From Moraxella sp. (GTDB taxonomy: Bacteria > Pseudomonadota > Gammaproteobacteria > Pseudomonadales > Moraxellaceae): 64,000 nt of DNA. Positions within the stretch are counted from its first letter, which is position 1. Every line of letters starts with the position of its first letter. Both the position numbers and the translations under genes were made by a program. The DNA lies in the NCBI GenBank assembly GCA_041811915.1, contig JBGXSA010000021.1, positions 2,656 through 66,655 on the forward strand. The letters run 5' to 3'. Below are positions 1 to 64,000 of this stretch, in pieces. The notes under the pieces are model-generated. The model saw only the letters and a list, made by a program, of their open reading frames with translations. It was not told the origin of the DNA and searched no databases.

Positions 1-9
1 GAGGCAGTT

Positions 10-540
10 ATGCAACAGATTGTGCTGGGCGGTGGTTGTTTTTGGTGCACCGAAAGTGTATTTTTAGCAGTCAAAGGTGTTTGTGCGGTCACATCAGGCT
101 ATATGGGCGGACAGGCTGCCTGCGCCAATTATGAAGCGGTTTGCACAGGCACAACAGGGCATATTGAAGTTGTGCAAGTGATGTTTGATGACACCATCAT
201 TTCGCTTGATACGATTTTGGCAATCTTTTTTGCCATTCATGACCCCACAAGCTTGGACAGACAAGGCAATGATATTGGCAGTCAATACCGTTCGGCGATT
301 TTTTATTATGACGACAACCAAAAACAAATCATTGACGCCGCCATTCAAGCAGCAAGCCAACAGTATGAGCGCCCAATCGTCACGCAAGTTGCACCTGTGG
401 CGCCGTTTTTTGCAGCTGAGGACTATCATCAAAACTTTTTTGCCAAAAACCCAACCCAAGGCTACTGCAATTTTGCCATACCGCCCAAGCTTGCCAAACT
501 GCACCAATATTTTGCAGCGTACAGCAACATCAAACCTTAA
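10..540 (+). CDS. msrA: peptide methionine sulfoxide reductase A
   Basis: GGGCFWC active-site motif; GHIEVVQV, QGNDIGSQYRSAIF and AEDYHQ motifs. Confidence 0.95.
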   Translation: MQQIVLGGGCFWCTESVFLAVKGVCAVTSGYMGGQAACANYEAVCTGTTGHIEVVQVMFDDTIISLDTILAIFFAIHDPTSLDRQGNDIGSQYRSAIFYYDDNQKQIIDAAIQAASQQYERPIVTQVAPVAPFFAAEDYHQNFFAKNPTQGYCNFAIPPKLAKLHQYFAAYSNIKP

Positions 541-591
541 GCACACCAATCTTAAGCAACCAACCGTTTAGCACCATTATGGCCACTCATC

Positions 592-2049
592 ATGACCACG
601 CCCACCATTTTTGCGCTTGATTCTCTGTCTTTGTCTCAGTTATCATGGGGCAGCTTGACTGCCATCATTGCCAAGCATTATCCTGATTGGCAGTGTTTTT
701 ATTTGTTTAACAACAATCAGCCTGTTATTGGCATTTGCCCGCGCGCAAGCTTTTTGTTGCAAACAAACCCATCACCAACAAGCCATGATAACACGCCCAA
801 TCAGCTGTTTTGCTTGCACACCACACACCCCGACGGCACGCAATCGCGTGATTATGTCAGCTTTCAAGAATATAAGCGACGTGTCATTGACTACCATCAG
901 CAATGCCAACAAACATACATCTTTGACAACCCCGCCTTAAGCGACGGCGACACACACCACTATCATCATGGGCTCATGGGTTATATTGGCTATGACGTCA
1001 GCGCACAGGCGCTAAACCCAGCCATTCATGTGCGTGGCGATATGCCTTGTGCGTATTTTGCCCATTATGATTGTTATATCAGTATGAAAGATGACAAACT
1101 GGTACTGGTTGGTTTTGATGACGATAAGCTAAAAGACATCAGCGCACAATTATCACACATACAAGACACCGAACTTACGCCTTTTGCATTGCCATTGACC
1201 GCCCGATGGTCAAAACAAGATTATGCGCAGGCATTTGACAAAGTACAAGCCTATCTACAAGCAGGGGACGCTTATCAAATCAATCTCACCCAAGCATGGT
1301 GCGCAACCAGCCAGCAGTATTTATATCATTATTTGCCAATCATTCAACAAACCCAAGCGCCTTATTTGGGTTATTTATTGGTTCGCGATTGTGAAATCGT
1401 CAGCGCCTCACCTGAACTGTTTTTCCAATTTGACGCATCAAAATCGCGCAGCATTACCACGCGCCCCATCAAAGGCACACGCAAACGCCACGACAACCCC
1501 ACCATAGACAATGCCCTAAAAGCCGAGCTTGAAAGCAGCGAAAAAGACATTGCCGAAAATGTGATGATTGTGGATTTGTTGCGCAATGATTTGGGCAAAT
1601 ACGCCAAAGTCGGTCAAGTGCGCGTGCCAGAGCGCTTTGCTGTGCACAGCTACAGCAATGTTCATCACATGATAAGCACCATCAGCGCTGAGCTCAAAGA
1701 CGATGTGTCCGTTTTGACTGTTTTGTTTGACAGTCTGCCTGCTGGCTCCATCACAGGCAGCCCAAAAAAGCGCGCCTGCGAGATTATTAATGAGCTTGAG
1801 TGCGCGCCAAGAGGTGCGTACTGCGGCTCAATGGGCTTTGTCAATTTTGATGACACAGGCGCCTTTAATGTACTCATTCGCACCCTACAAAGCTACCCCA
1901 ACCGCACAAACCGCACCGTTGAGCTTTGGGCAGGTGGTGGCGTGACGGTACTGTCAAATTGCGCCGATGAATACCAAGAAAGCGTGGATAAAATCACCCA
2001 CCTAAAAAGTATGTTTTTGGACAAGACTTGTCAGCGCATGGTAAAATAG
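592..2049 (+). CDS. pabB: aminodeoxychorismate synthase component I (chorismate-binding MST family)
   Basis: YQINL, SPELFF, TRPIKGT, ENVMIVDLLRNDLG, PAGSITGSPK and GGGVT motifs. Confidence 0.85.
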   Translation: MTTPTIFALDSLSLSQLSWGSLTAIIAKHYPDWQCFYLFNNNQPVIGICPRASFLLQTNPSPTSHDNTPNQLFCLHTTHPDGTQSRDYVSFQEYKRRVIDYHQQCQQTYIFDNPALSDGDTHHYHHGLMGYIGYDVSAQALNPAIHVRGDMPCAYFAHYDCYISMKDDKLVLVGFDDDKLKDISAQLSHIQDTELTPFALPLTARWSKQDYAQAFDKVQAYLQAGDAYQINLTQAWCATSQQYLYHYLPIIQQTQAPYLGYLLVRDCEIVSASPELFFQFDASKSRSITTRPIKGTRKRHDNPTIDNALKAELESSEKDIAENVMIVDLLRNDLGKYAKVGQVRVPERFAVHSYSNVHHMISTISAELKDDVSVLTVLFDSLPAGSITGSPKKRACEIINELECAPRGAYCGSMGFVNFDDTGAFNVLIRTLQSYPNRTNRTVELWAGGGVTVLSNCADEYQESVDKITHLKSMFLDKTCQRMVK

Positions 2050-2118
2050 CGCGCATTGCACCAAAGCATTGTGCCAATAAGCGCATGGCGGTGCATTTTT
2101 AACAAATTAGGAAAATTT

Positions 2119-3015
2119 ATGACCATGATTCACCCTCAATTTGACCCCGTCGCCCTTCGTCTTGGCAGCATTGAAATGCATTGGTATGGACTTATGTACC
2201 TGCTCGCCTTTGCAGCGGCGTACGGCTTGGCAGTATATCGCGCCAAAAAACGCACCGATTTTAACACCGACATGGTGTCGGATTTGGTCTTTTTTGGGGC
2301 GATGGGCGTCATTTTGGGTGGGCGCATTGGCTATATGATTTTGTACAATTTTAATGAATTGATTGCCAATCCAATGAGTCTATTCAAAGTCTGGGAGGGC
2401 GGTATGTCCTTTCATGGTGGCTTTTTGGGGGTGGTGATTGCCATGCTGTGGTTTGCCAAAAAATACAACAAAAACCCCTTTACCGTGCTTGATTTTATCG
2501 CGCCTTGCGTGCCGACAGGCTTATTGTTTGGGCGTATTGGCAATTTTATCAACGGTGAGCTGTGGGGACGTGTATCGGACAGCGGCAGCCAATATCTCAT
2601 GCTGTTTCCGCAAGCTGCGCGCGCTGATTATGACTTAATCGCCGCCAACCCAAACCTAGCGGCCATCAGCCAGACGGTCAATAATTTTGCATTATTGCCG
2701 CGCCACCCCTCTCAGCTTTATCAAGCATTTAGCGAAGGGGTGCTTTTATTTTTATTGCTGTGGTGGTTTAGTATGCGCCCACGCCCACGTTATGCTGTGT
2801 CAGCGCTGTTTTTGATTGGTTATGGGACAAGCCGTTTTATTACCGAATTTTTCCGCGAGCCTGATGTGGGTTATGCGCTGATTTTTGGTTGGATGAGCAA
2901 AGGTCAATTGTTTAGCTTGCCAATGATTGTCGTTGGTGTTATTTTATTTGTCTTGGCGTACAAAAAACCAGTCTATGATTGGCAGACTCAATCAAGTACC
3001 ATCGCTCGTTCTTGA
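2119..3015 (+). CDS. lgt: prolipoprotein diacylglyceryl transferase
   Basis: HWYGLMY, GGRIGY, WEGGMSFHGG, GRIGNFINGELWGR and RHPSQLY motifs; start moved to the ATG at 2119 after a GGAAA RBS-like site. Confidence 0.95.
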   Translation: MTMIHPQFDPVALRLGSIEMHWYGLMYLLAFAAAYGLAVYRAKKRTDFNTDMVSDLVFFGAMGVILGGRIGYMILYNFNELIANPMSLFKVWEGGMSFHGGFLGVVIAMLWFAKKYNKNPFTVLDFIAPCVPTGLLFGRIGNFINGELWGRVSDSGSQYLMLFPQAARADYDLIAANPNLAAISQTVNNFALLPRHPSQLYQAFSEGVLLFLLLWWFSMRPRPRYAVSALFLIGYGTSRFITEFFREPDVGYALIFGWMSKGQLFSLPMIVVGVILFVLAYKKPVYDWQTQSSTIARS

Positions 3016-3065
3016 TGTGCAACTTTTTAAACCGCCTTGTGCGGTTTTTTTATTAAGGGGTAATC

Positions 3066-5753
3066 ATGCTCAATGTTTTAATCGCGCAATTTTATGCACA
3101 ACACCCAGCGCCTACTCACTGCGACACCGCATCTTTTAATGATTGGCTTGATGCGCTCAATGCGTTCATTGACCATCGCATTTGCACAAACGATTTTAAC
3201 AACTTCACCATGGCAGATTATTTGGCGCTGCGCACCGCGGTGGTGGATGAGATATTGACGCGCTTGTTTGACAGCTATCAATTTGAACACACAAGCTTGT
3301 TTGCTGTTGGTGGTTATGGGCGCTGTCAATTACTGCCCGCCTCTGATGTGGATATTTTGCTTGTGCTACAGGGCGATGATAAAAAAGAACGCATTGAACA
3401 GTTCATCACTCATTTGTGGCAATTAAACTTTACGCCTGCCGTCTCTGTACAAGCTTGGCACGACATGGTAGAACGCGCGCGCGAGCACACGCTTGCCACC
3501 GCTTGGCTTGAAAGTCGCTTATTGACAGGCTCTCATGACAGCAGCCTACCCTATCAAACCGTCAAGCAAGCGTGGCAGCTGGCGACATTTTATGATGCCA
3601 AGCTTGACGAGGCCAAAACGCGCTATCTTGGGCACAAAAGCACCGAATACAACCTTGAGCCCAATATCAAAACCGCGCCAGGCGGGCTTAGAGACATTCA
3701 AATCATCGGTTGGCTGGGTGCGTTTTTGTTCAACATCAATCATACCTCATTTCACAACGCCCCTGCGCAATTTGATGTGCTTGTCGCTTACAAATTTTTG
3801 ATTGATTCAGAAAATAAAGCGCTCACCGCTGCCAATGAATTTTTGTGGCAAGTGCGCCATCATTTGCACACGTTGACACAAAAAGCAGAAGAGCGCTTGT
3901 TGTTTTCTCATCAAAACAGCGTTGCTGCGCGTATGGGCTATGTCAGCGATACTCAAAATGGCGCAGCCGAAGCACTGATGAAAGACTATTATCATCACGC
4001 CATGACGGTGGCAAGTTTGTCTGATATGCTGTGTCAATTATTTTTTCAAAACTACATCGCCAAAGAGCTGAGCTTTGATGCCATTGATGAGCAATTTGGC
4101 ACCATCATCATGCACGACAGGCAATATCTGTGCATCACCAATCCATTTGTATTTGAAGAATACCCAAGCGCCATTTTAAAATTATTTTTACTCATGGGAC
4201 GGCTAAACATCAAGCACATCTCGCCGCAGACTTTGCGTCATTTGCGCCTTGCCAGCGCCATGATGGACGACAATTATCGCAACAACACCAAACATCAGCG
4301 CTTATTCATTCAAAATCTCAAAGAGCCCAATCTGTTGTTTCATCGCTTGCGCCTGATGAAGCGCTTTGGAGTGCTTGGCGCTTATATTCCAGCCTTTGGG
4401 CAGATTTTGGGCATGATGCAGTTTGATTTATTTCATCGCTACACGGTGGATGCGCATACGCTGCTTTTGATTCGCATTTTACACCGATTGGCGCGTGATG
4501 ATTATTTTGGGCAGGTGGCGCAAGTTTATCGCGCGCTGGACAATCATTATATCCTAGTCATTGCCGCGATTTTTCACGACATTGCCAAAGGGCAAGGCGG
4601 CGATCACAGCGAGCTTGGGGCGCAGCTTGCCGATGAATTTTGTCATCAGCACAATCTGCCAGCAGACGACCGCCGCTTGATTGTTTTTTTGATCAAAGAG
4701 CATCTCACCATGAGTCTCACTGCGCAAAAACAAGACATTTACGACGCAGAAGTCATCATGCAATTTGCACAAACTGTCGGCTCAATTGAATATTTGGATT
4801 TTTTGTATGTTTTGACAGTGACCGATATGAACGCCACCAACGATGCGCTTTGGAATAATTGGCGCGCAAGTTTAATCAACCAACTGTATTTTGCCACACA
4901 CCGCTTATTGCTGCAAGGCGACAAATTGGACGATGAAACTTTGGCGCGTCAGCACAAACACGACGCCAAGCTCAAACTGTCCATGATGGCAGTGGATATG
5001 AATGCGGTTCAAGATTTTTGGAGTCATTTGAGTACGGTTTATTTTTTAAAGCACACCGTCGCTGACCTTGTTTGGCATGCGCACACCATTGTTGGCGCGC
5101 CACACATCAGTGCGCCGAGCCGCGCGCGCACACCGATTGCCGCGATTGAAAGCGACCCTCATCATCTGAATTTGTTTAAAGTTATGATTTACACCAAAGA
5201 TACGCCGCAATTATTTTCAAAAATTGTAGGTGCGCTTGATATGCTTGGGCTTAATGTCATGGGCGCCAATATTTTTACCACGCAAACTGGTTATGCCCTC
5301 AATACTTTGACCGTTTTGGACATTGACAATCATTGGGAAGAGCGCCTTATTGATGACAGCGATGTGATTGCCTACCAAAAGCATCAAGAGCATCTGCGCC
5401 ATGCGCTGCTTGACATGATGAATCATTTGGATGCCTTTCATTACACGCCAAAAAAACGCCATGTTCGCCATCTGTCGTATTTTAATGTGGCAACCGAGAT
5501 TGAGTTTAAGGACGAACGACTGACCCATCTGTACATCACCACCAAAGACCGTCCAAGCCTACTGGCAAAAATCGGACTTATTTTTGATGAACTCAACATC
5601 AGTGTGCATGGCGCCAAAATCACAACGCTTGGCGAGCGCGCCGAAGATGTGTTTTATCTAAACCACAACGGCCGTTTATTGGACACACAAACCAAGCAAG
5701 CACTCAAAGACAAGCTGCTAATCGCTCTTGATGACGCCAATCATCTTTGTTAG
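3066..5753 (+). CDS. glnD: [protein-PII] uridylyltransferase / uridylyl-removing enzyme
   Basis: AVGGYGR..SDVD nucleotidyltransferase motif, EPNIKTAPGGLRD, HRYTVDAH..HDIAKG HD domain, C-terminal ACT-like segment (TLGERAEDVF). Confidence 0.95.
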   Translation: MLNVLIAQFYAQHPAPTHCDTASFNDWLDALNAFIDHRICTNDFNNFTMADYLALRTAVVDEILTRLFDSYQFEHTSLFAVGGYGRCQLLPASDVDILLVLQGDDKKERIEQFITHLWQLNFTPAVSVQAWHDMVERAREHTLATAWLESRLLTGSHDSSLPYQTVKQAWQLATFYDAKLDEAKTRYLGHKSTEYNLEPNIKTAPGGLRDIQIIGWLGAFLFNINHTSFHNAPAQFDVLVAYKFLIDSENKALTAANEFLWQVRHHLHTLTQKAEERLLFSHQNSVAARMGYVSDTQNGAAEALMKDYYHHAMTVASLSDMLCQLFFQNYIAKELSFDAIDEQFGTIIMHDRQYLCITNPFVFEEYPSAILKLFLLMGRLNIKHISPQTLRHLRLASAMMDDNYRNNTKHQRLFIQNLKEPNLLFHRLRLMKRFGVLGAYIPAFGQILGMMQFDLFHRYTVDAHTLLLIRILHRLARDDYFGQVAQVYRALDNHYILVIAAIFHDIAKGQGGDHSELGAQLADEFCHQHNLPADDRRLIVFLIKEHLTMSLTAQKQDIYDAEVIMQFAQTVGSIEYLDFLYVLTVTDMNATNDALWNNWRASLINQLYFATHRLLLQGDKLDDETLARQHKHDAKLKLSMMAVDMNAVQDFWSHLSTVYFLKHTVADLVWHAHTIVGAPHISAPSRARTPIAAIESDPHHLNLFKVMIYTKDTPQLFSKIVGALDMLGLNVMGANIFTTQTGYALNTLTVLDIDNHWEERLIDDSDVIAYQKHQEHLRHALLDMMNHLDAFHYTPKKRHVRHLSYFNVATEIEFKDERLTHLYITTKDRPSLLAKIGLIFDELNISVHGAKITTLGERAEDVFYLNHNGRLLDTQTKQALKDKLLIALDDANHLC

Positions 5754-5909
5754 TATATGGTTTTGTTGGTATGTGGTTTTGTGGATTCAATGATGCTGCT
5801 GCCGCAAGTTGCGTCATGGCGCGCTGCTTATCATCATAAATGTTATTGACTTTATCAATTTTTGCGATAAGATAAATCAACAATAAAATATTTTTAAAGG
5901 ACACCCATC

Positions 5910-6677
5910 ATGCGCTTAGTCACTTACTCAATGGCAGCACTCACAGCAATTATGGCGCATTGCGCCCATGCCAAACCCGATCAGCTGTCATGCCATCACA
6001 TTCAATTGCCCGACAACCTATCGCATGATGGTTGTCAGTTTGCCGATGGCAGATTGGTTGTGCAAGATGACGATACAGGCAAATACGGTTATGTGGACAA
6101 AACAGGCAAGCTTGTCATTGATACCAAGTTTGACGCAGCTTATTCATTCAGTGAAGGCGTCGGCATTGTCAAAGTCGGCGACAAATATGGCTACATTGAC
6201 ACACAAGGACGGTACATTGCAGAGCCAAACTTAGAGGACGTATTTGTCATCAAAGAAGGTGTTGGGGTTTTTGTGCAAAACGGCAAATATGGCGTCATGG
6301 ACAGCAGTGGTCGTGTCATCATCAAGCCTGTTTATACCGAAACCAACTATCGCTTTCAAGAGGGCTTACTTATTGCCGCCACAAATGCCGACAAATGGGG
6401 CGCGATTGACAAAAACGGTAAAACCGTCATTGATTTTAAATACGACTATCTGGACAGTCCCAGCGAAGGGCTATTGGTTGCCAACAAATATGGTCCAGAC
6501 GGCTATAAATACGGCTATCTTGATACATCAGGCAAGGTCGTCATTGATTTTAAGTTTGATCAAGCAAGCAGCTTTTCAAACGGCATTGCGTATGTTTATG
6601 ATGCAGATTCCGACAGTTATTATATTGATAAATCTGGCAAAAAAGTTGAGAGCAAAACCAATTACGGCATTCTATAA
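5910..6677 (+). CDS. secreted WG-repeat (WG_beta_rep / KWG-like) protein
   Basis: Signal peptide ending AHA; about 5 repeats of KYGY(I/V)D..G..VI...(F/Y)D....FSEG. Confidence 0.85.
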   Translation: MRLVTYSMAALTAIMAHCAHAKPDQLSCHHIQLPDNLSHDGCQFADGRLVVQDDDTGKYGYVDKTGKLVIDTKFDAAYSFSEGVGIVKVGDKYGYIDTQGRYIAEPNLEDVFVIKEGVGVFVQNGKYGVMDSSGRVIIKPVYTETNYRFQEGLLIAATNADKWGAIDKNGKTVIDFKYDYLDSPSEGLLVANKYGPDGYKYGYLDTSGKVVIDFKFDQASSFSNGIAYVYDADSDSYYIDKSGKKVESKTNYGIL

Positions 6678-6722
6678 TAAACCCATCATTACAAAGTTAA
6701 ATACACCTCAAGGGCAATTGAG

Positions 6723-6757
6723 ATTGGACTTTATCATCAATTTGTATAAAGTCCAAT
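6723..6757 (+). terminator. probable intrinsic terminator hairpin after the WG-repeat gene
   Basis: Perfect 12-bp arms ATTGGACTTTAT / ATAAAGTCCAAT followed by ATTTT. Confidence 0.5.
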
Positions 6758-6829
6758 ATTTACGCCAATGATTAGATGCAGCATGGCTTAAGCATTTTTA
6801 ATATAAGACATAATAAACAAAATTCATGC

Positions 6830-7144
6830 TGACACCCCATTCAAAGCCTGTTACTATATAGCTTTGAATGGGTTTTTTATGAAAAACAAAAAGTATGTCC
6901 CTATTGTGGTTCTATTAACACCAAGAAAAACAGTAAAAAAGGACACAAACAACAGTATCTATGCAAGAGCTGTTTAAAGCAATTTATCTTTAAAGCTCGT
7001 ATTCATCCTAATGAGCTTTGGCAAGAATACACCCAAGGCAAACAAACTTATGAACAACTTGCTGTGTACCGGTACAGTTAAATAGGATGGGGCAAAAGGA
7101 GTTTTTAACATCATAAACAAGTAGTCCTTAACTTGTGGGTGTCA
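6830..7144 (+). mobile_element. internally deleted IS remnant with Zn-ribbon transposase N-terminus
   Basis: Frame 6893-7081 reads VCPYCGSINTKKNSKKGHKQQYLCKSCLKQF...ELWQEYTQGKQTYEQLA (CxxC...CxxC plus start of an HTH); the ATG at 6879 is out of frame; terminal inverted TGACACCC at 6830 and 7137-7144; 12-bp subterminal hairpin 6836-6872. Confidence 0.7.
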
Positions 7145-7504
7145 CAGAACAGCATAACAATTTGGATTTTGTAACAAACTGTTATGACATTGAAAGGTTT
7201 GATAAATATATCGCCATTTTTATAAAAATGCAAACATAATTAGCAAATTTTTTATAAATATTTTCTATAGATACTATTATTTATTGGCATAAATATTAAT
7301 TTATAAATATTTATCATGTATAATATGAATAATATTAGTTAAATACTGCAAACCGTTAGCCATCGTCATGCTGTAGTTTTACAGGCTTTGCTGTAATATT
7401 TTTGAGGATTGTGTTCTTTTTATTGTCATTAAAAAAAGGTTTGATTATTTTTACTTTTTTTGTCATTATACCTAGCAAAATTTGGCTCATTATCCAGGAC
7501 AGTC

Positions 7505-7990
7505 ATGAGATTGACCAGTTATAGCGATTATGCCTTACGCTCATTGATCTATTTGGCGGTAAAACCCACCCCCAATGAGATCGTTAACATCGCTGACATC
7601 GCTGACAGTTATCGCATTTCAAAAAACCATCTCACCAAAGTCATCCATCAGCTGGGCAAGCTTGGATATATAGACACCGTACGCGGCAAAAATGGCGGGA
7701 TTCGTCTGGCGATGCATCCTAAGCAGATTAATATCGGCCACTTAATTCGGCACACAGAAAGCGACTTTGCGCTGGTGCAGTGTTTTGAAGAAATCAAAGA
7801 TAAAAACATCGCCTTAATACCGACGGTCAATTTTAGCACCACCAGCACCAGCTACTGTGCCATCGCTCCAGCTTGCATCCTAAAGTCTGCCATCGCTGAG
7901 GCCACCGAAGCTTTTATGGCGGTGCTAGATCGCTATACACTGGATGATTTTATCAAAAATAAAGACGAGCTGCTTGTGCTGCTTAACTGA
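7505..7990 (+). CDS. nsrR: Rrf2-family NO-sensing repressor
   Basis: MRLTSYSDYALRSLIYL, SKNHLTKVIHQL, RGKNGGIRL, three Cys ligands (C..CAIAPAC); lies directly upstream of norB. Confidence 0.9.
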   Translation: MRLTSYSDYALRSLIYLAVKPTPNEIVNIADIADSYRISKNHLTKVIHQLGKLGYIDTVRGKNGGIRLAMHPKQINIGHLIRHTESDFALVQCFEEIKDKNIALIPTVNFSTTSTSYCAIAPACILKSAIAEATEAFMAVLDRYTLDDFIKNKDELLVLLN

Positions 7991-8059
7991 GCGATTTTTA
8001 AGATTTTTAAACACGCTTACTTGATTTTTTCTACCAATGCTCGTAAAATTACGCTTTTA

Positions 8060-8082
8060 AAGATGTATTTTATATATATCTT
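8060..8082 (+). promoter_or_regulatory. NsrR operator upstream of norB
   Basis: AAGATGTATTT-T-ATATATATCTT, an 11-1-11 imperfect inverted repeat matching the AAGATGCATTT-N-AAATGCATCTT NsrR consensus, 70 bp before the norB ATG. Confidence 0.8.
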
Positions 8083-8151
8083 TTAATTTTTCCAAGTTGA
8101 TCCACACTTTTTTCTGATCATTTTTCCCTATCAAGCCACAAGGAGCAAGAG

Positions 8152-10389
8152 ATGGGTAATTATAAAAAACATTGGTATTGGCTGATCGGCACCCTGCTCA
8201 TCGCCTTTACCCTATTGGGCTGGGGTGGTGTCGAAGTCTATCGCCAAGCACCGCCAATTCCTACGCAGTTTGTCAGCAGTCAGGGCGATGTCATCATGAC
8301 CGAAAAAGACATTTTGGATGGTCAATCGGCATGGCAGACCACAGGCGGTATGCAGCTGGGCTCTGTGCTTGGTCACGGCGCATATCAAGCACCTGACTGG
8401 ACAGCCGACTGGCTGCATCGCGAGCTTGTCGCTTATCAAAATATCCAAGCCAAAGCACTGTACAATAAGGCATTCAATGAACTGAGTGTCGCTGAACAAG
8501 CAGGCATCAATGAGCAGATGAAGCAAGAATATCGCAGCAGCGCCGCTAATGGCACTGAGACGGTTGTGCTGTCTGATACGCGCATCCAAGCGATCAAAGC
8601 GGTTGCGCCGTATTACATCGATCTGTATGGTGATACGCCTGAGCTTGTCGGTACGCGCGAAAGTTTCGCGATGAAAAACAACACCTTACCTGATGTCACT
8701 GCGCGTGAACGCTTGGCGGATTTTTTCTTTTGGACCAGTTGGATCGCATCAGCTGAACGCCCTGGCACGGATGCGACTTTTACCAATAACTGGCCGCATG
8801 AGCCATTGATTGACAATGTGCCGACCGCTGAGAATATCATTTGGTCGATCGCATCGGTGGTATTTTTGATCGCAGGTGTGGGCTTTATGATTTGGATTTG
8901 GGCGTTTAAAAAACCCGAAGAAGACGTCATTCACACGCCAAGTGCCGATCCCTTGACCAAACTTGCACTAACCCCATCACAAAAAGCACTGGGCAAATAT
9001 GGCTTTTTGGTCGCGGCATTATTCGTCGCCCAAGTCTTCGTCGCTGGCGTCGTCGCACACTACACGGTCGAAGGTCAAGCCTTCTACGGCATTCAGCTGT
9101 CTGATTATCTGCCTTATTCGCTGCTGCGCACATGGCACATTCAGCTTGCGTTGTTTTGGATTGCAACAGCATTTTTGGCAGCAGGTCTATTTTTGACACC
9201 GATTATTAATGGCGGTAAAGATCCTAAGTTCCAAAAACTTGGCGTGGATATTCTGTGGGTAGCACTCATCATCGTCTGTGTCGGCTCGTTTGCGTCGCAG
9301 TACTTCGCTATCGCGCACATTTTGCCTGCTGATCTGAATTTCTGGTTCGGTCATCAGGGTTATGAATATGTCGATTTGGGTCGTTTTTGGCAAATCCTAA
9401 AATGGGTCGGTGTGCTGATTTGGCTTGTACTGATGATGCGCGGCTGGGTCAATGGCTTTAAACAACACGGCGACAAAAACCTGCTTGCCATCTTCGTCGC
9501 ATCGGTGCTGTGCGTGGGTCTGTTCTATGGCTCAGGACTGTTCTACGGTGAGCGCACTAACATCGCCATCATGGAATACTGGCGCTGGTGGGTGGTGCAT
9601 CTGTGGGTAGAAGGCTTTTTTGAAGTCTTTGCCACTGCATCATTTGCCTTTATCTTTTATAATTTGGGCTTGGTCAGCTATCGCACTGCTACAGGTTCTG
9701 CCATCGCATCAGCGGCACTGTTCTTAGTCGGCGGCATTCCAGGTACTTTCCACCACTTGTACTTTACAGGTACGACCACGCCGATTATGGCGATGGGTGC
9801 GTCATTCTCAGCTTTAGAAGTTGTGCCATTGGTGGTGCTTGGCTATGAAGGCTATGAGCATTATTCTAAGCAGCATCAAGCGCCTTGGATGCAAAAACTG
9901 AAATGGCCAATCCTATTCTTCACCGCTGTGGCATTTTGGAATATGCTTGGTGCGGGTGTGTTCGGCTTTATGATCAACCCGCCGATCTCACTGTTCTATC
10001 TACAAGGCTTGAACACCACCGCAGTGCACGCACACGCTGCCTTGTTCGGGGTGTATGGATTCTTGGCGCTAGGCTTTGTGCTGCTGATCGTGCGCTATCT
10101 GCGCCCTGAGCATCGCTTTAATGATAAGCTGATGAAGCTTGGTTTTTGGGCACTAAACATTGGTCTGGTACTGATGATCGCCACCAGTCTGTTGCCAATC
10201 GGCATCTTCCAAGCGCACGCCGCCATCACCGAAGGCTTGTGGTATGCGCGTAGCGAAGGCTTTATGCAGCAAGGGTTTCTTGAGACCTTGCGTTGGGTGC
10301 GCACCTTTGGTGATGTGGTATTCATCATCGGTGCGGTGGCAGTAGCTTGGCAGATTGTCAAATTAGTCTTTGCCAAAAAACCATCCTAA
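8152..10389 (+). CDS. norB: quinol-dependent nitric oxide reductase (qNOR)
   Basis: 745 aa; GHGAYQAPDWTADWLHRE, WWVVHLWVEGFFEVF, GTFHHLY and HAHAALFG heme/Fe ligand motifs. Confidence 0.97.
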   Translation: MGNYKKHWYWLIGTLLIAFTLLGWGGVEVYRQAPPIPTQFVSSQGDVIMTEKDILDGQSAWQTTGGMQLGSVLGHGAYQAPDWTADWLHRELVAYQNIQAKALYNKAFNELSVAEQAGINEQMKQEYRSSAANGTETVVLSDTRIQAIKAVAPYYIDLYGDTPELVGTRESFAMKNNTLPDVTARERLADFFFWTSWIASAERPGTDATFTNNWPHEPLIDNVPTAENIIWSIASVVFLIAGVGFMIWIWAFKKPEEDVIHTPSADPLTKLALTPSQKALGKYGFLVAALFVAQVFVAGVVAHYTVEGQAFYGIQLSDYLPYSLLRTWHIQLALFWIATAFLAAGLFLTPIINGGKDPKFQKLGVDILWVALIIVCVGSFASQYFAIAHILPADLNFWFGHQGYEYVDLGRFWQILKWVGVLIWLVLMMRGWVNGFKQHGDKNLLAIFVASVLCVGLFYGSGLFYGERTNIAIMEYWRWWVVHLWVEGFFEVFATASFAFIFYNLGLVSYRTATGSAIASAALFLVGGIPGTFHHLYFTGTTTPIMAMGASFSALEVVPLVVLGYEGYEHYSKQHQAPWMQKLKWPILFFTAVAFWNMLGAGVFGFMINPPISLFYLQGLNTTAVHAHAALFGVYGFLALGFVLLIVRYLRPEHRFNDKLMKLGFWALNIGLVLMIATSLLPIGIFQAHAAITEGLWYARSEGFMQQGFLETLRWVRTFGDVVFIIGAVAVAWQIVKLVFAKKPS

Positions 10390-10448
10390 CCATCCTCTTG
10401 TTTAGCACATAAAAACAAAACACCGCTTTATGAACCGACCCCCAATTT

Positions 10449-11356
10449 TTAGACACTAAGATTAACGGTTAAGGTTTGATCAAGGACTGAGTTTTTGTAC
10501 TCTACAGGACTCAGTCCTTTTAATTTGCTCTTTATTCTATCATGGTTGTAGTAGTGAATGTATTCATCAATGGTTTGTTTAAGCTCATCAATTGATGTCA
10601 CTCTTTGACTGTTTTTGCCATGAAAGAAGATTTCTTCTTTTAATGTCCCAAAGAAACTCTCTATCACTGCATTATCCAAGCAATTACCGCATCAGACATA
10701 CTTTGGATAATGCCATTATCTTTTAAGGTTTGTTGGTAATTGTTCATTTGATAATGCCAGCCTTGGTCGGAATGCAAGATAGGTTTGTCATCACCAGTTA
10801 GCGTTGTTATGGCTTTGTGTAGCATATCTTGCACTAACTCATAAGTCGGTCTGTCTTTGATGCTGTAGCTAATGATCTCACCATTATATAAATCAATGAT
10901 GGGTGATAAATACAGCTTTTGCTCTTTGATACCACCATCATGGGTTTTGCTTTGTATTTTAAACTCAGTGACATCCGTTGCCCATTTATGATTGGGCTTA
11001 TCTGCTTTAAAATCACGGTTTAAGACATTGGTAGCGATTTTGCCTACTTGTCCACGGTAGGTGCTGTGTTTGCTTCGCTTACGACGAATCAGTACTTTAA
11101 GCCCAAACTCATGCATTAGCCGTTGTACTTTTTTATGATTGATAACAAAGCCTAACTGCTTTAGTGCTAGGGTAATACGCCGATAACCATATCTGCCTTT
11201 GTGGGTGTGGTAGATGTTTTGGATTGTATCTTTGATAACTTGGTGGCTATCAGTCTTGGTGAGTTGATTGAGCTGATAGTAGAATGTTGCTCGTGCAACA
11301 CCAAGATACGCCAGCAATTGTTTTAGTGGATAAATTTGCCTTAGCTCGTCAATCAC
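10449..11356 (-). pseudogene. IS3-family transposase OrfB (DDE), frameshifted
   Basis: YGYRRIT, WATDVTE, LSPIIDL and HSDQGWHY, then a frameshift near 10690-10694 separates QSMS from GNCLDNAVIESFFG, which carries the catalytic Glu. Confidence 0.85.
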
Positions 11357-11877
11357 TGTGATTTTATTGGTGATGATTTGCTTTTTCTCTGCTGACGCTC
11401 CAAGGCTTCTAACTTTTTTAAAACATCAAGCTCCATTCGCAAGTGTTGTAGTTCAGCAATCAGCTCAGCGTGGGTTTTTTGCTCATCAGGTTTGGATGTT
11501 TGGCTTGCTTTATTGGTCTTTAGCATAGATTGCCTGCCTTTGGGTTTGGGATGTAGTCCCATGATACCATGAGTTTGATAAGCTTTTAACCATTGACACA
11601 GTAAACCATGATTGCTGATATTTAATTCAATCGCCAAAGTGCGTATGGATTTACCAGCAAGTAATTGTAATACAGCTGTGTGTTTAAATTCTGGTGAATA
11701 AATGGTTTTGCTCTTTCTGATACGAATACCATCAATGCCATGAGTTTGGTAGAGACTCACCCAGTTTTGGACGATAGAGCGTTTAATACCAAACAATTTG
11801 GCTGTGCTGTGGTAACTATGTCCTGCTAAATAATGTTGAATGACGGACAGTTTAAAGTCCATTGTGTATTTGGTCAT
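11353..11877 (-). CDS. IS3-family transposase OrfA (HTH)
   Basis: MTKYTMDFKLSVIQHYL; two HTH units; LKKL containing the A6G -1 frameshift motif. Confidence 0.9.
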   Translation of the reverse strand: MTKYTMDFKLSVIQHYLAGHSYHSTAKLFGIKRSIVQNWVSLYQTHGIDGIRIRKSKTIYSPEFKHTAVLQLLAGKSIRTLAIELNISNHGLLCQWLKAYQTHGIMGLHPKPKGRQSMLKTNKASQTSKPDEQKTHAELIAELQHLRMELDVLKKLEALERQQRKSKSSPIKSQ

Positions 11878-11951
11878 AAAAAAACACCCCAAAGGTTGTC
11901 TAACTTTTGGGGTGCGGTTCATTAAAAACCTGTGTTTTTTAGCAGTGCAAT

Positions 11952-12311
11952 TTATGGACGATCCACAAGCTCTACATAAGCCATCGGTGCATTGTCGCCA
12001 TCACGGAAACCGCATTTGATGATACGTAAATAACCACCTGGGCGGGTTTTGTAACGTGGTCCAAGCTCGGCAAATAGTTTGCCTACCATGTCCTTATTAC
12101 GCATACGGCTAAACGCCAAGCGGCGATTTGCCACACTGTCTTCTTTTGCCAAAGTTAGCAAAGGTTCCGCCACACGGCGCAATTCTTTGGCTTTTGGCAA
12201 AGTTGTTTTGATAAGCTCATGTTCAAACAATGAATTGGTCATGTTCTGAAGCATAGCCTTACGATGACTGCTGGTACGACCCAGCTTTTGTCCACTCTTA
12301 CGATGTCGCAT
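11952..12311 (-). CDS. rplQ: 50S ribosomal protein L17
   Basis: [20 protein letters not shown]. Confidence 0.99.
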
Positions 12312-12328
12312 TGGTCAGTATCCTTAAA

Positions 12329-13333
12329 TTAACGGCTACGATAAGAAAAACGATCATCAACACGCAAATCAGATGGCGGCCAATTGTCAAGGCGCATACC
12401 CAATTGCAAATCTTTAGATGCCAAAACATCTTTTATTTCTGTCAATGATTTTTTACCTAAATTTGGTGTTTTTAACAACTCAGTTTCTGAGCGTTGCACC
12501 AAATCGCCGATATAATAAATATTTTCAGCTTTTAAGCAGTTTGCTGAACGAACCGTTAGTTCAAGATCATCCACTGGTCTTAACAAGACCGGATCAATCT
12601 CTTCTTTGATTTTAATAGGCTCAGGGGCTTGTTCTGCTTCTAAATCAACAAAAATAGAAATTTGCTGTTGCAAAATAGTCGCAGCTTTACGAATTGCCTC
12701 TTCTGGGTCAATCGTGCCGTTGGTTTCAAGTTCAATGATCAGCTTATCCAAGTCTGTGCGCTGTTCCACACGCGCATTCTCAACATCATAAGCAACGCGC
12801 AAAATAGGACTAAAACTTGCGTCCAATTTTAGGCGTCCAATCACTTTTGAATTTGGTTCTTCTCGGCGTTGATTGGCTGGCTCATACCCACGTCCGCTCA
12901 TCACTTTTAAACGCATTTTTAAATGCCCACGCTCATTGAGTGTGCCCAATACCAATTCAGGATTGGCAATTTCCACGTTATGAGGCAGTGATAAATCAGC
13001 CGCGGTAACTGCACCTGCACCTTGCTTATCTAAAGTCAAATATGCTTCATTTTGATCATACAAAATAACAGCCAAACGCTTTAAATTCAACAATAAATCA
13101 AGAATGTCTTCTTGCAAGCCTTCCAAGGTGGAATACTCATGATCCACACCCTCAATTTCAGCTTCTACAACTGCAGCACCCGGTAATGAAGATAGCAAAA
13201 TACGGCGAAGGGCGTTACCTAAGGTATGCCCAAAGCCCCGTTCTAACGGCTCGAGCGTGACCTTTGCAGTTGTTCCATTAACCGAATCTACACTGATGGC
13301 ACTCGGCGTTAGAAACTCTGTTGCATTTGTCAT
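12329..13333 (-). CDS. rpoA: RNA polymerase alpha subunit
   Basis: [23 protein letters not shown]; [15 protein letters not shown]. Confidence 0.99.
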
Positions 13334-13356
13334 AATGTCACCTCGATGATTTTGGA

Positions 13357-13998
13357 TTATTTAGAATATAATTCTACAATCAAGTGTTCGTTGATTTCAG
13401 CAGATAGATCGCTACGATCTGGTGCATTCTTAAATGTACCTTGTAGTTTGCCATGATCCACTTCCATCCACTCAGGAATGCCACGTTGGGTTGCCAACTC
13501 AATCGCATTTTTGATGCGCAATTGCTCTTTTGACTTCTCATGAATGGCAATTACATCCCCATCTTGCACTTGAATGGAAGGGATATTAACACGCACAAAC
13601 TCATCACGACCAGCTTTTTTTAGCAGTACAGCGCGATGGCTGACCAACTGACGCGCTTCAGCACGAGTTGAGCCAAAGCCCATACGGTAAACAACGTTGT
13701 CCAAACGGCGTTCAAGCATAACAAGCAAATTTTCACCTGTTGCGCCACGCATACGAGCAGCTTCTTTGTAATAGTTAGAGAATTGACGCTCAAGAACACC
13801 GTAAATTCTTTTTACTTTTTGTTTTTCACGCAATTGTGATGCGTATTCAGAAGTCTTTGCATTGCCATTGCCATGTTGACCTGGCGCACGACCTGCTTTT
13901 TTAGTTTTTACATCATACGCCTTAACGCCTGATTTTAGCTGCAAATCAGTGCCTTCACGACGTGATAGTTTTAATTTTGGTCCAATATAACGGGCCAT
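13357..13998 (-). CDS. rpsD: 30S ribosomal protein S4
   Basis: [16 protein letters not shown]; [14 protein letters not shown]. Confidence 0.99.
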
Positions 13999-14010
13999 AA
14001 GTCATTCTCC

Positions 14011-14400
14011 TTAAACACGGCGCTTTTTAGGTGGGCGGCAACCGTTGTGTGGAATTGGGGTCACATCACTAATGCTGTTAATCTTATAACCTAATGCACC
14101 TAATGCTCTAACCGCAGACTCACGACCTGGTCCTGGTCCTTTAACCAAGACATCAATATTTTTCAAACCATATTCTTGTGCAGTTTTGCCTGCAACTTCA
14201 GCAGCAACCTGCGCTGCAAATGGTGTTGATTTACGTGAACCACGGAAGCCTTGTCCACCAGAGGTGGCCCAAGCCAATGCATTACCTTGACGATCAGTAA
14301 TCGTTACAATGGTGTTATTAAAAGACGCATGAATGTGGGCGATACCTTCAGATACCGAGCGACGAGTCACTTTTTTGCGACTGCGAGTGTCTTTTGCCAT
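14011..14400 (-). CDS. rpsK: 30S ribosomal protein S11
   Basis: [15 protein letters not shown]; [16 protein letters not shown]. Confidence 0.99.
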
Positions 14401-14416
14401 CTTTTAGCTTCCTATG

Positions 14417-14773
14417 TTACTTTTTAATAGCTTTGCGTGGACCTTTGCGGGTACGCGCGTTAGTTTTAGTACGTTGGCCATTCACAGGCAAGCCACGACG
14501 GTGACGAAGACCACGGTAGCAACCCAAATCCACCAAACGCTTAATGTTCATTGAAATTTCACGGCGAAGGTCACCTTCGGTCGTGTAATTTGCAACCTCT
14601 GCACGGACAGCATCAAGCTGAGCATCATCCAATTGACCAATTTTGGTAGTTGGCGCAATATTAACCGCTTTCAAGATTTGTTTAGCAGTTGTACGTCCAA
14701 TACCAAAGATATAAGTCAAAGAAATTTCAGCATGCTTGTTGTCCGGAATGTTTACACCGGCAATACGAGCCAT
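14417..14773 (-). CDS. rpsM: 30S ribosomal protein S13
   Basis: [10 protein letters not shown]; [13 protein letters not shown]. Confidence 0.99.
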
Positions 14774-14850
14774 TTTTTTTTCTCCATTACTACAGATTAC
14801 TCTGCACGACTCTATTTAATAAAGTTATTAAATAGCATGACAAGTAGCGG

Positions 14851-14879
14851 ATTATAATATATCCGCTATTAATTTGCAA
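14851..14879 (-). promoter_or_regulatory. sigma70 promoter of the alpha operon
   Basis: TTGCAA-17 nt-TATAAT on the minus strand, between rpmJ and rpsM. Confidence 0.75.
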
Positions 14880-14893
14880 GTATTTTTAATTTA

Positions 14894-15010
14894 TTAGCCT
14901 TGGCGTTGCTTATGGCGTGGCTCTGAACTACAAATTACCAATACTTTACCTTTGCGGCGAACAATTTTACAATTACCGCAAATCTTTTTTACTGAAGCTT
15001 GAACTTTCAT
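14894..15010 (-). CDS. rpmJ: 50S ribosomal protein L36 (Zn-binding form); not in the ORF track
   Basis: Hand translation [38 protein letters not shown]. Confidence 0.97.
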
Positions 15011-15022
15011 AATAACTCCGAA

Positions 15023-16357
15023 TTATAATTTTGGAGAACGAATCAAAGTTTGATCATGATATTGATGCTTCATCAAATGTGCTTGGATTTGTGAAATAAA
15101 ATCCATAATAACCACAACCATAATCAATAGTGATGCGCCACCAAGCTGAAAAGGTACACCAAAAGAAGATTGAGCAATCATTGGCATTAAGCATATGATG
15201 GTCATATACATCGCACCAATAAATGTTAACCGATTAAGGACAAAGTCCAAATAACGCTGCGTATTTTGACCGGGTCGTATCCCTGGGATATAGGCACCAC
15301 TGCGCTTTAAATTTTCAGCCACTTCACGCGGACTAAACACAAGCGCAGTATAAAAATAACAGAAAAAGATAATCATCACAGCAAACAGCATGAGATAAAG
15401 CGGTTTACCCGGCGATAGTACCAAAGCAACATTTTGCATGAAACTTTGAAAACCCGTTGGGTTGGTTGCGCTTGATGCCCACTGCCCAAGACTTGCTGGA
15501 AACAACAATAATGAACTTGCAAAAATTGCAGGAATCACCCCAGCCATGTTGATTTTTAATGGCAAATGGGATTGTTGTTGCGCATAAACTTTTCTGCCTT
15601 CTTGTTGTTTTTGAGCGTAATTGACTGGCACTCGTCGCTGAGCACGTTCAATAAACACAATCGCAGCAGTAACCGCCAAAGCCAATACTGCAAATACCAA
15701 GATAATAATTAAGTCAGAACCTTGCCCATACTGTTCAAAAATCTGAATAATCATACCTGGCATGCCAGAGACAATGCTGGCAAAAATCAGCATAGAGATG
15801 CCATTACCAACACCGCGCTCTGTGATTTGTTCACCAAGCCACATCAAAAACATAGATCCTGCAACCAAAGATGTGACAGCAGGAATATAAAAAGTCAAGC
15901 CTGTACTTAATGTCAGCCCTTGACTAATCAACCCCGTTGACATCACAACCGCTTGGATAAATGCTAATAATAAGGTGCCTTGGCGCGTGTATTTATTTAA
16001 AGTACGACGACCAGCCTCACCTTCTTTTTTTAAAGCCTCAAGAGAAGGAATGACTGCCGACATCATTTGCACAACAATAGACGCTGAAATATACGGCATG
16101 ATGCCAAGCGCCATAATTGACATACGCTCCAATGCACCACCAGAGAACATATTGAACATGCCCAAGATCGTGTTTTGGCTACCATCAAAAAATTGCGCCA
16201 AACTGATTGGATTCATCCCCGGCACAGGAATGTGGGAACCCAAACGATAAACAATCAACGCACCCAGTAAAAAAAGCATACGTTGCCACAATTCGTCATA
16301 CTTGCGAATGAAAAAAAGGGGATTTAATATACCAGCTTTGGTTGATTGTTTAGACAC
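15023..16357 (-). CDS. secY: preprotein translocase SecY
   Basis: LIVYRLGSHIPVPG, ALGIMPYISASI, GEQITERGVGNGIS and GAYIPGIRPG. Confidence 0.99.
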   Translation of the reverse strand: MSKQSTKAGILNPLFFIRKYDELWQRMLFLLGALIVYRLGSHIPVPGMNPISLAQFFDGSQNTILGMFNMFSGGALERMSIMALGIMPYISASIVVQMMSAVIPSLEALKKEGEAGRRTLNKYTRQGTLLLAFIQAVVMSTGLISQGLTLSTGLTFYIPAVTSLVAGSMFLMWLGEQITERGVGNGISMLIFASIVSGMPGMIIQIFEQYGQGSDLIIILVFAVLALAVTAAIVFIERAQRRVPVNYAQKQQEGRKVYAQQQSHLPLKINMAGVIPAIFASSLLLFPASLGQWASSATNPTGFQSFMQNVALVLSPGKPLYLMLFAVMIIFFCYFYTALVFSPREVAENLKRSGAYIPGIRPGQNTQRYLDFVLNRLTFIGAMYMTIICLMPMIAQSSFGVPFQLGGASLLIMVVVIMDFISQIQAHLMKHQYHDQTLIRSPKL

Positions 16358-16362
16358 AGGGA

Positions 16363-16803
16363 TTACTCCTCAACACTGCCACCAGCAGCTTCAATCGCAG
16401 CTTTTGCACCTTTGGTAACTTTTACGCCTTTAAAGGTCAGCTTACGAGAAATGTCGCCTGACAAAATAATGCGAGCACGCTTCATGTCACCACGAATGAT
16501 GTTGGCTGCTTTTAAGCTTTCCAAGTCCACCACATCGCCTTCAATTTTGTTCAATTCCGACAAACGCACTTCAGCTGTCACCATTGCCAATTTACTGGTA
16601 AAGCCAAATTTTGGCAAACGGCGATAAATAGGCATTTGACCGCCTTCAAAACCAGCAGGAATGCTTGAGCCAGAACGAGAGGTCTGACCTTTGATACCAC
16701 GACCACCTGTTTTACCAAGACCTGAGCCAATACCACGACCACGACGTTGTGCAACCTTTTTGGCGCCCAAAGCAGGTGATAATTCGTTTAATTTAAGACC
16801 CAT
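16363..16803 (-). CDS. rplO: 50S ribosomal protein L15
   Basis: [17 protein letters not shown]; [17 protein letters not shown]. Confidence 0.99.
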
Positions 16804-16982
16804 TATGCTTCCTCCACTTTAACCATGTAATTGACACGGTTAACCATACCACGAGTTGATGGCGTGTCTTCCACTTCTACTGTATGGCCGATGCGACGCA
16901 AACCCAAACCTTTTAAGCAAGCTTTATGGCTTTTTAAGCGATGGCTACTTGACTTAATTTGAGTAACTTTCATTGTTTTCAT
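16803..16982 (-). CDS. rpmD: 50S ribosomal protein L30
   Basis: [12 protein letters not shown]...[16 protein letters not shown]; start corrected to the ATG at 16982. Confidence 0.97.
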
Positions 16983-16998
16983 TGTAACCCACCTATCG

Positions 16999-17496
16999 TT
17001 AGCCCAAAATTTCTTCAACAGATTTGCCACGTTTGGCAGCAACTTTTTCTGGAGATGCCATATCGCGCAGACCTTTAAATGTTGCTTGTACAACGTTTGC
17101 TGCGTTTGTTGAGCCATAGCATTTCGCCAAAACGTCTTGTACACCAGCAACCTCTAAAACAGCACGCATTGCGCCACCAGCGATAACACCAGTACCTTCA
17201 GAAGCAGGCTGCATGTATACTTTAGATGCACCGTGACGTGCATTGATTGGGTGCTGCAAAGTAGTGCCATTCAAATCTACAGTAATCATATTGCGCTTAG
17301 CGGCCTCTAGAGCCTTTTGAATGGCAGCTGGCACTTCGCGCGCTTTGCCACGACCAAAGCCAACACGACCATTACCATCACCAACAACTGTCAATGCGGT
17401 GAATGAAAAGATACGACCGCCTTTAACAACTTTAGCCACACGATCAACAGCAACTAATTTCTCTACCAAGCCGTCAGTTTGTTCTACTTTTGCCAT
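16999..17496 (-). CDS. rpsE: 30S ribosomal protein S5
   Basis: [23 protein letters not shown]. Confidence 0.99.
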
Positions 17497-17498
17497 GA

Positions 17499-17849
17499 TT
17501 AAAACTCCAATCCATTTTCACGAGCAGATTCGGCCAACGCTTTAATACGGCCATGATATTTAAAACCACTACGGTCAAACGCAACTTTGGTAATACCGGC
17601 TGCTTTTGCACGCTCAGCAATTAATTTACCAACGGCAGTCGCGGCATCCATATTGCCTGTTGCACCTGAGCGCAAAGAGGCATCCAATGTAGAGGCTTGC
17701 GCCAACACTTTGCCGCCAGTTGCTGAAATCACTTGCGCATAAATGTGACGTGGTGTACGATTAACCGTTAAACGATTAGCACCCAAATGACGAATGTGCG
17801 CACGGGTTTTTTTGGCTCTACGAAGACGAGCTAATTTTTTATCAAACAT
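17499..17849 (-). CDS. rplR: 50S ribosomal protein L18
   Basis: [14 protein letters not shown]; [16 protein letters not shown]. Confidence 0.99.
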
Positions 17850-17861
17850 ACTTACCCACCT

Positions 17862-18395
17862 TTATTTTTTCTTAGCTTCTTTACGAAGAACAACTTCATC
17901 GCTATAGCGAACACCTTTGCCTTTATATGGCTCTGGCGGACGGAAGCTGCGGATGTTAGCAGCGGCTTGACCCAACTTTTGCTTATCACTTGATTTTAAT
18001 ACAAGTTCAGTTTGACTTGGACTCTCTGCAGTAACACCTTCAGGTAAGGTGTATTCAATTGGATGAGAATAGCCTAGGCTTAGATTCACTTTGTTGCCAG
18101 CAACTTGAGCACGATAACCAACACCAATCAATTGTAAACGACGCTCAAAACCCTCACTGACGCCTTTCACCATATTATTTAAAATGGCGCGTACAGTACC
18201 AGTATGCATCCAAGCTTCTTTGCTGTCTTGGACTGGTGACAATACAATCGTATTGTCTTCTTGTTTAAGCTCGACCAAATCATGCAGGCGCAAAGATAGC
18301 GAACCATTTTTGCCTTTTACCTCAACCTGCTGACCGTTCAAAGTAACACTAGTGCCAGCTGGCAAGGTTACTGGGGCTTTTGCCACACGAGACAT
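17862..18395 (-). CDS. rplF: 50S ribosomal protein L6
   Basis: MSRVAKAPV; [13 protein letters not shown]. Confidence 0.99.
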
Positions 18396-18494
18396 AGGAT
18401 TTTCCTTTTATCAACTCATCAAGTAAACTTGATCTACGAAAAATAAAACTTAAGCTTTTTGCCGTATAAGCAAAAAAGCACATTATTATAACAC

Positions 18495-18529
18495 AAAATA
18501 ACCCACAATGCAAACTTGTGGGTTATTTT
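18495..18529 (-). terminator. 14-bp perfect hairpin between rpsH and rplF overlapping a sigma70-like promoter
   Basis: AAAATAACCCACAA / TTGTGGGTTATTTT arms; TTGCAT (18513-18508)-17 nt-TATAAT (18490-18485) with TGn extension. Confidence 0.7.
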
Positions 18530-18555
18530 TATGGTGCGATTAAACTCAACAGTAA

Positions 18556-18954
18556 TTAAGATACCAATGCAATCACTTCACCGCCAATACCAGCCTGACG
18601 GGCAGCACGATCACTCATAATACCTTTACTTGTGGAAACAATGGCAACACCAAGACCTTGCTTAACATTAGGCAACTCATCTTTGCTGCGGTATTGGCGC
18701 AAACCTGGACGACTGTAGCGTTTAAGCTGCTCAATCACGCCTTTGCCTTCATAGTATTTTAATTCAATGGTCAAAGTTTTTTTACCATTTTCACCATCAT
18801 TAACCTCAGCAGAAGCCAAATATCCTTCTTTTACCAATAAGTCAGCAATGGACTTACGTAATTTTGAGCTTGGCATTTCTACCGATGGTTTATTTCTTGC
18901 TTGTGCGTTGCGAATGCGAGTCAGCATATCAGCAACAGGATCTTGCATACTCAT
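18556..18954 (-). CDS. rpsH: 30S ribosomal protein S8
   Basis: [17 protein letters not shown]; SRPGLRQY. Confidence 0.99.
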
Positions 18955-18964
18955 AGCCTACTCC

Positions 18965-19270
18965 TTACCAGCTTGCTTTACGAACGCCAGGGACATCGCC
19001 TTGCATTACACGTTCGCGCAATTTATTACGTGACAAACCAAATTTGCGAAAATAACCATGTGGACGACCTGTCAAACCACAACGATTACGCAAACGTACT
19101 GGGGAAGCATTGCGTGGTAGCGCTTGCAAGGCAAGCATTGCATCCAAACGCTCTTCATCGCTTGCGTTCACATCGCTGATAATGCTTTTTAATTGTGCAC
19201 GTTTTTCAGCGTATTTGGCAACAGTTTTTTCGCGTTTTAGTTCGCGATTAATCATGCTTTTCTTAGCCAT
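18965..19270 (-). CDS. rpsN: 30S ribosomal protein S14 (long, Zn-independent form)
   Basis: [14 protein letters not shown]; GVRKASW. Confidence 0.99.
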
Positions 19271-19279
19271 AGTGTTTCC

Positions 19280-19816
19280 TTATCTGAATGGGAAGCCAAA
19301 TGCTTTTAACAAAGCACGACCTTGATCATCATTGGCGGCAGTCGTCGTGATGGTGATGTCCAAACCACGGATGCGGTCAATTTTATCAAAATCTACTTCA
19401 GGAAAAACGATTTGTTCTTTAATACCCAAAGAATAATTGCCACGACCATCAAAAGCTTTTGATGAAAAGCCACGGAAGTCACGAATACGAGGAATTGCAA
19501 TGGCAATCAAACGATCCAAGAATTCATACATTTGGTCACCGCGCAAAGTTACTTTACAGCCAATTGGCCACTCTTCACGGATTTTAAAACCAGCAACTGA
19601 TTTGCGCGCTTTGGTAACTACAGGCTTTTGACCAGCAATTACGGTCATATCCGCCAAAGCACCTTCAAGCAATTTTTTGTCTTGTGCAGCACCACCAACA
19701 CCCATATTAAGCGTAATTTTGGTGATTTTTGGCACTTGCATTACATTGTCTAAACCCAACTCATCTTTGATTTGTTGTTTTAGCTTATCATTATATAAAG
19801 ATTTTAATCTTGCCAT
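19280..19816 (-). CDS. rplE: 50S ribosomal protein L5
   Basis: [14 protein letters not shown]; PRIRDFRG. Confidence 0.99.
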
Positions 19817-19834
19817 TACTAAATACCCTTATCC

Positions 19835-20152
19835 TTATGCATTCGCCACTACTTCACCAGTAGAACGATAAATGCGTTGTTTTACGCCTTCTGCGTTCAC
19901 TTGGTAAGCAATACGATCTGCTTTTTGGGTTGCTGCATTATAAATTGCAACGTTTGAAATGTGTAAAAATGCTTCTTGTCTAACAATACCACCTTCTTTG
20001 CCCAATATTTGATTGGGTTTTTGGTGTTTTGTTACAATATTAACGCCTTCCACTTTTACACGGTCCGCTTTCACCGCCAAAATTGTGCCTTGCTTGCCTT
20101 TATCTTTGCCAGCAATCACAACCACGGTATCGCCTTTGCGTAACTTTGCCAT
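19835..20152 (-). CDS. rplX: 50S ribosomal protein L24
   Basis: KGDTVVVIAGKDKGKQG (KOW motif). Confidence 0.99.
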   Translation of the reverse strand: MAKLRKGDTVVVIAGKDKGKQGTILAVKADRVKVEGVNIVTKHQKPNQILGKEGGIVRQEAFLHISNVAIYNAATQKADRIAYQVNAEGVKQRIYRSTGEVVANA

Positions 20153-20172
20153 AATAGCCTCTAAACAAATAA

Positions 20173-20541
20173 TTACAATACTTCTGGAGCCAGTGAAACA
20201 ATCTTCATAAATTGCTCAGTACGCAATTCACGAGTTACTGGTCCAAAAATACGAGTTGCAATCGGTGCTTTGTTATTGTTCAACAAAACAGCTGCATTAT
20301 CATCAAAACGAAGTACAGAACCATCTGGACGACGAACGCCTTTTTTGGTACGTACAACTACCGCATTCATCACGTCGCCTTTTTTGACACGACCACGTGG
20401 AATGGCTTCTTTTACTGTGACTTTAATGATGTCGCCAACAGAGGCATAACGACGATGAGAACCGCCCAATACCTTAATACACATTACACGGCGAGCACCA
20501 CTGTTGTCCGCAACTTCCAGCATTGTTTCAGTCTGAATCAT
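20173..20541 (-). CDS. rplN: 50S ribosomal protein L14
   Basis: [16 protein letters not shown]; start corrected to the ATG at 20541. Confidence 0.99.
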
Positions 20542-20597
20542 CGCAATACTCCAATAATTTAGCAATAAAAATCATTTGCTGTCATAATAAACGGTTT

Positions 20598-20626
20598 ATT
20601 ATAACAGCAAATTTGATTTATTGCAA
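20598..20626 (-). promoter_or_regulatory. spc operon promoter
   Basis: TTGCAA-17 nt-TATAAT with TGn extension, upstream of rplN. Confidence 0.75.
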
Positions 20627-20631
20627 TTAAC

Positions 20632-20898
20632 TTAAATTTTAACCGCAGTCTCTACCACATCCACCAACGTCCAAGATTTTGTCTTAGACAATGGACGAGT
20701 TTCCTTGATACGAACAATATCGCCTTCTTGGCAGACATTATTCTCATCGTGTGCTTTAAGCTTGGTAGAACGGCGAACTTGTTTGCCATACATCGGATGA
20801 CGAATCTGACGCTCAATCAACACAGTAATGGATTTATCCATTTTATTGCTGATGACTTTGCCAGTTACAACACCAACATTTTGGTTATTGTCACTCAT
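20632..20898 (-). CDS. rpsQ: 30S ribosomal protein S17
   Basis: [14 protein letters not shown]; [11 protein letters not shown]. Confidence 0.99.
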
Positions 20899-21092
20899 AC
20901 ATCACCTCTTTGTTTTTCATTAATCAAAGTCAAAATTTTAGCAATCGTACGGCGATTGTTTTTAACTTCATGAGTTTGTCCAAGCTGACCTGTTGCTTTT
21001 GCCATACGCAGACGAAATGCATTCAGTTGTTTTTCGTCAAGCAATTGAACCAGCTCATCTACTGATTTTTCACGTAATTCGCTTGTTTTCAT
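20895..21092 (-). CDS. rpmC: 50S ribosomal protein L29
   Basis: [10 protein letters not shown]; RRTIAKILT. Confidence 0.98.
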
Positions 21093-21505
21093 TACATAAT
21101 CGTCCGTTTAACAATAGTGGTCTTAAAAGGCAATTTAGCAGATGCCAAAGTCAGTGCTTCACGTGCTAACTCTTCGCTCACACCTTCAATTTCATACAGC
21201 ATTTTGCCTGGCTTGATTTCTGCTACCCAATATTCAACCGGACCTTTACCTTTACCCATACGCACTTCTAGAGGCTTTTCGGTAATTGGCTTGTCTGGGA
21301 ATACACGAATCCAAATCTTACCACCACGCTTAATACGACGAGTGATGGTACGACGAGCAGCTTCAATTTGTCTGGCGGTCATACGACCACGACCAATGGA
21401 TTTTAGACCAATTTGACCAAATGCAACGGTATTACCACGCTGGGCTAGACCAGTGTTACGCCCTTTATGCATTTTGCGAAATTTGGTACGTTTTGGTTGT
21501 AACAT
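21092..21505 (-). CDS. rplP: 50S ribosomal protein L16
   Basis: [11 protein letters not shown]; RMGKGKG. Confidence 0.99.
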
Positions 21506-21508
21506 AGT

Positions 21509-22237
21509 TTAACCTCTATCTGTGTTGCGACGAGTTTGACGACCGCGACGTTTTGGCGCGCGAGTCTTATCTTCCACAACTGGATTATAAACATTATTCA
21601 TACCATCTAGGATTTCACCACGGAAAATCCATACTTTAACACCAATGGTGCCATAAGTGGTTTCAGCACGAACAGACGCATAATCAATATCGGCACGAAG
21701 TGTGTGTAGTGGCACACGACCTTCACGGTACCACTCAGTACGAGCAATTTCAGCACCGCCTAGACGACCTGACAGCTCCACTTTGATACCTTGTGCGCCA
21801 GCACGCATGCTGTTTTGTACAGCACGTTTCATCGCACGACGGAACATCACACGACGCTCAAGCTGACTGGCGATACCTTCAGCCACCAAATGCGCATCCA
21901 AATCAGGTTGGCTGATTTCTTGAATGCTGACTTGCGCAGGAACACCCATCAATTTGGTCAATTCTTTTTGCAAAAGCTCAACACCTTCGCCTTTTTTACC
22001 AATGATGATACCAGGACGGGCGCTGTGGATGGTAACTTTAGCGGCGCCAGTAGGACGCTCAATGCTGATGTTGCTAACCATCGCACCTTCAAGATTTTTG
22101 CTATTACGCAAGAAATCACGCACATGAAAGTCATTTAACAGATATTTTGAATATTGCTTAGGACTGGCATACCAATTGGCATTATGCTTTTTGATAACAC
22201 CCAAACGAATACCAATAGGATGTACTTTTTGACCCAT
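21509..22237 (-). CDS. rpsC: 30S ribosomal protein S3
   Basis: [13 protein letters not shown]; [14 protein letters not shown]. Confidence 0.99.
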
Positions 22238-22239
22238 AA

Positions 22240-22569
22240 TTATTCCCCTACTTTAACGGTAATGTGACAAGTACGCTTACTGATACGATCAGCACGACCC
22301 TTGGCACGAGGCATAATACGCTTCAAAGTAATCCCTTCATCAACATAGATGGTTGATACACGAAGCTTATCAATATCCAAGCCATTATTATGCTCAGCAT
22401 TAGCAATGGCCGAATCTAAGCATTTTTTGACCAATTTAGCACCTTTTTTGTTGCTAAATGTCAAAATATCCAATGCACGCTCAATTGATTTGCCACGAAT
22501 TTCATCAGCAACCAATCGAACTTTTTGTGCCGAAATAGCGGCACCACGTAATTTTGCAGTTACTTCCAT
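22240..22569 (-). CDS. rplV: 50S ribosomal protein L22
   Basis: [15 protein letters not shown]; PRAKGRA. Confidence 0.99.
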
Positions 22570-22578
22570 GGTAGCACC

Positions 22579-22854
22579 TTATTTCTTAGACTTCTTATCA
22601 ACGCCGTGACCACGATAGTTACGGGTTGGTGCGAATTCACCTAATTTATGACCTACCATTTGATCATTAATAATCACAGGCACATGAGTGCGACCATTAT
22701 GAACAGAGATGGTTAGGCCTACCATTTGCGGTAAAATCATTGAGCGACGTGACCAAGTTTTAATCGGCTTTCTGCTGTTAGTTTCAATAGCATCTTCAAC
22801 TTTAGCAAACAAATGTGCGTCAATGAATGGACCTTTTTTCAATGAACGAGGCAT
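22579..22854 (-). CDS. rpsS: 30S ribosomal protein S19
   Basis: [10 protein letters not shown]; [11 protein letters not shown]. Confidence 0.99.
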
Positions 22855-22870
22855 GAAATTCTTCCTTCAA

Positions 22871-23698
22871 TTATTTCTTGGCACGACGGCGACGGATGAT
22901 CATAGAGTCAGTGCGCTTGTTAGAGCGAGTTTTAAGACCCTTAGCTTTTTGACCCCATGGGCTGGTTGGGTGCTTACCGAAGTTACGGCCTTCACCACCA
23001 CCGTGCGGGTGGTCAATCGGGTTCATCGCAGTACCACGAACTGTTGGACGAACACCACGCCAGCGATTAGCGCCCGCTTTACCCAATGACTTCAAGTTAT
23101 TTTCAGTATTGGATACTTCACCAATGACCGCACGACATTCAGCATGAATACGACGAGTTTCACCAGAACGCAAGCGCACAATCACATAAGCACCATCACG
23201 ACCCAATAATTGAACTGCAGCGCCAGCAGAGCGAGCAATTTGAGCACCCTTGCCAATTTTTAGTTCAATATTGTGAATCACTGTGCCAACAGGAATGCTG
23301 CGTAGTGGTAGGCAGTTACCTGGACGGATGGGTGAATTTTCACCCGATTGAACATTGTCACCCACGTTTAATTTTTTGGGGGCAATGATATAACGACGCT
23401 CACCATCAGCATACTTAAGTAGCGCGATGTGTGCCGTACGGTTTGGATCGTATTCAATACGCTCAACAACCGCTGGAATACCATCTTTATTACGCTTAAA
23501 GTCAATCAAACGATAATGTTGCTTATGGCCGCCACCAATGTGACGCGTTGTGATACGACCGTTGTTGTTACGACCACCAGTTTTTGCTTTTGATTCAACA
23601 AGCGGTGCATATGGACGACCTTTATAAAGGTGTGGATGCACAACTTTTTCAACAAAGCGGCGACCTGGTGATGTAGGTTTTGCTTTTACGATAGGCAT
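22871..23698 (-). CDS. rplB: 50S ribosomal protein L2
   Basis: [12 protein letters not shown]; [13 protein letters not shown]. Confidence 0.99.
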
Positions 23699-23709
23699 GA
23701 TTTCTATCC

Positions 23710-24039
23710 TTATTCGTTAGTCGCTGATTCACTAGTGATGTCCTCACCAGCACCGATTTGCACTTCTGAGCCTGCCTTTAAAGTCACATATGCTTTTTTG
23801 TAATCAGAACGCTTACCAACAATGCGACCAAAACGCTTAGTTTTACCTTTAACATTCAAAGTGTTTACTTTTAATACTTCAACACCTTCAAACATCAGCT
23901 CAACAGCTTGCTTAATTTCTTTTTTTGTTGCGTTGCTATCAACTTTAAAAACCTGAACGCCCAGTGATTCACCAAGCAATTGAGATTTTTCTGAAAATAC
24001 AGGCGCTTTTAATACCTGATACAGTCTTGCATTACTCAT
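23710..24039 (-). CDS. rplW: 50S ribosomal protein L23
   Basis: PVFSEKS; KKAYVTL. Confidence 0.98.
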
Positions 24040-24638
24040 GCGAATGCCTCCTCAAATTGTTTGGCAGCTTCAACAGTCATAATCACTTTGTCAAAAGAAA
24101 CCAAGCTTACAGGATCCACTTCGCGTGTACCCAATACATTCACATGCGGAATGTTGCGTGCTGCTAGGTATAGATTTTCATCAACTTCGTGAGTAACAAT
24201 CAAAGCACGAGGTGCATTTAAATCAGCCAGTTTTGCAATCAATTCCTTGGTTTTTGGCGCTGATACAGTAATGTCATCAACCAATACCAACAAATCTTGA
24301 CGTACCAATTCTGCTAGAATGCACTGCATTGCACCGCGATACATTTTACGGTTTACTTTTTGTGACCAATCTTGTGGCTTGGCTGCAAAAGCGCGACCAC
24401 CGCCAACCCAAATTGGACCACGAATAGAGCCAGCGCGAGCGCGACCAGTACCCTTTTGGCGCCATGGCTTTTTGCCACCGCCAGATACTTCACCACGAGT
24501 TTTTTGTGCGCGTGTACCTTGGCGAGCACCTGCTAGATATGCAGTCACTACTTGGTGTACCAAAGCTTCATTGAATTCACGACCAAAGGTAGTCTCTGAC
24601 AATTCAACCGCTGCACCTGAAACAGTTTTTAAATTCAC
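24036..24638 (-). CDS. rplD: 50S ribosomal protein L4 (own GTG start and GAGGGG RBS retained; in frame with rplC)
   Basis: (V/M)[12 protein letters not shown]...[15 protein letters not shown]; 200 aa from the GTG at 24638. Confidence 0.95.
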
Positions 24639-24653
24639 GTTAATCCCCTCAAA

Positions 24654-25292
24654 TGAGGCTTTAACTGATGGACGTACGATGACATCGCCACCATTAGCAC
24701 CAGGAAGAGCACCTTTGATAACCAATACACCTTTTTCTGCATCAATAGACACAATTTCCAAGCCTTGAACAGTCACACGTTTGTTACCCATTTGACCTGG
24801 CATTTTTTTGCCTTTGAATACTTTACCTGGAGTTTGGTTCTGACCTGTAGAACCTAACACACGGTGCGATACTGAGTTACCATGCGTTGCGTCTTGGGTA
24901 CGGAAATTATGACGTTTTACGCCGCCTTGGAAACCTTTACCCTTGCTTTGACCAGTCACATCTACCAATTGACCAACTTCAAATAAGTCAACTGCAATAC
25001 TGCCGCCAACTTCACGACCTTCTAGGTCAGCATCTTCTGCACGAAATTCCCATACACCGCGGCCAGCAGCCACACCTGCTTTGGCAAAGTGACCTTTTTG
25101 AGCAGCAGTTACGCGAGTATCACGGCGTGTGCCAGTAGTCACTTGAATGGCATTATAACCATCTGTATCTACTGTTTTAATTTGCGAGATGCGGTTGGCA
25201 TCAACCTCGACCACTGTTACAGGGATAGAGACACCTGCTTCAGTAAAGACTCGGGTCATGCCGCATTTTTTACCGACTAAACCAATCGCCAT
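24654..25292 (-). CDS. rplC: 50S ribosomal protein L3; the expected stop position (24654-24656) reads TCA, so the ORF runs into rplD (418-aa fused ORF 24036-25292)
   Basis: [13 protein letters not shown]; [13 protein letters not shown]; ends RPSVKA, then SFEGIN linker, then L4. Confidence 0.95.
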
Positions 25293-25335
25293 TTTAAACC
25301 TCTTTTATTAAATCGTTTAAACCAGATTTGTTCAA

Positions 25336-25647
25336 TTAGCCCAAGGCGATTTGAACATCAACACCCGCCGCCAAATCCAACTTCATCAGCGCGTCTACTG
25401 TTTTGTCAGTAGGCTGAACAATGTCAATCATGCGTTTGTGGGTACGAATTTCATACTGGTCCCGAGCGTCTTTATTGACGTGGGGTGAAGTCAATACGTT
25501 GAACCGCTCAATACGAGTCGGCAAGGGAACAGGGCCACATACTTGGGCTCCAGTACGCTTTGCGGTATCGACAATCTCTTGTGCCGACTGGTCAATCAAA
25601 CGATGATCGAAAGATTTTAGTCGGATACGGATTCTCTGGTTAGCCAT
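25336..25647 (-). CDS. rpsJ: 30S ribosomal protein S10
   Basis: [11 protein letters not shown]; GPVPLPT. Confidence 0.99.
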
Positions 25648-25889
25648 GCCAACAAGCTCCTAAATAAGTGCTTTTAATTAAATCTATAAGATTTGCTTAC
25701 TTAATTTTGTTTGTACAATCCAATTAAACAAAATAAATCCACCCTATAAGTACCTTGATGGCTTACAGGGAAGTTATGAATCAACAGTGCCAAAAACGAT
25801 GCTTCGGCTGTGGTACTGACACTTATCATAAATAAGCTGATGCTAGGATTGAGGCACCATAAACAGTACAGTGGTATTAAAGTTTGCTT

Positions 25890-25917
25890 ATTATACAGGA
25901 TTTTTTGGATTTTGCAA
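25890..25917 (-). promoter_or_regulatory. S10 operon promoter, followed by a leader of about 235 nt
   Basis: TTGCAA-16 nt-TATAAT on the minus strand. Confidence 0.65.
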
Positions 25918-25952
25918 GTGCAATTTGATTGATTATCCACGCTTTTTTGTCA

Positions 25953-26993
25953 TCAATCAAAAGACAAGCTTGTCATGTCCCAACGCGGCACGCAGCGCAC
26001 CGTCAAATCATCTTGCTGTCCAGCTTGTAAGCGACAAAATCCCGCATAAGCAATCATCGCGCCATTATCGGTACAAAGGTGGCTGGGGGCATAAAAAACT
26101 TGAGCATCCATCTTGCTTAATTGCTGCGCCAAGGTTTGTCTTAGGCGCTGATTGGCAGACACGCCACCTGCAATGACCAATTGTTTTAGATGGGTCTGCT
26201 TGAGCGCTTTTAGGCATTTTTGTGTCAGCACATCCACCATCGCCCACTCAAAACTTGCACAAATATCGGCGCGTACACGCTCATCACTGTCGCTGCCTTT
26301 GGTGTCTTTGATGAGATTGTGCACCGCTGTTTTCATACCGCTAAAAGAAAAATCAAGCCCTTTGTGCAACATAGGTCGCGGCAAATCATAGCGCAAAGGA
26401 TTGCCATTGCTTGCCAAACGCGCAACATTGGGCCCGCCTGGATAAGGCAAATTGAGCATTTTTGCGACTTTATCAAAACATTCGCCCGCCGCATCATCAA
26501 TGGATTCACCCAAAATCTCATACTCGCCAAGTGCCTTTGCGTGCACAAGCAAAGTATGCCCACCCGATACCAACAAACAAACAAATGGAAAAGCTAAGCT
26601 TGAATCATCTTCGCTCAGTAACGGTGCAAGCAAATGCCCTTCCATATGATGCACGCCAATGGCAGGCACACCAAGCCCAAACGCCAATGTGCGCCCATAA
26701 AGCGCACCTGTCATCAAAGCACCAATCAGCCCTGGTCCGCGCGTGTAGGCGACCGCGTCAATTTGCTGTTTGTCAATGCCCGCTTGACTTAATAACTCAT
26801 AAAACAACGGCGTAATCTTACGGATGTGATCGCGACTTGCCAGCTCTGGGACAACGCCGCCATAAGTTGCGTGCAGCTGCACTTGACTGTAAAGCACCTC
26901 CGCCAAAACACCGCCTTTGCCACCATTCATGTCGCTGTCATAAATGGCAAGTCCTGTTTCATCGCAGGACGTTTCCAACCCCAATACTTTCAT
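25953..26993 (-). CDS. tsaD: tRNA N6-adenosine threonylcarbamoyltransferase
   Basis: [34 protein letters not shown] and CTDNGAMIA. Confidence 0.98.
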
Positions 26994-27049
26994 ACTGCTT
27001 TAATACCCTAAACCCCACCCCCCAACTTTATTTCAATCATTATTTCAAC

Positions 27050-27093
27050 CATTGATTTTAAAATAATGAATTTAATCAGCTGGGTGGAGGCAT
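27050..27093 (+). repeat. partial copy of dispersed REP-like element family A
   Basis: CATTGATTTTAAAATAATGAATTT..AGCTGGGTGGAGGCAT aligns with the reverse complement of 58618-58672 and with 54638-54650. Confidence 0.55.
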
Positions 27094-27253
27094 ATAATAC
27101 TTTTTTAAATTTATTAATAAAATCAATGATTTAAAATGATGGATTTTGTCATCTTAGAGTCATTATCTATCAAACATGATTTAAGTGCAAATGGCTTAGA
27201 TTAAAAATGACATTACCCCACCAATGCTTTAATTATCATTGCTTGAACTTGAT

Positions 27254-28327
27254 TCATGATGTGTTTGATTTGACTGCCCTTGGGTGTGTTGTGTCATAAA
27301 TGCTGACCAATTTGGCAAAATCAACGTGCGTATAGATTTGTGTTGTGCTGATGTCGCTGTGCCCCAACATCTCTTGCACCGCTCGCAAATCACCGCTGGC
27401 AGACAACATATGCGAAGCAAAACAATGGCGCAAAATATGCGGATGTAAATGCTGCTCAATCCCTGCTCTTTGTGCGCACAACACCAAACGCAACTGCACG
27501 CTACGCGCAGTCAGGCGCGTGCCACGTTTTTGACTGACAAACAACGCATCGGTATTTTTTTGCCAATGCGCGCGCAAAGGCAGGTATTCTTGCAAGGCGT
27601 GCAGCGCTTTTTTGCCAACAGGCACTTGGCGATACTTACCACCTTTACCCAACACCAAAACCACGCGCAAAGCCATGTCCACATCGGCAAGATTTAGCCC
27701 AACCAGCTCCGACACCCGCAAGCCACTGCTGTAAATAAGCTCAAACATCGCCTTATCACGCCGCCACAAATCTGCCTCGTGGGGCGCGGTAGGCTTGGGC
27801 TGATCAAGCAGACGCATCATGACATCCACATCGGTAATGGTTGGCAGATGGCGAGATGTTAGCTTGATGTGATAGCCATCGGCAGGATTAACCACTATCA
27901 GTTTTGCTTGCTTTAGATAATCAAAAAAATGATGAATGGCGGACAAATACTGTCTGGCACTGATTGGCTCAAGACCCTGCTCCAAGCGCATAGCAAAATA
28001 GCGCTTAATAAGCGCTTGGGCAATCAAATCCACTGCTTTGGCATATTGTGAAGCAAACAGCAAAAATGCAAAGACCGCGCGCTGATAAGCCGCTCTAGTA
28101 TGCGGACTGTAATGCATTAAGCTTGTCTGCCACGCTTGCCAATGCGTATGATAATGCGCAGGCAATGCATCGCCTTGCACGCCATCTGCCACGCAACAAA
28201 ATAAGCCGTCAAAATCACCTGTTTGGTTTTTTGTCGCTGCTTTGTTGTCAGCCAAGCCATCGTTGCCAGCCAAGCCATCAAAATTGACGTCACTTGCCAA
28301 TTTTTGAATATGCGCAAAGCGACTCAT
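27254..28327 (-). CDS. xerC: tyrosine recombinase XerC (N-terminally extended; start uncertain, ATG 28327 or TTG 28345)
   Basis: RDKAMFELIYSSGLRVSEL, GKGGK, HPHILRHCFASH and LGHSDISTTQIYT; canonical position after dapF. Confidence 0.9.
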   Translation of the reverse strand: MSRFAHIQKLASDVNFDGLAGNDGLADNKAATKNQTGDFDGLFCCVADGVQGDALPAHYHTHWQAWQTSLMHYSPHTRAAYQRAVFAFLLFASQYAKAVDLIAQALIKRYFAMRLEQGLEPISARQYLSAIHHFFDYLKQAKLIVVNPADGYHIKLTSRHLPTITDVDVMMRLLDQPKPTAPHEADLWRRDKAMFELIYSSGLRVSELVGLNLADVDMALRVVLVLGKGGKYRQVPVGKKALHALQEYLPLRAHWQKNTDALFVSQKRGTRLTARSVQLRLVLCAQRAGIEQHLHPHILRHCFASHMLSASGDLRAVQEMLGHSDISTTQIYTHVDFAKLVSIYDTTHPRAVKSNTS

Positions 28328-28345
28328 CTCTTGAAATTCACTCAA

Positions 28346-29242
28346 TCATTCCAAAAAGTCTGCATTATCAAGCTTGATGCCTGCTTGCGCCGCCAAACCG
28401 TCTGGACTGAACACGCCTTCATACACAAAGCTTGTCGGACCTGTCATCATCACCGAATAGCCCTCTTGATAGCGCACCGCAAGACTGCCGCCATACAGCT
28501 GTACGCGCACATCCTCACCTTCATCCAGCCAGCCTTGTCTTACGCCCACAGCGACCGCCGCGCAAGCGCCTGTACCACACGCCTGCGTCTCACCAACGCC
28601 CCGCTCAAACACGCGCAATCTGATGTGCCTTTGATTCATCACCTGCACAAAACCAACATTGACGCGCTCAGGGAATGCCTCATGACTTTCAATCAAAGCG
28701 CCCAGTCTATTGACATCCGCGCTCACCACGTCATCCACCTCAATCACCGCATGAGGATTGCCCATGTTGCACACATACAAAGACACGGGCGTACCGTCCA
28801 CATCCAAGCGATAAGCATTGCCAATTTTGGTGATGGCTTTTGGGGCAAATGGAATGTCACTCGGTTCAAATTTTGGCTTGCCCATATCCACCTGCACCCA
28901 ACCATAACGGTCAGTCGTCAGTGTGATGATGCCGCTTGCGGTCTCAACACGCAAACGCTGCTTAAAGGATAATTTGCGCGCCTGCACAAAGGACGCAAAA
29001 CAACGCGCGCCATTGCCGCATTGCGCCACTTCACTGCCATCGGCATTAAAAATGCGGTAACGAAAATCCACATCAGGGCGCGTTGGTGGCTCAACGATGA
29101 GCAACTGATCAAAGCCCACACCAACATGGCGATTTGCCAATACTTTGATAAGCTCGGCATTGAGCGACATGCGCTGCGTGACAAGGTCTATCACCATAAA
29201 GTCATTGCCAAGCCCATGCATTTTTGTAAATTCAATTAACAT
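28346..29242 (-). CDS. dapF: diaminopimelate epimerase
   Basis: [31 protein letters not shown] and [13 protein letters not shown]. Confidence 0.98.
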
Positions 29243-29342
29243 AATTATTCCTTAATTTTATCATTATGTGATTATATTAGCATGATTGGCAAAATTGACA
29301 AATGATATTATTGTTACCATTTATTGTTGCTGTGATGGACAA

Positions 29343-30656
29343 TCAATCCAACAGCGTTTCGTTTTGCCACAAACTCTCCACACTCTCTCTTTGGCGAATG
29401 ATGACGCTTTGCCCATTGTCCACAAGCACCTCGCACGCGCGTGGACGGCTGTTGTAATTACTCGCCATACTAAACCCATACGCGCCAGCACCTGTAATCG
29501 CAAGCAAATCGCCTTCCTTTAAAGACAACACGCGGTCTTTTGCCAAAAAATCACCCGTTTCGCAAATCGCACCCACCACATCCCACGTTTTGGCGTCATC
29601 ATGCGCAGAAATGTCGGCAGGTATGACCGCCATAACCGACTCATACAAAGTTGGACGAATCAAATCATTCATCGCCGCATCCACCACCGCAAAGTTTTTG
29701 TGCTCGGTTGGTTTTAAAATATCCACCTGCGTGAGCAGCACCCCTGCATTGGCAACCAAACTGCGCCCAGGCTCAAGATAGACTTTTAGTCCAAGCGCTT
29801 GCAATTTGGGCAACAACGCCTCGGCAAATGCCTGTATTTGAACGGGAGTTTCGTCCACATAGCGCACACCCAAACCACCGCCCAAATCAATGTGCTGCAA
29901 ATGAATGTCGCGCTGCTTTAACTCATCAATCAGCTCAATCACCTTGTCTAAGGCATCCATGAATGGTTGAATCTCGGTCAGCTGAGAGCCGATATGGCAA
30001 TCAATGCCCACAATTTCAATATAAGACAATGATTTGGCATACACATAAGCTGCAACAGCCTCAGCATGGCTGATTCCAAATTTATTTTCTTTGAGCCCTG
30101 TTGAGATATATGGGTGCGTCTGAGCATCCACATCAGGATTGACACGCAAGGAAATGCGCGCGGTTTGCTGCATTTGGCGTGCCACCTCATGAATGCGCTC
30201 AAGTTCGCTCATGGATTCCACATTAAAACAAGCAATGCCCGCTTGCAACGCTGTTTTGATGTCGTCTTTACTTTTGCCAAGCCCTGAAAAAACGATTTTG
30301 GCAGGATTGCCACCTGCTTTTAGGACGCGCGCAAGCTCACCGCCTGTAACCAAATCAAAGCCTGCCCCTGCCTGCGCCAACAGCTGTAAAATCGCCAAAT
30401 TTGAATTTGCTTTGACTGCATAACAAATTTGATGATCAACGCTTGCAAAGCTGTCGTCATACGCGCGATATGCCTGCAAAATCGCCTGTTTGCTGTACAC
30501 ATAGCAAGGCGTGCCCACTTGCTTGGCAAGACTGGTCAAATCCACACCATCCATACCAAGCTTGTTGTCGTCATAAGACAAATAAGGCAGATGAGCAACG
30601 TGCTCTGTGGGATTGATTGTCAAGTCTTGGTGGGGGCGGTCGGTATTACACGTCAT
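29343..30656 (-). CDS. lysA: diaminopimelate decarboxylase
   Basis: YAVKANSN (PLP Lys), LRVNPD, HIGSQ, EPGRSL and GAICETGD. Confidence 0.97.
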   Translation of the reverse strand: MTCNTDRPHQDLTINPTEHVAHLPYLSYDDNKLGMDGVDLTSLAKQVGTPCYVYSKQAILQAYRAYDDSFASVDHQICYAVKANSNLAILQLLAQAGAGFDLVTGGELARVLKAGGNPAKIVFSGLGKSKDDIKTALQAGIACFNVESMSELERIHEVARQMQQTARISLRVNPDVDAQTHPYISTGLKENKFGISHAEAVAAYVYAKSLSYIEIVGIDCHIGSQLTEIQPFMDALDKVIELIDELKQRDIHLQHIDLGGGLGVRYVDETPVQIQAFAEALLPKLQALGLKVYLEPGRSLVANAGVLLTQVDILKPTEHKNFAVVDAAMNDLIRPTLYESVMAVIPADISAHDDAKTWDVVGAICETGDFLAKDRVLSLKEGDLLAITGAGAYGFSMASNYNSRPRACEVLVDNGQSVIIRQRESVESLWQNETLLD

Positions 30657-30694
30657 AAAAATTCTCTATTATAAATTAACTATTTATTAAGCAG

Positions 30695-30853
30695 TTATTG
30701 GAGTGTCGTCGTAGCAAAATTGTCTTTGGTTGGAGCAGTCAGAGCCGATGGCGCGCTTGGCGCAACATGAGTGGAATCGTTTGGCAAATACAAATCCCCT
30801 TTTTGCCCACAGCCCACCAACAATACCAACATCAACACAGCCATCATTTTCAT
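30695..30853 (-). CDS. lptM: small lipoprotein LptM/YifL/LppL; not in the ORF track
   Basis: Hand translation MKMMAVLMLVLLVGCGQKGDLYLP...; lipobox plus CGQKGxLYLP signature; usual position upstream of lysA. Confidence 0.85.
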   Translation of the reverse strand: MKMMAVLMLVLLVGCGQKGDLYLPNDSTHVAPSAPSALTAPTKDNFATTTLQ

Positions 30854-30964
30854 TTTTACACCTTTTATAAAGCAAACAAACGCCTTATTTTAGCAAATTT
30901 TTATACAAAATGATGCACAATCGTAAATTTTTGCCCCAAAAAATCATTTTTGATAAAAATATGC

Positions 30965-30992
30965 TTGACAGCATAAAAAATTACGCTATAAT
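30965..30992 (+). promoter_or_regulatory. sigma70 promoter of the tRNA-rimP-nusA-infB unit
   Basis: TTGACA-16 nt-TATAAT, 13 nt before tRNA-Gly. Confidence 0.85.
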
Positions 30993-31005
30993 AGCACCAC
31001 TTTTT

Positions 31006-31081
31006 GCGGGAATAGCTCAGTTGGTAGAGCACAACCTTGCCAAGGTTGGGGTCGCGAGTTCGAATCTCGTTTCCCGCTCCA
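31006..31081 (+). tRNA. tRNA-Gly (GCC)
   Basis: 76-nt cloverleaf GCGGGAA...TTCCCGCTCCA; anticodon arm AACCT-TGCCA-AGGTT region; TTCGAAT T-loop. Confidence 0.98.
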
Positions 31082-31101
31082 GATTCCAAAAAGTTAATTG
31101 A

Positions 31102-31178
<77 letters not shown>

Positions 31179-31455
31179 CTTTTAAAAATCCTTAAAATTA
31201 TGTTATTATTAATTGTCTAATTAATGGTTACATTTTTTTAAGGTGGTTGCAAAACCTTCGGCCGATGTTTTAATTGCCCACCAACGAGATGTTTTGTGGG
31301 TTTTTTTGTATCTGTCAAACCCATTTTTTGCTGTACCAACATTGGCAAGACAACGATTGCGGTTATATCCAATTAAACCGATAGCACCCTAATCGCTCAT
31401 TTATGTCTGCTGCCTTTTTAATTCACAAAACAATTTACAGGATTTGTCATTTTTT

Positions 31456-31944
31456 ATGAAATTATCCACCAAAGTTCAAGAATTGACCGACATCATCGCC
31501 CCTGCGGTTGCTGCGTGTGGCGTTGAGCTGTGGGGTATTGAATTTATGCCGCAAGGTCGCAAGTCTTTGCTGCGCATTTATATTGAAAGCGCAACCGAAG
31601 GCGAGCACGTCACCATTGAAGATTGCACTGCAGTCAATCATCAAGTCAGTGGCGTATTGGACGTGCACGATCCAATTGCTGGTGAATACATTTTGGAGGT
31701 GTCCAGCCCTGGATTTGACCGTTCATTGTTCAGTCCAGAGCAAATCATACGCTATGTTGGCGAAATCATCAACTTGCGCCTCATTCAGCCTGTGGGCGAG
31801 GGCAGCGCCAAGCGCCGCAAAGTTCAAGGCACATTGGTCAGTTTTACTGACAAATCTGTCTTGGTCAAAACCGATGACAACCTTGAATTTGATGTGAAAT
31901 TTGACAACATTGACAAAGCCAACTTAATCTATCAAGACAGATAA
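31456..31944 (+). CDS. rimP: ribosome maturation factor RimP
   Basis: LLRIYIE, TIEDC and YILEVSSPGFDR. Confidence 0.97.
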   Translation: MKLSTKVQELTDIIAPAVAACGVELWGIEFMPQGRKSLLRIYIESATEGEHVTIEDCTAVNHQVSGVLDVHDPIAGEYILEVSSPGFDRSLFSPEQIIRYVGEIINLRLIQPVGEGSAKRRKVQGTLVSFTDKSVLVKTDDNLEFDVKFDNIDKANLIYQDR

Positions 31945-32007
31945 TTGCGACACACCAACACATGCCAATGTGTCTTTGTGAGTGCGCAATGACTATAAGG
32001 ATAAACT

Positions 32008-33489
32008 ATGAGTCGTGAAATTTTAACAGTTGCCGAGACGGTCAGTAACGAAAAAGGGCTAAACCCTGAAGATGTGTTTACCGCCATTGAGCAAGCACTT
32101 GTCGTCACCACCAAAAAAACAGTGTACACCGAACAGCCTGAGGTTGCCATTCGTGTTGCCATTGACCGCAAAACAGGCAATTATGACACTTATCGCTATT
32201 GGACAGTGGTGGCTGACGAAGACCATGAAATGCCCGCCTGCCAACTTGCCATCAGTGATTTGGATCCAAATGAACATCAAATCGGTGATGTTGTTGAAGA
32301 GCAAATTGAGTCCATCAAGTTTGGGCGCGTTGCCGCCAACCAAGCCAAACAAGTAATCATTCAAAAAATTCGCGAGGCTGAGCGCGCACTTGTGGCGGAT
32401 GCTTTTGAGGCAAAAGTGGGTGAAATGGTGTATGGCGAGGTCAAAAAAATAAGTCGTGACGGCTATGTCATTGATTTGGGTGACAATGCCGAAGGCTATC
32501 TGCCCAAAGATCAGGCGCTACCCAAAGAACAGCTGCGCCCAAAAAGCCGCGTTAGTGCCATTTTATCAGAAGTGAACCGAGATGGTCGTGGCAATCAGTT
32601 GTTGTTGTCACGCACCCACCCCGCCATGCTCATTGCGCTCATGCAAAAAGAAGTGCCCGAGATTCATGAAGGCATCATTGAAATCAAAGATGTGGCACGT
32701 CTGCCTGGCTTGCGCGCCAAGATTTCTGTCAAAACCAACGACCATCGCATTGACCCTGTGGGCGCTTGCATTGGTATGCGTGGCACGCGCATTCAAGCTG
32801 TACAAGAAGAGCTGGAGGGCGAGCGCGTAGATGTTGTGGTGTGGAACGACGACCCCGCGCAATACATCATCAGCGCACTTGAGCCTGCCGATGTGGCAAG
32901 CTTGGTGTTGGATGAAGACGCACGAACAGCAGACATTATTTTTGCTGCCAACGACCAATTGGCGCGTGCCATCGGCGCTGCTGGGCAAAATGTGCGCTTG
33001 GCATCGGAACTCACAGGCTACAAGCTTAATATGATGCTGGAGTCTGAATATCTTGAACGTCAAGAAAACGAAACCCAAGCTTATATTGAGCTGTTTTATG
33101 ACCGCTTGGAAGTGGACAAAGACTTGGCAGAGGCTTTGGTTCAAGTAGGCTTTACCAGTATTGAAGAGGTCGCTTATGTGCCAATGGACGCCTTTGACGA
33201 GATTGAGGGCTTGGATGAAGATGCCATCAAGCTTATCCAAGCACGCGCCAAAGAAGTGGTCATCAGCGATGAGCTTGCCAAACAACAAAACCTAAAAGAG
33301 CCAAGCGCAGAGCTGTTGGCGCTTGATGAGATGACCACCGCCATTGCCTACAAACTGGCAGAGCGCGACATCATCACAGTGGATGATTTGGCAGAGCAAG
33401 CCATTTTTGATATTGAAGACATTGAGGGTGTTGGCAATGAACTTGCTGGCAGACTGATTATGAATGCGCGTAAATCTTGGTTTGAATGA
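32008..33489 (+). CDS. nusA: transcription termination/antitermination factor NusA
   Basis: MSREIL; FGRVAANQAKQVIIQK; DPVGACIGMRG; GQNVRLAS. Confidence 0.99.
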   Translation: MSREILTVAETVSNEKGLNPEDVFTAIEQALVVTTKKTVYTEQPEVAIRVAIDRKTGNYDTYRYWTVVADEDHEMPACQLAISDLDPNEHQIGDVVEEQIESIKFGRVAANQAKQVIIQKIREAERALVADAFEAKVGEMVYGEVKKISRDGYVIDLGDNAEGYLPKDQALPKEQLRPKSRVSAILSEVNRDGRGNQLLLSRTHPAMLIALMQKEVPEIHEGIIEIKDVARLPGLRAKISVKTNDHRIDPVGACIGMRGTRIQAVQEELEGERVDVVVWNDDPAQYIISALEPADVASLVLDEDARTADIIFAANDQLARAIGAAGQNVRLASELTGYKLNMMLESEYLERQENETQAYIELFYDRLEVDKDLAEALVQVGFTSIEEVAYVPMDAFDEIEGLDEDAIKLIQARAKEVVISDELAKQQNLKEPSAELLALDEMTTAIAYKLAERDIITVDDLAEQAIFDIEDIEGVGNELAGRLIMNARKSWFE

Positions 33490-33668
33490 TTTAAATCAGG
33501 ATTTTGCGATGTCTACAATAATGGTAACAATCCTCCGAGCGCTCAATCGGACAAACACACACAGTTGCGGCGTATTATCATGAATACGCCCTGATATTTT
33601 GCCAAGCTTTAGGTTTGGCAGTGAATTTTGCAAGGCAGACTCTGCCTTTGCCAACAATAGGTGATATA

Positions 33669-36422
33669 ATGACTGACAAAACCGTAAAAGACTTAGCAAA
33701 AATCTCAAACAAAGACGTAAGTTTATTGCAAAAACAATTGCAAGAAGCTGGCATGCCAAATCGCGGTGAAAATGATTTGGTCAGCGAAGCTGAACAAGAA
33801 AAACTGTTGGCTTATCTTCAAAAAAGTCACGGTCAAACCCAAAAAAGCCGCATCAGCCTCAAAGCCAAAACCGCAACCACCGCACAAGTAACCAGCACCT
33901 CTGGCAAAGCCAAAACTGTAAACGTCATCAAAGCCAAGAAAAAAACCTTTGAAAAACCAAACGCAGAAAAAATCGCTGAAGAAATCGCCTCTCAAGCTGA
34001 AATGGCACGCCTAGAAGCGCAAAAAAAGCAAGAAGAAGCGATTGCCAAGGCACAAGCCAAAAAAGCCTCCGAAGAACGCCAAGCAGCAGCTCTAGCAGCC
34101 ATGCGCGCTGAGTCCGCTCCAGCCAAAACCGCTGACGACTCACAAACTGCCAGCGTTGTTGTCAAAAAAATCAAAAAAGACGATGAGCAAAAAAATTCGC
34201 AAAACGCCAAAGACAACACCAAAGACACCAAAAAATCCAAAAAAGCAGACAATAAACCTGTCAAAAAAGAGTCCGAAGAAGAGCGTAAGGCTCGCCTAGC
34301 GCGCGAACAAGAAGAAGAGCGTTTGCGCCAAATTGAAAGTGAAAACCGCAAAAAAGCCGCCGAAGAGGCACAAAAGCGCACGCTTGAACAGATGAAACAA
34401 ATGGCATCTCGCTACAGCACAGACAGCAGCGAAGAGGCTGTCATTGTGCGCCGCGATGAACCTTTGGCAAAAGGTTTGGTGGGTGCAGCGCTTGAAGAGT
34501 CCTTTGAAAAAGAGCGCCGCGAAATCAAACGCGGTGGCAGCACCACAACCGCCACCAAAACAAACAAAAAAGGCCGCAAAAATCAAGAAGAACGTGAAAT
34601 CAAAACACGCTCAAAAGCCTTGAAATCCTCTCAATCTGGCAAACATAAATTTGAAATGCCTGTTGAAAAAATCATTTATGATGTTGAGCTTGGTGAGCAC
34701 ATTGTGGTGTCTGATTTGGCACAAAAAATGGCAGTCAAAGTACGCGAAGTCATTAAGATTTTAATGAAAATGGGCGAAATGGTGCGCGAATCAGACACCA
34801 TTGACCAAACAACTGCAAGCCTTGTGGTTGAAGAACTTGGACACAACATCATTTTGGTATCCGACACCAAACTGGAAGACGACCTACAAATCGCGGTGGA
34901 TGAAAAATCTGGCAACGTCCAGACTCGCCCACCCGTCGTTACCATCATGGGTCATGTTGACCATGGTAAAACTTCTTTGTTGGATAAAATTCGTGAAACC
35001 AAAGTGGCAAGCGGTGAAGCTGGTGGCATTACCCAGCACATCGGCGCCTATCACGTCACCACCGATCGCGGCGTCATCACCTTTTTGGACACCCCAGGTC
35101 ACGCCGCCTTTACCGCGATGCGCTCTCGTGGCGCGCAAGCCACAGACATCGTTGTGCTTGTGGTTGCTGCAGATGATGGCATGATGCCACAAACCGAAGA
35201 GGCGATTGATCATGCGCGCGCAGCAGGTGTACCGCTCATTGTCGCCATTAACAAAATGGACAAAGACAGCGCAGATCCTGATCGCGTCTTGAATGAATTG
35301 ACCGTCAAAGAAGTGGTGTCCGAGGCTTGGGGCGGTGATACACCCGTTGCCAAAGTGTCCGCCAAAACAGGCGCAGGCATTGATGAGCTTTTGGAACTTA
35401 TCAGCATCCAAGCGGAACTTATGGAGCTGCAAGCACCGATTGATGGCGCAGCACAAGGGGTTGTCATTGAATCGCGCCTAGATAAAGGCCGTGGCGTTGT
35501 CGCAAGTTTGTTGGTCAAAAAAGGCACATTAAACCAAGGCGATTTGGTGCTTGCTGGCGAATATTATGGCAAGGTGCGCGCCATGAACGACGAAAATGGT
35601 AATCGCATCAAGCACGCAGGCCCATCCATTCCTGTGGAAATATTGGGTCTGCCTGAAGCGCCCATGGCAGGCAGCGAGTTTTTGGTGGTGTCCGATGAGA
35701 AAAAAGCGCGCGAAGTGGCAGATTTTCGTGCCACGCGTGAGCGCAATCGCATCATTGAGCGCCAAAACAAAATGCGCTTAGAAACCATGTTTGAACAAAT
35801 GGGCTCTGAGGTTGCTATTTTAAATATCATTCTAAAAACCGATGTGCGCGGTTCGCTTGAGGCGCTCTTGGGTGCGCTTGATGAGCTATCCACAGACGAG
35901 GTCAAAGTACGCGTCATCAGCTCAGGAGTGGGTGCCATCACAGAGTCTGATGTGATTTTGGCAGAATCCAGTGAGGCGGTTTTGCTTGGTTTTAACGTAC
36001 GCGCCGACACGCAAGGCAAGCGCAAAGCCGATGAAGCAGGTATAGACATTCGCTATTATAGTGTGATTTATGGTCTGATAGATGATGTCAAGGCTGCCAT
36101 GAGTGGCATGTTGGCGCCAGAGCACCGCGAACAAATCTTGGGCATTGCCGAGGTGCGCGAAGTATTCCGCTCAAGTAAGTTTGGTGCGGCGGCAGGCTGT
36201 ATGGTACAAGAAGGCGTCATTCATCGCAACAAGCCCATCCGTGTCTTGCGTGATGACAAAGTCATCTTTACAGGTCAATTGCAATCTTTGCGCCGCTACA
36301 AAGATGACGTCAATGAAGTCAAAGCAGGCATGGAGTGCGGCCTGGCAGTCAAAGGATATGAAGTGGCTGTGGGCGACAAGATTGAAGTGTTTGAAATTCA
36401 TGAAGTCAAGCGCGAATTGTAA
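33669..36422 (+). CDS. infB: translation initiation factor IF-2
   Basis: [20 protein letters not shown]; AGMECG; start set at MTDKTV after an AGGTG RBS. Confidence 0.99.
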
Positions 36423-36429
36423 TCCGCCA

Positions 36430-36457
36430 AAAAAATTCCCCAAATGGGGAATTTTTT
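36430..36457 (+). terminator. intrinsic terminator after infB
   Basis: AAAAAATTCCCC-AAAT-GGGGAATTTTTT. Confidence 0.9.
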
Positions 36458-36852
36458 ATTGCTGTGACTTTAAAACACTTATAAGCTTCTTTGGCGTATA
36501 ATCAGGGCGTACCAACATTACATACACCCCAATATATACCCTAATAAAATGTTGGATTGATTCTTGACCAACCAAAATTTATCTTTTGTTTCGCCTCTGT
36601 TTTTATGGATAAGCTTATTTTATTGATAAGCTTATCATAGGATTATTTATCAAAATATTGTTAGCTGTCAATACAGTTTGCTGGTTAATACCATCACAGC
36701 CGTATCATAGTTACTATCGCAGCCACTATCACAGTCCCTTTAATTTTTAAAGGCAATTTCCCAAAAGATTGAAGTTATAAAAAATGACTAATTAAAGCAA
36801 TGATTAGCAATATTTTCACCTAAATTGACAAATCCACATCCTTTAATACACC

Positions 36853-37281
36853 CTAGCCTTGCTTTTGGCATTCTGGGCTGTCGCACACGCCGTACAGCAC
36901 CAAAGAATGTCCCGACAGCTTAAAGCCGTATTTTTCTGCCACCGCATATTGCTCTTGTTCAATCGTGTCATTATGAAATTCAATAATTTTGCCGCAGATG
37001 TCACACACCAAATGGTCGTGATGCTCGTCTTGCACAATTTCAAACACCGATAAATTATTCTCAAAATTATGGCGCTCAACAATACCCGCTTGCTCAAACT
37101 GAGTTAAAACACGATAAACAGTAGCAAGTCCAACATCCTCACCCTGCTCACTCAACGCGCGATACACATCCTCGGCGCTCATGTGATGGTTTTCGGCGTG
37201 CTCTAGCAACTCTAATATCTTAATGCGTGGTAAAGTAACTTTAAGTCCTGCTTTGCGCAAATCTTGATTGGTAAATGCCAT
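36853..37281 (-). CDS. fur: ferric uptake regulator
   Basis: LRKAGLKVTLPRIKIL, GLATVYRVL and HHDHLVCDICG; divergent from bamE. Confidence 0.97.
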   Translation of the reverse strand: MAFTNQDLRKAGLKVTLPRIKILELLEHAENHHMSAEDVYRALSEQGEDVGLATVYRVLTQFEQAGIVERHNFENNLSVFEIVQDEHHDHLVCDICGKIIEFHNDTIEQEQYAVAEKYGFKLSGHSLVLYGVCDSPECQKQG

Positions 37282-37453
37282 ATTGTTTATTATCCCAATT
37301 ATTTTTTTATAATTTATCACGAAATTATGCAAAATGCACGCCAAACACCAAAAAATTTTTAAAACTCATCAATTTTTTAAATTTAATGCTTGCAACTTGA
37401 CAAGCTTGTGTTTAGTATAATGGGTTTTAATTTTTTTGATTTTTGGAGCAATT

Positions 37454-37825
37454 ATGACACGTCCTGCTTTGCGCACTTTACTTGCCCCTGCTTTGATGGC
37501 GGCAATTCTGACTTTGTCAGGCTGCCAATGGTTTGGTGTGTACACCATTGACTTACCACAAGGCACGCCCATCACCCAAGCCACCGCCAGCAAAGTGCAA
37601 GTTGGCATGACCACCGAACAGGTGTTGTACATTTTGGGCAGCCCTGCGCTTCGTGATACGCTTGCGCCCAATCGCTGGGATTATATTTATGATTACAAAG
37701 CAGGTACCGATGGGCGCCGCGCTGGTAAGCCAGACATTCGCGACGCCAGCCAATATTTATCCATTTATTTTGATAACATGGGGCGTGTGGCGCGCATAGA
37801 TGGTATCGCAACCCTACCCAAATAA
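37454..37825 (+). CDS. bamE: outer membrane protein assembly factor BamE (SmpA/OmlA)
   Basis: Lipobox LSGC; QG..GMTTEQVLYILGSP..RWDY. Confidence 0.92.
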   Translation: MTRPALRTLLAPALMAAILTLSGCQWFGVYTIDLPQGTPITQATASKVQVGMTTEQVLYILGSPALRDTLAPNRWDYIYDYKAGTDGRRAGKPDIRDASQYLSIYFDNMGRVARIDGIATLPK

Positions 37826-37840
37826 CTTACCCAAATACAA

Positions 37841-38206
37841 TCACGCCTTTGTAGCTTTGGGCTGTGATGCCAAACGTGCTTGCTGTTTTTTCTTGGCAAG
37901 CACTTTTTGTTTGCGATTGGTGATGGCGTCATGACTTAATGGGCGATACAGCTCCACACGGTCTTTGTCTTGAAGCTGCGCCTTTAAAAGACATTTTTTG
38001 GAAAAAATACCGACATACCAAGCTTTTGGATTGATGCTACAGTCATTACAATGCGCCTCAATCCAATGTTTGAGTTGGGCAAATTGCGCTTGGTTTAGCC
38101 AATTGGTTTGACAAATGGCATCATACACGCTCATGTTGTCATCATACGGCAACGACTGGCAAAACACCTGCCCATCATCGTGCACATACAACACCTGAAC
38201 ACTCAC
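37841..38206 (-). CDS. rnfH: RnfH/RatB ubiquitin-like family protein
   Basis: VGIFSK..LQDKDRVELYRPL; conserved position convergent on bamE. Confidence 0.8.
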   Translation of the reverse strand: MSVQVLYVHDDGQVFCQSLPYDDNMSVYDAICQTNWLNQAQFAQLKHWIEAHCNDCSINPKAWYVGIFSKKCLLKAQLQDKDRVELYRPLSHDAITNRKQKVLAKKKQQARLASQPKATKA

Positions 38207-39255
38207 GACACTCTACTCAGCAAAAAACCAAGTAATCCTGTGATGATGGCAAGCGGTACAGCAATGCGCATGGCAACGCGCCAAAGATTGTAACGCAGTT
38301 CACTGCCAAAATTAAACGACTTTCTAAGATGGCTGATTTTCATCATCCACCCTGAAAAAATCGCCAAGACAAGTCCTGCCAATAAGCCCACCACAACCAG
38401 CAAATACATCAAAACAGAGGCAGGCACAAGCGCAAGTGCAAGCGCCAAAACAATGGTGATGATGATTGCTTTGGTCACACCAAAACGCGCCGTCAATTGG
38501 CTTGAAGCATAATGCAGCAAAAAGCTTGCCAAAACAAAACCGCCCACCCCATAACTCAACAAAGCTGGCAAAGATGCTTGAGCGCTAACCATCGCAAAGC
38601 CCAAAAAGCCAAACAACAACTGCGCAAGCCAAACAAGCAGTACAGGACGCGTCAAATGACTGTTTTGATAATCTTGAGCAGCAAACCAGTACAAACCTGT
38701 ACCCACTCCAACACTAATAAGCGCCATCACCACCGCAACACCCCATTCACCAAAACTGGTTTGGGTCATTTGCACTGTAAAATTTGGCGTACCGATGAGC
38801 GTTAAGATAACGCCAATGAGCGCAAGAATCACACCAAAGGGCAACAAGCGCGATTTTAGTAAACTGACAATAAGCGCTCCAATCATGAGCGCGCCGCTGA
38901 CTGCACTGGCATGAATATTGAGATTTAAAGTTGCCACCGCCTCACCCAGCACCGCAATCAATCGCGCTGCAAGCAATATCGCCAATACAATTGATAGTCC
39001 TGCAAAGCTTCGCCACATCACCCCCACATCCGACTGACGCGTCAGCACTTGTATGCCTGCAAAAGGTGCGGATTGACTGCGTTTTGCCAATGCAAATTCT
39101 GCAAACAACATGGGCAAGCCAACAACGACCATGGCGACCAGCCACAACAGCCACAAATCAATCTCTATAACCCCTTTGGGCACAAACCACGCAAACGCAA
39201 ACAAAGGAAATGCCGCAGCAATAAAAAAAGGTGTGAAACGAGACAATGCACCCAT
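38203..39255 (-). CDS. multi-pass inner membrane protein, distantly resembling sodium-dependent (NSS/SNF) transporters
   Basis: About 11 hydrophobic segments; GLPMLFAEFALAKR resembles the NSS GxP..E..G motif. Confidence 0.55.
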   Translation of the reverse strand: MGALSRFTPFFIAAAFPLFAFAWFVPKGVIEIDLWLLWLVAMVVVGLPMLFAEFALAKRSQSAPFAGIQVLTRQSDVGVMWRSFAGLSIVLAILLAARLIAVLGEAVATLNLNIHASAVSGALMIGALIVSLLKSRLLPFGVILALIGVILTLIGTPNFTVQMTQTSFGEWGVAVVMALISVGVGTGLYWFAAQDYQNSHLTRPVLLVWLAQLLFGFLGFAMVSAQASLPALLSYGVGGFVLASFLLHYASSQLTARFGVTKAIIITIVLALALALVPASVLMYLLVVVGLLAGLVLAIFSGWMMKISHLRKSFNFGSELRYNLWRVAMRIAVPLAIITGLLGFLLSRVS

Positions 39256-39496
39256 AATCAACCTGCTTATCGTTAAAAATGAATTATTATAGCACAGATG
39301 ACAACAAAGCCTCAAAAGCAATCGCCGCAAAAATTAACGGCACTCACGCACTCAAAAAAAGCCCAATTTTTACAATTGAGCTTTTGAATGACTGTGATGA
39401 TGTGTCTGTAAGCATAATCAATGCGATATTGTTAAAATTGATAATCAATAAACAACATTTAACAAACCGCGCTGCATCGGCAAACTTACAGTCAAA

Positions 39497-40174
39497 TCAG
39501 TGTACCGCGCTTAGATATTCAGACAAAATGCGAATGTCTTTATCGGTCAAATTGGCAGCGACAACTTGCATCATGCCTTTTTCGTCTTTTTTGGCAGAAT
39601 CATTGGTACGCACTTGCTCTGCCATCAAGCCCTCATCGCCACGACCTGCTGCGCGGAATAATTTGAGCTGTGTGCTGATGTACAATGAGTGTTGTCCACC
39701 AAGTCTAGGAAATGCAGCCCACGCGTTGCCAGCAGCTTTTGGACCGTGACAGCCAGCGCAAGGAATGACACCACGGCTTTTATCACCGCCCAAATACAGC
39801 TTGGTTGCTTCTTCTGCGGTGGCAGGATTACCATAACCCACACCCCAAGGCGTTTGCGAAGCATAATAACCCGCGACATTCGCCAAGTCTTGTTGCGTGA
39901 GACCTTGCAGCTGTGCTTTCATGATACCGTTATTACGCGCGCCTGTTTTAAAATCAACCAACTGCTTGTACAGATACTTGATGTTTTGACCTGCTAAATT
40001 AGGCTGAGCAGGTGCAACGCTGACACCTGTTGCGCCGTGGCACGCCGCACAGTTGGCATCAACAATCTTTTTACCTTCTTCAATATTATAGCTTGGCACC
40101 GTTGGTGCGGCATGACTCATGCTTGCTAAACCAAAAAGCACGCCGCTGAATAAAATTTTATTGGCTGTCTTCAT
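39497..40174 (-). CDS. diheme cytochrome c4
   Basis: Signal peptide; CAACH and CAGCH; PNLAGQ / PRLGGQ. Confidence 0.92.
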   Translation of the reverse strand: MKTANKILFSGVLFGLASMSHAAPTVPSYNIEEGKKIVDANCAACHGATGVSVAPAQPNLAGQNIKYLYKQLVDFKTGARNNGIMKAQLQGLTQQDLANVAGYYASQTPWGVGYGNPATAEEATKLYLGGDKSRGVIPCAGCHGPKAAGNAWAAFPRLGGQHSLYISTQLKLFRAAGRGDEGLMAEQVRTNDSAKKDEKGMMQVVAANLTDKDIRILSEYLSAVH

Positions 40175-40405
40175 AACAATTTCCTACTAACTTAAGATTA
40201 AGTCATGGGTTTTGTAAAATATTTACTTATTATAGCAAGATTTCTAAACATTTTCCCAATAAAAATGTGGTTTTCGTCATAAAATTTAAAAAAAATTAAA
40301 AACCACATCAAAAACAATGGATTAGAATCATCATTTTTACTTTTGGCAAGCCAAAAATGCGCGCAATCGCCGATTTATCAGCCAAGCGCGCATGACATTT
40401 TATAA

Positions 40406-40702
40406 TTATTTGGACATATAATCAATCAGCTGGCGAAACTCTTCATCGCTACAGCTTTGACACAAGCCTTTGGCGGGCATTTGTGGCATACCGTTTTTGG
40501 TGGATTTTACCAAGCCATCCATGCCTTTTTGCGCTTTTAGTTTTTGCCAAGTGGCGCCATCGCCTTTTTTGGGTGCATTAAACTCGCCTGTGTCATGACA
40601 AGTAGCACAGCTTTTGCTGTAAGTGGCGGCAACATCGGCATGACCCACCTGCGTCAAGCATAATAAGCTTAGCGTAAAAATGGCGTATCGTTTTTTCATC
40701 AT
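40406..40702 (-). CDS. monoheme cytochrome c5-like protein
   Basis: Signal peptide; CATCH; MPAKGLCQSC. Confidence 0.88.
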   Translation of the reverse strand: MMKKRYAIFTLSLLCLTQVGHADVAATYSKSCATCHDTGEFNAPKKGDGATWQKLKAQKGMDGLVKSTKNGMPQMPAKGLCQSCSDEEFRQLIDYMSK

Positions 40703-41143
40703 CTGCGTCTTGTATAACCTGTGTTTTGTTATAAAATGATTTTTGACAGTAAATAATTTTGACAGTCGTGTCGTCATCATTCGCCGCGATAATCACATTG
40801 GCGCTTGTGTGCGATGATTATCGGCTTGAATTTATAGACATTATGGCGCTTTTATGTCAAATTGCAAGAAATATTTTGTAACAAACTGATTATGCTGTGT
40901 CGTTGTTTATTTGTCATTTAAAGTGCATTGATGTTTTTAAAGTGCATTGATGTTTTAACACGCCCTAATGTTTCGCATTTTTCGCGTCATTTGTTGTATC
41001 TTTTGTTGCATCTTTTGTTGTAATCTTTGGCGATGATTGAGTGCTTTGTGATACAATAAGCACTTTTAGGCAACCTGCCTTAAATCAATTATTCAAAAAC
41101 CAATTATTCAAACCCATCTTTTAACCAATCATTTTAGAAAATC

Positions 41144-41842
41144 ATGACACACTCAGCAGCCGATTCATATCTCAAAAAAATCCGCCAAACCGCCTTTATG
41201 CTCTCGGCGCCCACATTTCGGCTATGCCCCGAAGACATAGGGCTTGAGATTGCATTCGCTGGTCGCTCCAATGCAGGCAAATCCTCCGCCATCAACACCA
41301 TCACCCACCAAAAACAGCTGGCGCGCTCATCCAAAACTCCTGGACGCACGCAGATGATTAACTTTTTTAGTGTGTCAGACGACTCGCGTAGGCTTGTGGA
41401 TTTGCCTGGCTATGGCTATGCGGCGGTGCCTGAGGCGATGAAAATCAAGTGGCAAAAAGAGCTGGAGGAATATCTGGTCTCTCGCCAAAGTCTAGTGGGA
41501 CTTGTGCTGCTGACCGACATTCGCCATCCTTTAAAGTATTTTGATGAGCAAATGCTACATTGGGCAAAAGATGGCGAGCTGCCTGTTCATGTGCTACTGA
41601 CCAAAGCCGACAAATTAAAACGTGGAGCCGCCAAAACCACCCTACTTGAAACCAAACGAACTTTGGATAAATTAAATCTGCCGTTTAGTATTCAGCTGTT
41701 TTCTGCTTTGGATAAAGTGGGCGTGGATGAATTGGCAATGGTGATGGGTAATTGGCTGCAATTAGATGAATGCACCAAAACCGATTTAAATGATAAATCA
41801 GATGACGACTGTTTTGATAATACAAATACCACCGCATTTTAA
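41144..41842 (+). CDS. yihA: ribosome biogenesis GTPase YihA/YsxC
   Basis: [22 protein letters not shown] and TKADK. Confidence 0.97.
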
Positions 41843-41901
41843 TAATGTTGATTTAAATCATCATTATTAAATACATAATACAAATTTATAAAAAAATACT
41901 T

Positions 41902-42744
41902 ATGACAACGTTTGGACAATTATTTATCGTAGCCACACCGATTGGCAATCTGGGTGATATGACTCATCGCGCCATTGATATCTTAAAATCGGTGGATTTA
42001 ATTGCTTGTGAGGACACTCGTACTTCAGGCAAATTATTAAGTCATTTTAATATTCAAACCAAAACTTTGGCATATCACGACCACAATGCCGATATAAAAA
42101 CCGATAAATTGATGGAGATTTTAGAATCAGGTCAATCCATCGCTCTAATTTCAGATGCAGGTACACCCTTGATTAGCGACCCTGGCTTTAGAATTGTCAA
42201 GGCGTGTCATGACAATGCCATCAAGGTTGTGCCGATTGTGGGGGCGTGTGCGGCGATGGGAGCGTTGTCGGTGGCGGGTTTGCCGTCAGATAAATTTTTG
42301 TTTTGTGGGTTTTTGCCTGCCAAAGCAGCCGCGCGCCAAAATGAATTGAATCATCTTAAAGACACTACGGCGACATTGATTTTTTATGAAGCACCGCACC
42401 GCATTTTGGATACACTGGAAGATATGTGCCAAATTTTTGGTAAAAATCGCCAAATTACCTTATGCCGAGAGCTGACCAAAACTTTTGAAACGGTCAAATT
42501 AACCACGCTTGGTGATTTATTAGACTTTGTCAAAAATGATGGCAACCAGCAAAAAGGTGAAATTGTATTGGTGGTGGCGGGTAATACACAGATTGATGAT
42601 AATATTACCAAGCATGATGAATTATTAAAGCGTTTATTGCAAGATTTGCCCATCAAAAAAGCAGCCGCTTTGGCAAGTGATTTAACGGGCGTTAAAAAAA
42701 ATGCGTTGTATGATAGAGCATTGGAATTAAAAGGTGAGTCATAA
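41902..42744 (+). CDS. rsmI: 16S rRNA (cytidine1402-2'-O)-methyltransferase
   Basis: VATPIGNLGD, ACEDTR, SDAGTPLISDPG, YEAPHR and RELTK. Confidence 0.97.
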   Translation: MTTFGQLFIVATPIGNLGDMTHRAIDILKSVDLIACEDTRTSGKLLSHFNIQTKTLAYHDHNADIKTDKLMEILESGQSIALISDAGTPLISDPGFRIVKACHDNAIKVVPIVGACAAMGALSVAGLPSDKFLFCGFLPAKAAARQNELNHLKDTTATLIFYEAPHRILDTLEDMCQIFGKNRQITLCRELTKTFETVKLTTLGDLLDFVKNDGNQQKGEIVLVVAGNTQIDDNITKHDELLKRLLQDLPIKKAAALASDLTGVKKNALYDRALELKGES

Positions 42745-42813
42745 TTTGGGGTTTTTGGCTCTTGATGGATAATATGATAGTTATTAGAATGATTTTTGGA
42801 TAGATTTAATCTT

Positions 42814-43431
42814 TTAAATTATCTTCTTCTTTTTGTTTATGTATTTGTCGGATAATATCAAGATACTGATGAATGCATTGATTATTACATACAAATAAAT
42901 ATTGATTATTGATTTGGCACTATAAGATAAATTGACTAAATGTCTTTTAAAATCAAATTCTAAATCAGATATTTGGTTGATATGAGTAAATAAATTAATT
43001 GAAAAATCTATCCATTTTATTTTATCAAAAAATAAAGCAAGATAAATATCTGGAATTAGTACTAAAAATAATAAAGTGATTTGATAAGCATTATCAATGG
43101 CATAAATATAGCTTTTTGTGGTTTTTGAAAATTTATTTCTAAGTTTAAAAAAGACAATAAAAATAACATTATAAGCTAATAATACCGACCAAAAAATTTT
43201 CTGATAAAACAAAGAAAAATATTCACCTTGGCTATTCATTAAATGGCTAATGGTAGCGGTACTGCATAATAACAAGCCATAAATTATCAATGATGACAAA
43301 AATCCAACCAATAAAGCGTTTTTTGGTTGATGATAAGTGATGATATTTTTGACAGCAATCCAGACTGAACAGAGTAAAGGTGCATGAATCAAAAAGATAA
43401 AAACATAAATGGCTAAAAAATCAAAGTTCAT
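42814..43431 (-). CDS. hypothetical AT-rich membrane protein
   Basis: 205-aa ORF, very AT-rich, about 5 hydrophobic segments, GGAG RBS upstream; no recognised motif. Confidence 0.6.
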   Translation of the reverse strand: MNFDFLAIYVFIFLIHAPLLCSVWIAVKNIITYHQPKNALLVGFLSSLIIYGLLLCSTATISHLMNSQGEYFSLFYQKIFWSVLLAYNVIFIVFFKLRNKFSKTTKSYIYAIDNAYQITLLFLVLIPDIYLALFFDKIKWIDFSINLFTHINQISDLEFDFKRHLVNLSYSAKSIINIYLYVIINAFISILILSDKYINKKKKII

Positions 43432-43556
43432 AAATACATTCTCCTATTTGTATTTTAATTATAAATAGCCATTATATTTTTATGATGAAATTTTTATGAA
43501 ATTAATATGAAAAAACAGCACTTTCAAGCACCGTTTTTATTCACTCAATTATCAAA

Positions 43557-44360
43557 TCACCGCTTATTAAAGCCCTTACTTTGTAAAAATGCCAAAATCT
43601 CAGGGCGAACAGGCTTGCCAAAGGTGGCTCGGATTTGGTCTGTCCAGTCCATGTCAATTTTGCGGGTGTTGTAATAGTCTTTGACCGTTTGGTTATAAGT
43701 CGCCAATACATCGTCATCGGCAGGCTTATAGCTGTCCACCGACACCAAAGTATCCAAAGGCAGACGTGGACGTTGCGACTGATTCATCGCTGCGTCCCAG
43801 TCGGGGTGCCCTAGGCACAGACCAAACAGAGGCACGACATGGTCGGGCAGCTCAAGCAGCTCACTGGCTCGCTGAATGTCGTTACGCACGCTGCCGATAT
43901 ACACCCCGCCAAGCCCCAAGCTTTCGGCGGCGGCAAGCATATTTTGAGCCATCAAAGCAGCGTCAATTGAGCCGATGAGCGACACTTCCGTCCAATCAAG
44001 CTCGGCCTCTGGCACAAGCATTTTGTGGCGATGACCGTCCATACAAAACACCAAATATTCAGCACAGCTCTCCACATAATCATGCCCTAGGCGTTTGCCT
44101 TGGGCGATGAGTTCGTTGTATTTTTCTTCGGACAGGTTGTTGGAGATTTGGCGAAAAGCGGTACGCTTGGCAGGGTCAACAACACGCACCACGCTCACCG
44201 CCTGCAAAAAACTAGACGTGGACACTGCACGTCCGCACTCCAAAATGGTGCTTAGCATTTCATCAGAAATCGGCTCGCCTGTATAACGGCGAACAGAGCG
44301 GTGATTGAGCAGTGTCGCCACGCACGCTTGACTGTCTTGTACTTGATGATTTGAATTCAT
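43557..44360 (-). CDS. nfsA: oxygen-insensitive NADPH nitroreductase / flavin reductase
   Basis: HRSVRRY, STSSFLQ, GSIDAALMAQN, GGVYIGSVRN and RPRLP. Confidence 0.9.
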   Translation of the reverse strand: MNSNHQVQDSQACVATLLNHRSVRRYTGEPISDEMLSTILECGRAVSTSSFLQAVSVVRVVDPAKRTAFRQISNNLSEEKYNELIAQGKRLGHDYVESCAEYLVFCMDGHRHKMLVPEAELDWTEVSLIGSIDAALMAQNMLAAAESLGLGGVYIGSVRNDIQRASELLELPDHVVPLFGLCLGHPDWDAAMNQSQRPRLPLDTLVSVDSYKPADDDVLATYNQTVKDYYNTRKIDMDWTDQIRATFGKPVRPEILAFLQSKGFNKR

Positions 44361-44591
44361 AACATTCCTTAAATTATAAAAGTAAACCGATGGCTCTGAC
44401 TGGGACATTTTGACACTTGATAACACTAATTACTATCTGGCAATCATTTGGACATAAACTGGCGTTTTTGCCTTAAAAATAGCAAATACCAAATGTCAGA
44501 ATACCCCAGTCAATCGTAGGGAAACCACAAAAAATCTGTTATAATCCCAACCATCGCAAATTTATTTAGATTGTAAAGAAAAGGACACACA

Positions 44592-45065
44592 ATGTCAAAA
44601 AATTCTAAAAAACCACAAGGGCAAATCGCCAGTAACAAAAAAGCCCACCACGATTATTTCATTGAAGACACTTATGAAGCTGGGCTTGAGCTGCTTGGTT
44701 GGGAGGTCAAAGCCATTCGTGCAGGCAAAATGCGAATTAGCGAAAGTTATGTGATTTTTAAAAACGGTGAAGCGTTTTTGTTTGGGGCAAGCATCACACC
44801 GCTCATCACAAGTTCCACCCACGTCAATCCAGACAGCCTGCGTACTCGCAAATTGCTGTTGCACCGCCGTGAAATTGACAAATTATTTGGCATGGTCAAT
44901 CAAAAAGGCTATGCGTGCGTGGCGTTGGCGTGCTACTGGAAGGGCAGTCGTGTCAAATGCGAAATCGCCCTTGCCAAAGGCAAAAAACTGCACGACAAAC
45001 GAGCCACCCTAAAAGAGCGAGATTTTGCTCGTGATAAACAACGTGGCTTTAAAAATATGCACTAA
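44592..45065 (+). CDS. smpB: SsrA-binding protein
   Basis: [28 protein letters not shown] and KGKKLHDKR. Confidence 0.98.
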
Positions 45066-45101
45066 CCATCCTTATTAAAACCAAAACAACAAGGACGTTG
45101 T

Positions 45102-45485
45102 ATGAACATCACAAGCATTGATCACATCGTACTGACTACAAGCGACATTGAGCGTACTTTGGCGTTTTATACCCAAGTGCTTGGTATGCAAGAAATCAGC
45201 TTTGGCGACAACCGCAAAGCCTTGTTGTTTGGTCAGCAAAAAATCAATCTGCACGAAGTGGGCAAAGAGATTTTGCCCAACGCCAGCAACGCCAATACAG
45301 GCACTTTGGACATCTGTTTATTGACCGACACTCCTTTGGATGAAGTGATGGATACACTTATCAAGCACAATGTTGCTGTTTTGGAGGGTGGGATTGTGCC
45401 ACGCACAGGGGCGGTCGGCAAAATCTCATCCATCTATTGCCGAGATCCTGAGGGTAATTTGATTGAAATCAGTTGTTATGATTAA
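45102..45485 (+). CDS. VOC/glyoxalase family protein
   Basis: IDHIVLT..FYTQVLG; RTGAVGKISSIYCRDPEGNLIE. Confidence 0.9.
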   Translation: MNITSIDHIVLTTSDIERTLAFYTQVLGMQEISFGDNRKALLFGQQKINLHEVGKEILPNASNANTGTLDICLLTDTPLDEVMDTLIKHNVAVLEGGIVPRTGAVGKISSIYCRDPEGNLIEISCYD

Positions 45486-45570
45486 AACCATCAAGCACGA
45501 TGAATGGTTGGGGTGTGGTATAAGCACAGATAAGCTTATGGCTATTAAACTTATTAACTGTTAGATACAC

Positions 45571-46476
45571 TTACTCTTGCCCCAGCCGCCGCTTATTTAT
45601 CAGCACACCATGCACAATCAAACACATAATCCCAAGCCAAATCAAGCCGTAGCTTAGCAGCATTTGCATGGTCAAAGGCTCACCCAAAAACACAATCGCC
45701 ACCAGAAATAACAATAATGGCTCAAGATAGCTTAACATACCAAACAAACTGACAGGCAACAGTCGCACCGCTTGCAAATTTGCCATAAAAGCAAGGACGC
45801 TCAATGCCCCAAGCCCAAGCACCTTGAAAATGGCAAAGCTTGAGATGGTCGCATACAGCAGCTGACTGTCATACACCAAATACGCCACACCCATCGGCAA
45901 AAACATGGCACAATCCACAAACAGCCCTGTAATGGCGCGCACGCCCTGCCGCCGCCGCATGATGTAATAAATCGGATAAGTCAAGCACACCCAAAACGTC
46001 GCCCACGACAAACTGCCGCCTTGCACAAGCTCCATGGCAACGCCGATGGCAGCCAGTGTGGTGGCAAGTTTTTGTAAGGCGGACAGCCGCTCACCAAACA
46101 CCACCACGCCTGCCAGCACCATCACAAGCGGAAACAAAAAATAACCCATCGCCACCGCCACGCCCTCATTATTCAAAGGTGCCCACATAAAAAGCCACAG
46201 CTGACTTAGCATGATGGGCGTGGGTGCCAAAAAAATAAGCCATTGATTTTTTTGATGAATTGCTTTTAAATCATTCATCACAAGCGTATGCTGACCGCTT
46301 GCCAGCAAATACACAACCACCACCGCAAACATCGCCAGCAGTCGCCACACAAACACCTGTGTACCTGTCATGGGAGCAAGCCACGCCCCATACACATAAA
46401 AAGTGCCAAACAAAACATTGGATATAATTGCTAGGGCAACACCAATCCCAAGTGAACGGGAGTTTAAAATACTCAT
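45571..46476 (-). CDS. rarD: EamA-family transporter RarD
   Basis: WLFMWAPLN, MGYFLFPL, SYLEP; 10 TM-like segments. Confidence 0.85.
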   Translation of the reverse strand: MSILNSRSLGIGVALAIISNVLFGTFYVYGAWLAPMTGTQVFVWRLLAMFAVVVVYLLASGQHTLVMNDLKAIHQKNQWLIFLAPTPIMLSQLWLFMWAPLNNEGVAVAMGYFLFPLVMVLAGVVVFGERLSALQKLATTLAAIGVAMELVQGGSLSWATFWVCLTYPIYYIMRRRQGVRAITGLFVDCAMFLPMGVAYLVYDSQLLYATISSFAIFKVLGLGALSVLAFMANLQAVRLLPVSLFGMLSYLEPLLLFLVAIVFLGEPLTMQMLLSYGLIWLGIMCLIVHGVLINKRRLGQE

Positions 46477-46619
46477 ATCATTTTCTTTGATGGTAAATTT
46501 ATCGCATATTGTAGTGGCTTTGTAAGAAAAAATATCTTAATTTTGATTGGTATAATGAGTTTATTTTGCATAAACTCATAATTTTTGATAAAATTTCTCT
46601 TATTTTAAGGATATTTGCC

Positions 46620-47084
46620 ATGCACGCCATAGATGAGATTGACAAGCACATCTTAAACTTATTGCAAGACAATGCCAATTTGCCACTCAAACGCATTGCC
46701 GAAATCATCGGCACCTCGCTTGCCACCGCCCAAAGACGCATTCAAGCTTTGCACCAACAAAAAATCATTGAGCGTACTGTGGCGATTGTCAATACCACCA
46801 AAGTCAATCAGCCGTTGTTTGTGCTTGTGCTTATCAAGATGATTAAATCCAATTCGCCCATGCAGCACCGCTTTGAGCGGCTGATGGCAAGCTGTGAGCA
46901 GGTGATGGCGTGCTATGAGATTTCAGGCGATTATGATTTTGTGCTGATGGTTGCCAATCAAGACATGCAAGACTATCATCAATTCACTCGCCAAATGCTG
47001 ACGGGCGATAATAATGTGGCAAATTTTAATAGCCAATTCGTCATGAATTCGGTAAAATCTAGCACCAAAATCCATCTTAAATAA
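46620..47084 (+). CDS. Lrp/AsnC family transcriptional regulator
   Basis: IDEIDKHILNLLQDNA HTH; CYEISGDYDFVL; divergent from rarD. Confidence 0.9.
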   Translation: MHAIDEIDKHILNLLQDNANLPLKRIAEIIGTSLATAQRRIQALHQQKIIERTVAIVNTTKVNQPLFVLVLIKMIKSNSPMQHRFERLMASCEQVMACYEISGDYDFVLMVANQDMQDYHQFTRQMLTGDNNVANFNSQFVMNSVKSSTKIHLK

Positions 47085-47110
47085 CCACAGCAACGCTTGA
47101 TAGGCTTTTT

Positions 47111-47731
47111 ATGTCATTATTTCATTTTAAAAAAATCTTGTATGTCGCATGGATACTGTCATCTGCCGTGCCGCTGATGGCGTGTCAGCAAAGCAATCCA
47201 GCACCCAAGCAGGCAGACAACCAAACAGCACCCACCCAAAGCACCCCATCACCCCAAAATCAAAACCAAAGCCAAACCAATACAACTGCGTCTGTTGTAG
47301 CCACGCCCATTCGCATAGATTGGACGCAAGTGGACAGCAAAGTAATACCCATCAACCCTGATGACTATGCCTATCCATTTGCACTTGACAGCATGCCTGT
47401 CAAAAACTACGCCACCGCCTACAACATCACGCCCAAGCAAGCTCAGCACAGCATGATGCTCGCCATGGCAAGTCCCGAAGCACTTAACAAGGTATTGGAT
47501 CAAATTCAAGGGCATTATTTGGGGCACAGCCTGACCGATGGGGCGGATATGAGTTTGGTGATTTATACCAGTGATGCGGTCGTGCCAAGCCGTTTTGATT
47601 ATGTCTTTGCAGATAAATTTGGTGAAGGCTTGGTGTTGCCGATTGTCATCACGCCCAAATCACAAGCCAAGCAGCCGCCACAGGTGGACATGAGCCACGC
47701 AAATCTGCACAAAAGCGACACGCCGCGATAA
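47111..47731 (+). CDS. hypothetical lipoprotein
   Basis: Lipobox LMAC followed by a Q/P/T/N-rich linker and a globular C-terminal region. Confidence 0.75.
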   Translation: MSLFHFKKILYVAWILSSAVPLMACQQSNPAPKQADNQTAPTQSTPSPQNQNQSQTNTTASVVATPIRIDWTQVDSKVIPINPDDYAYPFALDSMPVKNYATAYNITPKQAQHSMMLAMASPEALNKVLDQIQGHYLGHSLTDGADMSLVIYTSDAVVPSRFDYVFADKFGEGLVLPIVITPKSQAKQPPQVDMSHANLHKSDTPR

Positions 47732-47820
47732 GTTTTCAAAATAGCTAAAAAACCACGCACAGCTTTGTTTGGCTTTATTGGATAGAGTCAAACAAAGCTG
47801 TGTCAATGGTTTAATTTGTA

Positions 47821-47870
47821 CCAACTCAACTCCAAACTTGCTACAAGATGTAAGGTGCGTATTACGCACC
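47821..47870 (+). repeat. REP-like element family B
   Basis: GTAA-GGTGCGT-ATT-ACGCACC palindrome; the whole 50 bp resembles 54454-54505. Confidence 0.7.
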
Positions 47871-47977
47871 GTTTTAAATTAAAGCTCTTTCATCATGTGT
47901 CATGCATATCTAATGCTAAACCCAACTTTTCAGACAACCTCCAATTTTATTGGGTTTGCAACCCAAATTACACGCGA

Positions 47978-48388
47978 CTATGAGCTAGCTTCTTCACAAT
48001 TTAATGCTTTCTTTAAATCTTTAAAATACAATTTCTGTTGCTTTCTCAAATATAACCCTACAAAAAGCTTAAATATGAATTTTTTAGACACAATATTTTC
48101 GGTAAAATCTAAAGTTGTTCTATCTCCATGAGAATAAAATTTCCCTGTCCAATTTCCTTTGATATTTTCATTTTCTATTTCAAATGCCCAACTTTGATTT
48201 TGAATACATTCTGTAACTTTAAAATATGTTTCAGTTCCATCTTTAGAAATTTCCACAAATGTATTCTCATCTATAATTCTTATACTTATTAAGTCACTCC
48301 GCCAAGCAAAATCATTTAAATCAGTTACCTTATTCCACACTTTTTCTATTGGGCATAGAAGAGTAACCTTTATATTAGCAGTCGCCAT
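47978..48388 (-). CDS. SRPBCC / polyketide cyclase family protein (low GC)
   Basis: IEKVWNKVTD..WRSDL..FEIENENIKGNWTGKF..LYLRKQQ; resembles a small SRPBCC family I recall from Firmicutes/oral bacteria. Confidence 0.7.
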   Translation of the reverse strand: MATANIKVTLLCPIEKVWNKVTDLNDFAWRSDLISIRIIDENTFVEISKDGTETYFKVTECIQNQSWAFEIENENIKGNWTGKFYSHGDRTTLDFTENIVSKKFIFKLFVGLYLRKQQKLYFKDLKKALNCEEASS

Positions 48389-48479
48389 ACTGTTATCCTT
48401 TTCATAACAATTTAATTTTTTTGTATTACTATAACAAATATAACCATGCTACATTTTACTGTCTGAAACATTTTCAGCA

Positions 48480-48672
48480 GTAGTTCGGGCATTTCTACCC
48501 AACAAAATATTGAAATGTAGAAATATGTCGGGCATCAATGCCTGACCTAAAAATTTGTTTAAAAATAGCATGATGTAGTTTTTAGCCCATCTTTTAGGGT
48601 GTGTTGGTATTTCAATCTGCGCGAAAAATTTAGATAAGTCGTAAGCCTTGTTGGGCAATAAACTTGTCAACA
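48480..48672. repeat. cluster of degenerate REP-like palindromes
   Basis: GTAG-TTCGGGCATTTCTACCCAA (48480); GTCGGGCAT-CA-ATGCCTGAC-CTAA (48527-48550); TGTTGGGCAATAAACTTGTCAACA (about 48648-48672). Confidence 0.55.
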
Positions 48673-48814
48673 TGATAATATTGACAAACCCATCAATAAT
48701 AAAAGGCAAGATTTAACTTGTTTTTGCCAAAAGTGCATTCATGGCTTTAATAGATAACATTTTTTCTTAAGACATATGAAATGTCAATACACCCCAAGTT
48801 TATCAACAAAAGCA

Positions 48815-49708
48815 TTAATGACTGGTTTTGGCATTGCCAATGGAGCCCAAATAAATCGCCGCCATCGTTAAGCTTGCCCCTACCCACTGCATACCATTGA
48901 TGGGCTTATTTAGCCACAGATAGTCAATGACAAGTGCCGCCACAGGCTCAGACAATAGCAAAAGCCCTGTGACAGTCAAGCTTAGCTTTGGGATGTTATA
49001 AGCAATCAAACCCCATGCCAAGCACTGCATGACTGCACCATAGACCACCACCCAGCCAAGCTCTGACAGCGTTTTGGGCAAAATCGCACCGCCATCAAAC
49101 ACAATCATCAAAGGCAGTGTCGCCATCGCACCGCCCAAGCCAACGAGCGTCATGATGGGAAAAATCGCCACCGCCTCAATCTTGTGCGTATGACGTACCC
49201 ACACCATAGAAATCGCCAAAAACATCCCTGACAATATCCCAGAGACAAAGCCCCAAAACGCCCCTTGATTGTGCGAAAATTCAGGGCTGGCAATCAGCCC
49301 GACGCCCACCACTGCAATCACAAGGCTGACCAGCTGCAAAAGGCTTTGTTTTTCCTTAAAAAACACAAAACCAATCAACGCCAAAAAGAAAATCTGCAAG
49401 CTGTTTAATAAAGTAGAAATCCCCGGCCCTACCGCATGAATGCTCTCATGCCATAACGCCAAATCAAGCCCCAACACCACCCCTGCTAATAGCCCAAAGA
49501 CAATGGCAGGCTTTTGGGTGGGGAATTTTTGTCCAAACGCCAAGCCAAGCCCAATAAAAATCAAAGCCGAGATGAGTAGCCGCCAAAACGCCATCGCATA
49601 CGAGCCAATGGACACATGAGCAACAATCAGACTGCCCATGCCAAACAAAATGCAGCCGAATAATAGTCCCACCCCTGCCCATGTGTCATTTTTTGCGCGC
49701 AATGCCAT
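48815..49708 (-). CDS. DMT/EamA family transporter
   Basis: MAFWRLL; ESIHAVGPGISTLLNSLQ; LLLSEPVAA; two EamA halves. Confidence 0.88.
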   Translation of the reverse strand: MALRAKNDTWAGVGLLFGCILFGMGSLIVAHVSIGSYAMAFWRLLISALIFIGLGLAFGQKFPTQKPAIVFGLLAGVVLGLDLALWHESIHAVGPGISTLLNSLQIFFLALIGFVFFKEKQSLLQLVSLVIAVVGVGLIASPEFSHNQGAFWGFVSGILSGMFLAISMVWVRHTHKIEAVAIFPIMTLVGLGGAMATLPLMIVFDGGAILPKTLSELGWVVVYGAVMQCLAWGLIAYNIPKLSLTVTGLLLLSEPVAALVIDYLWLNKPINGMQWVGASLTMAAIYLGSIGNAKTSH

Positions 49709-49724
49709 TGCCCTCTCCTTGCCA

Positions 49725-51851
<2,127 letters not shown>

Positions 51852-52013
51852 TTATTTGAGTATTAATTAAAACCATTCACCGCAAGACCATGCCATGAAC
51901 CATGTTGCACAAATCGCATCTTCAATTTTTAAGAGCAATCATGGATTATGCCGACCTTTGCTGTGTATGATTCATGAAAAAACGCCCACATAGGGCGTTG
52001 GGGCTAAACTTAT

Positions 52014-52970
52014 TTAGATTTGATGTTGTTCGGCAATCGTGCGCATCGTCATCAGCTGTTTGTCGTCAATCAAAAAGCCTTTTTCGTCGTGCAAATCACC
52101 TTGAATCATCTCCGCCATATCGCGCGCCACCTCTGCCATGCTATCAAAGCCCTTGACTGCCTGTGGGTGAGGCAATGACAAAAACAGCGCAAGTCCGCGA
52201 TAATTTTCTGTCATCATCGTATTCAAATCAAACGCCACAATGCCCTCATGCGTCACACCAAGCACACTAAACCACAGCATACCCGTCCCATCAGGCTGTT
52301 CATAGCGATGAAACATATTCATAATGCCGTATTTGAGCGCATAGGTTTTGGCAAGCTCAAGCACTTTTTTGCCACTTAATAAGCCAAAGCTGTTTTGTGG
52401 GGTAATCATGATGGTCAAATTGCGCTTGTGATTGATGAGCGCATCATTATTGCGCAAAGACTCCAGCGCCTCTTGCTCATCAAAATATTCGTCAAGCATG
52501 GGCGATTGCTCTGTCAAATTGACCTGAGTACGATTATCAAACTGATGCTGAACGGGAATCTCGTGTGCGCGCGCAGACTCTTTGGGCGCAGCTGTCTGCG
52601 CCTGCGCTTTGGGCGTATCAACCTCCGTGCCCGTCTCATCACTGTGGGCTTTTTTGTGCTCGCCTGTATGCAAGCTTGCCGCCGCCGCAAGATTGGACAG
52701 CGCGTCATGCTCTGCTTGCACTTTGGCCGTGTCAATGTCAATTTTGTCTGTCATGCCCTCATTAATATTGACCACCATCTCATCGGTCTTATCCGCCGCC
52801 ACATCGTCATGACGTTTGTGACGCGGCATAATGGGCACGCCATCTTTGTGCGCCACCTCGTCACTGACCATGCCCGTACCGCTTTTGCTTTGGCGCATAC
52901 TGGCAATAAAAATCAAAAAGCCAAAAACAAACGCCAAACCTGCCAAAATATAAAAAACCGTATGATTCAT
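52014..52970 (-). CDS. zipA: cell division protein ZipA
   Basis: Single N-terminal TM, charged linker, C-terminal FtsZ-binding domain (YGIMNMFHRY, GLALFLSLP); upstream of ligA. Confidence 0.85.
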   Translation of the reverse strand: MNHTVFYILAGLAFVFGFLIFIASMRQSKSGTGMVSDEVAHKDGVPIMPRHKRHDDVAADKTDEMVVNINEGMTDKIDIDTAKVQAEHDALSNLAAAASLHTGEHKKAHSDETGTEVDTPKAQAQTAAPKESARAHEIPVQHQFDNRTQVNLTEQSPMLDEYFDEQEALESLRNNDALINHKRNLTIMITPQNSFGLLSGKKVLELAKTYALKYGIMNMFHRYEQPDGTGMLWFSVLGVTHEGIVAFDLNTMMTENYRGLALFLSLPHPQAVKGFDSMAEVARDMAEMIQGDLHDEKGFLIDDKQLMTMRTIAEQHQI

Positions 52971-53260
52971 AAACGCAATCGCAATGCCTGATAAATGCTG
53001 ATTAGCATAACAAAAACTTGGCAGCTTGGCTACTGATTTTTGATGAGTATGCGCAAGTTTTGTTTGAACGACGATTTTGCTTTTGATGATTGGCAATTAA
53101 TGATTAATGATTGGTAAATAGCAAAGCAACATGAGCAAATAATCGGCATACCATTCACCAACACAGCCAAAATTACAAAGCAAAAAAGCCTCAGTCATGC
53201 TGAGGCCATACAAACGTTTGGTCATCTAACGTTTGGTTTGTCTGTGTGCAATATCGTCAA

Positions 53261-53521
53261 TTATTTTTTTGAGCGAGAAGCAAACGCACCAAAACGCTTG
53301 TTGAAGCTTGCCACACGACCTTCGTTTGCCGCTTTGCGCTGTTCACCAGTATAAAACGGATGAGAGGCTGACGAAATGTCCAGTGGGAAATATGGGTATT
53401 CTTGACCTTCATATTCACGCGTTGTCTTGGTGGCAACGGTAGAGCGAGTCAAAAAGTAAACATCGGCGTTGGTATCATGAAATAACACATCGCGATATTC
53501 TGGGTGAATGTCTTTACGCAT
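53261..53521 (-). CDS. rpmE2: 50S ribosomal protein L31, type B (Zn-independent)
   Basis: [33 protein letters not shown]; no Cys. Confidence 0.95.
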
Positions 53522-53649
53522 AATCAATCCTATCCAATAAACCTAAGCACCAATCTCAATCTCAGCCACACCATCATCAAAACCATTTTGACATGTCGCA
53601 CCGAAATCCCCAAAAAATCAGCCCTCTTAGGTGGGAACATAAAAGGACT

Positions 53650-53678
53650 ATTCTAGCACACAAACCGCATGACTGCAA
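53650..53678 (-). promoter_or_regulatory. sigma70 promoter for L31 with a 5' leader of about 120 nt
   Basis: TTGCAG-17 nt-TAGAAT with TGn extension. Confidence 0.6.
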
Positions 53679-53911
53679 TTTATTTTTGTGCGCTATTATC
53701 CATACTGCAAGCACATCAATACACAAGCCATCACAAAGACAGATTAAGACCAAAACAACGCGCTCCAGCACGGCTTTATACAGTCATAAAAGCTGATACG
53801 CCAACAATTTTTGCATATTTTTGGGTAATTTATTGGGGTCATTTGGGTTTTTGGATAATTTGGCGTATGATAATACAATTCACTACTAACGCAATTCGCC
53901 ACCAAGGATAA

Positions 53912-54423
53912 ATGATGACTGCATTGCAATTTAAAATCCCAACACTTGCCGACAAACAGCGAATTTTAACCTTTCGCCGTGAATTTAATGCCGTTTATGA
54001 CGCCATGCATGGTGCCAATGAATTAAATGCGTTTAGTGATGGCGGTTTTGTTACATCCATGCCCCAGCGGACACGCAGTGGTTTGAATACCAAAAAGTTG
54101 CCGACAGCACTTACATCGCCCTGATAGACGATACGGTGGTGGCGATTATGCATATACGCCATACGCTCAATGATATGTTATTAAAGCAAGGCGGTCATGT
54201 GGGCTATAGCACGCACCCTACCTATCAAGGGCAAGGCATTGCTACCGCCATGCTCGGCTTTGCTGTGCAAAAGCTGAATGAATTGGGCGTGCAAAAGGTG
54301 CTTGTCACGTGTGATGATGACAATATCGCTTCTGCCAAAGTCATTGAGAAAAATGGCGGCATTTTGGAAAATACACTCAAAAAACCCAATGGTACCAAAA
54401 TAAGAAGATATTGGATTGGCTGA
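53912..54423 (+). pseudogene. GNAT-family acetyltransferase, frameshifted
   Basis: The 5' part (MTALQFKIPTLADK..MHGAN) and the 3' part (WRFCYIHAPA..STYIAL..HIRHTLN..GGHVGYSTHP..GQGIAT..TCDDDNIASAKVIEKNGG) are in different frames; shift near 54040. Confidence 0.8.
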
Positions 54424-54453
54424 TTAAAAGAATTAAAAAAAGAGTTGCTACAC

Positions 54454-54685
54454 CCACCCAGCTCCAAACTTACCACAAGATGTCAAGTGTGTATTACGCA
54501 CTTGATGTTAAAAAACTAATCTTGTGGTAGTTTTGTGTTGGGTTTTGCAAGCTCAACCTAAGCCTACGCTCAACGCCAATTTACGACATCACACCACCGC
54601 ATTTTTATAATTTTTCAATACAATCAATGATTTAGATTGGGTGGAGGCACGACACTCAACGTGTTTAAACGACACCCAACATTTT
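54454..54685. repeat. BIME-like cluster of REP-like elements (families A and B)
   Basis: Family B at 54454-54505; family A on minus at 54536-54567 (GTAGGCTTAGGTTGAGCTTGCAAAACCCAACA); family A on plus at about 54633-54660, plus GACACCCAACATTTT at 54671-54685. Confidence 0.7.
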
Positions 54686-54760
54686 AAAACCAATATCACA
54701 GCGAACTGTCAAAATAAAAACGCCATCATAAGACAGCGTTTGGTTGGGGATGTGTTATTA

Positions 54761-55990
54761 CTAAAACAACACACGCACCTTGATGGTTTCGGGCACGGCT
54801 TTAAGCTTGGCAAGGGCGGCCTCTGAATTGTCATCGTCCACGTCCATGACCAAATAACCCACATCGCCCTCGGTCATTAAATTTTGTGCCAAAATATTAA
54901 TGTCCGCCTCGGCAAACGATGAGTTGATTTGTGACAGTACACCAGCCACGTTTTTGTGGATGTGCAATAGGCGGTGCGTACCCTCTTTGAATGGAATGGA
55001 AACATTGGGAAAATTGACCGCCGTCAGCGTATCGCCCATGTCAGAATAACGCACAAATTTATCCGCCACCTCAAGACCGATGTTGGCTTGGGCTTCTTGG
55101 GTTGAGCCGCCGATGTGTGGGGTCAAAATGACATTGTCAAAGGCGCGCAGTGGCGATTCAAATTCTTCATCAGCAGATTTGGGCTCTTTGGGGAATACGT
55201 CAATTGCCGCCCCAATGATGTGTCCAGACGCCAACGCCTCCGCCAAATCTTCAATGACGATACATTTGCCACGAGCGGCGTTAATGATGTGGGATTTGGG
55301 CTTCATCAAATTAAGCTCGCGCTTGGTAATCATACCGCGCGTTTCTGGTAAATCAGGGACGTGCAAGGTCACAATGTCGGCATTTTGCAATAATTCTTCC
55401 AAATTTGCCACTTGACGAGCATTGCCCAAAGGCAGCTTGGTGATGACGTCGTGATAAATGACTTTCATGCCAAGGCTTTCGGCAAGCACAGACAGCTGAG
55501 AACCGATAGAGCCGTAACCGATGATGCCCAAAGTCTTGCCACGCACTTCATAGCTGTCTTTGGCGGATTTGTTCCAGCCGCCACGATGCACGACAGCGTT
55601 TTTTTCAGGAATGCCGCGCATGAGCATGATAATTTCAGCCAGTACCAATTCGGCAACCGAGCGCGTGTTGGAATAAGGGGCATTAAACACAGGAATACCA
55701 AATTCGCGCGCGGCATCCAAATCCACTTGGTTGGTGCCGATACAAAAGCAGCCGATGGCGACCAGTTTTTCGGCGTGTTCAAGCACCTTGCGAGTTAGGT
55801 TGGTGCGTGAGCGAATACCGATAAAATGAGCGTCTTTGATTTTTTCAATCAACTCTGCTTCATCAAGTGCGGTTTTGATATTTTCCACATTGGTGTAGCC
55901 TGCCTCTGCAAGCACTTTAAAGGCGTTGTCGTGCAAGCCTTCAAGCATCAAAAAGCGGATTTTTTCTTTGCCAAGGGACAAATGAGCCAT
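54761..55990 (-). CDS. serA: D-3-phosphoglycerate dehydrogenase / 2-oxoglutarate reductase
   Basis: GIRSRT, GCFCIGTNQVD, NTRSVAELV, GYGSIG, LTPHIGGST and C-terminal ACT (HKNVAGVL). Confidence 0.97.
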   Translation of the reverse strand: MAHLSLGKEKIRFLMLEGLHDNAFKVLAEAGYTNVENIKTALDEAELIEKIKDAHFIGIRSRTNLTRKVLEHAEKLVAIGCFCIGTNQVDLDAAREFGIPVFNAPYSNTRSVAELVLAEIIMLMRGIPEKNAVVHRGGWNKSAKDSYEVRGKTLGIIGYGSIGSQLSVLAESLGMKVIYHDVITKLPLGNARQVANLEELLQNADIVTLHVPDLPETRGMITKRELNLMKPKSHIINAARGKCIVIEDLAEALASGHIIGAAIDVFPKEPKSADEEFESPLRAFDNVILTPHIGGSTQEAQANIGLEVADKFVRYSDMGDTLTAVNFPNVSIPFKEGTHRLLHIHKNVAGVLSQINSSFAEADINILAQNLMTEGDVGYLVMDVDDDNSEAALAKLKAVPETIKVRVLF

Positions 55991-56133
55991 ACAGTTTCCT
56001 TAAAAGGTTTGGTCAAATAAATATGGCTATCGTACCACATTCTAAAAGATAAATCATGAATAAATTTATGACAAAATACCATATCTTGTGTGCAAATGTG
56101 TATGTCATTGACTTGTGAATTGGCGGTGTTAAA

Positions 56134-57063
56134 ATGAGAAAATTTAAAATAATTACCGTGGAGAATCGTGTGGAGCGCTTAAATTTACGAAAATATCCAT
56201 CCACCACCGCTTTGCAGTGCTTTGAGTGCACCGCTCGTCATTTGAGTTTTACCAAGGCGGGCAAGGAATTACACATGACTCAAAGTGCGGTGAGTAAGCA
56301 AGTGGCGCATTTAGAGGAGCAGTTGTCGGTACAGTTGTTTTATCGTTCAAGCACAGGTTTGTTTTTGACGCCAGCTGGCAAGTCTTATTATTTAGAAACG
56401 CTCAAAATTTTACAGCATTTGGAAATTGCCACGCTCAATCTGATGGCGCATGGGGTGGAGGCAGATACCTTGCGCATTGTGTCGCACCCAACTTTGTGCG
56501 CCAAATGGCTCATTCCTACGCTCAAGGGCTTTGGGCGCGCGCACCCTTTGATTCATCTGGACATTGCCGAACAGTCGCACGCGTTGATTGATGATGATAT
56601 GGATATGGCGTTTTTGTATGGCGATGGGGTGTGGGCGGACATGGAGGTGGTGAAATTATTTGATGAATGTTCGGTGGCGGTGTGTGCGCCAAGCTATGAA
56701 TGTGATTTTTGTGATGTGCAAAGCCTAAGCTGTGCCACTTTGTTGCAATTGAGAACGCGGCCGCGCGCTTGGCATGATTATTTTAATGAGCAAGGTATTG
56801 TACACGAAAAAGCCATGACGGGCGTGCGTTTTGACACCTTTAATGCGTGCATCAATGCTGCCAAAATCGGCTGCGGTGCGGCGCTTGTGCCAACCAGATT
56901 TGTGCTTGAAGAGCTACAAAATGGCACATTAAAACTGGCAAACACTTATCAAATGACAGGACAGGGCGCGTATTATATGGCGTATCAGGCGCGACTTGGC
57001 AACACCAAAAAAGTACAAGCCATGCTAAGCTGGATAAATCATCATATGCAATTGAATGCTTGA
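56134..57063 (+). CDS. LysR-type regulator, GcvA-like
   Basis: FECTARHLSFTKAGKELHMTQSAVSKQVAHLE HTH; KWLIPTL..F..HP. Confidence 0.92.
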   Translation: MRKFKIITVENRVERLNLRKYPSTTALQCFECTARHLSFTKAGKELHMTQSAVSKQVAHLEEQLSVQLFYRSSTGLFLTPAGKSYYLETLKILQHLEIATLNLMAHGVEADTLRIVSHPTLCAKWLIPTLKGFGRAHPLIHLDIAEQSHALIDDDMDMAFLYGDGVWADMEVVKLFDECSVAVCAPSYECDFCDVQSLSCATLLQLRTRPRAWHDYFNEQGIVHEKAMTGVRFDTFNACINAAKIGCGAALVPTRFVLEELQNGTLKLANTYQMTGQGAYYMAYQARLGNTKKVQAMLSWINHHMQLNA

Positions 57064-57111
57064 ATGCTTGAATGCTTGAATGCTTGAATGCTTGAATGCT
57101 TGAATGCTTGA
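57052..57111 (+). repeat. perfect tandem repeat (TTGAATGC) x7.5
   Basis: Seven exact 8-bp units plus TTGA; contains the LysR stop codon (57061-57063). Confidence 0.98.
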
Positions 57112-57231
57112 TTTGAGTAACGTCATTTTCATTATCAAGAAAAAACAGAATACCCCACCGCCAAATATTCGTTTGTATCATCGCTTCAGAGTTGCCAAAA
57201 TAATGTTGAATTTGATAAATAAGGGAATATC

Positions 57232-58494
57232 ATGGCAACACCAGCACATCTGCCTGATGGCATGGGCATCGTCCACCCCATCACCCTAAGTCATGGCAAC
57301 AATGCCCGTGTATGGGACACGGACGGCAAGGCATATATTGATTTTTTTGGTGGGATTGGCGTGCTTAATTTTGGGCATTGCCACCCTGCCATTGTCAATG
57401 CCATCACCACACAGGCAAGCAAGCTCACCCATGCCGCTTATAACGCCACTTATCACACCCTTTATACAGACTACATTAAGCGGCTCACTGACATCATCCC
57501 GATTGATGATGATTTGTCCGTCATGCTCACCAATAGCGGTGCTGAAGCAGTCGAAAATGCCCTAAAAATCGTCCGCCAAGCCACAGGCAAAGCAGGCGTG
57601 ATTGCCTTTGATGGCGCATTTCATGGGCGTACGCTTGGCACGGTGAATCTAAATGGTAAAGTCACTCCCTACAAATCAGGCTTGGGGCTCTTGGCAAGTG
57701 GCGTGTATCACATTCCCTTTGCCAGTCGTGATACGGGCGTGAGTGTTCAGACGGCTATTGATGCGCTTGAGCGACTCATCAGCGTTGAAGTGGATATAGC
57801 GAACATCGGTGCGGTGATTGTCGAGCCTGTACAAGGCGAAGGCGGGTTTGCCGTGATGGATAGTGAGCTTGCCAAGTATCTGCGTGCGTTTTGCGATACG
57901 CATGGTATTGTGCTGATTTTTGATGAAATCCAAGCAGGCTTTGGGCGCACAGGCACGCCGTTTGCCTTTAGTCATCTGGGCATTGAGCCTGACATACTCT
58001 TACTTGCCAAAAGTATGGCGGGCGGTATGCCACTTGGGGCGGTCGTTGGGCGGGATAAATTCATGCAAGGGCTGATTAAAGGCAGTCTTGGCGGGACTTA
58101 TTCGGGCAACCCTGTGGCGTGTGCTGCTGCGATGGCGGTGCTTGAGATTATGGCGGATGATACGCTGTGGCAAAACGCCAAACGCTACGCCGACACGCTT
58201 GAGATGACCATCAGCACTTGGCAACAAGACGGTATCAACGACTGGGTGGCAGGTTTGACAGGCATTGGTGCGATGCGTGGCATTATCCTAAAACACCCCA
58301 AATACGGCACGCATCCTAAGGTCATGGACTATGTGCTGACTACCGCAAGAGATAAGGGCTTATTACTCATGCCAAGTGGCAAATATCGCCATATCATTCG
58401 CCTATTGCCCCCATTGACCATTGAGATGGATACCTTGAGTAAGGGCTTAAACATTTTAAAAGATGTCTTGGCAAGTATTCCTGATGAGATTTAA
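57232..58494 (+). CDS. class III aminotransferase, most like 2-aminoadipate transaminase (P. putida PP_4108 type)
   Basis: IVHPITLSHG..VWDTDGK.YIDF.GGIGVLN.GHC; NSGAEA; FHGRT; EPVQGEGG; DEIQ.GFGRTG; LLAKS (PLP Lys); similarity to PP_4108 recalled from memory. Confidence 0.8.
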   Translation: MATPAHLPDGMGIVHPITLSHGNNARVWDTDGKAYIDFFGGIGVLNFGHCHPAIVNAITTQASKLTHAAYNATYHTLYTDYIKRLTDIIPIDDDLSVMLTNSGAEAVENALKIVRQATGKAGVIAFDGAFHGRTLGTVNLNGKVTPYKSGLGLLASGVYHIPFASRDTGVSVQTAIDALERLISVEVDIANIGAVIVEPVQGEGGFAVMDSELAKYLRAFCDTHGIVLIFDEIQAGFGRTGTPFAFSHLGIEPDILLLAKSMAGGMPLGAVVGRDKFMQGLIKGSLGGTYSGNPVACAAAMAVLEIMADDTLWQNAKRYADTLEMTISTWQQDGINDWVAGLTGIGAMRGIILKHPKYGTHPKVMDYVLTTARDKGLLLMPSGKYRHIIRLLPPLTIEMDTLSKGLNILKDVLASIPDEI

Positions 58495-58544
58495 GTGGGT
58501 TTTTAAGCAATGCTCTGCATCATTTTCAACCTTAAACCGTTTTC

Positions 58545-58647
58545 GTAGGTTGTGGTTGAGCGATAGCGAAACCCAACATTTTAAATGATTGATTTTATTT
58601 AAAATTTATCAAAAAATTGTTGGGTGTCATTCTTCCACTAAGCTTAC
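58545..58647. repeat. REPIN-like inverted doublet of family A REP elements
   Basis: GTAGGTTGTGGTTGAGCGATAGCGAAACCCAACA (plus, 58545-58578) facing GTAAGCTTAGTGGAAGAATGACACCCAACA (minus, 58647-58618). Confidence 0.7.
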
Positions 58648-58705
58648 AAAATTCATTTTTTATAAAATCAATGAGTAAATTTTTTGATAAATACAAGGAG
58701 TTTTT

Positions 58706-60073
58706 ATGAGTCAATTTACCCCAAAAGCCGATATTCGCCACGCCTTTTCGCTAGCGATGTCAAAAATGTACCAAACCGAAGTGCCATTGTACAAAGATTT
58801 AATGGACTTAGTTGCTGACATCAATGCTGATACACTTGCCAAAGATAGTGAATTAAAACAACATCTTAGCAATACAGGCGAGCTGTCTCGCATTGATTTG
58901 GAGCGACATGGGGCGATTCGCTTGGGGCTACCGAGCGAGCTTGCTACCATGCGTCGTCTATTTGCAGTGATGGGGATGTATCCTGTGGGCTATTATGACC
59001 TTGCCCCTGCCGGCGTGCCTGTACATTCAACGGCGTTTCGTGCTATTGACAGTAATGAGCTACAGATGAGTCCGTTTCGGGTGTTTTGCTCGCTACTGCG
59101 CCCTGAACTTATTGATGATGACGCCTTGCGTGATACCGCCCTACAAACCTTGCAAAACCGCCAAATTTTTAGCGATGGCGTGCTGTTTTTGATTGATAAA
59201 CACGAACAAGACGGCGGACTGAACGCTGATGATGCCGATAAGTTTGTCTCTGAAGCCATCAAAACCTTTCAATGGCACAAAATATCGCCCGTTTCCAAAG
59301 CGTTTTATGAACAGCTATTATCACAGCATCGCTTGATTGCCGATGTGGTGGGGTTTTATGGGCCGCACATCAATCACCTAACGCCACGCACACTAGATAT
59401 TGACGCAGTACAAGACGAAATGGGTCGCCGTGGCATCACCGCCAAAGAAATCATTGAAGGGCCGCCACGCCGCAACTGCCCGATTTTGCTACGCCAAACG
59501 AGCTTTAAAGCACTCAATGAAGCCATTACCTTTACAGGCGATGGGCAAGAAGCAGGTAGCCATACCGCACGATTTGGCGAGATTGAACAGCGTGGCATTG
59601 CCTTGACGCCAAAGGGTCGTGCGCTGTACGACGAACTACTTGCCAAAGCACGAGCCAGTCTTGTCACCACGCCCGAAAAAGACCCTGATGCGTATTATCA
59701 GGCTTTGTCAGAGAGCTTTACCACCTTCCCTGATGATTATCAGGCACTCTACAATGACGGCTTGGCGTATTTTTATTATCAGCTTAGTGATGATTTTGCC
59801 AGCAAAGATATGGGCGATAAATCAGTGCAAACCCTGCTAAACAATGGCGTACTGCGACTTGAGCCGATTGTCTATGAAGACTTTTTGCCTGTGTCGGCGG
59901 CAGGGATTTTTCAGTCTAATCTGGGTGATGATGCCAAATCAGGCTATGATGGTGCATCCAACCAAGCCGCCTTTGAGCGTGATTTGGGTGTGGCCGTCTA
60001 TGATGAATGCACGCTCTATCAAGCGATGATGGATAAGTCATTGGCAGAGTGTTTAGAAAAATTATCTAAATAA
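58706..60073 (+). CDS. hglS: 2-oxoadipate dioxygenase/decarboxylase (hydroxyglutarate synthase, DUF1338/YdcJ)
   Basis: F..AMS.MYQ.EVPLY, ERHGAIRLG, HSTAFR, PFRVFCS, HINHLTPRTLDID, RFGEIEQRG and VYEDFLPVSAAGIFQSNL. Confidence 0.9.
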   Translation: MSQFTPKADIRHAFSLAMSKMYQTEVPLYKDLMDLVADINADTLAKDSELKQHLSNTGELSRIDLERHGAIRLGLPSELATMRRLFAVMGMYPVGYYDLAPAGVPVHSTAFRAIDSNELQMSPFRVFCSLLRPELIDDDALRDTALQTLQNRQIFSDGVLFLIDKHEQDGGLNADDADKFVSEAIKTFQWHKISPVSKAFYEQLLSQHRLIADVVGFYGPHINHLTPRTLDIDAVQDEMGRRGITAKEIIEGPPRRNCPILLRQTSFKALNEAITFTGDGQEAGSHTARFGEIEQRGIALTPKGRALYDELLAKARASLVTTPEKDPDAYYQALSESFTTFPDDYQALYNDGLAYFYYQLSDDFASKDMGDKSVQTLLNNGVLRLEPIVYEDFLPVSAAGIFQSNLGDDAKSGYDGASNQAAFERDLGVAVYDECTLYQAMMDKSLAECLEKLSK

Positions 60074-60094
60074 ATTATCTTTAGCAAGTTACAA

Positions 60095-60121
60095 CACCCC
60101 AAAGGCATGGTATTTGGGGTG
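60095..60121. terminator. bidirectional terminator-like hairpin between convergent hglS and the ABC exporter
   Basis: CACCCCAAA...TTTGGGGTG arms. Confidence 0.6.
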
Positions 60122-60214
60122 CTTTGTATCAGTTAGCCTGCGATGCCTAAAGTGTTTAAATGATCTAGGTATGACTATCTGCTATTAGATTGTATACAAA
60201 TAAAGTGCTAAGCT

Positions 60215-62326
60215 TTAATCAATATTCTGCATTGATATTGTTTTACCAAGATTGAGCACCCAATCAGCGCTCTTAATTGTTTCAGGTCGGTGCGCTATCA
60301 TCACTCGTGTGATACCTAGTGATTTGATCATTTTATTAATCTGATGCTCTTTTTTAATATCCAAATGGCTAGTGGCTTCATCCAAAAATAAAATTTTTAG
60401 TCTACGATATAGGGCGCGAGCAATAAAAATACGTTGCTTTTGACCACCTGATAGTATATTGCCCATATCGCCGACAAGCGTCTGATAGCCCATAGGCATT
60501 GTCATGATTTCATCATGAATCCCAGCCATAATAGCACATTGCTCCACCCATTCATTGTCTGGTTTATCATCAAAAAAGCTGATATTTTCAGCTAAAGAGC
60601 CTGCAAATAGTGTGTCATCTTGACTAACACAGGCAATAATATCACGAGCATTTAGCTCTGCCATGCTGTGGTGAACCTTACCTGCAATTTTAATCTCCCC
60701 TGATTTGGGTGTAAGCTCACCCATAAGCAGGCTCATCAGTGTACTCTTTCCACAACCTGTTGCTCCAACGATGGCTACAGATTCTTTGTCTTTAATATGA
60801 AAACTTAAGTTGTTAATAATGCTGGGCTCATCATCATTGTAAGTAAAGGATAGGTTATTTACTTGTATGTCATAAACGGATGTATCTTTTTGTTCTATTA
60901 GGGGTAGATAGTCATTTTTTTCTGTTTTTTCTAATACAATGTCAGCAAGTCTTTCACCATGTAAGTTTAACATTTTTACTTCAATAAATTTATCTATTAG
61001 ATTGCTTACTCGCCCACCAAACTGATTTTTATAGGCGATAAATGCCATTAAAATGCCAACTGTAAAAGTGCCATTAATGACTAGATTTGCACCCAAATAG
61101 ATAATGATAAGATTTTCAAGTCCAAAAATGATACCATTAATAAATCCAAACATAAGCCCTAATTTTTGGGTGTAAAGCCCTGCATTAATGGTATTAACAA
61201 ATAAAGTAAGCCATGTACTCTTTCTTATATCTTCCTTATTAAAACGTTTAATAACACGAATACCGCGCATAGTCTCCATAAAATGCGTACTTTGCTTGGC
61301 AGCATGTATGATTTGTTCTTCGGTAGCTTGTTTTAGGGGTGTATACCAAAGAAAACGCAAGAGTCCATATATCATCATTGCACCCACTGCAACCCATGCC
61401 AAAGCTGGACTATAAAAGAACATCAATACAAGTGTAAATACTGTCATCATGCCATCTAAGACAACGGTCAAAAACGTTGTGGTCAGCGTAGACTGAATAC
61501 TGTCAATTGCTCCAAAACGAGAAATAATATCACCCAAATGTCTTTTTTGAAAAAATTGACTGGGTAGATGTGTTAAATGATGAAAAACATTAGCCTTCCA
61601 TTGGATATTGAGTGTGGTGGAAATATACATACTTATCCATGATTGAAGTAAGCTTGTTAGCTGTGTTAAAAACATGAGTATGCCAAAGCCAATAACCAGT
61701 GTCGTTAATAAATCTTTATCAGCCGATACAATGGCGTGGTCAATCACCCACTGCATAAAAAATTGACTGGTTAGAGCAAATATTTCTAGCACCAATGCTA
61801 AAATCAATATCTGTCCCAAAGGCTTGTAAAGTCCTTTTATTTCGCCAATTAACTTAAATAAACGAATATTAACCTTATCTTCTTTTTTCTCAAAATCACT
61901 ATCCGCCCACACCTCTAGGGCTATCCCTGTAAAATGATCTGACGCCTCTTGAATGGTCATTATTCTTTGTCCAGCACTTGGATCTAGGATAGTAATTTTA
62001 GTTTTGGATACGGATTTTAATACCACAAAGTGATTCATATCCCAGTGCAAAATACATGGCGTACGCAGCCGATTAAGTTCATTCAATTCTAGCCTTAAAG
62101 GGCGCGTGCTAAGCTTCATTTGCTCAGCAATCTTAATAAGCGTGTGCAAAGTTGCACCTTTTTGGGAAATGGGATATTTTTGGCGCAAACTCCATAAATC
62201 AGTCAGATACCCATGATAATGAGCTATCATAGCAAGGCAAGCCAGTCCACACTCAGCAGATTCGGTTTGTAAAATAATGGGTAGTTTGGCTGATAAACCA
62301 AAATTAATGCGTTTTAAAAAATCCAT
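60215..62326 (-). CDS. peptidase-domain (C39) ABC exporter, CvaB/MchF type
   Basis: QTESAECGLACLAM and HWDMNHFVVL (C39 Cys/His); 6-TM region; GATGCGKST, LSGGQKQR, ILFLDEATSHLD and AHRPET. Confidence 0.95.
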   Translation of the reverse strand: MDFLKRINFGLSAKLPIILQTESAECGLACLAMIAHYHGYLTDLWSLRQKYPISQKGATLHTLIKIAEQMKLSTRPLRLELNELNRLRTPCILHWDMNHFVVLKSVSKTKITILDPSAGQRIMTIQEASDHFTGIALEVWADSDFEKKEDKVNIRLFKLIGEIKGLYKPLGQILILALVLEIFALTSQFFMQWVIDHAIVSADKDLLTTLVIGFGILMFLTQLTSLLQSWISMYISTTLNIQWKANVFHHLTHLPSQFFQKRHLGDIISRFGAIDSIQSTLTTTFLTVVLDGMMTVFTLVLMFFYSPALAWVAVGAMMIYGLLRFLWYTPLKQATEEQIIHAAKQSTHFMETMRGIRVIKRFNKEDIRKSTWLTLFVNTINAGLYTQKLGLMFGFINGIIFGLENLIIIYLGANLVINGTFTVGILMAFIAYKNQFGGRVSNLIDKFIEVKMLNLHGERLADIVLEKTEKNDYLPLIEQKDTSVYDIQVNNLSFTYNDDEPSIINNLSFHIKDKESVAIVGATGCGKSTLMSLLMGELTPKSGEIKIAGKVHHSMAELNARDIIACVSQDDTLFAGSLAENISFFDDKPDNEWVEQCAIMAGIHDEIMTMPMGYQTLVGDMGNILSGGQKQRIFIARALYRRLKILFLDEATSHLDIKKEHQINKMIKSLGITRVMIAHRPETIKSADWVLNLGKTISMQNID

Positions 62327-62395
62327 GACTAAGATTATCCATAAAAACTGTGGCAACAAAAAAGGTGCAATTGCACCCATGACAAATTGATTGGT

Positions 62396-63662
62396 TTAAA
62401 TTTTACCTGTGATACTGTAAAGTGGTTCAAGCACCCATTCATATAATTTGCGTGTTTCATGCATGACATCACCCTCCAAGGTCATGCCAACTGCTAGGGG
62501 CAGTTCTTTGCCATAGGCTGTTATGGTTTGCTTATCTAGATGTATCTTAATAACATACATCGGCTCATTGGCGATTTGTTCAGTGGCTGATACTGTGCCA
62601 ATGGTGGGTAAGTTTTGTCCTGCATGAGCAGTTTTGGCAACAGAGATAATACGTCCCTTGGCATGTCCAAATTTCTGATAAGGATACGCTACATAGCGGA
62701 GCAATACTTCATCATCCATCTTAACAAAACCAATAGCACGACTAGGCACATACATCACCGCAATCAAATGGCTGTCATTAGGCAGAATGCTTACAAGTGA
62801 CTGACTGCTATCCACAAATTGCCCCACATCGGCATGAGCGACACTTGCCACACCATCTACTTGGGCTTTAATAAACAAAGTATCGTTGGCTTGGTTTTGG
62901 ATGCTATCGCTTTTGTTGTCAGACAATGTGCGTTCATATTGTAGAAGTGTTGCTTTATGCTCATGCTCTAGACGGTATAAAGCTATGGCTTGCTCTTTGA
63001 TTTGTCTGGCAATGACTTCTTTCTCTCTCGAGAGCGGTTAAACTATTTAGCTGTGTATTGTATGCCATTGTTTGTGATTCTAGCTCTTGCTTGGGTACAG
63101 CCTCACTTTGCATGGCAAATTCATATCGCGCCAAAGTCTCTTTGGCAATGGCAACCTGATGTGCCTGTAAATCCATTTGAGCTTGTAGCTTGTCCATGTC
63201 TATTTGTAGACGCTCTATGGTGTTTGCGATATTTCTTTTTTCGGCAGATTGAGCATGCTTGGTGCGAGTGACTTCATGTTCTATCAGCTGTCTTTTGAAT
63301 GCCAGTTCTTTGTCTAGCATGCTTTGTACATTACCAGCATCAGTATGGCGAGCAGTAGAGATTTTGTACAAAACATCTCCTGCCTTGACTGTCTGACCTT
63401 CAAAAACATGTTTTTCTGTTATCACACCTGCTGTTGTGGTATAGACTTGTACCAACCCTTTGTTGGGAATGAGTTGACCTTTGACTGTACTACGCTTGGT
63501 ATATTCACCCCATACCAAAAATATAATCAGTACAAGCCCTGCCATAAACGCACAAAACGTCAAAAAAGCAAAGCTAATCGGCGTTATTATCACAACCTTA
63601 CCCGCCCAATCTATTTTTTGGGCGGATAGGGCTTCAGGGCGGAATAGACTGGAGATAGGCAA
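62396..63662 (-). pseudogene. HlyD-family membrane fusion protein, CvaA/MchE type, split by a frameshift
   Basis: N-half (SLFRPEAL..GEYTKRSTVKGQLIP..VFEGQTVKAGDVL) and C-half (IKAQVDG..VPSRAIGFV..YPYQKFG..LYEWVLEPL) rejoin in frame if one GA is added to (GA)4 at 63022-63029. Confidence 0.9.
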
Positions 63663-64000
63663 TCAATCACCGTAGTTATTGCCTGATGTGTCTTGGTTGT
63701 CATGCTTTAATACGCTATTAAATCCTTTAACTGATCTTTCGGCTAATCCACCACCTGCAGCTCCTGAAAAAGATGCCACATAAGTATTACTGAATCTTTG
63801 ACTCAACATACCAGCTACAATTGAACCTGTCATACCTTCTGCGGTAATATCGTTGCCAGCCGTAATATTATACATCGCATGAGTACCTCCACCTACTGCG
63901 CCACCCGATACAATAGCTCGCCCAGCAGGACTATTGACAGACTTAGACACTTCAAGAGTTGCTCTTACAAGTGGTGCCATACCGCCAGAAACTGATAGTA
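63663..64000 (-). CDS. double-glycine-leader bacteriocin/microcin-like precursor, 5' end outside the window
   Basis: The frame stays open upstream of the ATG at 63980 and reads (L/I/V)-L-S-V-S-G-G then MAPLVRATLEV...; 105-aa Gly/Ala/Ser-rich, Cys-free putative mature part; directly upstream of the HlyD and C39-ABC genes. Confidence 0.8.
   Translation of the reverse strand, partial: LSVSGGMAPLVRATLEVSKSVNSPAGRAIVSGGAVGGGTHAMYNITAGNDITAEGMTGSIVAGMLSQRFSNTYVASFSGAAGGGLAERSVKGFNSVLKHDNQDTSGNNYGD

Follow-up and report, generated by a model that had tools for sequence, protein, structure and literature searches.

A probable class II microcin-like cargo gene next to a disrupted McbA/McbB-type exporter in Moraxella sp.

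The DNA analysed here, a 64,000-nucleotide stretch of Moraxella sp. contig JBGXSA010000021.1 (hereafter the window), ends inside a small gene that is followed by genes for a peptide exporter, which raises the question of what this truncated gene encodes and whether its product still leaves the cell. To our knowledge, about a dozen class II microcins have been characterised, nearly all of them from Enterobacterales; outside that order we know of one each from Acinetobacter and Vibrio and of McbC from M. catarrhalis. The preliminary description of this DNA, made from its letters alone, had placed it in Moraxella and had seen an AT-rich unit on the minus strand with the order precursor-hlyD-ABC. 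Both points stand: the GC content is 0.36–0.43 in the cassette and 0.44–0.51 in its flanks, and the hlyD gene is present in two pieces. The features concerned are as follows.

63663..64000, minus strand: 3′ part of the precursor gene (338 nt), frame open to the window edge
63981-63998, minus strand: last six leader codons, LSVSGG
63666-63980, minus strand: 105-aa mature peptide
63666..63686, minus strand: C-terminal tail SGNNYGD (family motif [DN]-[KQT]-S-G-N-x-Y-G, from alignments)
63663-63665, minus strand: TGA stop codon of the precursor gene
62961..63662, minus strand: hlyD/mcbA orthologue, N-terminal fragment, 233 aa to a premature stop
63020..63026, minus strand: 2-bp deletion in hlyD, A5 to A3 in GAGAGAG[AA]AAAGAAG (alignment of L001, pLQ510 and L004)
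62396..63019, minus strand: hlyD/mcbA orthologue, C-terminal part in a shifted frame (TIGR01843 positions 266-414)
60215..62380, minus strand: C39 peptidase ABC transporter, mcbB orthologue, 721-aa ORF

The small frame had been read as open to base 64000, with (x)LSVSGG directly before MAPLV and hence as the end of a double-glycine leader. This reading on the minus strand is correct, and the missing part of the gene was found beyond the edge in sibling contigs. The first nine precursor codons (MRELNFQEL) and an AGGAG site lie past the window; the complete gene is present in sibling contig L004 (positions 2255-2617), which differs from window positions 60001-64000 by one base in 4000, and its product is a 120-aa protein (P0002) whose residues 10-120 are identical to all 111 precursor residues encoded within the window. 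In L004, AGGAG is followed after 8 nt by ATG, the 15-aa leader MRELNFQELLSVSGG and then the 105-aa peptide. The leader has L at −12, E at −8, L at −7 and V at −4, and ends in GG, the features of a double-glycine leader. Since the frame has its own start codon and ribosome-binding site in these contigs, it is not the C-terminus of a larger protein.

The predicted mature peptide (105 aa, 10,525 Da) is rich in Gly, Ala and Ser, with G/A/S/V/T making up 55% of its residues. It contains no Cys, has one GAV (within SGGAVGGG) and several small-xxx-small runs, and the GGAVGGG and GAAGGG segments and the QDTSGNNYGD end that had been described are all there. Its mass is slightly above 10 kDa, the usual size limit for microcins. 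The peptide is not strongly hydrophobic (the best 19-residue Kyte-Doolittle window reaches only 0.66), and an AlphaFold2 model built from a nine-sequence family alignment is helical with a disordered tail, at a low-confidence pLDDT of 54.6. An allele 95% identical to P0002 (P0001) is carried by contigs L001 and L002, which come from other samples; the two alleles are separated by five nonsynonymous and two synonymous differences, too few to show selection. Promoter and terminator scans gave nothing above shuffled sequences, and the best match in a Fur-box search (14/19) equalled that of shuffles, so that no Fur box exceeds chance. In RNA runs, all from distant relatives, 4-8% of the sampled words were present, and these runs therefore provide no expression evidence.

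The exporter genes tie the cassette to a known locus. The downstream C39-ABC transporter named in the preliminary description is confirmed by Pfam/NCBIfam matches to Peptidase_C39 (E 4e-37), ABC_membrane and ABC_tran. It probably begins with the ATG at 62326 (MDFLKR...), and its catalytic and ATPase motifs are all intact (in ORF numbering, Q38/C44, H117 and D133 of the C39 domain; Walker A at 539, LSGGQ at 643, Walker B at 663 and the H-loop at 695). The window hlyD and ABC genes are orthologues of mcbA and mcbB from the mcbABCI locus of M. catarrhalis plasmid pLQ510 (strain O12E; Attia et al. 2009, PMC2761928), where both genes are experimentally required for bacteriocin killing (PMC2761928). 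Nucleotide identity to pLQ510 is 89.6% over 3.46 kb (89% of the query), the dN/dS of the exporter genes against pLQ510 is 0.06-0.12, and primer AA247 of PMC2761928 occurs verbatim in the window hlyD. The window leader also matches that of McbC at 9 of 15 residues. The two loci differ in their cargo. In pLQ510 mcbB is followed by the genes for McbC and McbI, whereas in the window no ORF of either kind was found between the ABC stop (60215) and a convergent chromosomal gene ending at 60073; the window cargo gene lies instead upstream of mcbA, which is frameshifted here, and its mature peptide is unrelated to McbC. 5′ of mcbA, pLQ510 keeps orf55, the start of orf69 (both described below) and the last ∼43 nt of the window peptide gene, a deletion remnant of it. 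The orthology of the exporter genes and the remnant in pLQ510 together show that the unit is a known locus with a different cargo cassette, and therefore not a separate system. The earlier remark that the gene order is unlike that of mcbABCI was thus right as to order, although it missed that the exporter genes are mcbA and mcbB themselves; likewise, of the proposal of a new class II microcin-like toxin or signal, the double-glycine precursor (15 + 105 aa, with an exporter) is borne out but not the novelty of the locus. Besides McbC, the M. catarrhalis-type exporter would have in the window peptide another cargo, unrelated to the first, and this peptide gene accounts for a gene remnant 5′ of mcbA in pLQ510 that had gone unnoticed until now.

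An exporter in need of repair had also been implied. A lesion does exist, but it lies in hlyD, the ABC gene being intact. The 2-bp deletion shifts the hlyD frame, and the hlyD fragment is limited to a TTG start because the canonical ATG reads ATC in the window; the C-terminal part was called as a 176-aa ORF (62396-62926) from an internal TTG. Both lesions occur in every sibling contig that covers the sites and carries the identical P0002 precursor; hlyD is inactivated in the window lineage, while it is whole in L001 and L002. Since the adaptor is broken, the peptide is probably not released any more by the window strain. With hlyD lacking its ATG and bearing a 2-bp frameshift, and with no cupin gene found (see below), the cassette is most likely unexported, and the window most likely holds a recently disabled copy.

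As had been noted, no immunity gene lies inside the window. Two candidates were found just beyond its edge, directly upstream of the precursor gene: orf69 (69 aa) and orf55 (55 aa), each with hydrophobic segments and neither with a family match. When orf69 was compared with the positionally equivalent 68-aa ORF of the closest relative, BLASTP returned no match and the global alignment gave a z of 0.4. In orf55, 0-1 nonsynonymous changes were counted against 4-5 synonymous ones; by these counts orf55 is under purifying selection, and its retention in pLQ510 despite the deletion of the peptide gene is the pattern of an orphan immunity gene.

To place the peptide itself, sequence and profile searches were run. 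Pattern scans for it among GTDB species genomes and JGI metagenomes gave no match, and Pfam/NCBIfam scans assigned no family; the match to TIGR03949 (E 8e-4) is sub-threshold and covers only the leader. Likeness to McbC, MccV and the Pfam/NCBIfam bacteriocin models is similarly confined to the leader, so that, as far as these comparisons reach, no known bacteriocin corresponds to the mature peptide. An exhaustive HMMER search collected ∼8 clusters of 116-128 aa, each of which shows the leader, a Gly-rich core and the tail; judged by this search, the family is small and uncharacterised. It occurs only in bacteria from the mouth and respiratory mucosa of humans and animals and may therefore influence how Moraxella, Neisseria and Pasteurellaceae compete at these sites.

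The absence of a class IIb serine-rich tail had been correctly observed, but a conserved tail of another kind, which links the peptide to cupin-associated microcins, had been overlooked. The pattern G-[NTSD]-x-Y is present in 15 peptides from six genera, with the Tyr invariant and the Gly nearly so. The tail of the family (D-K/T-S-G-N-x-Y-G) is thereby shared with otherwise unrelated double-glycine peptides of Moraxella, Neisseria, Mannheimia, Pseudomonas and Acinetobacter. Genes for a tail peptide, a JmjC/cupin protein, HlyD and C39-ABC occur together in M. cuniculi, M. bovoculi, Neisseria sp. N95_16, Mannheimia granulomatis, Pseudomonas lopnurensis and A. baumannii plasmids; in the closest relative (P0006) the tail peptide likewise adjoins JmjC/cupin, HlyD and C39-ABC genes, so that the cupin gene is present in this relative and six other lineages. 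When 80 exporter neighbourhoods were surveyed, tail peptides appeared solely where a cupin was found. The window peptide has the conserved tail, but no cupin was seen at its locus: tblastn gave no match to the JmjC/cupin gene in the window, and none was found in the 2.3 kb upstream within L004. A remnant consisting only of the last ∼25 nt of a cupin gene lies 5′ of the neighbouring 100-aa peptide gene.

These features recall the A. baumannii Mcc17978/MccAB1 system, whose order is mcaA-mcaI-mcaB(cupin)-mcaC(HlyD)-mcaD(PCAT), in which killing requires the cupin and a small 2-TM ORF confers immunity, and in which uptake through FepA/PiuA/Fiu is followed by permeabilisation of the inner membrane; 11 A. 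baumannii microcins have their leader and their last 12-14 aa in common (PMC10333792, PMC13188072). In both systems the order is peptide, adaptor, C39-ABC exporter; the leader has 15 aa and ends in GG/GA, the core is rich in Gly, Ala and Val, a small two-helix ORF adjoins the peptide gene, and a short C-terminal tail is conserved across otherwise different peptides. A. baumannii plasmid peptides end in GNDYCEDGG(N/D)Y, as against SGNNYGD in the window peptide, this comparison being with other A. baumannii peptides and not with the MccAB1 sequence itself. Relatives of the window peptide also adjoin a McaB-like JmjC cupin, whereas the window and the 2.3 kb upstream in the sibling contigs lack one, the ∼25-nt remnant aside; the window core is unrelated in sequence, and its tail is a single copy without Cys. 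With the enterobacterial class II microcins (MccV/CvaC, with CvaA-CvaB-TolC; MccE492/H47/M) the cassette shares the double-glycine leader, the C39-ABC exporter, the MFP adaptor and, putatively, a modular plan, with a toxic N-terminal part and a C-terminal uptake part; those systems have a dedicated immunity gene, to which the candidates just beyond the window edge would correspond. Likeness to CvaC is restricted to the leader. In contrast to class IIb microcins, the window peptide has neither Cys nor a serine-rich siderophore tail, its tail being DTSGNNYGD, and no siderophore-attachment genes of the mceC/I/J type are present at the locus. The Neisseria nap island was considered as a further parallel and rejected, since the nap peptides are short and cationic and the gene set is different; these peptides have double-glycine leaders and no antibacterial activity (PMC11798529).

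The reading we favour, with a probability of about 0.65, is that the window ends in the gene for a class II microcin-like, double-glycine-leader cargo of McbA/McbB-type type I secretion whose export has most likely been lost here. Where the system is whole, the C39 domain would cleave after Gly15, and the peptide would be released through the ABC exporter, the HlyD adaptor and an outer-membrane channel. The SGNNYGD tail may then handle recognition at the target outer membrane, and may double as the substrate of the JmjC/cupin enzyme where a cupin is present; the glycine-rich helical core would subsequently damage the inner membrane, while the producer would be protected by the two-helix membrane ORFs directly upstream (69 and 55 aa). 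Toxic activity is likewise putative.

Loss of export could be questioned on the grounds that a TTG codon stands right after the peptide stop codon, that the 176-aa C-terminal ORF begins at an internal TTG, that the ABC gene is intact and that the frameshift allele, being found in at least seven independent samples, is stably maintained: with translation starting at the TTG, either the two HlyD fragments or another adaptor encoded elsewhere might complement the exporter, and the peptide would still be secreted. We nevertheless consider a working system rather improbable, since the break splits the coiled-coil region of what is a single-chain adaptor half-way, the adaptor is encoded by one 420-aa ORF in all other relatives, and efficient slippage calls for a longer run than A3 and would moreover have to shift the frame by 2 nt.

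The nature of the cargo can be argued as well. The peptide might be exported without being mainly a toxin, serving instead as a self-assembling matrix, an amyloid or biofilm peptide, or a signal: A. baumannii MccAB1 builds amyloid fibres and enhances biofilm through its GAV motifs, quite apart from killing, the composition and small-xxx-small runs described above would suit such a role, and the nap peptides are a precedent for double-glycine leaders on peptides that do not kill. This is unlikely, given that the window peptide has a single GAV motif as against three in MccAB1, that the same exporter secretes a proven bacteriocin in M. catarrhalis, and that the flanking small membrane ORFs are typical of immunity genes, one of them being under purifying selection where the peptide gene is deleted. 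Very improbable is a contact-dependent, surface-retained glycine-zipper bacteriocin of the Caulobacter CdzC/D type in place of a diffusible microcin. A glycine-rich peptide with type I export, more than 10 kDa in mass and of aggregation-prone composition, might remain on the cell surface, and the comparison with Cdz has been made in PMC13188072; however, Cdz is a two-peptide system, while each cassette here has a single peptide, and the conserved tail suits a receptor-uptake module as in microcins.

Within the favoured reading of a microcin-like cargo, a broader role for the tail may be proposed, although tentatively, and as a whole it is more doubtful than not. G-N-x-Y(-G) might mark a subclass of class II microcins that crosses families (Moraxellaceae, Neisseriaceae, Pasteurellaceae and Pseudomonas), acting as a portable tag. 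The co-encoded JmjC/ribosomal-oxygenase-like cupin would act on the tail, possibly by hydroxylating Asn or Tyr, and the modified tail would be recognised by a TonB-dependent receptor of the target, resembling in function the class IIb siderophore tail. Recombination could also be anchored in the tails, the leaders and the hlyD 5′ end, so that toxic cores and immunity genes are exchanged between loci, and the window peptide would then be one such core, with its modifier and exporter gone. The link between tail and cupin in seven lineages extends the finding in A. baumannii that the cupin is needed for killing, and makes the tail a concrete candidate for the substrate motif of the cupin.

On the evidence of its sequence, the peptide encoded at the edge of the window represents a new core family of class II microcin-like cargo for a C39-ABC/HlyD system, and the core reading of the preliminary description (a bacteriocin-like precursor with HlyD and a C39-ABC exporter) was right. 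The small minus-strand ORF is cut by the window end, and the mechanical ORF list gives ATG 63980 as its start; as had been proposed, the frame is open beyond that codon to base 64000 with LSVSGG ahead of MAPLV, and translation of 63663–63998 gives LSVSGG followed by 105 residues. A protein search returned a single cluster of 120-aa proteins, 95–100% identical, in which P0002 (the precursor of the window lineage) matches the window over 111 of 111 visible residues. P0002 starts with MRELNFQELLSVSGG followed by MAPLV, i.e. with a 15-aa leader in which the canonical double-glycine positions (L-12, E-8, L-7, V-4, G-2 and G-1) are all present. Since the sibling contig L004 differs from window positions 60001–64000 by 1 base in 4000, it served as a proxy past the window edge; there the expected leader start was recovered, an ATG with AGGAG 8 nt ahead of it. 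The ORF is not the C-terminus of a larger protein, nor is its product near-identical to a characterised bacteriocin. The leader can be aligned with that of McbC, and matches model TIGR03949 with an E-value of 8e-4, slightly short of the cut-off; it also aligns with the leader of CvaC. The region is AT-rich, as described (GC 0.36–0.43, versus 0.44–0.51 in the flanks).

The predicted C39-peptidase ABC transporter was recovered as the following ORF:

60215–62380, minus strand: C39-ABC exporter ORF of 721 aa, with Peptidase_C39 (E 4e-37), ABC_membrane and ABC_tran domains

This ORF contains Q38/C44, H117 and D133 (ORF numbering), together with Walker A, LSGGQ, Walker B and H-loop motifs; judging from the gene starts in plasmid pLQ510 and M. 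bovoculi, its true start is likely to be the ATG at 62326. The HlyD-type adaptor is split in the window into pieces of 233 and 176 aa. Alignment with three intact relatives placed the break at a 2-bp deletion in GAGAGAG[AA]AAAGAAG, at ~63022, and the canonical hlyD ATG has become ATC. Both lesions were found in every P0002-identical sibling contig covering the sites (at least 7 samples), while the relatives L001 and L002, whose precursor P0001 is 95% identical, have an intact hlyD of 420/422 aa with its ATG; the lesions are thus genuine and fixed in one lineage, rather than assembly errors. The dN/dS ratio of hlyD versus pLQ510 is ~0.1 on either side of the break, so that the inactivation must be recent. 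The peptide cassette is probably export-dead in the window lineage.

The M. catarrhalis plasmid pLQ510 showed 89.6% nucleotide identity to window positions 60100–64000 over 89% of the length, spanning mcbA and mcbB, the orthologues of the window hlyD and exporter genes. Killing requires each of mcbA, mcbB and mcbC, and mcbI provides immunity (Attia et al., PMC2761928); the mcbA primer AA247 (PMC2761928) is present verbatim in the window hlyD. The gene order differs from that of mcbABCI, as had been noted: in pLQ510 mcbC and mcbI come after mcbB, whereas in the window ~140 nt separate the ABC stop from a convergent chromosomal gene. Upstream of mcbA, pLQ510 retains an intact 55-aa ORF (orf55), the first ~50 nt of a 69-aa ORF (orf69) and the last ~43 nt of the window peptide gene (ending DNQDKSDNNYSD and stop), in the order cupin, orf55, orf69′, peptide′, mcbA. 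This stretch is a deletion remnant (~0.5 kb); the window peptide is thus an alternative cargo of the mcb locus, carried on an upstream cassette. This cassette has not been described before and carries the C-terminal tail of cupin-associated microcins. The peptide locus occurs in oral metagenomes. In a Moraxella sp. MAG (L013, 7099–7565) the ABC gene is preceded by a pair resembling McbC/McbI, consisting of a peptide with a MRELNTNEIKAVSGA leader and a McbC-like core and then a lipoprotein-like 74-aa ORF of the same length as McbI; the position of the cargo relative to the exporter therefore varies within Moraxella.

The mature peptide was confirmed to have 105 aa and no Cys. It has a mass of 10,525 Da, a pI of 6.7, 55% G/A/S/V/T and several small-xxx-small runs, with no strongly hydrophobic window; profile scans gave no Pfam or NCBIfam match outside the leader. 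An exhaustive HMMER search over 1.84 billion representatives found only ~8 related clusters (116–128 aa, 31–55% identity). Two more weak matches were discarded as repetitive, unrelated proteins. Common to the family are the leader, a core rich in Gly (with G45, G64, G67, G72, G92 and E96 invariant) and a D-K-S-G-N-x-Y-G tail at the C-terminus, doubled in some members; the named ones, from Neisseria sp. N95_16 and Mannheimia granulomatis, are annotated as 'hypothetical proteins'. The closest relative, P0006 (55% identity), lies in the arrangement cupin, 68-aa membrane ORF, peptide, hlyD. AlphaFold2 gave a low-confidence model, helical with a disordered tail.

The same tail also ends double-glycine peptides that are otherwise unrelated to the window peptide:

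L095 5000–14900 (Neisseria sp. N95_16, CP046027): at least eight tail peptides ending DKSGNNYG(D/G/H), often doubled
M. cuniculi: several tail peptides
M. bovoculi, Mannheimia and Pseudomonas lopnurensis: other tail peptides
A. baumannii plasmids: tail peptides ending GNDYCEDGG(N/D)Y, one of them a 'bacteriocin' in the NCBI annotation

The peptides of the N95_16 array are all annotated as hypothetical; a small hydrophobic ORF comes after each one, with one HlyD gene amid them and a JmjC cupin gene beside. Alignment of 15 tail peptides showed the tail Tyr to be invariant and the Gly nearly so. The tail-peptide loci all encode a ~385-aa protein with JmjC_2, Cupin_8 and ROXA-like wH domains; its relatives of solved structure are NO66 and MINA53, which are ribosomal oxygenases, and a putative asparaginyl hydroxylase. 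A survey of 80 neighbourhoods around related exporters found tail peptides in one of the two cupin loci and in none of the 78 others; they also occur in L094, L095 and L096, cupin loci fetched separately. The association is robust in count, the counts ignoring kinship. In the window lineage no cupin gene was found within the window or 2.3 kb upstream (L004), and a literature search for the tail strings gave no match. The G-N-x-Y tail may be the substrate of the cupin, and may define a microcin subclass that crosses families.

Broken genes were also observed at other tail-peptide loci: M. cuniculi (L015) has a split hlyD, the C39-ABC ORF of Neisseria sp. N95_16 (L094/L095) has merely ~390 aa and lies beside an IS transposase, the cupin gene of the A. 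baumannii plasmids (L096) is disrupted by ISAba10, and pLQ510 (L093) has a truncated cupin gene and a deleted peptide gene. Peptide and membrane ORFs persist at all of these loci despite the broken export or modifier genes.

In A. baumannii, the Mcc17978/MccAB1 genes are ordered mcaA (microcin), mcaI (a small two-TM immunity ORF), mcaB (cupin), mcaC (HlyD) and mcaD (C39-ABC); antibacterial activity needs the cupin, a suspected modifying enzyme, and in MccAB1 GAV motifs are responsible for killing as well as for amyloid/biofilm formation. The leader and the C-terminal 12–14 aa are common to eleven A. baumannii microcins, the C-terminal residues being read as a shared receptor-binding region (PMC10333792, PMC13188072). 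In class II microcins generally, the toxic part is N-terminal and the uptake part C-terminal (PMC12219008). The window peptide resembles the MccAB1 kind in plan and tail, but has a new core; in its lineage the adaptor gene is broken, and no cupin gene was seen in the window or in the 2.3 kb upstream.

Extension beyond position 64000, suggested earlier as a route to immunity genes, yielded in L004 three short ORFs (69, 55 and 50 aa) immediately ahead of the precursor gene, each with hydrophobic windows (Kyte-Doolittle at least 1.6). The orf55 of the window lineage differs from its L001 counterpart by 4 synonymous changes and no nonsynonymous one, and from its pLQ510 counterpart by 5 and 1, respectively; it is kept in pLQ510 despite the loss of the peptide gene; from this orphan-immunity pattern we infer that orf55 is the better immunity candidate. 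Further upstream L004 encodes another double-glycine peptide, 100 aa long, that starts with MFELSIEQIKMVSGG followed by AADQSGNDYGD:

L004 1097–1594 and L098 7354–7851 (M. bovoculi): 100-aa peptide with its own 64-aa membrane ORF, motif SGN(D/N)YGD

In both, the motif lies at the mature N-terminus, not the C-terminus. In M. bovoculi this peptide gene comes immediately after the cupin gene. Farther upstream still in L004 lies a third bacteriocin-like ORF, seen as its 3′ end, together with a 69-aa membrane ORF. The hlyD 5′ end occurs a second time in L004, as a 56-nt, 95%-identical copy at 881–936 that lies 1.77 kb upstream of the genuine gene, and the last ~25 nt of a cupin gene are present at about 1050–1075, just ahead of the 100-aa peptide gene; both are scars left by the recombination of cassettes. 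Over the first 639 nt of hlyD the dS between window 62396–63662 and L001 858–2126 is 0.04, and over the remainder it rises to 0.39, which points to a recombination breakpoint inside hlyD, with the peptide cassette travelling with the hlyD 5′ end. Together, the hlyD copy, the cupin remnant and the dS jump show the locus to be a mosaic in which recombination has joined toxin-immunity cassettes, the hlyD 5′ end serving as one anchor.

In the mechanism proposed, the precursor would be cleaved after Gly15 and the peptide exported via the exporter, the adaptor and an outer-membrane channel; the tail would mediate uptake into the target, the Gly-rich core would cause membrane damage, and immunity would come from orf55 and/or orf69. 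Export would have been lost in the window lineage. Alternatively, the peptide might be a non-toxic matrix or signal peptide, or act in a contact-dependent, Cdz-like manner, or the system might keep some residual function despite the hlyD lesions.

On the chromosomal side, the AT-rich bacteriocin unit is flanked by a cluster (56134–60073) encoding a LysR-type regulator, a class III aminotransferase and an HGLS-family protein. The aminotransferase clusters, at no less than 90% identity, with proteins from M. pluranimalium and Moraxella sp. FZLJ2107, and the source is a Moraxella. Relatives of the enzyme are named 2-aminoadipate transaminase; the gene cluster looks like one for lysine/2-aminoadipate catabolism. 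Between the end of the regulator gene (56134–57063) and the aminotransferase gene (57232–58494) there is a perfect tandem repeat at 57052–57111 (TTGAATGC, 7.5 copies), which could alter promoter spacing or allow phase variation.
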